A model generated the notes under the pieces. The model ran no database searches. It was not told the origin of the DNA and was given only the letters and a program-made list of their open reading frames with translations. A DNA stretch of 64,000 bases from Mustelus asterias (lineage: Eukaryota): contig NC_135812.1 in NCBI RefSeq assembly GCF_964213995.1, forward strand, positions 78,306,001 to 78,370,000, written 5' to 3'. Within the stretch, counting starts at the first letter, position 1; every line of letters starts with the position of its first letter. Position numbers and translations under genes: made by a program. Shown one piece after another: positions 1 to 64,000 of this stretch.

Positions 1-519
1 TCATTAGAATTTAGCAGTTTCCCTGTCTATTACTCTCAGTCCTCTGTCTGTAATCCTTGATCTCATTGTTATGGTTGTTTCTATCTCTGTTAGCCTCTGA
101 GTCGTATCAGGTGGATATTCCTATGCCCCATGTAGAATTTACTCCTCCCCATCTTGAGGCCCATTGTATCGTGACAGATAGAGACCCTCACATGGGGCCA
201 TTGAGTGCCCATCCTTACACTACCTGTTCCCAATCTACAGCCTGCAGATGCTTCCTCTGATTGTGACTGTGCCATCTGCGGCTGAGTATTAAGCCAGAAA
301 CCCCCAGACCACTGTGTGTGAGGTAATGACTACACCCTGCACATCCTGCACACATTATGCTGATCACCAGTGATAGTGGACTAACATCCCTCCCCTGCTG
401 GACTGGGAAAGGACTGTCTCTGGAAACTCAGTAATGTAGGCTGAAACACATCTTCACTCTGCAATCCTCCCACTCTGGCACCAACTCACGTACGTCCTTC
501 TGTAAAAGACTTCCACTCA

Positions 520-865
520 ATTTTTCTTTATTCATTTGTGGGACATGGGTGTCACTGGCTGGCCAGCATTTATTGCCCATCTCTAGTTGCCCGAGGACAG
601 TTAAGAGTCAACCATATTGCTGTGGCTTTGGAGTCACATGTAGGCCAGACCAGGTAAGGACAGCAGATTTCCTTCCCTAAAGGACGTTAGTGAACCAGGT
701 GGGTTTTTCCGACAGTCGACAATGGTTTCATGGTCACCAGTAGATTCTTAATTCCAGATTTTTTTTATTGAATTCAAGTTGCACCATCTGCCATGGGGGG
801 ATTCGAACCCGGGTCCCCAGAACATGAGCTGAGTTTCTGAATGAATAATCCAGCGAAGCCACCGC
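520..865 (-). mobile_element. tRNA-derived SINE with CR1-type LINE tail
   Basis: B-box-like GGTTCGAATCC on minus strand (~798-811); tail homologous to the LINE 3' end at 5180-5255; sister copies at ~29810, ~43320, ~51815. Confidence 0.75.
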
Positions 866-1820
866 CTGTCCTAGGACCCCAACTTGCTTATGTCCTTCTG
901 TAACAGACTCTCTCCCAATTCAGGCTCAGAGGACGCTTCCCCCCTGCACAGCCCCTTCCCCTACCCCAGTCAATACCTGAATGCACCCTTTTCCTGTCTT
1001 CTTCCGCAGTTGTGTGTCTGAGTGCAACCTTTCCCAGTCTTCACTCCTCCCACCAGTTGTGCCATGTCCTCCAGCCCCTTCCATTTCCTCTGCCTTGTTC
1101 TCTCCTCACCCTTTGTCGGGCCTTTGCCCTGCAGCACATTATAACCCACCCCTGCCTTACTGCTGGTCTGGTATATACAGCCTTGCCTCTGTAACCGCTC
1201 TTGGAAGCAAAGTGGTATTGCCAGCGAAGCCAGCAATGAATCTGAAGTGCTGCGAGCGCTGAACAATACAAGGTAAGCAAACAAATCTCAAAGTCATGAG
1301 GGAAGTGCAGGTTGCCAGGTACACGTCATTTATATATAGCTGCTCACTGGTCCAATTAGACACAGGGGTGAGCTGTTGATACAGCGTGGGGACATGATTC
1401 CAGTGAGCTGCCCTGATAATAAGCATTCATGATATTCTAATATATTCAAAAGGCGATTCCAACAAGGCATGGTGGGATAAGAGTGCCTCCATTGAGGGCA
1501 AGAGCAGATGATTGCAACCTGTTTTATAAGCCGATGGGGAACTCTCATCCAATATTTACTCCCACAATATTTTCCTCTCCCACCTGCCATTATGGCCACT
1601 TGACATTTGGAAAAATTAACTGATAGGTTAAGATGTCTGTTGTGTCTTTCTGAAAGCTTTCAAATGTTGCCACTGTGGCGTGCCTCTTTATTGATCTCAC
1701 TCCTTTAAATTTCACTTGGATACAACTGTACTGTCCCAAAAGTAGCATAAATTCTGCAGAGACTAATTCACCTCCTGACTCTGAAACCTGTCCACAATCT
1801 ACAAGGCTCAAGTCGGGAAT

Positions 1821-3872
1821 AAGAACAAAGAACAAAGATAAAGAACAATACAGCACAGGAACAGGCCCTTCGGCCCTCCAAGCCCGCGCCGCTCCCCGGT
1901 CCAGGATTGAATCCTGAATCCAGGATCCCCGCCCAATTTTCCAGCCTATCTACATACCAATATCCTATCCACCGAGCTGTCCCTCACAGCTACGATGCTT
2001 TGTTCATCACAACCTATTAACTCACCCCCACCCCCCCATTCCAGACCATGTGATCTCCAGGGAGAGGCGAAAACCCAGAGTGAAAACCCCAGGGCCAATA
2101 TGGGGAAAATAAATCTGGGAAATTCCTCTCCGACCCCCTTAGGCGATCGAAACGAGTCCAGGAGATCACACCGGCCCTGATCGGAAAATGCTTCCCAACC
2201 CTAGTCATTTCCACTTCTGCTTTACGAACACCATCTGAATTCCCTGCCCCCGAGACAGGTTCCCAACTATCCGCAGTCTCGCTCAGTACTGGCACCAGCA
2301 AGATGATCATAGAATGAAGCCTTGAAACGGGAAACAAAGAACAATTAGCCCGCGCCGCTCCCTGGTCCAAACTAGACCACTCTTTTGTATCCCTCCATTC
2401 CCACTCCGTTCATATAGCTGTCTAGATAAGTCTTAAACGTTCCCAGTGTGTCCGCCTCCACCACCTTGCCCGGCAACACATTCCAGGCCCCCACGACCCT
2501 CTGTGTAAAATATGTCCTTCTGATATCTGTGTTAAACCTCCCCCCCTTCACCTTGAACCTATGACCCCTCGTGAACGTCACCACCGACCCGGGGAAAAGC
2601 TTCCCACCGTTCACCCTATCTATGCCTTTCATAATTTTATACACCTCTATTAAGTCTCCCCTCATCCTCCGTCTTTCCAAGGAGAACAACCCCAGTTTCC
2701 CCAATCTCTCCTCATAACCAAGCCCCTCCATACCAGGCAACATCCTGGTAAACCTCCTCTGTACTCTCTCCAAAGCCTCCACGTCCTTCTGGTAGTGTGG
2801 CGACCAGAACTGGACGCAGTATTCCAAATGCGGCCGAACCAACGTTCTATACATCTGCAACATCTGACCCCAACTTTTATACTCTATGCCCCGTCCTATA
2901 AAGGCAAGCATGCCATACGCCTTCTTCACCACCTTCTCCACCTGTGACGTCACCTTCAAAGATCTGTGGACTTGCACACCCAGGTCCCTCTGCGTCTCTA
3001 CACCCTTTATGGTTCTTCCATTTATCGTGTAGCTCCTCCCTACATTATTCCCACCAAAATGCATCACTTCGCATTTATCAGGATTGAACTCCATCTGCCA
3101 TTTCCTTGCCCAAATTTCCAGCCTATCTATATCCTTCTGTAGCCTCTGACAATGTTCCTCACTATCTGCAAGTCCTGCCAGTTTTGTGTCGTCCGCAAAC
3201 TTACTGATCACCCCAGTTACTCCTTCTTCCAGATCATTTATATAAATCACAAACAGCAGAGGTCCCAATACAGAGCCCTGCGGTACACCACTAGTCACAG
3301 GCCTCCAGCCGGAAAAAGACCCTTCCACTACCACCCTCTGTCTTCTATGACCAAGTCAGTTCTCCACCCATCTAGCCACCTCCCCCTTTATCCCATGAGA
3401 TCCAACCTTTTTCACTAGCCTACCATGAGGGACTTTGTCAAACGCTTTACTAAAGTCCATATAGACAACATCCACGGCCCTTCCTTCGTCAACCATTTTG
3501 GTCACTTCTTCAAAAAACACCACCAGGTTAGTGAGGCATGACCTCCCTCTCACAAAACCATGCTGACTATCGTTAATGAGCTTATTCCATTCTAAATGCG
3601 CATACATCCTATCTCTAAGAATCCTCTCCAACAACTTCCCCACCACGGACGTCAAGCTCACCGGCCTATAATTACCCGGGTTATCCTTCCTACCCTTCTT
3701 AAATAACGGGACCACATTGGCTATCCTCCAATCCTCTGGGACCTCACCTGCGTCCAGTGACGAGACAAAGATTTGCGTCAGAGGCCCAACGATTTCACCT
3801 CTCGTCTCCCTGAGCAGCCTTGGATAGATTCCATCAGGCCCTGGGGATTTGTCAGTCTTTATATTCTCTAAT
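1821..3872 (-). mobile_element. CR1 LINE, 5'-truncated young copy with extended 3'UTR
   Basis: ORFs 3356-3898 and 2372-3334 are in the same frame with one stop between them; RT motifs GVPQGSVLGP and KFADD; (AAGAACAA)n terminal microsatellite at ~1821-1850. Confidence 0.95.
2372..3872 (-). pseudogene. CR1 ORF2 reverse transcriptase region, one premature stop
   Basis: KSPGPDG, NYRPVSLTS, YMDFSKAFD, FADD motifs; TGA at 3356-3358. Confidence 0.9.
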
Positions 3873-3874
3873 AT

Positions 3875-5258
3875 GTGGTGTGGTGGAATATTCTCCACTC
3901 GCCTGGATGAGTGCAGTCACAACAACTCAAGAAACTCAACATAATCCAGGACGAAGCAGCTCACTTAATTGACACCTTGTCCACCACCTTCAACATGCAT
4001 TCCCCTCGCCACCAACGCGCAGTGGCAGGAGTATGTACCATCTACAAGAAGCCCTGCAGCAACTCACCAAAGGCTCCTTTGACAGCATCTTCCAAACCCA
4101 CGACTCTACCACCAAGAAGGGTAAAGGCAGCAGGTGCATGGGAACACCATCACCTGTAAGATCCCTTCCAAATCACACCCTAGAGCTATATCACTATTCC
4201 TTCACCATTGCAAAGTCAAAATCATGAAACTCCCTCCCTAAAGCACTGTGAGTGTACCTACAGCACATGGACTGTTGTAGACTGTGGAGGGCTGTTGTAG
4301 GCTGCAAAGAGACATAGATAGGATGCAAAGCTGAGCTGAAAAATGGCAGATGGAGTTTAACCCTGATAAATGTGAGGTGATTCATTTTGGTAGGACAAAT
4401 TTAAATGTGGATTGCAGGGTCAAAGGTAGGGTAATGAAGACTGTGGAGGAACAGAGAGATCTTGGGGTCCATATCCACAGATCTCTGAAGGTTGCCACTC
4501 AAGTGGATAGAGCTGTGAAGAAGCCTATAGTGTGTTAGCTTTTATTAACAGGGGGTTGGAGTTTAAGAGCCGTGGGGTTATGCTACAACTGTACAGGACC
4601 TTGGTGAGACCACATTTGGAATATTGTGTGCAGTTCTGGGCACCTCACTATAAGAAGGATGTGGAACTGCTGGAAAGAGTGCAAAGGAGATTTACCAGGA
4701 TGCTGCCTGATTTGGAGGGTAGGTCTTATGAGGAAAGGTTGAGGGAGCTAGGGCTGTTCTCTCTGGAGCGGAGGAGGTTGAGGGGAGACTTAATAGAGGT
4801 TTATAAAATGATGAAGGGGATAGATAAGAGTGAACGTTCAAAAACTATTTCCTCGGGTGGATGGAGCTATTACAAGGGGGCATAACTATAGGGTTCATGA
4901 TGGGAGATATAGGAAGGATGTCCGAGGTAGGTTCTTTACTCAGAGAGTGGTTGGGGTGTGGAATGGACTGCCTGCAGTGATAGTGGAGTCAGACACTTTA
5001 GGAACATTTAAGCGGTTATTGGATAGGCACATGGAGCACACCAGGATGATAGGGAGTGGGATAGCTTGATCTTGGTTTCAGATAAAGCTTGGCACAACAT
5101 CGTGGGCCAAAGGGCCTGTTCTGTGCTGTCCTGTTCTATGTTCTATGACTGCAGTAGTTCAAGAAGGTGGCTCAGCACCACCTTCTCAAGGGCAATTAGG
5201 GTTGGACAATAAAAATGCTGGAGCTAGCGACACAAACATTCCATGAAGGAATTTTTAA
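3875..5258 (+). mobile_element. 3' end of an older CR1-clade LINE (SINE partner), interrupted by a CR1 insertion
   Basis: ORF 3911-4159 resembles a LINE ORF2 C-terminus; sequence resumes at 5147 and ends in CAAGGGCAATTAGGG...AATAAA, the tail shared with the SINE family; second copy at ~52360-52780. Confidence 0.7.
4275..5146 (+). mobile_element. CR1 LINE 3' fragment
   Basis: ORFs 4350-5069 encode a CR1 ORF2 C-terminus (RPHLEYCVQFW); (TTCTATG)n tail; flanked by GACTG duplication. Confidence 0.9.
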
Positions 5259-5524
5259 AAAGCTTGCTCTAAGCTGCACTTCAATCTGTGATTTTGACAC
5301 AAATGAACTAATCCGGTAAATGTGACTGCTATTTGTGCTATGCCATTCAGGTAAAACTGCATCATGTTGTTCACCTTTTAAACATGACTTTCACCTGCAG
5401 AGGAAAGTTGCCCCCCTCGTCTGTAGTCCTGCTATTTCTTAGAGATCTGGGACTCTGCCACAACATTTCTACTTCCACCAGAATAATTCATTTTTAAAAA
5501 ATATCTTTGAAACTTGGTAACATA

Positions 5525-5730
5525 GAGAGCGGAATCTTTGAATATTTTTAAGGCAGAGCTAGATAGATTCTTGATCAACAAGGGAACGAAAGGTTATTGT
5601 GGGGGGGGGGTGGGTTAGGCAGGAATGTGGGGTTGAGGTTACAATCAGATCAGCCATGACCTTATCGAATGGCAGGGCAGGCTCAAGGGGCCGAGTGGTC
5701 TGCTCCTGCTCCTAATTCATGTGTTCGTTG
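5525..5730 (+). mobile_element. CR1 3' end fragment
   Basis: 3'UTR similar to the 59785 family (AGATCAGCCATGA...GGGCCGAGTGGTCTGCTCCTGCTCC). Confidence 0.65.
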
Positions 5731-5881
5731 GCAACTGAATGAAATCTTATGTTAGTTTCAAGTAGCGTTTGCTATAAGATTTTGAAAATGAAGTATTTTG
5801 ATAACGATTTTTTATTTCATAATGTAGCTAAATGACAAAGTGGCCAAACATCCATAAATATCACAAGTTCCACAAACTTAC

Positions 5882-6052
5882 CAGGGAAATGCTATATCGA
5901 GAACAGCGTCAGAGTGACATGTAGTGATCAGTTCCTCTTTGAATTCGGTGAAGTTAAATCGATATATCTGGGAAGTAATGGTGCCAACAAAGAACTGGTG
6001 TCCTTGACCACGAAGGCTGATTGAAGTAATACCACCTTCCACCAGCACTTTT
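5882..6052 (-). CDS. CFAP52: CFAP52 (WDR16) exon 8
   Basis: KVLVEGGITSISLRGQGHQFFVGTITSQIYRFNFTEFKEELITTCHSDAVLDIAFP; ag/gt boundaries, 171 nt, phase-compatible with exon 7. Confidence 0.93.
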
Positions 6053-6208
6053 CTGGAATGAAAACAAAGGTTCTCCCATTGTGGTCTTAAAATAATTGGT
6101 TAAATGTACAAATTATAACTACATACTGAATTAAATAGACATTATTAGACAGAATGTTGTGTACATTGCATGACAAATAATTTCATCTGATTTCTTTAGT
6201 ATCCATTA

Positions 6209-6457
6209 TGATGGCCATGGGGGATCATCAATAGATCTCCCCATTGGTCTTGTAGAACACAAGCTCCCTTATGAGGCAAATGGAGGCTCGCCCAAGAGAG
6301 AAGGAACAACAGGGGGGTTTAAAACCAGCTGGCTCCACTCAGGCTGGCAGTCAAAAGACTTTGGGGCTGACCTGTACTTTTTGGTCGCTGAGTGGCCCAT
6401 TACATTGTAAATAAAGGGTGATGGTGATGGAAGACTGGCCTCTGTAAGATTATTACA
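6209..6457 (+). repeat. 5' LTR
   Basis: Starts TG, ends TTACA, contains AATAAA; direct repeat of 10002-10246. Confidence 0.85.
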
Positions 6458-8536
6458 TTGGCGACAAGGAATAACGCGAATATTTTTTGCCTTCTTCCAG
6501 ACCATCTTTACTGTTGAGAAAAGTAATCCGTCTGGTAAGATGCCTAGGAAGCATTGTAGATGCCAGATGGTGGACTATTGCAGAAGATCACAACTGAGGC
6601 AAAGACTGAGGGACAATGAAAGTGCATGCAATTTTGAAAAAAGGCCAAGGCCAGTACCAGACTGTAACTTGCAGGTATGCCCACAACCAGATACAGCGAC
6701 AACACAATTAAATCGCACCTCCACAGCAAACATTGCCCCCATAATGGTGGAGTTGTTAGTAAATAGTCACCCATTAAAAATGAAAGTGGATACAAGGGCT
6801 CTGGTCTCCATTATCAGGGAGCAGACCTATGATCACCTCCGGGCTGGCATTCAGCTCCTCAACTTAGAAAACACAAAGGCCAAGCTGGCCACCCACACGG
6901 GGGAACCATTGCAGATAAAGGGTATCACGGCGACCCTAATGACTGACAGGCAGCAGTCAGCTAAACAAGGACCTAATGGGGAGAGACTGGCTGCAACACA
7001 TCAGACTGGACTGGCTGGAGATCTTCATCTGGGCATGGGGGGGGGGGCTATATGAAGTCATCAATATCTATCCCCAAGTTTTCCAGGAAGGGCTTGGAAA
7101 AATAAGGGGAACCAAAGCTAAGATCTACGTTAATCCGGATGCTACGCCTAAGTATTTTAGAGTGAGATCAATTCCATACTCTCTATTGGAAAAAGTAGAG
7201 TCGGAACTGGAACTCCTGGAAAAGCTGCCCATAATACGACCCGCGAGTGAGCCACACCTGTTGGTCCTGTCCTTAAGCTGGATAATTTGATTCACAATTT
7301 GTGGAAGTTATAAGCCTACTGTCAACATAGTTTCTAAATTTGACAGATATTCCATGTGCTGGATTGAAGACCTGTACGCCCGGTTAACTGGGGACCAAGC
7401 ATTTAGACATGAGCCATACATATCTCCAACTTGAATTGGATGAACCTTCCCTAAAGTATATGACAATTAATATGGAGAAAGACCTATGTGAGTACTCTCG
7501 CCTGCCCTTTGAGGTTTCATCTGCATGCACTATATTTCAATGGGTCATGGAGAACATATTCCAAGGGTTATCTCAGGTAGCGGTGTACCTGGATGACATC
7601 TTGGTCACAGGAACTTCAGAAGGTGAACATCTAGCAAACCTGGGTGAGGTTTTATGGCGATTCTCAGAGGTCGGGGTACACATGAAAAGGGAAAAATGTG
7701 TCTTCCCAGCAAGTGCGCTGACCTATTTTGTTTATTGGGTAGATGGCAAGGGTCTTCATCTGGTGGAGGACAAGGTGAGGGCCACTAAGTAGGACATTCA
7801 ACTCCAAAGAATCCCACGGAATTAAAATCCTTCCTGGGGTTAGTGAATTATTACGGGTAGCTTATTCCGAACTTAGCTTCTTTACTAGCCCCTTTGCACA
7901 CCCAACTATGGAAACACCAATGGTGGTCTTGAGGGTGTCACAGCTGAAAGCCTTCAACAGCGTTAAACAGCAACTTTTGTCCTCTAACCTATCGGCCCAT
8001 TTTGACTCCAAAAAGGACATTATCTTGACATGTGATGCCTCTGCTCACGGGTTTGGGGCGGTACTGGCATATCGCTGCAGAGATGGAACAGAGAAGCCTA
8101 TTGTGTATACATCCAGGATCCTCTCGGACACTGAGTGGAGGTATTCCCAGATCGAGAAAGAGAGATTGGCAGTTGTCTTCAACTTTAAAAATTCCATCAA
8201 TAAGATTATGGTGGACGCTTCATCATAGTAACTGATCATAAACCATTGCTGGGACTTTTTAAAGGAGACAAGGCAATATTTGCCATGGCCTCCCCTGAAT
8301 ACAGCAATCGGCCTTGTTACTGGCGGGTTATGAATACCTCTTAGAGCACCACCCCGGGACCCAGATAGCTAACGCCGATACAATGAGTTGTCTGCTGTTG
8401 CCCATAAGCCCGGCTTTGTGACCAGTTGTGGAAGAGGTCATGATGATCCTCAATGTTTTGGACAACTTGCCAGTATCTGCAAGATAAATCAAGGCCTGGA
8501 CACAAAGGACCAATCCTATCTAAATTTAAACATATA

Positions 8537-8661
8537 TGCCAGAATTCTACCGCTCCGCCTGATACGGAATCAGAGTAGGCGAGAGGCGGACAATGGAAAT
8601 GTCCGTTGACCTTGGGTGTGATTTTCCAGTCTCGCTCAAGTGAGGCTGTAAAATCCCTCCC
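8537..8661. mobile_element. ~125-bp MITE (Harbinger-like) inserted in Gypsy pol
   Basis: Homologous to 40602-40720 and 45527-45651; GGGnGG(G)ATTTT-type termini; apparent 3-bp ATA duplication. Confidence 0.65.
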
Positions 8662-10001
8662 ATAATATCACATGGGGGGTTTCAGAGGACAGCTCTCAAA
8701 TGAAATAAAACACTACTTGACGAAGAAAGTAATGTGGATGGCATCATTCCCTGGGGTTCTCGCGTAGATGTCCCTTGCCCAGGGCGATGTCTGATACTTA
8801 TGGAATTACACCATTGCCATTGTGGGATTTCACAGATGAAAATGCTAGCCAGGAGCTATGTATGGTGGCCCAGCCTTGATGCAGGCATTACCGACATGGT
8901 CAATCAGTGTGAGTCGTGCCAAAAAAATCAAAAACTCCCCTCCTTAGCCTCCCTACAGCCATGGGAGGGTCTGGCAGGCCCTGGGTGCAAGTGCATCTGG
9001 ACTTTGTCAGGTCTTTTTTGGGTTCCATGTTCTTAATTAGGTTGAAGTGCGCTCCAAATAGTTGGAGATACGTTGCATCAGTTCCACCACTTCCCATTGA
9101 GAAACTATGACAAAGTTTCTGCACACTTGGGACACCAAAAGTCCTGGTCTCTGACAATGGCACTGCCTTTAAAAGCACCGAGTTTCAGAACTTCATGCTT
9201 TCCAATGGAATTAAACACTTTAGGGCAGCACCCTATCACCCGTCATCGAATGTGTTGGCTAAATGGGCAATGCAGACACCTAAACTTAGCCTGAAGAAGC
9301 ACCCCGCAGTGTCCACAGAAACCAAACTGGTTTGATTTTTATTTGACAATAGGACTACTCCTCACACAATGACAAGAATCTCCCCAGCGGAACTGTTGGT
9401 GGGACAGAGGCTTCAGACAAGATTAAGCTTACTGTTCCCAGGGAGGATGGAGTCCCAAATAGAGAACCAGAAGAAGAACTATGATTCTGCAAGGACAGAA
9501 ACTACATTCAAAACCGGCGACCCAGTCCATGTGAGGAACTTCGGGGATGTCCTCATTTGGGTCCCTGGGATCATAACGTAAAAAACGGGGCCCATGTCTT
9601 ATGAAGTAAAAGTGAAGGGCAAAATTGTCAGGAAGTACCTGGACATCTCAGGAGTAGAGAGCCCATGCCAGTGCAGGCTTCATTAGCAGCCATGGGGATG
9701 ACCACTGCCAACATCGGGCAACGACTAGAGGCCGACCCTATACCTGTCCTTCCGGATGATGAGGACACAAATTCTGAGATGGAAAAGGAAAAGACCGGAA
9801 CCCCACCTGAAGCGAGACCTCAGGAAGAACCAGCGTCAGTGGTTTTACAACACTCCCTTCAGAAGTGAAGATCTCCAATCCCTTTCACACCCCCTGACCT
9901 GATCATACCTCCAATCGACTGCAGGCCAATTACTAAGCGGCAGAAAAGGTCCTCTTGTGCCAAGGGTGTTACGGAAGAAATGGAATTGAGGGGGGAAGGG
10001 A

Positions 10002-10246
10002 TGATGGGAATTCATCAATAGATCTCCACATGGGCCTTGTGGAATATGAACTCTCCTATTAGATGAGTGCAGGCTCGCCCAAATAGAGAAGGAGTGGTGG
10101 GGGTTTTAAACTAGCTGGCTCCACTCAGGCCAGCAGTCAAAAGACTTTGGGGCTGACTTGTACTCTGTAGCCGCTGAGTGGCACTTTGACCATGTTGTAA
10201 ATATAGGGTGACGGTGACGGAAGATTAGCCTCGGTAAGATTATTAT
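10002..10246 (+). repeat. 3' LTR
   Basis: Follows the polypurine tract; direct repeat of the 5' LTR. Confidence 0.85.
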
Positions 10247-10259
10247 TTCAGTGTTGATT

Positions 10260-11199
10260 GGGCTGGATTTTGCTGTAGTAATGGCACCAAAACTGTCAGC
10301 ATTTACTGTCATTGCTCCTCTGAAGCTGACAGCAGCTTTTGGTGTCCACATATGTGCAGTTGAACATAGAAATCCAAAAGTTGTCAGTGGTTCTATGCTT
10401 CCCCGTATGATGTGCTGTTGAAGTTGCACCCAGCCCCACAGGGCAAAAAGATTGCACTTAGACTTTCATTCGTCTCACTATAAAAATCCATGAAAAAGTC
10501 ACACCCTGTAGAATGAGGAGTAACTGGGTCTTTTAATGCCAATTAAAACTTATAATTGCTGCTAAGTACCCTCACTGGCCCTGAAAACAGTAATTATATT
10601 TGTTGATTCTCCATTATAAAATATATTAATGATATATATGCTAAAATTTTATTTGCAACTCCAGTTTCTAACTTAATCCCACAAGTATGTCCCAAATATT
10701 TATTTTGCTCTTTGTTAAGTTTTAATTAAAAGTGAAAAATTCAGTGCATTTTACTTCCTGGTTTACCTGTTCACAATGAAGTGCGTGCTTTAGCTGTAAG
10801 TGAGAGCAGCTGTTATTCATTGGAGAAAGGTTAAGAAATTGTTCTTAAGTGTTTATAAAAAGATGTTTCCACCTCTGTGGGAAGAACGAAAAGGGAACTG
10901 GGGTTTTGTGAACAAACCTGTGTTAAGGAAAGACTATCTCCAGATTCGTTCAGTACCCAATAAATGAGCAGGAATTTCTAATATGACTGTCTGTGAAAAT
11001 AACTTCAACACAATTGGCAACTCACCCTATCAGATAATACCACTGTTGTTGGACGTCTGAAGATCCCCTCAACGTAGCACCAAATTCAAACTGGCGCTGC
11101 AAAAGGGGAAATCCAGAGATCGTTCAATCATTGTGGCCAGCTTTCTTCGAGGTCAGCAGTGAACGCGATTGCTTTGCTGCTGACTACAAAATTCAGGCC
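10260..11199. mobile_element. Non-autonomous DNA transposon (Harbinger-like TIRs)
   Basis: Left end GGGCTGGATTTTG, right end CAAAATTCAGGCC; no transposase ORF. Confidence 0.5.
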
Positions 11200-11606
11200 A
11201 AAATTCATTGAGGTTATTCCATCAAGGCTAATCAATCATGTCAATGATATCGATAGAAGAGTATTGGAAATATTTCAGAGAGGTTGAAATGAAACTATTT
11301 CAAAAACTTTGCATGCAGTTTACTATAGTTAGGGTTATAGTACAATGGAGACACTTGACACTAAAATTAGAAGAGTTTTCAAAGCTAATCTTTCGGGAGA
11401 ATGTCAATCAAATGTTATGGACATCTTTAAAATTAACGGATGGAAAGTCATTGCTTGTGCCATTTTTACAACAAAATGCTGCTGCCCTAAACTCTATTTT
11501 TATCAATTTTGCAATTCCTCTCTGAAACATTTCTTAAACCATTACAAGTTGGAATTTGTTAGCACATATGGTTAATAAAGAGATATTTAAATACATTCAA
11601 ACGTAC

Positions 11607-11707
11607 TTGAGTGGCTTGAAATTTGGTGCTTTGCATAGAGCTACAACACCATCTCCTGATCCAACAAGGATGTCCCCTGATCTTAGCTCTACCAATGCAT
11701 TGATTCC
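11607..11707 (-). CDS. CFAP52: CFAP52 exon 7
   Basis: GINALVELRSGDILVGSGDGVVALCKAPNFKPL; ag/gt, 101 nt. Confidence 0.92.
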
Positions 11708-12384
11708 CTGTAGATGACATGTGAGATGGAGCATTCAAATTCTTATGTCGCTTCAGTATGATTCTTGTACAATAAATACCAACTTAAAGCATGGAAATTA
11801 CAAAATCTAAGCTCTTAAAATATCTGAAATCACTCCAGTTAACTGGATAACATTTTTAAAAAGACCAATCCCCTATTTTTTCTTGATTCCTCCATACTGG
11901 TCTGTTTTGGGTTTAAAGACAACAGTGCTTAATCAGTGTCTTTTCAGCGGGAGTCTTTATTGAACTGTTCAGAAATGGCAGTCTGCAGAGAGCTTGCCTC
12001 ATGCCAGAGTCATGTTGCCAAGTCAAACGTCACATTAGACTGATTACATTTTACAACCCAAACATCCCCTTTTCCATATCGAACAAAGGATACAAACCAT
12101 TCCTAGTTTTACTAGGAACTGTTCCCAGTGAACAAAATACACATTTGCATGCACAATCCTGTGTGACTGTGAGTTGTCCACATTATTCACTATACACCCA
12201 CTGTTCTCATGCATTAACAGCTATTCTGTCCTACATTTCACACAGGGGTGAAATTTTTCGATTTTTCCTGTAAGTGCTGATTCTGTTGAGAAAACTGGTG
12301 GGCAACTCCCAGGGTGCACAGCTGGCTTTTCTCTCCAGATAATGCTGGTGACACAGGGTCTGATGGAGCCAATCTGTGTTAAAA

Positions 12385-13305
12385 AATACTTAGCCTGCTT
12401 GGATAAATCACCTGGCCCAGATGAGATGTATTCGAGACTGCGGTGGGAGGTAAGTGAGGAGATTGCAGGGGCTGTGACACTGATTTTTAAATCCTCTCCA
12501 GCCACAGGCGAGGTGCCAGAGGGCTGGAGGACAACGAGTGTGGTACCATTATTCAAGAAGGGAAGTAGGGAAAAAAACAGATAATTACAATCAGTGAGTC
12601 TAACATCTGTGGTTGGGAAACAATTAGAAAAAGATCTGAGGGATAGTTAGCATGGCTTTGTCAGGGAAAGAACATGTCTGACAAATTTGATTGAATTTTT
12701 CGAGGAGGTAACCAGGTGAGTAGATGAGGACAGTGCAGCTGATGTAGTCTACGTAGACTTCAGTAAGGTTTTTGACAAAGTGCCATATGGGAGACAGATT
12801 AGGAAGATAAGAGCCCATTTAGCAAATTGGATCTAAGATTGGCAAAGTGGCAGGAGGTAGAGACAGATGGTCACAGGTTGTTTTTGTGACTGGAAGCCTG
12901 TGTTCAGTGATGTACCGCAGGGATTGATGCTGGGTTCCTTGCCGTTTGGAGTGTACATTAATGATCTAGATATGAATGTGGAGATAAGATCAGTAGGTTT
13001 CCAGGGGACATGAAAATTGGTGGTGTGGTAAATAGGGAGAGGGAAAGCCTCAGGATTACAGGACAATATAGACAAGCTAGTCAGATGGGCAGAACAGTGG
13101 TAAATGGAATTTAACCCTGAAAAGTGTGAGGTGATGGCATTTTGGGAGGACTAACAAGGCAAGGGAATACACAATGAATGGCAGGATGCTAGGATGTACA
13201 GAGCTCCAGAGGGGTTTTGAAGTCCAAAGATCCTTGAAGACAGCAGGCACAGGCACAATGGGCTGAAGGGCCTCTTTCTGTACTGTAGAGCTTTATGACT
13301 CTATG
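12385..13305 (+). mobile_element. CR1 LINE, degraded, internally deleted
   Basis: DKSPGPD and VVPLFKKG motifs, many frameshifts; CR1-like 3' end ~13255-13305. Confidence 0.85.
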
Positions 13306-14338
13306 AATTGCTCTCATTGAGGGGTTCCTCGCACTTAATACTAATCTACCCTTAATTAGATCATCTTTTAGCTGGCCAAATTCACATGATTCTGCAAGCT
13401 GGAATGCTGAGTCATGTACTGATCGAGAATCTCCGTCACGCCATGAGCTCATGTTGAATACATTACATTTATACATAACATTCACTCACAGTTCAAAATA
13501 TGTGTTCAAGGTGTTCAAAATTTCTGCTGTCTTTTTTCTTAATTCTTTGGTTAGATTTAGGGTGGTATACAGTTTATAGAAATCTCTTCCCAGCAGTTTT
13601 AGAAGTGTGGTTACTCTTATCAGTTCAGGCTTGTTCATTAAGTCTAAATCTTCTGAATTCACCATTTAAAGTGTTCGTTATTGCCAGATGGTTAACTCTT
13701 GCAGAAACTAATTTGATTTACAACTAGGGAGTTATCGCAAACAATCTGAACCCATAAATCTTGTTAAAACAGTGATAAAATGGGGAAATGTGACTGACTG
13801 TACAGTTGTAAAGAGGGCCGAATGGCCTCCTTCTCTGCTGTAATAACCGTACGACACTACCACCTGCTGTGGCAACCACTACCCCACTACCAAGACTGAA
13901 AAGTAAATATTTAACTGAAATAGTGGAACATAAGGATATCTGGCATAGCAAGGGTTAATGTGGAACTGGGAAACTGTACCACCCAGGGGTGATAACCTAA
14001 GATTAAAGTCAGTTGTGGACTGGACAGAGATTTGTGTAGAAGCAAGCATGGAGTAGTTCATCGTTTGGGCTGTGCTCTGTATATTTCTACATTGTTGTCT
14101 GTTATCAATCAACAGTCAACGTTCAACCATACAAGACTCAGAACCTCCTTGTGAGACCTACTGAACATACAATATTCATCAAAACAGGACATTTCTGAAC
14201 ATTAATTTAGCACTCGGATATTATCAAATTACTTGCCTATTTTCCTTGTTGCTTTATTCAATGCAATACTATCTGAAGATGCCATTGGACACCTTGGTAC
14301 CCGATAAACTATACCCTCTGTTCAAGTTCCCAGCTTAC

Positions 14339-14455
14339 CAAACTAAATTTATTCTTTATTGGTCCGTAATTGTTAAGAAGTCCAGTTTTCATGCTGATCA
14401 TCAAAATATCACCAGTAGTCGTTCCACAGTAGAAGAAGCTATCATCTTTTGTTAC
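14339..14455 (-). CDS. CFAP52: CFAP52 exon 6
   Basis: VTKDDSFFYCGTTTGDILMISMKTGLLNNYGPIKNKFSL; ag/gt, 117 nt. Confidence 0.93.
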
Positions 14456-14667
14456 CTATCAATGGAGGTGTGAATAAACCATGAGATCAACTGATTTTTG
14501 CAAAAAGCACATTTATGGTAAAAGTAGTCAAAATTCCAGGGAGTCACTAGCTAAAAACTATAACAAGACTGACGTTTGGTAATACTTTGCGACTAAGCTA
14601 ATTTTACAGCTCTTTTCTTTTAAACAGGATTGAGGACTTGATTGCAACAAAATGCCCTCTAACACCA

Positions 14668-15110
14668 GGGTGGCACAGTGGCAAAGTGGTTAGCACTGTT
14701 GCCTCACAGCACCACGGACCCGGGTTCGATTCCCGGCTTGGGTCACTGTCTGTGCAGAGTCTGCACGTTCTCCCTGTGTCTGTTGATTGCAACAAAATAC
14801 CCTCTAACACTGGGGTGGCACAGTGGTTAACACTGCTGCCTCACAGCGCCAGGGACTCAGGTTCGATTCCCGGCTTGGGTCATTGTCTGTGCGGAGTCTG
14901 CATGTTCTCCCTGTGTCTGCATGGGTTTCCTCCGGGTGCGCCGGTTTCCTCCCACAGTCCGAAAGATGTGCTGGTTAGGTGCATTGGCCATGCCAAATTC
15001 TCCTTCAGTGTACCTGAATAGGTGCCAAAGCGTGGCAACTCAGGGATTTTCACAGTAACTTCATTGCAGTGTTAAGGTAAGCCTACTTGTGACACTAATA
15101 AATGAACTTT
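14668..15110 (+). mobile_element. HE1/V-SINE-like SINE with duplicated head
   Basis: A/B boxes (GGCACAGTGG, GGTTCGATTCC), V-domain-like TGCACGTTCTCCCTGTGTCTGC, tail ending AATAAA. Confidence 0.85.
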
Positions 15111-15836
15111 GAAACTTTTAAAGGTTCAGTGGCAACTTCACTAAGAGACATTTGATCCTGGAGCATTCTCCATGCAGCCTGTACTTGAGCTGCAACAATT
15201 CTGGATATCTTAGGGACAGAAGTCCCTAAGATATGAATATATATCTGGATATATAGGGACAGAAGTAGGCCATACAGCCCCTCAAGCCAGCTGATCTGTT
15301 CCTCAACTCCATTTTAAACAGCCAATGGGCAAAATAATTGTTTAAATTCTAAGTGAATGGTTAAAGAATTTTAAAAACAGGCCAATTGAAGCTGGTTCAA
15401 CTTGTCTTGTAATTCTGTTCATTTGGCTGGAGACAATTGTGAGTGATAAAATATTTTTGGCATTTATCTTGGGTTCAATTTGAGTTCTTGAAGTTTTACC
15501 TGAATCACTTCATTAAAACTGTGGTTGTATCTCCTACTAAATGAAAGGAGAAAGAAAGGTCTATAATATACAAATCCATCTTCCAAAATGTTGGTGGCTG
15601 TCTGATAATAATGGATGCTGCTAGCTTAAAGAATTATAATGTTTGTGTTTGTTTGTGGAAGCAGAACATTTCATTCTGAGGTGCACAATACTTTGAGGGA
15701 ACAGCCTGAACAGATTTGTTTTGTAAGTTGGTTGTAGCGATATTTCCCACTGGCGTGAAGATGGGTATTTGTGGTTGATCTATCATAAGAAGATGGGCTT
15801 ATTGGACCTAACTATTCTTCAACTGTTGTAGATATT

Positions 15837-16981
15837 GGGGGCAATTCTCCGATCTTGCCATGCCTGGCACAGATTGCGCCGATCCCGGAGAATAGCGCGT
15901 GGGCCTAAAAATCGGTTTTGAGTCTGGCGCCAAACAATTTGCAATCATCCTGGCCCCTTTCTAACGGCGTGAACTGGGTCGCGCCCAAAAAGAGCACAAG
16001 GCCGATTTGTATGAGATTGACTGGATTTCAATCTCATTAGCGAGTTTGGCACGCAAGTGTCCCTGCTCCCGGAATGCTCCCACCCCTGCCGTGGGAGGTC
16101 ATCCAGCCAAATGAACAGAATTACAAGACAAGTTGAACCAGCTTCAATTGGCCTGTTTTAAAAATTCTTTAACCATTCACTTAGAATTTAAACAATTATT
16201 TTGCCCATTGGCTGTTTAAAATGCAGTTGAGGAACAGATCAGCTGGTCCCCTGGCGCAATAGTCACACAGGGAGCCCAGAGGTCATTAAAGCTCCCGGGT
16301 GGCTGAGGGCATGGCCGGGTGGTGCCCCTTGGGCGGTGTCCACTTGGCGGTGCCCACCAGACAGCCGGGCAGTGCCCATCAGATATCCCAGCTGTGCCCA
16401 CCAGACACCCCAGCTGTGCCAGTTGGGCACCCGCCAGTGTGCCAGAGGCAGTGCCAAGGGGCAAGGCCTGAGTGGGGACTGTAACGTGGGACTATGCAAG
16501 ACTGATGTTTGGAAATATTTAATGACAGAGCGGGCTATGCAGGCGTGGTCATGCAGGGGTGGATCATGTCAGGGGTTCTAATGGACGGGGTCATATTGAG
16601 GGTACTGATTGGGGGGGGGGCATGTCGGGGATCATAATGGAGGACCTATCGGGAGGGCCCTGATGCCCTGATGCTGGCAACCCGTGTCACAGAGGGGGTG
16701 GGTGAACGTGCTGCCGATGAATGGTGGGGGGAGGGAAGAGGTCTCCCAGTGCACCGTGAGATCGGGGCGCCCTTGCAAAATGGTGCCAGAGCATTCTGAA
16801 GCTGGGCTCACTGGTTTGCCCCCAACCCCCTCACAGCACCAGCGCGCAGCTCACCACTCTCCAAAGTGGTGACTGAGTGTGGGATGACTGCAGTGCGGCA
16901 TGCGCCTGCAAGACCGTCACGGAATGCTCCTGTTTTATCGCCATTATGACAGTCAGTCGTTTTTTTCGGAGAATTCCGCCC
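15837..16981. mobile_element. Non-autonomous DNA transposon (Harbinger-like TIRs)
   Basis: TIRs GGGGCAATTCTCCGA / TCGGAGAATTCCGCCC; GC-rich interior with TGCCC/GGCA sub-repeats. Confidence 0.65.
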
Positions 16982-17065
16982 ATCGTTCTCCTTCAAGATG
17001 TTATTACCAGTATCGAAAATATAGCTGTACTGGGAAGGAACTGAGCAATAAAAAGTGAGACTCAC

Positions 17066-17165
17066 TTCGATACAGTTGATCATCCTTTTCAAAGATCCAG
17101 TTTGGCAATCAGTGGGACGAATCTTTCTGTTGGGTAAATCTAGGAGCCAGAGACGTAGTGTACCA
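17066..17165 (-). CDS. CFAP52: CFAP52 exon 5
   Basis: GTLRLWLLDLPNRKIRPTDCQTGSLKRMINCIE; ag/gt, 100 nt. Confidence 0.93.
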
Positions 17166-17950
17166 CTACAAAAAGGGAAACAAATACTCTAGAAGAATAT
17201 CAGTTTATTCAATTTCCTTCCTTCCATGATGTTTCAGTTGTATACCCTCTGAGCCAGTATATTAAACAGGAATTTCCTGGAATGTTTCAGTGTAATTACA
17301 GCACAAGAGTGGAGATGTATCATTTTTTTACCTCAGGAAATTTACATCGAAGTGACTTGCACCTAAATATCATTACGTGTGAATTTCTACTATTATTTTT
17401 CTCTGAGCAAGGTATGCTGAAACCGTTCTCCATGTCTTACAATGAAATAGACAGTACCAGTTTCCGGTGCTTACACCAAAGATGCATAAATTTAAACTCA
17501 AATTTTTTTAGATTTCTGGATCTGATGTCACTATTTCTGGACTTTATTTCAATGTTTTTTGCACTCTTTTATTTTACATTACTGTGATCTGCACTATGTT
17601 CTATATATTTGAATGTTTATGGCATCAGAATCTGTCACATTAAAGACCAATGTTTCTATCATTTCTTAAAAACTCTGTTTAACGTGAATAAGTGATAATT
17701 TGATGGCTCCAACCCTTAATTTTCATAACATCAATAAGGTATAAAGTGACTTAAGTAAGGAGGATGGTGTATGTTATGTGCTGGGTTCCTCAATTTGATT
17801 TCCACTTGCTTAAAGGTGCTTTTTATGTTTTGGTATATGCTAACGAGATTCTCAATAAAGCTCAGTGCAAGGTCAATGTAGAAAGAGGCATAGACTTGAG
17901 CCATTTCGGTACTAAGTCCAGTCAAGTCTCAATCTTCTTTTCCAACTTAC

Positions 17951-18079
17951 CTTCCTCCTGTAATAAAGGTATCATCCATATTGTTGGCGAATTTTACAGT
18001 TTGTGCATTTCCTGCAGTAGCAACACAAGCAGGGCTGCCACAGATGGATGACTTTGTTGCAACATTCCAGATGACGACA
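17951..18079 (-). CDS. CFAP52: CFAP52 exon 4
   Basis: VVIWNVATKSSICGSPACVATAGNAQTVKFANNMDDTFITGG; ag/gt, 129 nt. Confidence 0.93.
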
Positions 18080-19239
18080 CTGTAATTGTGAGAAAGCAAA
18101 AAAGATTAATGTGTTCCATAATAATTGTGAAGTCTGACAGAAATCAAAAGTCATTCTTTTGAACAGCATGAGCAGCAGCAAATAGGGGACTGGATGACAC
18201 AATGATTGTTCTTTCATCACTGAAACTTGCTTTAAATCCTCAACCAACATCCACATGCACACTGTTCAAAATGGAATAGTATTAGAACTGCAGTGGGATC
18301 AATACTCTGACAAAAATATTGATCAAGGGCACTAGATGAATCTTAACCCATTCATCTTCTTTGTCATTGAAACTATCAGGGACTTAGCTTATGCTTAGGA
18401 GTTAATGATGCTCAACAATAACTTATGAAACTATTTTACATCAACCAGTTTGGATTGTGTGAACGTTTACACTGCCAACTTCCCATCAGGATGTGCACAA
18501 GCTATTGAGTGAGTGAATTAACCTTTACTGGTATTATCAGAGAAAAGGTTATACAACAAAGTTGTTAACTGTTAATTAATCAGAGAATCGCTAAAATAAA
18601 TTGCAAGGTTACAAGAACTCCTGAGCTTTCTGATAAATTAACAGAATTAGATATCCACATTATTGAGTCTATAAGCTTGGACTTAGAAAGATTTTTCATT
18701 ATTTATCTGGCAGCATTATTATGAGCTGACATCAACACCTTGCCTTCCTTTGGAAGGATGGTGTTATACTTCAGGGACATCAAAGTGATGAATCTGTACC
18801 TGTAGAGCTGCTGTAGCTCTCGCATCATCTGTTGCTGATAGTTGTATCTTACCTAGCTGTCCTAAACCTTGATCTTCTAGGTGACATATCTGCTTGTACT
18901 GTCTGGTATAGCTATACAATCCTAACTTCTGTAATATCTCTTTTGCTCTCTTTCTTTCTGTTGGTGATGCACTGATTTAACAGAAACATCTTTCTACATG
19001 TAATAGACAAACAACTCCTTCCATTACAAGAAATAGTATTCATTGATGAAACCGCTGAAGATAGTTGGGCCTAGGACATGTCCCTGAGGAGCTTGGCTTG
19101 GGCTGAGATGATTAGCCTCCAATAGCCACAATCACCTTCCTTTGTAAGAGCAAATAATTTTGGATGCTGGAGAATTGAAATAAAAACAGAAAATGCCGGA
19201 ACTACTTAGCAGGTAGTTACTGTGATGTCATCGACCTGA

Positions 19240-19570
19240 AATCATAGAATCATGGAATCCCTACAGTGCAGAAGGAGGCCATTTGGCCCATTGAACCTGC
19301 ACTGACAACAATCCCACTCAGACCCTATCCCCACAACCCCTGGTATTTACCCTGCTAGTCCCCCTGACTCTAAGGGGCAATTTAGCATGGCTAATCTACC
19401 TAACCTGCACATCTTTGGACTGTGGAAAGAAACCAGAGCACCCGGAGGAAACCCACCCAGACACAGGGAGAACATGCAAACTCCACACAGACAGTCACCT
19501 GAGACGGAATAGAATCCAGGTCCCTGGTGCTGTGAGGCAGCAGTACTAATCACTGTGCCACCGTGCGCCC
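19240..19570 (-). mobile_element. HE1/V-SINE-like SINE with CR1 tail, inside a Penelope-derived short element
   Basis: tRNA-like head at ~19500-19570; tail CTGCACTGTAGGGATTC..ATGATTCTATG on minus strand. Confidence 0.85.
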
Positions 19571-19723
19571 CATATTAACTCTATTTCTCTCTCCACAAAT
19601 ATGACCAGAGCTACTGAATATTTGCAGCATTTTAAATTAACATTTTCCTTTGCGCTCGGTAATGGAGAGTTTTCCCCTTATCCCCACTGACTTCACTTTT
19701 GCTAGGTTCTTAATTTATGTTAC

Positions 19724-19860
19724 CTTCCATCATCCTGACCTCCGAGGGATACCAAATAGAGATCATTTGGGGAAAATGCCAGTGCTTCAACTTTGGCTTG
19801 GTGAAGAGTCATGTTTGCATGAACTACTTTCTCAACATAGTTATAGATGATGATATCAGC
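19724..19860 (-). CDS. CFAP52: CFAP52 exon 3
   Basis: ADIIIYNYVEKVVHANMTLHQAKVEALAFSPNDLYLVSLGGQDDG; ag/gt, 137 nt. Confidence 0.94.
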
Positions 19861-20511
19861 CTGCAAAGATATACAATGCTCAGCTTTCAGTCTAGATCAC
19901 AACAAGTACTACTCATTACAATGCAAAAATTTGGCACAGTGCATCTTTCACTTGTTCTTTCTTATGGACATTTTAAATGGTCACAAAATCTTTATTGGAG
20001 AGGATTCCAAAATAAACTTTCCAGTTTAGAATTTTTTTAAAACTCCAACCATAACAGCTATTATTCTTGTGTTAAGTTAAAGATAATTTTAGACTCCCAC
20101 CTGAAGTTATTTGTCCTTAAAATAAATACAATATGTTGCACTTCTGATAGAAATATTAATTACTTTTAATTCCTGGGTTGGTTTAAAAAGACTCATGCAT
20201 GTATATTTGTGAATTAAAGCCAATATTGTACTATTGCAGGACAATAACTCTTTTCGGTGCTGTTCTGTTTCTGTGTTAAGGTGGCATTTCATCCATTTTC
20301 TGTGGCTTATAATGTATGGTCAATGCTTCGGTTGAGCTGTAAATGTAGCAGAATGATTTCAAATATTTCTAGGAAACATTTTGTCACAATATTGCTCTTA
20401 TCATCACCGCTGGTACTGTTGCCTGAGAATAATAATCTAACTCCATGTTATCAAACAAAAAGATTAAACTGCATGAGTTTCCGCTTCTGGTGATCTGGTT
20501 ATCTCTTTGAA

Positions 20512-21085
20512 AAAGAAAGACTTGCACTTAAATAGTACTTTTCATGAACAAGTCTCAAAGTGATTGACAGCTAATGAAGTACTTTTTGAAGTGTAGTCAC
20601 TATTGTGATGTCGGAAACATATTTGCATCAGCAAACTCCTATAAACAGCAATGAGTTAATGAACTGATAATCCAATATTTGTGATGTTGATTGGGGGATA
20701 AATATTGGCCAGGACATTAGGGATTACCTTCCTGCTCTTTTCTGAAATAATGCCATGACATCTTCTACATCCTCCCTGGGCAGGCAGATGGCGCCTCAGT
20801 TTAATGTCTTATCCAAAAGATGGCAGATGGCAGTTTCCAGCCGTTCCTGCCGGCAGGATCTTCTGGTCCTGCCAATGGCAACAATCCAGCACTGGCTCTC
20901 CAGTGGCAGAGGGTGTGAACAGTGGGAAACCCCCATTGACAATGGTGTGGCTGGAAGATCCCACCGCCAACCAACGGTGGACCGCCTCCGCCTCCACAAA
21001 AATATGCTATGGGGGGAGGGGTGGGGTTGGAAAATTCTTCCCAATATTGCCATATTGCCAAGAGCGCAGCACTCCCTCAGAGTGG
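20512..21085 (-). mobile_element. DeuSINE (SacSINE1/AmnSINE1-like), interrupted by a MITE at ~20828-21043
   Basis: Minus strand reads GAGGGAGTGCTGC...TCCTGGCCAATATTTATCCC...GTGACTACACTTCAAAAAGTACTTCATT...GCAAGTCTTTCTTT, matching my recollection of the Deu domain and tail. Confidence 0.7.
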
Positions 21086-22104
21086 AAGTGGATGTTGAAC
21101 TAGGAACCTTTTGGGTGAGAATTGTTTCCGCAATCTGATTCGTCTGTGGTAAGCATGTTCCCATGCCTCCATCAATGATTTGACTGGAAATAACTTTCAA
21201 TGATGTGTTTTCCAGAATCGTGTCTCAGTAAGCTTTGATGGTTATAGAGAAATTGAAGAGGGAAATGTGGGATGAGGCACTATAGCCACAGTCTCAGAAG
21301 ATGCCATGCTGAATTTGATTAGGGCTATTTCACTATTGTGATATGGCAGTTGGGAGTGATTAAAATATGAAATTATCGGAAAGATCGATTGGGAAGAAGC
21401 TACATGTTTAAGAAAATTATAGAGAGAAAATGGTTAGAGATGGAGCAGTAGTTTGTAAGGACAGAAAGGCCGAGAGTGGATTTTATATGGAAACCAGAGT
21501 AATCCGTTCAGCCCCTAGAGTCTGTTCTGTCATTTAATTCAATGAAAAATTGTTTGGCAAGGGTATTAAAGATGGAGATAATGATGGCAGTTCTGAAAGG
21601 AACAGGGGCATGACCTGTCCTTTTCACAATTAAGATCAGCAAGTACAGGGCCCAGAAAGAATGATCACCGGTTTCGTGGAATATGGGTCAAAGGAAAAAG
21701 GTATAGGTCTCATTGACAATATGAGCTCTGAAACAGCATGAGAGAAAGCTGGCAAAAGCTGCAACTTCAGGGATAGGGCACCGAGGGCCATGAGAGTTAC
21801 AAGAAAGTGGACATGGATGGCCTATTATAATCTGTGGGGGGTGGGGGGGGGAACAATTGGTTAAGAGAAGCTCTGCAAGATAACAAGGTTGAGAGTGTGG
21901 GTGGAAAGTTAATATGCAGGGAGGAATTTAGGGAGAACAGGAGGTCAGTAAATTCAGAGTAGAGTGAACAAAGAAAGCTGACATGAAGATTTAATTACTC
22001 TGGCTAAGGGTCTCATGCTGCAGAGGTTAATTACGTAAAGGAAAAAGCATATCTCAGCGAGAAACAGAGTTAAGGTTTGGGAAATGAGAATTTAAATGAG
22101 TGTG

Positions 22105-22375
22105 TTGCGGTAGCACAGTGATTAGCACTGCTGCTTCACAGCGCCAGAGACCCGGGTTCAATTCCGGTCTTGAGTGTCTGTCTATGTGGAGTTTGCCTGT
22201 TCTCCCCACATCTGCGTGGGTTTACTCCGGGTGCTCTGGTTTCCACCTACAGTTCAAAGATATGCAGGTTAGGTGGATTGGCCATGCAAAATTGCCCCTT
22301 ACTGTCCCAAGATGTGTAGGTTAGTGGGCTGAATTTGTGGGCTTACAGGGATAAGACCTGGGTGGGATGCTCTGT
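22105..22375 (+). mobile_element. HE1/V-SINE-like SINE
   Basis: tRNA-like head plus V-domain-like core. Confidence 0.85.
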
Positions 22376-22377
22376 TT

Positions 22378-22682
22378 AAGTTTATCTTAATACTCACAAG
22401 TAGGCTTCCATTAACATTGCAATGAAGTTACTGTGAAAATCCCCTAGTCGATACACTCCAGCGCCTGTTCAGGTACACTGAGAGAGAATTTAGCATGGCC
22501 AATGCACCGAACCAGCACGTCTTTCAGACTGTGGGAGGAAACCGGAGCACCCGGAGGAAACCCACTCACAGACACGGGAAAAACGTGCAGACTCCATCCA
22601 GACAGTGACCCAAGTGGGAATCAAACCTGGGTCCCTGGAGCCGTGAAGCAGCAGTGCTAACAACTGTGCCACCATGCCACCC
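22378..22682 (-). mobile_element. HE1/V-SINE-like SINE (second tail type)
   Basis: Reverse complement of the 14812-15110 type. Confidence 0.85.
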
Positions 22683-23273
22683 AAGAGTCGGTGCAGATTC
22701 GATGGTCTGAATGACCTCTTTCTGCACTGTAGGGAATTCTATGAGTGGTGAAACAAAGTGAATAAGTGATCAAAGATGGAGAAGGTGCAGTAGGAATAGA
22801 GAAGGTAAAGTAGGGATTTGTGGCATTGGGAACACTGTCACCCTGGTGGTTTGAGCAGGGCAAATGATGGAGAGTATAATTAGACAGAGGCTTTCAGTAA
22901 GGAGCAGGGTGTTGCCACCCATGAGTTAAGGCTTTGCCAAAATTATTATGTCAATGTAATCATCCACAATCTTATTGTGGATGTAAAGGGCCTTGTCCAC
23001 AAGTGAATGCAAAAATGGGCAGTGATAGCTGACTAAGCCCAAGGCCACAGTGACAATTGGAATGAATGGGAGACGAAAGGAGGTCGGAAAATATTGCCTA
23101 ATGCGTACACAAGATAAAAAGGTGAAAAGTTGCTGCTGCTCATAAGTAGCAAGCAATGGGTGCTTTGATGGGCCTTTCAGAGAATTCCAAGAGAAGCTTA
23201 TAGCACAGTTGTGGTCTAATCCAGAACGAATCAAGCCTGAGTCAAAACCTGTAAAATGATACATTTTTCTTAC

Positions 23274-23473
23274 CTTGAAACCCATGTACGTGACTTGTCC
23301 TGTTGCAATATATTTCCCACTCCTACTGACTGCAACAAAGGAGATATTGTTGGTATGGCTTTCTAGGAAAGCCTGATTGCTGGTCTTCAGGTTTTGTACG
23401 ACAGTTGTACATCCCAGAGGATAAATTATATTTTCACAATCAGGATGCACGGTTAAACCAAAAGGTACTTTCC
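23274..23473 (-). CDS. CFAP52: CFAP52 exon 2
   Basis: GKVPFGLTVHPDCENIIYPLGCTTVVQ...SRSGKYIATGQVTYMGFK; ag/gt, 200 nt. Confidence 0.95.
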
Positions 23474-24054
23474 CTGTAAACACAGCAAAACAATCTGAGT
23501 TCAAACTGCACCAGAATTTAGTAAAATGCTATGTTTTGCAATATGCTGTGCTCTCAAAGCATTGAATGCTTGTTGTGGAGTGGCTTATCCCTTGCGTATA
23601 CAGACGGTTAGATTGTCACTTATCTTGTACCATTCTTCTATAGAACACTGCATGCAGAATATGCAATGCTTTAAAACGCTGGGCCTAAATATTTCTCAAT
23701 AAATTTATAATATTATAAACTATTAACAGCTTTATGGAAATGTCAACACTCAAGAAAAGATTTAAAGTTATCTGATCAGAAGCAAAAATGAAGAAAATCA
23801 ATATTTCGTTTTATAGCACCTTAATTAAAGATCATTGCAAAGAGCAGCGAGCAAATACAGTATTAGATTCATGCTTCATCACAAGGTGATCCCTCAATGG
23901 CAAATGGCCATGCGGGGGAAAGCATTTAGATCTGTTAATGCCTAACACCATAACATTTCACCTTTTCTCATTCAGCTGTCCCAGTCCTCAAGGTCTTGAC
24001 CCCCTTGCTGGGCATACCTTGGCACCTTGCCACTGTTGACAAGGGATACCACAA

Positions 24055-24500
24055 CAACAGGCATTTATACTGCAACTTTATGTTGTAAAATATCCCAAGG
24101 CACTTCACAGGAGCTTCGTCAAACACAGTTTCACACCATAGCACACAAGGACATATTAGATCAGGATAGTCAAAAGCTTAATTAAAATTGTGAGTTTAAG
24201 GAACAGCTTAAAGAAGGAAAGAGAGTTACAGAGGCAGAGAGCAAGTGAGAAGTAATTCACGAGTGTTGTGGCCAATAGTAGAACGCTTTAAATTGGGGAT
24301 GCTCAAGAGGCTAGAGTTGGAGAAGTGTAGATGTCTGGGAGGGTTGTGGGGCTGGGGAAGATTAGAGACAAGGAAGGACAATTGATTGTGAACCAATGTA
24401 GGTCAGCAAGTGCAGGAGTGGTAGGGGAGCGGAACTTGGTACGAGTTAGTGCATGAGCAACAGGGTTTTGGAATGACCTCAACTTTATATGCAACTCGAG
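24055..24500 (-). mobile_element. L2-like LINE 3' fragment
   Basis: ORF 24303-24494 (QN..AH.LTRTK.RSP.TP.LADLHW) resembles an L2 ORF2 C-terminus. Confidence 0.7.
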
Positions 24501-24506
24501 TGCAAT

Positions 24507-24690
24507 GAAATAAGCAAAATACTGCAGATGCTAGAATCTGAAACAAGAACAGAGGACGCTGGAAAAACTCATAAGGTCTGTCAGCATCTGTCAGGAGAGA
24601 AACAGGGTTGATGTTTCGAGTCCACACTCTTCATCAGAGCTGAAAGGACAAAGAGTCTGAATTTGAAACATTAACTCTGTTTCTCTCCAA
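24507..24690 (-). mobile_element. Short Penelope-derived element with minimal hammerhead ribozyme core
   Basis: Minus strand CTGATGA-A-GAGT-GTGG-ACTC-GAAAC at 24613-24637; family copies at ~19150, 37858, 49995, 58705. Confidence 0.7.
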
Positions 24691-24899
24691 AGATCGATGT
24701 GCAATTAAGTTATTTAAAGTGCTGGCACCGTCTGCTTAAAGACTTGCTGTTGGCAGGGATGTTTAAAAAGTGAGTCCAGACCCATGTATGAGCCTATTTT
24801 AGAGAATGTGTGCTCCTCAGAGTGAGGATGCAGGGACATGGCCCCCTGCAGACAGCTGGCACCATGGATCCTGTATCTGCCTGAGCTCCCATCTCTTAC

Positions 24900-38172: not shown

Positions 38173-38310
38173 CTGAGTGTCCTGTAGGTGATCTCCCTGA
38201 CCTCGATGCCAAAGATCTCCTTAGCAGCATACTTAAAAATGTGTTCAAGGAAGCCATCAGAGCCCCTCCCATCATGCCTTACGATACACACATCACCTAT
38301 TTCTTCAAAT
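38173..38310 (-). CDS. NARF: NARF exon 9
   Basis: [45 protein letters not shown]; ag/gt, 138 nt. Confidence 0.93.
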
Positions 38311-38419
38311 CTTCACCGAAAATAAAACACGGGGGAAAAAAATGAATAAATAAAGAAGTTTGCATTTCTTTAAAAAGAACAGCATTATAGATGTATAAAG
38401 TTAAAAATGGAGACCTTAC

Positions 38420-38492
38420 ATATTGTCTAAGGCTGCTGGTTCCACTGTCGTCAACAGAAGACCTTTTTGTTCCATTATCTGCATTATTTCAC
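38420..38492 (-). CDS. NARF: NARF exon 8
   Basis: EIMQIMEQKGLLLTTVEPAALDN; ag/gt, 73 nt, phases 1/2 fit neighbours. Confidence 0.9.
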
Positions 38493-38959
38493 CTGGAACA
38501 ATAGGAAGGTACATTGAATTATTCTTGAAATGCATGCAAACATTTTGAAGGATAAAATACTTGCATTAAAAAAGAACTCAACAAAACATGCAATTTCTAT
38601 CTCCGATAATAAAAATTAGCTTTCATTTGTAAGTGTAATAAAACTAATCCGTATTTCCCACACTTCGTTTTGGCACCAGCATACAAATATGTCAGCATTT
38701 GTTTCCTCCAACCTACATTTCTTCTCCAGCACGCCACCTTTCTGTCACAATTAATTCACTAAATACCCCAAACATGTCACGCTAACTGCTGATCGAGTCA
38801 TATGCAGATTTTACTTCCTTATTTCTGATCTATATTTCAAAATTGAGCGCTATAAATTGATCATAAATGTAGCCACATATCTGACAGGAACTCAGATGAC
38901 AGATGCACCTGAGGAGATCAAACAAGGCAAAGGATCACACAATTAGAGGCAGGACACAG

Positions 38960-39662
38960 AGGTTGAGAGGAAATGAGGGGCCTTGGAGCGAATGTCCACA
39001 GATCCCTGAAGGCAGCAGGACCGGTTGATAAGCTGGTCAGGAAGGTGGATACTTTCATTATTTAGCCAATGCACAGGGAACAAAAGATGCTGGAACTATA
39101 CAGAACGTGAATTAAGGCCACAAACTGAGTGTGTAGTTCTGGTCAACTCATTATAGAAAGGATGTAATGGCACTGAGAAGGTGCAGAGGAGATTTCTGAG
39201 GATGTTGCCAGGACTAGAAAATGGCAGCCACGGGGAAAGATTGGATAGGCTGAGATTGTTCTCCTTGGAGCAGCGGAGGCGGAGGCGAGATTTGATTGAG
39301 ATGAAAATTGTGAGGGACCTTGATAGAATGAATGGGAAGAGCCTATTTACTTTAGCAGAGAGAGGTCAGTGACTTGGGGGGTGCAAATTTAAAGCAACTG
39401 GTAGAAGGATTAAAGGGGAGATGAGGAAAATTCTTTTTCACCAGAGGGTTGTGGGGGTCTGGAACTCACTGCCTGAAAGGGTAGTAGAGGCAGAAATCCT
39501 CAACTCATTTAAAAGGTGTCTGGATATGCAACTGAAGTGCCGTGACCTGCAGGGCTACAGACCAAATGATGGAAAGTGCAATTAGGCTAGGTGACTCATC
39601 CGTTGTGCAGGCACAATGGATCAAGTGGCATCCTTCTATGCAGCAAGTTTCCTAGGATTCTA
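38960..39662 (+). mobile_element. CR1 LINE 3' fragment, degraded
   Basis: QRRFLRMLPGLE..RLFSLEQRR. Confidence 0.8.
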
Positions 39663-40601
39663 AACAATTACAATTACTATAGGAAAGGACGCCTACACAG
39701 AGTCATTAAAGGAATGCCCTGCACTCTTTCATTCTTCTGTTGCTGTGAGCAAACACTAATCAATTCTACTGATGGCTCCAGTTTCTTTCAGCTCTGACCT
39801 CCTATCAAATTTGTGCTTTTTAAACTGACTCCACAGCCAACTTTCAGCTGAAGGTGCTGTTGATTCTCTCCAACCATCCATTTAATTCCTGTTGCCCAAG
39901 GTTCGAGTCCCTATTTGAACTTGCAACAGTTTTTATGCCTTTTATGGTACATGCGGACATGCCTCATCACCCAACTGTGTCCTTAATTCCAAATCAACAT
40001 TTGTCACTCTTTTACAGCAAGTGCTTCACGTTCATCGTTTCCCAACATTCCTCAAAGTTTATTCATGATTTTGCTTTTTAAAATTGCACATCATAAACCT
40101 GCACCATATGTTACATATTAAATCCCCAAATTCTCTTTCCAATAATTTCTCATCAACCTCACACCAACCTTCGTCACCATCGTGCTTCCATGGTGCCACC
40201 ATGTAGGGGAAATCTTTGGCGGAGGATGGTGTCAGTCTGGGTGTTTACAATAGCTACCCAGAAGTTAGAAGAGGTTTTAATTCTAACTTTGCGGGGTGGG
40301 GGGGGTAACTATTGGCAAAACCCTGGCCAAACCATCCAAAGTTTGCGATCTATAATCGCATTTTCGGAAGCTTCCTAATGCCGGATAATTATCCAGAGGA
40401 AGTTAGCTTTCTCGGGATGTGGGTCAATTGTGAGGTCAGCATTTATTGCCCATCCTAACTGCCCTCAAGGAGGGAGATGCTGCAGTCCCATACTTGGGAA
40501 CTTCCGAGAGGGATTCCTCAATGCATCTTTGGGATACCTCCCAAAAATGAGACCCTAGGGAGCTCATAGGTTACATCCCATTATATAGTTTCTGACGTGC
40601 A

Positions 40602-40720
40602 GGGTGGGATTTTCCAACCACGCTCGCCCCAAAGTCTGAAAATCCCACCTGATGTCAATGGGCCTTTGCATGGTCCGCCCCCTGTCTATGATTCCCGTGG
40701 CAGGTGGGAAAATTCCACCC
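40602..40720. mobile_element. ~120-bp MITE (Harbinger-like)
   Basis: TIRs GGGTGGGATTTTCC / GGAAAATTCCACCC. Confidence 0.65.
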
Positions 40721-40757
40721 CCCCGCACCACCACCTCAGTATTCTGGGCACAACATA

Positions 40758-41104
40758 CATAGAAACATAGAAACCCTACAGTGCAGAAAGAGGCCATTTG
40801 GCCCATCGAGTCTGCACCGATCACAATCCCACCCAGGCCGTACCCCTATATCCCTACATATTTCCCTGTTAATCCCTCTAACCTACGCATCTCAGGACAC
40901 TAAGGGGCATTTTTTAGCATAGCCAATCAACCTAACCCGCACATCTTTGGACTGTGGGAGGAAACCGGAGCACCCGGAGGAGACCCACGCAGACACGAGG
41001 AGAATGTGCAAACTCCACACAGACAGTGACCCAAGCCGGGAATCAAACCCAGGTCCCTGGAGCTATGAAGTAGCAGTGCTAACCACTGTGCTACCGTGCC
41101 ACCC
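40758..41104 (-). mobile_element. HE1/V-SINE-like SINE with CR1 tail
   Basis: Full head, core and (CATAGAAA)n tail. Confidence 0.88.
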
Positions 41105-41517
41105 TAAACTGAAACATGACTTCTGCCCAGTTCTCTTGAAGGATAAAATTTCAATGAGCTTTTAATCATCTTCTTGCGCCTGTCCACTAGCTTCTCATGA
41201 TATCTGTACATTTACAGTGGTTTTTCTGATACTCCACAGTTCCTCATCATTTAGAAATGATCACTAGTAGATTCTCCCAAAAATCTAAAAGTAATGAAAC
41301 ATTGTAGGCGCTGAAAATCCAAAACAACAGAAAATGACGGAGACATTTAGCAGATCCAAAAGCATCAATGGAGAGAGAATATTTTGCGTTTAACCCTATT
41401 ATTTAAACATTTCATGTTCTTCACCTAACCACATTACATCTCATGTTTTTTTTTTCCTTGTTTAGTGTGCTCACACACTTTCCGGATCAAACTTCCAAAA
41501 ATCTGTTGTAGTGTTAC

Positions 41518-41647
41518 CTGAAGTTAATACACAGTCGACACCCTGTATCTGGTTTACGCTGCTGTAAAAGTCTTCTCCAAGTGCCTCCAATTTTTTATCG
41601 TAACAAGGCGTTATAACTACATGGAAGATTTTCTCAGGGGACAGTTG
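41518..41647 (-). CDS. NARF: NARF exon 7
   Basis: [43 protein letters not shown]; ag/gt, 130 nt. Confidence 0.95.
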
Positions 41648-42024
41648 CTGGAAAGAAAAGAGCCAAAAAATGCCGAAACAAGTCAGTGCTTAAGCTTCTA
41701 ACATACTCAGTGCTGAAATTTGCTTATAGTTCTTAAATATTTACTGGGCACAGGTGGAATTATTTCTCAATAGGCTGAGCTGCAAGTTAAAAATTTATAT
41801 CTCATCATTTATAATTAGTGATATTTTCTACCCTATTTGCTGATTGAAGGATTGTATTAAAAGGAACATTCTTCTTGAAGAAATTTGCAGCATTTTAATA
41901 GTGCAATCCTCACATGAAAACATATAAATGGTTATAGCACAGGAGACAGCCATTTATACCATGTATATATGTGCTAGTGCCCGCGGCAGCAATTCGAGTA
42001 TCACTCCCTGGCCTTTTCCCTAGA

Positions 42025-42171
42025 ATTTTCCACTCACCTGAAGAAGGGGCTCAGAGCCTCGAAAGCTTGTGTGGCTTTTGCTACCAAATAAACCTGTTGG
42101 ACTTTAACCTGGTGTTGTTAAACTTCTTACTGTGTTTACCCCAGTCCAACGCCGGCATCTCCACATCATGA
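42025..42171 (+). mobile_element. Solo Penelope pLTR fragment with minimal hammerhead ribozyme
   Basis: Homologous to the 27858-27960 terminus; 12-bp TSD CTTTTCCCTAGA (42013-42024, 42172-42183); CTGAAGA...GAAA core. Confidence 0.85.
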
Positions 42172-42707
42172 CTTTTCCCTAGAGCCATGCAAACCTTCTC
42201 TTTTCAGATAATGATCCAACGCCCTATTAAAAGTCTCAACTGACCCTGCCTCCACCACACTCAGGCAGAGAACTCCAGACCGTAACCACATGCTGCATGA
42301 AAACATTTCTCCTCATGCTCCTTATATTTCCTTTGCCAATTAATCCATGCCCTCTGCTTCTCAATCCTACCACCAACAGGAACCGTTCCTCCCCATTATT
42401 TTCGACCACAGATGTAAACCATTTCTTTTGAGGTTTGATTGCATTTAGAACACTCTTACATTTTGGGATTTTTTTGTTCAAAGAGATGACCAATGGCCTA
42501 CTTCACCTTGAAATGCAAACAAAGGATGTCTGCATAAAGATGTGCAGGGTAGAAATAAATAATAAGCCAATTGGTCAATGTTGCACTGTTCAACATGCTG
42601 ACAGTTTCTAAATTTTGCTAATAAATGAGCCATTACAGTTCTAACTTCTGCCTTTTCTCAGCAGAGTCCTTCAGAAGAAATCATTCATCTTGTGGAAAAT
42701 ACCTTCA

Positions 42708-42920
42708 TAGAATCCTTTCAGTACAAAAGGAGGCCATTCGGCCCATCGAGCCTGCACCGACAACAATCCCACCCTACCCCCTAACTCTACATACTTTCCT
42801 TGCTAATCTCACCAAAACTAGGGTCAATTTAGCATGGCCAATTAACCTAACCAGCACATCTTTGGATTGTGGAAGGAAACCCACGCAGACACGGGGAGAA
42901 CGTGCAAACTCCACTCAGAC
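42708..42920 (-). mobile_element. HE1/V-SINE-like SINE, 5'-truncated
   Basis: Core and CR1-type tail. Confidence 0.75.
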
Positions 42921-43319
42921 CTTGGGCAGGTCCTGCAGCCCAAAATGACTGGGGTAAATAGATTGCCATTCGCGGGAGCACAGCAAAGTGCCATTAGCCA
43001 GGCGAGTGAAGAAAGCTATTAGTCTTATTCAGAATTGTTTTGGCTGTCAAAAGGTGCTCAGCAATGAGTAGGTTCCATGAAAAAATGGCAAGGCACTTTT
43101 CATGTCTCACATTGAAAATGATTCATGGCATGAAAGCAATGTTCAGTGACATGTTGACCAACACACCAGTATTTTGTGCCAACAAGTTTCCACCAATAGT
43201 AGATACGAGATGACGGAAGTCAATTTGTTTTCTTTTTAAGCTTTGCTCAAGTGCGGATTGTTAGCCAGGGCAACATGAACCCCAAAATCCACGTTGACGG
43301 TCAAAGTCCTATCGCGGAG

Positions 43320-43678
43320 GGGGAGATAGTGATGTTGTGGTAATGTCATTGAACTAGCATTCCAAAGGCTCAAGCTAGTGCTCTGGGACACAGGTTCAAA
43401 TCCTACCATGGCAGCTGGTGGAATTTAAACTAAATTAATGAATCTGGAATATGAAACTAGTTTCAATAATGGGACCATAACAATTGTTATAAAGATCATC
43501 TGGCTCACTAAGAATATCTGCTAACCTTACCAGTCTGGTCTACCGGTGACTCCAAATCAACAACAGTGTGGTTGACTCTCAACTGTCCTCCAAAATGGTC
43601 TAGCAAGCCAATCAGTTCAAGGGCAATTAGGGAATGCTGGTCTTGCCAGTGACATTTGCATCCCATGAAACAATAAAA
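43320..43678 (+). mobile_element. tRNA-derived SINE with CR1-type tail
   Basis: GGTTCAAATCC B-box; homologous to 520-865. Confidence 0.7.
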
Positions 43679-43738
43679 GCAAAACAAAAAGGGAACTGTG
43701 ATCAAGGCTAACACTTCAATCAATCACACCATTATTAC

Positions 43739-43857
43739 CTGCTTTTTGGCAAAATAGTCCTTTATCAGAGACCCCATGATCTGCTGGGGGGATTTAGCAG
43801 TGCAGATGTGGGGAAGTACAAGGCTGCCAAGGGCTTTTTCAGCATAACGAATCCAGC
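43739..43857 (-). CDS. NARF: NARF exon 6
   Basis: [39 protein letters not shown]; ag/gt, 119 nt. Confidence 0.95.
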
Positions 43858-44829
43858 CTGCAAAAGATTAGATTACACTTTTTAGATCAATAGCTGCAAG
43901 AGTTTGTTGTACCACTTTCCAGGAACAGTGATGGCGGCAACATTTGGGGATCTAATAGTGAAGGGCTCTTTGGTTGCTCATTTGACTATTCTTTTATACT
44001 AGCTCACAGGGATGTGTCATCACATGCCAATTATTACTTCCCTGTAGTCAAATAACCTGCTTTATTTAATTGGATTGATTTTAGATTGGAATTATTGAGT
44101 GAGCCGATTCCCATCTCTCTTTCCCTACCAGCCACCCTTCCTAGATATTCAATGTGCATTACGTCTCCTTCAGAATGCTAATAGTTGGGATTGCTTAATG
44201 CCCCACTAGACTTCAATGAGCCACCAACACCGATATTTAAACACCTTATCACCTTCAGGAGAAGACAGAAACCAGGGCAACTCTCATTGGTATTGTCTTC
44301 TTTGAGATGCAACGTAATATTTTACAAAGTGCACTAAGAACAGAACTGCAGCTACTAACTGCATCACTTGTTGATAAGCTTAAACACGAGGGGGAAAAAG
44401 TGTGCTTACCTCATGCCTTCACCCAGTCAGAACCAGAAAATTAAGGAAAAATAAAATGACTCATTAATAGGAAGTGTAACACATGTTTATTGCTCACAAG
44501 GAGGAATTGAATTACTGAGATTAGATTATCACTGTGACTCAGTACATTCACTTCCTTCTGTAAAATAAACCAGCTTAACCTCTCTAAAGTGTTTTGACTC
44601 CACCCAAGCACAGTGCAAGACATGCAGTTTAGATGACAAACATGTAATTGATATACTTTTTGGATATATGATTAATCAGAGGTACACTTCCCACCATGTG
44701 ATGATTAGACGTCTTTCGGGAAGCAGTGATGCTGAACTCCGCAGAATATTTAAAGCAGAACTGAAAATTGTAATGCATGCAATATTAAGAGTCATGTACA
44801 AGATAAACGTAATCTCAATCACTTCCCCT

Positions 44830-45275
44830 TCAGTAGCCCCTTAAGATTGAGGATGGACTTGCCTCCATTCTGGTTTTGACATGGCTGTATGACCTACAGA
44901 TCTGTCACATACAGGGCTCGTGTTAGGTGAAGGATTAGGTGGTTTCTGCACCCTCCTCGGCATCTCAACTTTACATCTGCATGTTCCTGACAAAGTCTCT
45001 CAATGTGTTAGGCGCCTTCCCAAATCCCAAGCATTCCCGCCAACTGAAGGGAGTCCCTGGCTCGTGACCTTCTCCATCTTGGTTGGTCACTCCCATGAGT
45101 TGGCAGGAATTTTTGCCCTCATCGGACATGCTGTGAGGAAGGTAATTCCACTGTTCTGAGAGTTTCCCGCAGTGATTGTGTTCCAAAACGAGCATTATTT
45201 TGGGGTCTGATATCAGGCACACAAGTAACACGTCCTGCCCATTGGGGCTGGTTTTGAGTGATTAGCGCTGTTATA
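44830..45275 (-). mobile_element. RTE-like LINE 3' fragment
   Basis: QNQPQWAGRVTCVPDIRP resembles the RTE ORF C-terminal WAGHV.RM.D.R.P. Confidence 0.5.
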
Positions 45276-45526
45276 AAACCATGCTTTTTATCACAAATGA
45301 CTTGTATACTGGGTTGGCTGAACCCACCAGACAAAACAGACAGCAGCATTTTAAGTGACCTGAAGAGCAGTTCTTAAGATGGCCAAGTATTTGCATAACT
45401 TCACCGTGCAATTAAAAAGCAATCAGAAAGGAGTTATTCTGTCTGGAAATAGCCCACCAGGACAGTCATCTTGAACAAGTTTAAATGGCCCATCCCCTGT
45501 ACTGCTCACAAACATCCAGGCATATT

Positions 45527-45651
45527 GGGTGGGATTTTAGAGCCCCACATCCCAAAACCATAAAATCCCGCCCGAGGTCAACAAACTTTTCAATAGTCCA
45601 TCCCTTGCCCGCTCCAATTCCTGTGGTGGACGGGATGGTAAAATTCCAGCC
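45527..45651. mobile_element. ~125-bp MITE (Harbinger-like)
   Basis: TIRs GGGTGGGATTTTA / TAAAATTCCAGCC; homologous to the 8537 and 40602 copies. Confidence 0.65.
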
Positions 45652-48600
45652 AATCTTTTTATTTAGGTGGGTGTGGACCGAGTTGTCCAACTTACTTTGG
45701 ACAACAGACTAGCCGAGAAGGGGACCTCACCGACTGCTTAGCCTAATCACTGGATATGGAGTGAGGGTGCCCCAGCTTGCTGACTATATTTAGTAACTGG
45801 CTCATTGGTCAATGGAGATCATGCGATAGGAAACTAATGAGAGAGAGAGAGAAAAGCAATCTCTGTTCCAGGGTCAGAGTCTGACAGACTGTGAGCGGAA
45901 CACAATGAGAAGACAACTTGTGGACCCTCTCCAGCTGTTCTGCAAGTGGGTGTCCAGCCTGGGTCTGACCAGCCAAAACAGCACGCTGCCCTCATCCAGG
46001 CAGCTGCTGACTTGAGGAAAAGACCAAGATTGTCCAAGACTAAGTTACATCTGCGCAGAATCCAGAAACATCACTGAACAAGACCCAAAACCATCCAACA
46101 CATCAACCAACCAGATCCATACATGACTGACTTTCTTTGGGCAGTTAAACAATTTAACCTCCCTCCTTGTCGCCTACTTCTATGTGCCAGTCTCTTGGTG
46201 CATGCAAGTGTTTTTATTATTCTCATCTAAAAGTGTGTTAAGAATAAAAATTATTTCCTGTTCGTCATTTTAAAAAAACTTCCAAGAAAAATTGTCCGTG
46301 TGGGTCTTTTACAATCACAGCACTTAGCAAATTCTTTTTAAAACAAAACACTTGCTGCAGTCAACTGAGAGAGAGGGGCGATTGGAAAAACTATCATTGT
46401 CTTACAGATACAATAATCATTTCTGCTGAATCATGGTTGGGTGCAGGATTGAGGAAACAAACTCCTCACTAGTTTTGGTTTAAAAACAACATTATTGAAT
46501 TGACTTCTCAATTCTGTTTTTTTTAAATAAAAACTTTACATGAAAGGCAGAAAACTATTCTACACAATTTAAAAACTTTAGTCCATTGGAAATGATTTAT
46601 TTTTCAGTAAAGGTGTGCCCCATTTGAAGTGTTTTCTAATAATGAGTCTTGCTTTAACACGATTGGTAAATTAGGGATGTTCCCCAACAGCACTTGCTGC
46701 CATTTTCATTTTAACATGGTTACTGAGTCTGTTCAATTTCTTTAGAAGAATCACACCCACTGCTCATTGACCCTCCCTCGCTTGTTCCCTCCCTTTTGTT
46801 ACCCCTCTCCTGAGCCCTGACTCTCTGAGAGGGAATGGTGGTGGTTGGGGTGTGGTGGAGGAGGGGGGTGTGGTGGAGGAGGGGGGTGTGTGGAGTCAGC
46901 GAGTGGGAGTGAAGAGGCAAATCAGGAGAGACAGCAAGGTGGAGCAGCGAGTCTGGAAAGGCAGTGAGTGGGAGATACTGTGAGCTGGAGGTGGGAGGTG
47001 GTGAGCAGCAGTTAATTTGAAAGAGTTAGAGAGAGAATATTTTGCCGCCAAGTTCAAAGCAGCCAATAGGTTTTTAAATTTAAAAGACAGTTCAGGAAAG
47101 TAATGCAAACTTAATATACATTTTCTTCTGGGAAAGTGATTTTCATTTCGCATGTTATTTTTTAGGAACACAATAGGAATGCTTAATGAGGGATTTCCTC
47201 TCCTTCAAGCAATGGTTCTTGGACAGGAACATCTAACTCTGTCTATGAGTACATCAGTAGCACTCCTTATTTAATCCAGTATTTATATTGTTTAAGACAA
47301 GACCGCTCAAATTTATCAGACAGGCTACAACATAAATGTCAAATCACACAGGGAATACAACCAGGCTTTCCTGGATCAAAATCAACATAAATTTAATTCT
47401 GCCTTTCAGTAAATACATGTCAAGACTGAGTCTTTCAGCTGATCTTGAAAACTGTCAGGCATTCATACCATAGCGATAGCAAAGCACGGATTCACCAGCA
47501 TATTACCAGGGATCATGGAATTATAGAGGAGATGTTTTTAAACATAGAGGCTACCTTCTTTGGAGCAGAGAAACTCAAGATGATTTAAGTGTTTTTTCTA
47601 AAGTGAAGAAGGGTTTTAAAAGAGGAAGATTATTTCTCTATTTTAAAGAATGTGACAAGGAGCTTTCAATTTAAAATACCAATAAGTGGGCATAAGGAAT
47701 GGGTTTGAATAAATGACTTTATGCTGGGAGTTGTTAAAGTGTATAAAGGTTTGCCCCAGGGAAGTCACTGAAGTAGAGACCACTACACTTCTAAGGGAAG
47801 CTTGGTTACACATTCGAAATGGAGAAAAATACAGGTTGATGAGAGGAGAACAGAACACTAGGATTAGTTTTGGATTGACATGGATAAGAGTTCACAGACT
47901 GTCATGATGAGCTGAATAGCCTCCCTGTTTGCTCCAAATTTCTCATTTGGGGAATATGCTTCGATAATCAGATATTTTCCCAAGGGTGTCATCTGTGTCA
48001 TTTTGTGTCATCTGATCATGGTATGCATATAACTCAATGATAAATAATAATATAGCTCAAAATCAAACAGCATTAACCATTGTCTCATGAGACATGAAGG
48101 CTGCCCATGGTACCAATGATAAAAGATATCAACTTACAGGATGTACTAGCCAATTTTAAAATTTAAAGTAAAAGTTAAAGTTTATTTATTGGTCACAAGA
48201 AAGGCTTACATTAACATTGCAATGAAAATAAAATGCAGCCTGCCTTAAAATATTCTCTATCCTAAATGAGTGTTTGGAATTTTCTTCCTCGGGGCAGTGG
48301 GGCTGGATCATTGAATATATTCAAGGCAGAGTTGGACAGATTGGGTGTTTGACAAGGGAGTCAAACGTTATGGGGTCAGGCAGGAAAGTGGAGTTAAGGC
48401 CATAATCTTACTGAATGACAGACCAGCCTCGAGGGCATGAATGCCATTTTCTTAATGTTCCCAAGTACACTACATCAACCATGAAGTCAAAGTTCTGGAC
48501 CTGTATTTTGTGAAGACAAAAGGCAAGTGTACACAAGTTGGAGAGTATGGGGCAGAAGGGAATATTTATATACAGAAATGAGACTGATGACCATTGTTGA

Positions 48601-49044
48601 TGCCACCAGTGTGAAACAAAAAAGGTCACTACAGGAATGACATTTAACATATCCTAGTGGCAGTTGATATTATGGGTCTACTTATCTTAACCACTTCTTG
48701 ACTAGGCAACCACTGTGTGTACTGATAACAGGGTGGGACATGTTGCAGCCCTACTGTAAAACCAAGCCGACATCTCATTTTCTGCTTCGATATGTTTCAT
48801 GAGTTTCAAGTGGTTTTACAAATGGATGGTGTCATAAAATGCAAAAATACATATTTGAACAAAAATTGTACTAATCGAGCAGAACTATACAATTTACAGT
48901 TCATTCACATTTATGAATGAAACACACTTACTGATACCAGAGACATTGATATACTGGAGAGATGTTTGGTGGCACCAAAAGTTTTAAATGCAGTTATGTA
49001 TCTGTTCCTTCAGCAACACATTTTTAAATTATGAAGTGGATTAC

Positions 49045-49179
49045 CTGGGCAAGCAGAGGCAAACATTGGTAAAGCTTGTTGGTCTTGGCTTCTCTGGTAA
49101 AAACGCTGAACGAATTCTCTTTGACTCTCAAGAAGGCTGAAATCAGCTGCCAATGTCATATCAAAGACATAATGCACTC
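49045..49179 (-). CDS. NARF: NARF exon 5
   Basis: [44 protein letters not shown]; ag/gt, 135 nt. Confidence 0.95.
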
Positions 49180-50348
49180 CTGAAAAACAAAATATATAAC
49201 ATTAATTGTGAGCAATAGTCAATTTATCTTGCTGCACAGAATCCCAGAAAATTCCAAACAATTTATCCTGCTGCACAGTGAAGATACCATTCGGTCCAGA
49301 GGCTGCACCAACTCTCTGACAGAGCATCTTATCCCGGCCCTCTCCCCCACCCCATCCCGTAACCCCACACGTTTCCCATGGCTAACTCATCTAACCTATG
49401 TATCTTGGGACTTGTGGGAGGAAATCGGAGCACCCAGAGAAAACCCACGCAGACAAGGAGGGGGGAAAATGTGAAAACTCCACACAAAGAAGTCTGTAAA
49501 ACTTCAGTTGAAGTACTTTATAGTACTGAACTAATTACATAGAATCTGATGCGACAGTAATTAGATTTTCCATTTGGAAATATATAATCTCTTCACTGTG
49601 TCTACTTATCCTGATTGCACACTTAAACTGATGAACAACAGAGTGGGAAGTTTAGTTCAAAGGAACAGCTACTAGCCTCAGGCAGAGAGACGTGTAACTG
49701 CACATTTGTTTTCAATGCGAGATTGAAGTACTAATGAGAAGCTACTTCACTTTAAAACTGGTTTTTGCTCAGAAGCTCAAATATAGGATAGGTACCAAAT
49801 AGCGGCACTGTTAAGCATTGCACAATTTTCCGGTGTACTCTTTTAAACTTGCAATTTGCCTTGATCTGCAAACAGTGCATTGGGTTAAAAAGAACCTTCT
49901 TGGCAATGTTGATGGTGAGACTGTGGGAACCTTTGGCGAGGATAGGTGCTAACTGTTCAGAAGTAGCACACTAGAATGTCACAGATTATCTCAGATATAA
50001 AAACAGAAGATGCTGGAAAATCTCAGCAGGTTAGATAGCATCTGTGGAGCAAGAATAGAGCCAAAGTTTTGAGTCTCCTCCTATTGCTGTCAGACCTGCT
50101 GAGATTTTCCAGCATTTTCTATTTTTGTCTCAGATTCCAGCATCACGGCCTTTTATTTTTCTCTCAGATATGTTTTCTTACAAAATAATTTACTCAAGAA
50201 AAAATTCTTGAAAATAGAAAGAAAATCGATAATTTCCATTTTCCAATTGAACATTTAAGGGCTACTGTAGCTTCCATTTTGATTGCATTTCACAATCAAT
50301 CTGATCTAAGCCAATTAAAGCCAAATATTAAAAACAAAATTTACTCAC

Positions 50349-50481
50349 CAAGACCTTTCAAGAATCCAGAAAGTCTTTGGATTACATCAGTAATGTTTAC
50401 ACAATGCTTTGCAGCAAAATAGGGCACTGACTGAGGGGAAATTGAAACGACCAGCACTTTGTGTTTGGACACATCACATCT
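50349..50481 (-). CDS. NARF: NARF exon 4
   Basis: RCDVSKHKVLVVSISPQSVPYFAAKHCVNITDVIQRLSGFLKGL; ag/gt, 133 nt. Confidence 0.95.
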
Positions 50482-51814
50482 CTACATAAAAAGGAAAGGA
50501 CATATCCATTAGTCAAACCCATTAAATCAATAAGTAGTTACTTTATACTTAAAGGCCTGCTGTAATTGCATTCCATAGGCTCCAAACTTATTGAGAACTG
50601 GTATGTAGAGCATTGAAGAAGTGGCGTCTATAGCGAAAGCATGAATAAAGCTTTCAGTAACGGGGTGGGTGAAGCAGCAGAAAAGGCAGGTCATATCGTG
50701 AAGGTGCAAGTAATGGATAGGATTGGGTATCTGAAATGCAGCTCAAAGACTTGGGTGGCACTCCACTCATTTAGCACTGAGCAGTCTGGGAAGAAATGGG
50801 GTAACTGAAGTTTGGTAGAATTAATTCACATTGACTGAAGGAGATGTTTGGCAAAGGTTAAGTCAAATTACATTTCTAAAACCTTTTGAGTCAGATGATC
50901 TCTGCGGGACATTGGTGGGGATGCAAATGGTCTGGATACTGCTGGGACAGGATGAGAACACAAGATCCATGGGTGCTCAGTTAGATCAGAATCATTGAGT
51001 CATTGTGTGATCTGAGAATTAGCCTCAACTATGGTGCCCACCAGTAGACAAATAATTGACAACCCGATATAACCTCAACACATGGAGTTGGCATCCAGAA
51101 ATCATCATCTTCTTCTGGAAGAGATGTGGAAAAAATTGAAAAATAATTTGCTGTATTTGATGCCTGCATTCAATTTCCATATACACAGTACAAGACATTA
51201 CTTTGCCAATAAAACAACATAATACCCAAATTACAGACTGAATGCAAAATGTGGGACAATAATCACAAAGCAATCTTGACAGCATAAATAACTCATTCAA
51301 ATGTTGACGATAAGAGCTTTTCGTCATGGAAACACCTCCACCAGTAGTCTGTAAATTACGATATTCCAGCTTTACCTGTAAATCGCTGAGTGACACCCAC
51401 TCAAGAACATTTCAATGACAATTTAGCAAACATTTCTAACGACTTAATTTTGTTAATGTCATCACAAATCAACCAACCATGAATATGCGGGCATTTAAAT
51501 ATCTGGGATCTTTGTAGAAGCAAATCCTTTGAATGCGAAATGGGCATTTCTTTGCTTTTTCCCCCAAAACTCTTGATTGTAATTCGTATTTTTCACATTA
51601 AATTCTGTATACCTTTCGCAAACAATGGTTTGGCAAATGAGGTACAATAAATGCCTAACTTAAAATTTAAGAACTTAATTAATTGAAATGTATTAAACTT
51701 AATTGAATACTTAGGTAGGTTTTTGATTCTTGGATGTTCTTAATGAAAGCACATCAAGGTTCAGATCAGCATTTTCATGTTCATTCCTAGATATCCTACA
51801 TGGACTGAAGTGCT

Positions 51815-52088
51815 TTCTTTATTCATTCGTGGAACATAGGCATCGCTGGCTGGCCAGCTTTATTGCCCATCCCTAGTTGCCCTTGAGAAGGTGCGATTGA
51901 TACTAAGTGGTGTGCTAAGCCATTTCAGAGGGTAGTTGAAAGTCAACCATATTGCTGTGGCACTGGAGTCACACATAGGCCAGGCCAGGCAAGAACAGCA
52001 GATTTCCTTCACTAAAAGGCTATTAGTGAACTAGAAGGGTTTTTCTAACAATGGTTTTAATTGAATTCAAATTCCACCATCTGCTGTA
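51815..52088 (-). mobile_element. tRNA-derived SINE with CR1-type tail
   Basis: Homologous to 520-865. Confidence 0.75.
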
Positions 52089-52359
52089 TCATTTCAAATC
52101 AAACTACTTCAGAACTGACGGACAATAGAGGTGTTGGGTGGGCATTGAACTATAGTTAAGACAGTTAGTGGGCTTATAATGAATATTAGTCAACAGTCTC
52201 TATCACAAATGGAGACAGAAATGAAGAAATGGACCATGTGAAAAGGCAAGAGTAAGGTGAAAACTGGAAGCAAATTTGATGGTCAGTTTTGGGCAAGAGC
52301 AGAAAATGGCACCTATATGGTCATCAAGCTACCAGTAAAAGAATTGGGAGAGGTGATCA

Positions 52360-52780
52360 GATTAGGAATGGAACAAAGAATGCTCCACATACCCCACAAA
52401 AGGAAAGGCATAGCTAGGACCCATGCAAGCCTATTCTCCACACCATCTGGAAAGCACAGAGAAAACAACAGAAAACTGCTCCAGTTTCATACCACAGGCA
52501 GCACCATTTGAACCTGCAACAATTACCACCTAGAAGGAGCAGGTGCAAGGGAACACCATCACACAGAGGTTTCTCTTCAAAGTCATACACCATCCTAACT
52601 TGGAACCACATCAGCATTCTTTCACTGGAACCGGGTCAAAACCCTAGAATTCCCTTCCTAGCATTGAAAATGTGCTACAAAAGGAGACTCACCACCACCT
52701 GCTCAAAGGCAATTAGGGAGGGTCAACAAATACAGACCTTGACAACAATGCTCACATCCCATGGAAGAATAAAACAAAAT
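52360..52780 (+). mobile_element. Older CR1-clade LINE 3' end (SINE partner)
   Basis: Homologous to 3875-4273 plus 5147-5258. Confidence 0.65.
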
Positions 52781-53059
52781 TCGAGTTGACAAACATTAAC
52801 ATACTCATTGCACCCAAAAAACCTCAGAGCACATGTTCTGATGTGGTATTAATGTATAGGTATAGAATAGAATATTACATCAATAGGCTTGTTCAGAGTC
52901 ATGCACTAAAAGTAGTCAACTTGACATGGAACTAAAACTATCCCACTTATTTCGTGAAGATTCAGCAAGTTCTAAACAACATCAGTGTATTGTGCCTTTC
53001 AACTGTCACCCCTCTGTAATGATCAGGGTAAAATCTGTACAAACCAAGCCTTGAAGAAT

Positions 53060-53410
53060 ACATTTTGATTTGTCACATGTATTAACAGTGAAAAGTATTG
53101 TTTCTTGCATGCGAGACAGACAAAACATACCATTCATACAGAAGGAAACGAGAGAGCGCAGAATGTAGCGTCACAGTCATAGCTAGGATGTAGAGAAAGA
53201 TCAACTTAATGCAAGGCAAGTCCACTCAAAAGTCTGACACTGCAGGGACACAAACTGTTTTTGAGTCGGTTGATACGTGACCTCAGAGTTTTGTATCTTT
53301 TTCCCCAAAGGAAGGTGGTGGAAGAGAGAATGTCGGGGTGCGTGGGCTCCTTAGCCGAGGAAGCGGGAAGTATAGACACAGGCAATGGATGGGAAGCTGG
53401 TTTGCGTGAT
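53060..53410 (-). mobile_element. Rex1/Babar-like LINE 3' fragment
   Basis: HP......GKRYKTLRSRINRLKNS..P.SVRLL C-terminal pattern. Confidence 0.55.
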
Positions 53411-55003
53411 GGTCCATTTACCCAACTTGACTGGAGCCAAGAAGGTGAAATCTCTGACAGTACAATAACAGACTGCATCTAACATTCAAACTCATGAATG
53501 TTTTAGGTCAGCCAAAATCAATGGACCCAATCTTTGCCCACAGGTGCCAACCCTTGGGAAAATCTTTAATTTTCAAAGGGATTTAAATTCAACTACAATA
53601 AAACACTAATGGATATTTTAGGTAGAAATTTAATTTGGAAAATTAACTCTGTGAAACCAGCAAACAAACAGCAGAAACAAAATCCCAGCAGAAATTAAAG
53701 TTCAAACTCAATTTTAGACTTTGATTCAGGTGGTGTCCTACATAGCTTTGAGGTTGACCTTTTGAAGATTCATGCATCAATTCCCTCTGTCCTTATCTGA
53801 GTAAATAATACAAAGAACCTCCCACGTTAATGGGTACAACTAGATCATTTTCAACTTTGCTCCCACTAGCCTTTAAACACATCTCACAATCCATGTAATC
53901 AACTCACTTGTGAAAGAACTTGAACTGTAATCTGTATCATAAGAGGTGTGTATGTATATACAATGAGTCAAGCACCTTTGCCCCAACAGTTCTTAGAAGG
54001 AAGACTGGGTTATCAGAGGACATGCTACAGATGGTGCCAGGCTGTTGCACATATACTTGTGCATGTCTGTGTATATTATACTAAGATTAAGCACTGAAAT
54101 TGGAAATAAAACATGCCTAGGAGCAAACCTGCACATTTTGTTGCACAGTCACTACATATATTGAAAATTCACAGGTGTTCATGTTGGTGTTCTGTGGTAG
54201 ACCACGAACTCAAAAGATTTGAGCTATACTACTGCCTTATTGCAGAAAGGCTACAAAGGTAACTTGTCTGACACTGAACTTCAATGGTTAGATGCACGCT
54301 TGGCTATCTCTCAATTCCTAGTTGACACAACTTTGAAATTACTATGGCTGAGAATTTAGTGCAATATGGCACCTCTGTTAAACATCATGAGCTGGATTCC
54401 ACACCCCTCCGACCTTCTGTTCCAAACAGTGCAAATGGATAAGAGCATGACAAGGGCAAGAGGACAGCTAGGACCTTGGTGAAGAATGCAACCAATAGTC
54501 TATCCGTTTATCCAAGGACCAGGAGAGAGAAACATAATGGACAACACAGTAGGAAATAGGGGGCACTCAAATCAAATAAAAAGAGATTGGAAGAAACACT
54601 AAGAGACAGGAAGGGCAATTTTGGAAGACAAATTTAAAAAGTTAAAACGTCCAGAGAAAATTTACTATCAATGGGAGTCAGACTGCACTGTTCTGGTTCT
54701 CCAAGGTCGAGTGGCACAGCAGGAACAGAAATCTGGTCTTGAAAAGGGTCCTTAAGCCGTGCAATGTCAGCAGTAACTTTGTGATAGGTTTAAACTATAT
54801 TCCCAATGCAAATCCAGCAATTGCTTGGAACACGGTGAGATTGATAGCAAGATTAAGTCTGCAGCAATCTGTGGCGATTTGCAATTCATGACATTTATGC
54901 CTAGTCATAAAACTGGTGGATTTTTCTTTTGGACACCAACACACCTTTAAACTCGCCATAGTAATAGCCAATACAAACGCCTTTGCTGTCCAATTTATTT
55001 TAC

Positions 55004-55147
55004 CTGGTTGAGGTTGAGAACAGTGAAAAACTCCTCTTGACACTGTTGGGCAATCTGCCGACTTTCTGTCGATGTCACGCAGTTATCACAGGCCAGGCAG
55101 TCACTGAGAAATATTTTGGCATTGGCTAGCTTATGAAATTCACTTTC
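55004..55147 (-). CDS. NARF: NARF exon 3
   Basis: ESEFHKLANAKIFLSDCLACDNCVTSTESRQIAQQCQEEFFTVLNLNQ; ag/gt, 144 nt. Confidence 0.95.
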
Positions 55148-55227
55148 CTGTTTTAAAAATAAAGTGCAGTCAGTAATAGATCATTTATTAACAAACAACA
55201 AGATTAGCCTCTCTCTAGGTGCCTCAC

Positions 55228-55311
55228 CTCATCTATTTCGCTGGTGGTGCCGCTCTTCGTGTCGTTGACCAGACTTTCATTTTCATTATTTTTCTGTTTT
55301 TTAGTGCATTT
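55228..55311 (-). CDS. NARF: NARF exon 2
   Basis: KCTKKQKNNENESLVNDTKSGTTSEIDE; ag/gt, 84 nt, phase 0. Confidence 0.85.
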
Positions 55312-55458
55312 CTAAATTCAAATACAAAAAAAATTCAGTGCGGAATCCGGCTCGTCAAAAAGGTCTTGTACAAAATAATAAAATCCCTGAAACCAACTCA
55401 GCATTGTTACAAGCGCAAGAAAATGAAACTAAGCCAGGGACAAAGGGATTTTCCTTAC

Positions 55459-55485
55459 ATTTTTAGTGCATTTATCACACTTCAT
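55459..55485 (-). CDS. NARF: NARF coding exon 1 (ATG at 55485)
   Basis: MKCDKCTKN then gtaagg donor; resembles the NARF N-terminus MKCEHCTRK and separates it from NARFL/CIAO3. Confidence 0.9.
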
Positions 55486-56039
55486 GTCTACGCAAGGGGC
55501 CTTTTCTGTCCCCTCTCCTCTCGCTCTGTTGTTCCTCTCTCTTCCACGGCGTGGGTCTGGTCCGGGGAGTTCTTCCTTCACTGTTTTAGCCACCAAGCTG
55601 TGGATACAAAGAGGCCGCTTTGAAGTTGAAGAGAGTTCACACAGCCCCAGATATTTAACACCACGAGACACTGCTCACTTCTCCAAATGACCCCCAAGCC
55701 TACCTCCAAAAATTGCAGCTAATATACCCCCTTACATCCTCCATTCCCCTCCCCTGGGGGTGGGGGACTCAGGGAGAGGGTTAAACCAACCACATCCCCC
55801 AGAACAAAACCCAAAAGACAGTCCGAGCAACAACAGTAAAAAAAATGATGTTAGATCCACACCGACAAAAAAATAAATCACCTTAATTTTCTTTCGCTGA
55901 CTTCCTAAGCGGAGTGAGCAGCTGATATCCACCGACAGCCTTCTGTAGGTCAAAACCAGACAGAGATTGCACCGGCATGTCAGAAAGCAGCATTTGCTGC
56001 TAATGCCATCTCTTCTTTCTTGTTAATCCTCCTTCCTTT

Positions 56040-56285
56040 CAGTTTGTGAGTCCTCCCCGAGTGTCACAGCCTCCGCTATGACTCAGTCAGCCTGGCTGCC
56101 GCAAGATGCCCCGTCCTTCATATTGGTGCCGCCTCCTCTCTGAACAGCGACATTGCGAACCTGACAAGCAGCACGTATTGGCCGCACACACTCCAGCTGG
56201 GAGCCAGAGGGAGGAGGCAGCTATCTTCACTATAACAATGCTTCCGCCTCTTACCCGCACTGTGTCACCGCCCCTTCCCACAGCT
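56040..56285 (-). promoter_or_regulatory. Candidate NARF promoter / 5' region
   Basis: GC/CpG-enriched; AP-1 TGACTCA 56079-56085, TACGTGC 56171-56177 (minus), CCAAT boxes, GGGGCGG near 56270. Confidence 0.45.
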
Positions 56286-56514
56286 AAATAAAAACACTTT
56301 CTCTGTTTTACTTTTTAAAAAAAAACCCGACAGCTTCAAATTGAAAATTAAATCGACCTGAAGCTGTTCATTTCAAAGCGCACTTTACAGAAAAGTGATA
56401 CCCTCCCCGGGTGATTTTTATGATATCCAAACTCTAGCCTGTTGTTAATTCATTATTTCCTGCTTGTTAATTACGAGACACCGACCGTAATTTGATCCTT
56501 ATGAGAATCGTGGG

Positions 56515-57300
56515 ATGGGGGTGGAAAGATTTGTAAGGATTTTGTTTGGGGTAGAGTTTTGTAAGGGTTGTGTTCGTGGTGGAGTTTTGTAAGGATTGTG
56601 TTTGGGGTAGAGTTTTGTAAGGGTTGTGTTCGTGGTGGAGTTTTGTAAGGATTGTGTTTGGGGTGAAGTTTTATAAGGATTGTGTATTTGGGGTGGAGTT
56701 TTGTAAGGATTGTGTTTGGGGTGCAGTTTTGTAAATTTTGTAAAGGTTGTATTGTATTGGGGAGGGGATTGTGCTTTATAAAGGATTTTTGTGTTTGAGG
56801 TGGAGTTTTATGAAAGTTGTGTTGGGCTTTGTGTTTTAGGGTGGAGTTTTGTAAAGGTTGTGTTGTATTGGGGGAGGGGATTGTGCTTCATAAAGGATTT
56901 TTGTGTTTTAGGGTGGAGTTTTGTAAAGGTTGTACAGGGTGGGGTAGAGTTTAATAAAGTTTATGTTGGTTGGGGGTTGAACTTTGTTGGACTGGGATGA
57001 AATTTTGAGTTTTGTATTTGGGGGCGGAGATTTGTAAGGGTTTTGTTGTCAGGTGGAGTTATGAAACTTGTGTTTGATGGGGGATGAATTTTGTAAGGGT
57101 TGTGTTTGGAGTTGAATTTTAAAAGAGGTTGGGTGTGGGGATTGTGTTTTTATAAGTATTTTGTTCTGCTTGGGGGTGGAATTTTGTAAGAGTTTTGTCA
57201 TGTATGGGGGTGGAGATTTGTAAGAGTTATGTGGGGAGGGTGGAGTTTGAGAAAGGTTGATGGGGGATGAGCTTTGTAAGGGTTGTGTTGTATTTGAGGA
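56515..57300. repeat. Degenerate G/T-rich minisatellite (~28-bp unit GGGGTGGAGTTTTGTAAGGATTGTGTTT)
   Basis: Recurrent GGAGTTTTGTAAGG cores; a 57-bp dimer unit is exactly repeated near 56545-56660. Confidence 0.85.
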
Positions 57301-57518
57301 AGGGGCGGAGTGTGCGTGGGGATGGTACGTTGGGGGAAAAACAAAGTTGTAGCCACCAGCCCATTGGACAACAGGCTGGCGGGGGGCTGATCTTGAACTG
57401 AGCCAATGAGAGATCCAAGATGTACAAGAGGGAAGAGGAAGAACTCATTCAGAAACTTACACGCCTGGCCAGTGACTCAACGCGTTGAAGAGGAAGAGCC
57501 GCAGAACAGGCGGTATGC
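57300..57518 (+). promoter_or_regulatory. Candidate promoter and first non-coding exon of a divergent gene
   Basis: GC box GGGGCGGAG at 57302, CCAAT at 57403, inverted CCAAT at ~57363, CpGs, possible donor CG/GTATGC at 57513. Confidence 0.4.
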
Positions 57519-58704
57519 CTTTTTGTTCCTCTTTTAACACAAACTGATCTCCAAAGATTGGGAATTTATTTTAGCTGTAGTTCAATATTCCTATTTAAAA
57601 CGGCTATTGAAACTGATAATTTGCCATTCAATAAGTATATCGTTGAATTATAAACGACTATTTAACTTGGTTCCTGCATTTGATTTAAAACGGTGGTGAT
57701 TCTTCACTTAAATGGATGTCTTTGAGGGATGTCTTATTATGAACCGTTGGAGTATCAAGAGTTACAAGTTTCATTCATGCTCACACTAGTTGTAAATATT
57801 TCAAATCGCTGTTTAGATTTCAGATTTCTTCGACAGTGACAGTGTTGTAACAGCTCTTTCCAAATCACCAGACCCACAGAATTCAGTCAGAACAGACCAG
57901 CAAAAATCCAATATGAGATAAATAAATCTCAGTTGCCTAGTGTTTCGGGATCACGCTAACAGGAGCAAGGGGACCGCGGTTTGGTGACTTGGAAATGAAA
58001 GTGTACATTGTCATCATTAACCGTGCTCCAGCATATAACATGTTACTAATTTCCTTGTTTGAACCCAGTTTGAGTAATCGCTTTCATCAAATTGGCTGAG
58101 TGCTGTAAATGACCTCCAGGCAGCCTCAGGTTTTACTGGAGTTGATTGTTTACCGGTAGTATTGACACCATTAGTGCTTTTTTTTGACCATTATCTCGAC
58201 AGAGCCATCAATTGCTGCTTGCTGAAAATAATGAAAGCCTTTTTATGGTGAATAAATACCCACACGATGAGCGAAAGGCATTAAAAATGTATGTCTGGTG
58301 CACTCCAAGCAAGAATTAAGAACTGAGCAGAAACCTCTGATATTTAGAACCATTATTAATTCAAATATTATTGATATTCTGTGCATATAGAATGTGATGT
58401 ATGCTATAAATTTGCAATTTAAGGTGAGATTGCTTTGATGTGGGATGGGAGAAACAAAATGGTTAAAGAAGTGTAGAGTTACCAATGAGATATGAGTTGT
58501 TACTTAAATGCATTACAGAGTAGGGTATGAGCTAATGGTCCATGGGGAAAATTGATAGATGTTGAGGATAGCGTGTTTTCCTGTTAGTTATAATGCAATT
58601 AAAATAACACAGACTTGCCTTTGTACAGCACTTTCAAAATAATAAATCATCTCCAAGCACTTTACATATGAGTAAATACAATAAGTAGTAGTAGAAATTA
58701 AGAT

Positions 58705-58836
58705 GGAAGCAAAAATACTGCGGGTGATGAATCTGAAACAAAAACAGAAAATGCTGGAAATCTCAGCAGGTCTGACAGCATCTGTGGAGAGAAAATAGGG
58801 CCAATGTTTCAAGTCAGGATGACCCTTCGTCAGAGT
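58705..58836 (-). mobile_element. Short Penelope-derived element with hammerhead core
   Basis: Minus strand CTGACGA-A-GGGTCA-TCC-TGACTT-GAAAC. Confidence 0.7.
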
Positions 58837-59122
58837 AGAAATGGGGAGTTGACAAAGAGCCTGCTCATAAAGCTAGGTTTTTAGGAGGCTTTTGAAAGGA
58901 AGGGAGGGTGGCAGCAATGCAAAGAGGATCAAGGAATAAATTGCAGAGGGCAGGATCTGTGTGTTTGGAAGATCCATCACAAAATGAGAAGCAGGAGGGT
59001 GTGGGGTGGGTAACAAGAGGCTGACATGCGTTGCAGAAGTAGAGTGAGAAAGTTGTAAATAAGGACAGTTACTTTTTAAAGGTAAGTGTGGGTTTTTACA
59101 ACAACCGATAATAGTTTCATCA

Positions 59123-59778
59123 ATGCAGGTGAAGGTAGTCAAGAAGGCATACGACATGCTTGCCTTCATCGGCTGGGGCACTGAGTTTAAAAATTGGCTA
59201 GTCATGTTGCAGCTTTATAGAACCTTAGTTAGGCCGCACTTGGAATATAGTGTTCAATTCTGGTCACCACACTATCAGAAGGATGTGGAGGCTTTGGCGA
59301 GGGTACAGAAAAGATTTACCAGGATGTTGCCTGGTATGGAGGGCATTAGCTATGAGGAGAGGTTGGAGAAACTTGGTTTGTTCTCACTGGAGCGACGGAG
59401 GTTGAGGGGCGACCTGATAGAAGTCTACAAGATTGAGAGGCATAGACGGAGTGGATAGTCAGAAGCTTTTTACCAGGGTGGAAGAGTGAATTATTAGAGG
59501 GCATAGGTTGAAGATGCGAGGGGCAAGGTTTAAAGGAGATGTACGAGGCAGATTTTTTACAGAGTAGTGGGTGCCTGGAACTCGTTGCCGGGGGAGGTAG
59601 TGGAAGTGGATACGGTAGTGACTTTTAATGGGCGTCTTGACAAGTACATGAATAGGATGGGAATGGAGGGATATAGTCCCCGGAAGGTTAGGAGGTTTTA
59701 GTTAAGTCGGGCAGCATGGCCGGTGCAGGCTTGGAGAGCCGAAGGGCCTGTTCCTGTGCTGTAATTTTCTTTGTTCTA
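59123..59778 (+). mobile_element. CR1 LINE 3' fragment
   Basis: ORF 59123-59458 CR1 C-terminus; short 3'UTR and tail. Confidence 0.92.
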
Positions 59779-59785
59779 TCACCGT

Positions 59786-61381
59786 AGCATAAGAACTAGG
59801 AGTAGGAGTAGGCCATCTGGCCCCTCGAGCCTGCTCCGACATTCAATAAGATCATGGCTGATCTTTTTGTGGACTCGGCTCCACTGACCCGCCCGCTCAC
59901 CATAACCCTTAATTCCTTTACTGTTCAAAAATTTATCTATCCTTGCCTTAAAAACATTCAATGAGGTAGCCTCAATTGCTTCACTGGGCAGGAAATTCCA
60001 CAGATTCACAATCCTTTGTGTGAAGAAGTTCCTCCTCAACTCAGTCCTAAATCTGCTTCCCCTTATTTTGAGGCTATGCCCCCTAGTTCTAGTTTCACTC
60101 GCCAGTGGAAACAACTTCCCTGCTTCTATCTTATCTATTCCCTTCATAATCTTATATGTTTCTATAAGATCTCCCCATATTCTTCTGAATTCCAATGAGT
60201 ATAGCCCCAGTCTACTCAGTCTCTCCTCATAAGCCAACCCTCTCAACACCGGAATCAACCTAGTGAATTTCCTCTGCACCCCCTCCAGTGCCAGTATATC
60301 CTTTCTCAAGTAAGGAGACCAAAACTGTACACAGTACTCCAGGTGTGGCCTCACCAGCACCTTGTGCAGCTGCAGCATAATCTTGCTGTTTTTAAACTCC
60401 ATCCCTTTTAGCAATGAAGGACAAAATTCCATTTGCTTTCTTAATTACCTGCTGCACCTGCAAACCAACTCCTTGAGATTCCTGCACAAAGACATCCAGG
60501 TCCCTCTGCACAGCAGCATGCTGCAATTTTTTACCATTTAAATAATAGTCCATTTTGCTGTTATTCCTACCAAAATGGATGACCTCACATTTACCAACAT
60601 TGTACTCCATCTGCCAGACCCTCACCCACTCACTTAGATTTTCTATATCCCTTTGCAGACTTTCAGCGTCCTCTGCACACTTTGCTCTTCCACCCATCTT
60701 AGTGTCATCTGCGAATTTTGACACACTACACTTGGTCCCCAAATCCAAATCATCTATGTAAATCATGAACAATTGCGGTCCCAACACTGATCCCTGAGGC
60801 ACACCACTAGTCACTGATCGCCAACCAGAAAAACACCCATTTACTCCCCCTCTTTGCTTTCTGTTTGTTAACCAATCCTCTATCCATGCCAGTACATTAC
60901 CTGTAACACTGTGCACCTTTATCTTATGTAGCAGTCTTTAGTGCGGCACCTTGTCAAATGCCTTCTGGAAATCCAGATACACTACATCCACAGGTTCCCC
61001 ATTGTCCACTGCACATGTAATGTTCTCAAAGAATGCCACCAAATTAGTCAAACATGACCTGCCCTTCATGAACCCATGCTGCGTCTTACCAATGGGACAA
61101 TTTATATCCAGATGTCTCGCTATTTCTTCTTTGATAGATTCAAGCATTTTCCCTACAGAAGTTAAGCTAACCGGCCTATAGTTACCTGCCTTTTGTCTAC
61201 CTCCTTTTTTAAACAGTGGCGTCACATTTGCTGTTTTCCAATCTGCGGGAACCACCCCAGAGTCCAGCGAATTTTGATAAATTACCACCAGTGCATTTGC
61301 TATTTCTCCCGCCATCTCTTTTAGTACCCTGGGATGCATTCCATCAGGATCAGGAGACTTGTCTACCTTTAGCCCTATTAA
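59786..61381 (-). mobile_element. CR1 LINE, 5'-truncated, frameshifted
   Basis: ORFs 60938-61384, 60392-60916 and 59779-60432 carry RT motifs. Confidence 0.93.
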
Positions 61382-63724
61382 CAACTTGTTACTGAGAACA
61401 GCTTTACCTTCCAGATTTATTAATTGAATTTAAATTCCACCAGTAGCTGTAATGGGATTTGAACCCATGTCCCCAAAACCTGGTTGTCTTGGGTTAATAT
61501 CCTAGTGAAGTTACCTCTGTTGCTATCATCCCATGATTTTGGACTCAGTGCATTGGGCGAAACAGAGCTGACGGAAAATAAAAAGGACAAGGGTGAGGGG
61601 TAAATTTAATTTGTTCAGTTTTATGTATAATAAACAAACATGGTTGCAGTTTTCCTAAAATATGGGAAGTTTAAGTCTAATTTTGGGAATATTTAAATGA
61701 AAAAGCATAGTTTAATAAAGACATGATAGAGGTGTTCAAACTTCTAAGAGGTTTCGATAGAGTAGAGGGAGGGAGAAACTTTTTTTTTGGCAAAAGGATC
61801 TAGAATTAAAGGACACAGATTTAAGTTTGGCAAAAGAACCAAAGGCATTATGAGAAAAAACAGTTTGTGCAAGAAGTGGTTATGATCTTGAATGTGCTGC
61901 CTGGAAGGATGGCGGAAGTAAATTCAAATTTCAAAAGTGAGTTAGATCAGTGCTAAAAAAATTGCAAGGGTGGGAAAAATGGTGGGGAAGTGGGACTAAT
62001 TTGTTTGCTGTTGCCAAGAGCTGGCATAGACTTGACGGCGGAATGGCCTCCTCCCTACTGCAACCAATCTCTGATACTGGAACAAAAGTGATTGGAATCT
62101 ACAGAACAAGTTAAAATAGAGGGCTGAGGTTCTGAAGCTTGGGAAACATGAGAAGAGAAAGCCACTGCATTGCATTACATCTTCTGTAATGTAATAGTTT
62201 AATGTTAGATTTTAGACTTCATTACTTCCATTAAAGCAAGTTGTTAGATGTGTGGTGTGTGTGGTCACATACCTTGTTTGTCCTTTTATGAAATAATTTT
62301 GCTTAATTTAAATTTAACCTGAGTCTGTTGGTGTGATCATTTTTCAGTTTCTCACCGGAGAAAGATCTTATGGAGTCAGTGACTGAAATTATATTAACTG
62401 GAAGATTGGCTGGCTTGTATTACTGGGCTATTTGGAAAGTTACCACTAGCAGTTACCGTTTGCCTATGAGAACCTAAGATAGGAGTGCTGAATGCTCTAG
62501 AATAGTAAGGGTAGGAAGAATCAAAAATGTAACATGGGATTTGAAGCTTGGTTCTGGGCCTTGGTCAAGCTTGAGACGGGTGGAGTCAATAGCAGAGGTA
62601 TGCATTTTTGGTGCAAAGTAAGATGGCTTTGGTTTTTCCTGTATTTGGCTGTAGAAGTTTCACTTAATGTCAGACAGTCAAATGGTTGTGGAAGGTGATT
62701 TGGGGGGGTGGGGGGGGGGGGGTTTAAAAGTTGAAAATCATTAACATGCATGTGACATTAATCCCATGTTAGCATATAATATCTTAAAAGGGCAGCATCT
62801 GAATGAAGAGGGGGTAAGGATAGAACTTTTATCGTTTGTGGTTTGGAATAGTATGCAAATAGTTAAAACCTAGAAATTAATGGTGCCAATATTAGCAGAT
62901 GAATCCAAACAGTGTTGGAATGATGTTTCCTTATTCACTGTAATGTAGGTGTTAATACCTTCATTTTAAATTATTTATTGTCTCTTCTGAACGGCTATAA
63001 CCGTGTTAAGAATGTGGCTCCAAGCATGGCCAACGTTGACTTTTCGGCTTCAGTGTTTTAAACAAACCAAAATCCTTGTAAGTTAAATTTACTTTCTGCT
63101 CCAGGCATCTTTGGTGCTATCGAACACTTGGACTCGCTGCAGGAGTGCTCACAGTAACTGCATTCAGTTACTAAACTGCTCAGACTTGCACACTACACAC
63201 TTTGTGTTATTAATGCTCTTTTATGGGTTGAATTGTTCCTTTGTCCTGATGAAAAGCTAGCGTAATGATGTACTGGGAATTATTTTATAATATCTGAAAC
63301 TGTCGATAGATTTGCTTATCAGTGGTGCCTTGGTTAGATAAATGTGCCAAGTAAACCTAAACCTGAGGACATGATCAAATGAAGCAGTGCGTTGCATCCA
63401 CAGGAACTGCAGCAGCTGCCAGAGTACAATTCTATTGGTGCTACACCATGCATGGAACTGTGCTCGTCACGTTGCCTCACGCAGGATTTCCAAATCCTGT
63501 TTTGATGACTGTTAACCTCAACAACGATCAGGTCATGAATCACAACTCATTTTCCTGAGCTGGTTTGAAGAAGTAAAGATACATGCAAAGCTAAATTGAC
63601 TGCCACAGAGGTGTTATCACTTTTTCAGCTAAAAATGCTTTTGTTCACAATGCATTTATAGATTGTTCAAAGTTGTATTATTAGTCCCATGTCTCAGATT
63701 GCGCAGCATATATTCCATTTGGCG

Positions 63725-64000
63725 TGCAGTACTGTGGATTCAGTAATGCGGAGAGGAGTCTCCTTACTTGAAAAAGGATATACTGGCACTGGAGGGGGTG
63801 CAGAGGAGATTCACCAGGTTGATTCCGGAGTTGAGAGGATTGGCTTATGAGGAGAGACTGAGTAGACTGGGGCTATACTCATTGGAATTCGGAAGAATGA
63901 GGGGAGATCTTATAAAAACACATAAGATTATGAAGGGAATAGATAAGATAGAAGCAGGGAAGTTGTTTCCACTGGCGTGTGAAACTGGAACTAGGGGGCA
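63725..64000 (+). mobile_element. CR1 LINE fragment (same subfamily as 59786-61381), runs off the window
   Basis: Near-identical reverse complement of ~60078-60320. Confidence 0.88.

Follow-up and report, generated by a model that had tools for sequence, protein, structure and literature searches.

Does the 3' UTR of a shark LINE carry an RNA structure that could clamp a poly(A) tail in a triple helix? The locus that raises this question lies in a window of 64,000 nucleotides from Mustelus asterias (NC_135812.1, positions 78,306,001 to 78,370,000), by which we mean the whole stretch of DNA that was analysed, and it forms part of a 5'-truncated CR1-type retrotransposon on the minus strand (Table 1). 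The structure is real and unusual, it lies in an insert specific to one high-copy CR1 subfamily, and the case that it would act as such a clamp is fair, if unproven.

Table 1. Features of the CR1 copy and of its predicted 3' UTR structure, in window positions and ordered from 5' to 3' on the sense strand.
Feature	Position	Strand	Basis or remark
CR1-type LINE copy, 5'-truncated, long-3'-UTR subfamily	1821..3873 (ends approximate)	-	Sequence and protein matches
ORF2 remnant (reverse transcriptase and C-terminus)	2372..3873	-	One internal stop near 3356; Pfam PF00078 relatives
First 23-nt direct repeat	2347..2369	-	22/23 identical to second copy; spacing 466
Subfamily-specific insert between the repeats	1904..2346	-	443 nt; 466 nt including one repeat
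Microsatellite-tail remnant, sense-5' end of insert	2333..2345	-	Repeat families D3 and D4: 10/10 and 12/12 identical to the real tail
5' flank of rival helix	2167..2179	-	Pairs with 2102-2090, 12-13 bp, covering the apical loop
Outer stem	2161..2170 (5' arm) / 2049..2058 (3' arm)	-	10 Watson-Crick pairs; extendable by 2172-2174 with 2046-2048
Side hairpin of three-way junction	2132..2148	-	One G-U pair; from folding
Double-ENE-like hairpin	2061..2131	-	Folding and descriptor search
Lower helix	2131-2125/2067-2061	-	7 bp Watson-Crick, uninterrupted up to the junction
Lower U loop	2124-2120/2073-2068	-	U tracts on both sides; 3' bulge of 2 nt
Middle helix	2119-2114/2079-2074	-	6 bp Watson-Crick
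Upper U loop	2113-2106/2086-2080	-	U tracts on both sides
Top helix	2105-2101/2091-2087	-	5 bp Watson-Crick
Apical loop	2100-2092	-	Predicted fold
G-rich tract directly downstream of the element	2024..2038	-	Could form a G-quadruplex; occupies the 3' arm when the rival fold forms
Decayed piece of own ORF2, sense-3' end of insert	1904..1957	-	Like 3080-3133; core with 23/25 identity and, at the boundary, 8 matching bases
Second 23-nt direct repeat	1881..1903	-	22/23 identical to first copy
3'-terminal stem-loop	1863..1876	-	Likely reverse-transcriptase recognition site; function by analogy with L2-clade LINEs (PMC4176376)
U-rich microsatellite tail, without poly(A)	1821..1850	-	Sequence

The first-pass annotation had placed the structure on the sense strand of a CR1 3' UTR, and the ORF2 protein matches on the minus strand bear this out. 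The best named matches free of contamination come from sharks and rays, with up to 68% identity, and those from birds and turtles lie at about 50%. A CR1-type reverse transcriptase, a terminal stem-loop and a microsatellite tail together identify the copy as a CR1 LINE, its clade being assigned by best matches. The hairpin lies in sense orientation about 200 nt upstream of the tail and about 170 nt upstream of the terminal stem-loop; by its position in the DNA, it is located where a double ENE would be expected, close to the 3' terminus of an intronless transposon RNA. Two higher ORF2 matches are labelled as bacteria and sit on short contigs that look like contamination, and several further CR1 reverse-transcriptase fragments (loci L007-L015, proteins P0001 and P0004) come from short contigs of bacterial or archaeal assemblies and apparently represent vertebrate contamination as well. 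Elsewhere in the window, a pair of CR1 copies from different families meets at the tails, leaving hardly any spacer (59128-59772, plus strand; 59780-60862, minus strand), both with short 3' UTRs. The only Rfam matches at gathering score in the window are two tRNA genes with anticodon CTG on the plus strand (26340-26411 and 27498-27569), which have equal scores, share the same sequence as far as shown, and lie 1158 nt apart.

How well does the structure stand up? All pieces quoted in the first-pass annotation are present at their positions, and its description, comprising three helices, two U-rich loops, a side hairpin and a 10-bp outer stem, was confirmed in every detail on the CR1 sense strand. 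The resulting hairpin, with its two loops bracketed by helices, has the layout of a double ENE by descriptor search and by folding, so that the proposed likeness in shape holds. G-C pairs are located directly at three of the four loop ends, and the fourth end is followed by a G-C pair after one A-U pair. For positions 2040-2180 of the minus strand, folding predicted the three-way junction at -63.3 kcal/mol (z -3.47), a value that none of 200 shuffles equalled. This low z-score needs the outer stem, overlapping 120-nt windows of the minus strand reaching only z -0.9 to -1.5. The annotation had further argued that folding on the sense strand is favoured; the sense strand of CR1 does hold the structure and is U-rich rather than A-rich, but energy alone gives no choice of strand, because the plus strand, on account of the all-Watson-Crick helices, folds nearly as well (z -3.32).

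A generic descriptor requiring three Watson-Crick helices (4 bp or more each) and two U-rich loops, written after the element had been seen, matched the window only once (128 kb, counting both strands), namely at the hairpin itself. The same descriptor matched once in 60 block shuffles (3.84 Mb) and in none of 5000 shuffles of the insert. A chance origin of the double-U-loop match is unlikely; it is not negligible, because about 0.03 matches are expected per window and the scan covers many windows. Rfam yielded no dENE match, and its three matches within 1800-2500 (E 5-8) all fell far under threshold. A simple inverted duplication was rejected as the source of the hairpin because it would put A opposite U, not U opposite U. 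An HDV-like fold was rejected as well, given that by eye about 60 nt lie between the third and the first helix, of which the one leads straight into the other in the HDV topology. We also note that seven to eight bases of the terminal stem-loop (1863-1876) are complementary by eye to the apical loop at 2092-2098 (minus strand), a pairing that could tie the element to the recognition site of the reverse transcriptase.

The structure resides in an insert, whose borders are documented by public sequencing runs: three of the four runs surveyed contain a joint from 1902 to 2370 that skips it (X1, X11, and X14), and loose ends occur at 1903 and 2347. Since the short form is without the insert, the suggestion that the module was acquired by a subfamily is well founded. 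Nine matches to the ORF2 end were found in the window, and the six other copies that reach the C-terminus are all devoid of insert sequence and have, by eye, short 3' UTRs. The make-up of the insert, with a tail remnant at its start, an ORF2 scrap at its end and a duplicated 23-mer around it, points to template jumps of the reverse transcriptase or to 3' read-through as its probable origin. Coding potential was not detected in the three of six frames covered (0 of 5 and 0 of 122 candidates for the minus-strand frame, and one spurious repeat-protein match for the plus-strand frame). Two G-rich tracts of the insert (2024-2038 and 1913-1934, minus strand) could form G-quadruplexes, and permitting them shifts the fold balance discussed below.

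Searches for distant homologues found nothing usable. Among viral contigs, there were two chance loci, no homologue among 14 candidates, and none in a further search; the four loci from metagenome contigs were all non-homologous, and none of them folds into the double-loop form. One search of genome contigs gave no match, and the nine loci recovered in another represent distant CR1 contamination with 46-55% protein identity, seven of which were examined by eye and showed no such insert. Plasmids likewise gave no match. Six motifs had no match in the CR1 consensus table of PMC13343379, whose entries cover 400 characters each and stop short of the 3' ends, which makes this result uninformative.

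Copies closer to home are plentiful. The stretch is present, in full or in part, in twenty of the 23 public runs listed, which carry 11 coded organism labels and two metagenome labels. Variants were surveyed in four of these runs (X1, X11, X14, and X15), which were compared as contigs; four others are recorded as RNA, with small shares. In X1, summed depth amounts to roughly 0.5-1.5 million across the insert versus 2.7-3.0 million for the ORF2 end, and individual divergent contigs reach about 15; these depths suggest tens of thousands of copies as a rough figure, depth being no copy number. Contig depth also cannot rank parts of the stretch, and the uneven X15 depth over the element was left out. 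The subfamily is high-copy and comprises at least two variant types, the one carried by X15 being about 4-5% apart, with its bases also present as a minority in X1. A 578-nt contig of X1 (record 2) matches positions 2044-2195 only, at about 84% identity, and could be a truncated copy of some age or a different element with only the structured part in common. The insert itself is dispensable: the short form is at least as common where the joint can be compared, because its depth there exceeds that of the long form both in X11 (153.8 versus about 70-87) and in X14 (13.3 versus 9.6), runs for which only 55 and 4 records were compared and which may be foreign-DNA traces.

Conservation of the U tracts was among the points by which the first-pass annotation would have its reading judged. 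The tracts are indeed kept or lengthened across copies. An A at 2110, which interrupts the 5' tract of the upper loop, is private to the window copy, and an uninterrupted tract of eight U accounts for 95-100% of depth in all four runs. Both indels inside 2049-2170 lengthen U tracts, and the sole substitution in a helix converts a helix-edge G into a fifth U. Conservation of the helices is a different matter. After removal of nine substitution rows outside the insert and five private to the window copy, 22 of 36 sites were counted, with one substitution among the 56 positions of the four helices versus 21 among the 387 positions elsewhere in the insert (p 0.21; a trend only), or one in the 71-nt hairpin versus 21 in the other 372 insert positions (p 0.10). 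Across the comparisons, p ranged from 0.10 to 0.23 and was not significant. Compensatory pairs were absent among the 22 variant sites, at a divergence of only about 5%, which is too low for a real test.

These data could also be accommodated by a neutral passenger, and we consider this explanation a serious one, though on balance unlikely. The insert would then be debris from template jumping or read-through, the hairpin a chance fold or the relic of a donor RNA, and both would have spread through active master copies. The mosaic of tail remnant and ORF2 scrap fits this history, as do the abundant short form, the lack of significance for helix conservation and of any covariation, the chance rate per window given above, and a fold that is not robust in its UTR context; less easily explained are 28 Watson-Crick pairs that hold four U tracts in register, with the polarity of the Evade element (see below), a hairpin that carries a single substitution against 21 in the rest of the insert, and an insert that has been kept in at least two variant types.

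What does the fold look like in the full UTR? Locally, the double-loop fold is ahead of its rival by 14-15 kcal/mol. In the whole UTR, the rival fold, built on a helix of 12-13 bp between 2179-2167 and 2090-2102, comes to within 0.1-3.3 kcal/mol in ensemble energy; for the 571-nt UTR, the Turner 2004 parameters assign the rival a share of 0.86-0.95, and it is also preferred as the chain grows. Nine runs combined three energy models with three versions of the sequence (window copy, X1 majority, and X15 majority). Unconstrained, the double-loop fold of the 571-nt UTR wins four of these nine. When the U tracts are held unpaired, it becomes dominant in all nine (0.78-0.99), at a cost of 0.1-5.7 kcal/mol, and with G-quadruplexes permitted it is in the majority in six. 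Folding prediction neither confirms nor excludes the clamp, and binding of poly(A) could decide the balance. The sequence would allow 2171-2177 to form a pseudoknot with the apical loop while every stem stays in place; this was rejected, the flank adjoining the outer stem without a linker and looking, by our estimate, too short to reach.

Two folds of such similar ensemble energy might be the very function of the locus: in a two-state RNA switch or a protein-binding structure, the flank 2167-2179 would open the hairpin, and the U loops would serve as weak points or as sites for host or ORF1 proteins. By eye, the variants at 2171 and 2178 (both of the subfamily) and at 2172 (private) all face U in the rival helix, where the pair is kept. 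However, 2172 is equally compatible with the clamp fold, the partner helices contain many G-U pairs and vary from one variant type to the other, the choice of energy model reverses the balance, and the rival helix may be due to chance, since helices of this type arose in 19-50 of 300 shuffles. Taken together, we regard a switch as improbable.

The double-ENE-type clamp, in turn, depends on a third strand. The annotation cautioned that the copy ends in a microsatellite, which is correct, and the 3' end of the element offers no substitute in cis: it contains neither AAUAAA nor AUUAAA, no A-run longer than 4 nt, and hence no A tract or poly(A) signal. A recent survey states that only Zenon copies among CR1-group elements end in a poly(A) tail (PMC13343379). 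We infer, on our own account, that CR1 RNA is polyadenylated at downstream host signals. An AAUAAA is present at window position 1692 (minus strand), in flanking DNA about 130 nt past the tail; it probably occurs there by chance, yet it is the type of host signal that read-through RNA could use.

Could the insert instead supply the third strand itself? In a self-contained triple helix, the upstream segment 2226-2207 would pair with the U tracts of the 3' side and the additional bases beside them, the 5' U tracts would lie in the major groove, and no poly(A) would be needed. We consider this highly improbable. The segment can pair with the upper loop's 3' tract, the three bases other than U among them (helix 2214-2207/2080-2087), and 2205-2217 has no variant at 6% or above, but the match is at chance level, with the duplex energy reached in 125 and such a 7-mer found in 190 of 1000 shuffles. 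Moreover, it provides only three adenosines per loop, and deletions at 2218-2226 (three of four runs) together with an extra U at 2082 disturb the register. A blunt triple helix of the MALAT1 type was rejected on related grounds, as there is no A-run above 4 nt, no tRNA-like gene between 1500 and 4000, and a cis partner at chance level only. Finally, the plus strand might hold the decayed remains of a minimal hammerhead ribozyme (2138-2158), both halves of a hammerhead-like core being present by eye with the majority base at 2140; this reading is most unlikely, given that by eye a core adenosine is absent and stem I has no way to form, that 2141 inside the core is changed in 99.6% of X15 depth, and that the window copy has no Rfam hammerhead match at E up to 10.

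We therefore return to the hairpin as a double-ENE-type clamp for a poly(A) tail added downstream, the reading we prefer and to which we assign a probability of about one half. CR1 RNA would extend past the microsatellite and receive its tail at a downstream host signal, which would be the source of the third strand. The two U-rich loops would then bind this tail in U-A-U triples and slow the deadenylation of the intronless LINE RNA. About four triples might form in the upper loop and about three in the lower, the shorter tracts setting the limit, and binding of poly(A) might tip the finely balanced fold toward the clamp. Reverse transcription would start at the internal tail beside the terminal stem-loop, a type of structure whose recognition by reverse transcriptase has been shown for L2-clade LINEs (PMC4176376), and DNA copies would be without poly(A) because of this internal start. 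The unique descriptor match, the Evade-like layout, the pure 8-U majority, and the dominance of the double-loop fold whenever the U tracts are free all favour the clamp. Weighing against it are the absence of compensatory pairs, success in only four of nine unconstrained runs, the dispensable insert, and a 3' end without a poly(A) signal, as well as 3' tracts of only four U, compared to the five triples formed by PAN (PMC7583470).

A more ambitious version of the clamp reading would be that reverse-transcriptase template jumping provided a lineage of shark LINEs with a functional double ENE, that this element clamps a poly(A) tail absent from the DNA copies, and that poly(A) flips the fold of the UTR; in this full form, we hold the claim to be doubtful. 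Non-LTR retrotransposons would thereby gain their first triple helix that clamps poly(A), and the insert-less sister form would serve as a control, which is a tentative proposition at best. If functional, the element would extend triple-helix protection to non-LTR retrotransposons and to a main group of shark repeats, CR1-group elements making up 22-34% of elasmobranch genomes (PMC13343379). It would also imply that CR1 RNA bears a functional poly(A) tail even though its DNA copies end in a microsatellite. The insert-less short form offers a natural control for relating RNA stability to LINE output, and host 3' UTRs could acquire the element from its many thousands of copies.

ENEs are reported from viruses, from MALAT1-type RNAs, and from LTR and DNA transposons of plants, fungi, a slime mould, and stickleback. 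In the open-licence literature, we found no ENE in a LINE and no structured shark CR1 UTR, and the element lists of Tycowski 2016 and Torabi 2021 may include LINEs. The novelty suggested by the first-pass annotation may persist for LINEs and has to be given up for vertebrate retroelements in general, because stickleback retroviruses are among the ENE hosts listed in PMC7583470. These retroviruses share with the CR1 element the presence of an ENE in a vertebrate retroelement; they are likened here by that listing alone, and unlike CR1 they are LTR elements with their own polyadenylation.

The closest parallel is the double ENE of Evade (Arabidopsis Copia93), which binds A20, makes its RNA more stable, increases transposition, and depends on G-C pairs next to the U loops (PMC12501189), a requirement also described in PMC7583470. 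Both elements are located in the 3' UTR of a retrotransposon, on the sense strand, and both comprise four U tracts forming two internal loops, with flanking G-C pairs. Compared by eye with the oligonucleotide of the supplement, both also have a 5' U tract followed by C residues and a 3' strand in which G residues precede the U tract and two to three extra bases; this likeness of layout is by eye only, and triplex formation has been shown for Evade only. In contrast to Evade, the present element belongs to a non-LTR CR1 of a vertebrate without an encoded poly(A) signal, its middle helix has 6 bp instead of about 11 (by eye), its longer U tract lies in the upper loop, and its hairpin is embedded in a three-way junction.

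The dENEs of the rice hAT element TWIFB1 and of other plant and fungal elements (PMC7583470, PMC13541005) also combine two U-rich loops with a short helix between them, and here, too, the upper loop looks the stronger. According to these sources, dENEs belong to plants and fungi and show a lower bulge of 3-4 nt, an A-minor stem with an interruption, an adenosine triad, and a pocket for the 3' end, whereas the CR1 element has a lower 3' bulge of 2 nt and a lower helix of seven uninterrupted pairs. Because it differs in these lower-domain features, we do not file it as a dENE member; it is at best a variant that may work like one. Single-domain ENEs, including the MALAT1 type, resemble it in that short helices rich in G-C bracket a U-rich internal loop close to the 3' terminus of the RNA. 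They differ in having one domain; the MALAT1 type in addition encodes its A-rich strand and includes a tRNA-like piece, both of which are absent here.

As a LINE, the element compares well with the stringent LINEs ZfL2 and UnaL2 (PMC4176376) and with the shark pair of HER1 LINE and HE1 SINE (PMC3747384): the present copy has the same arrangement of terminal stem-loop and microsatellite tail, here at 1821-1876. The hairpin is a separate structure, about 170 nt upstream of the stem-loop and confined to the long-UTR subfamily.
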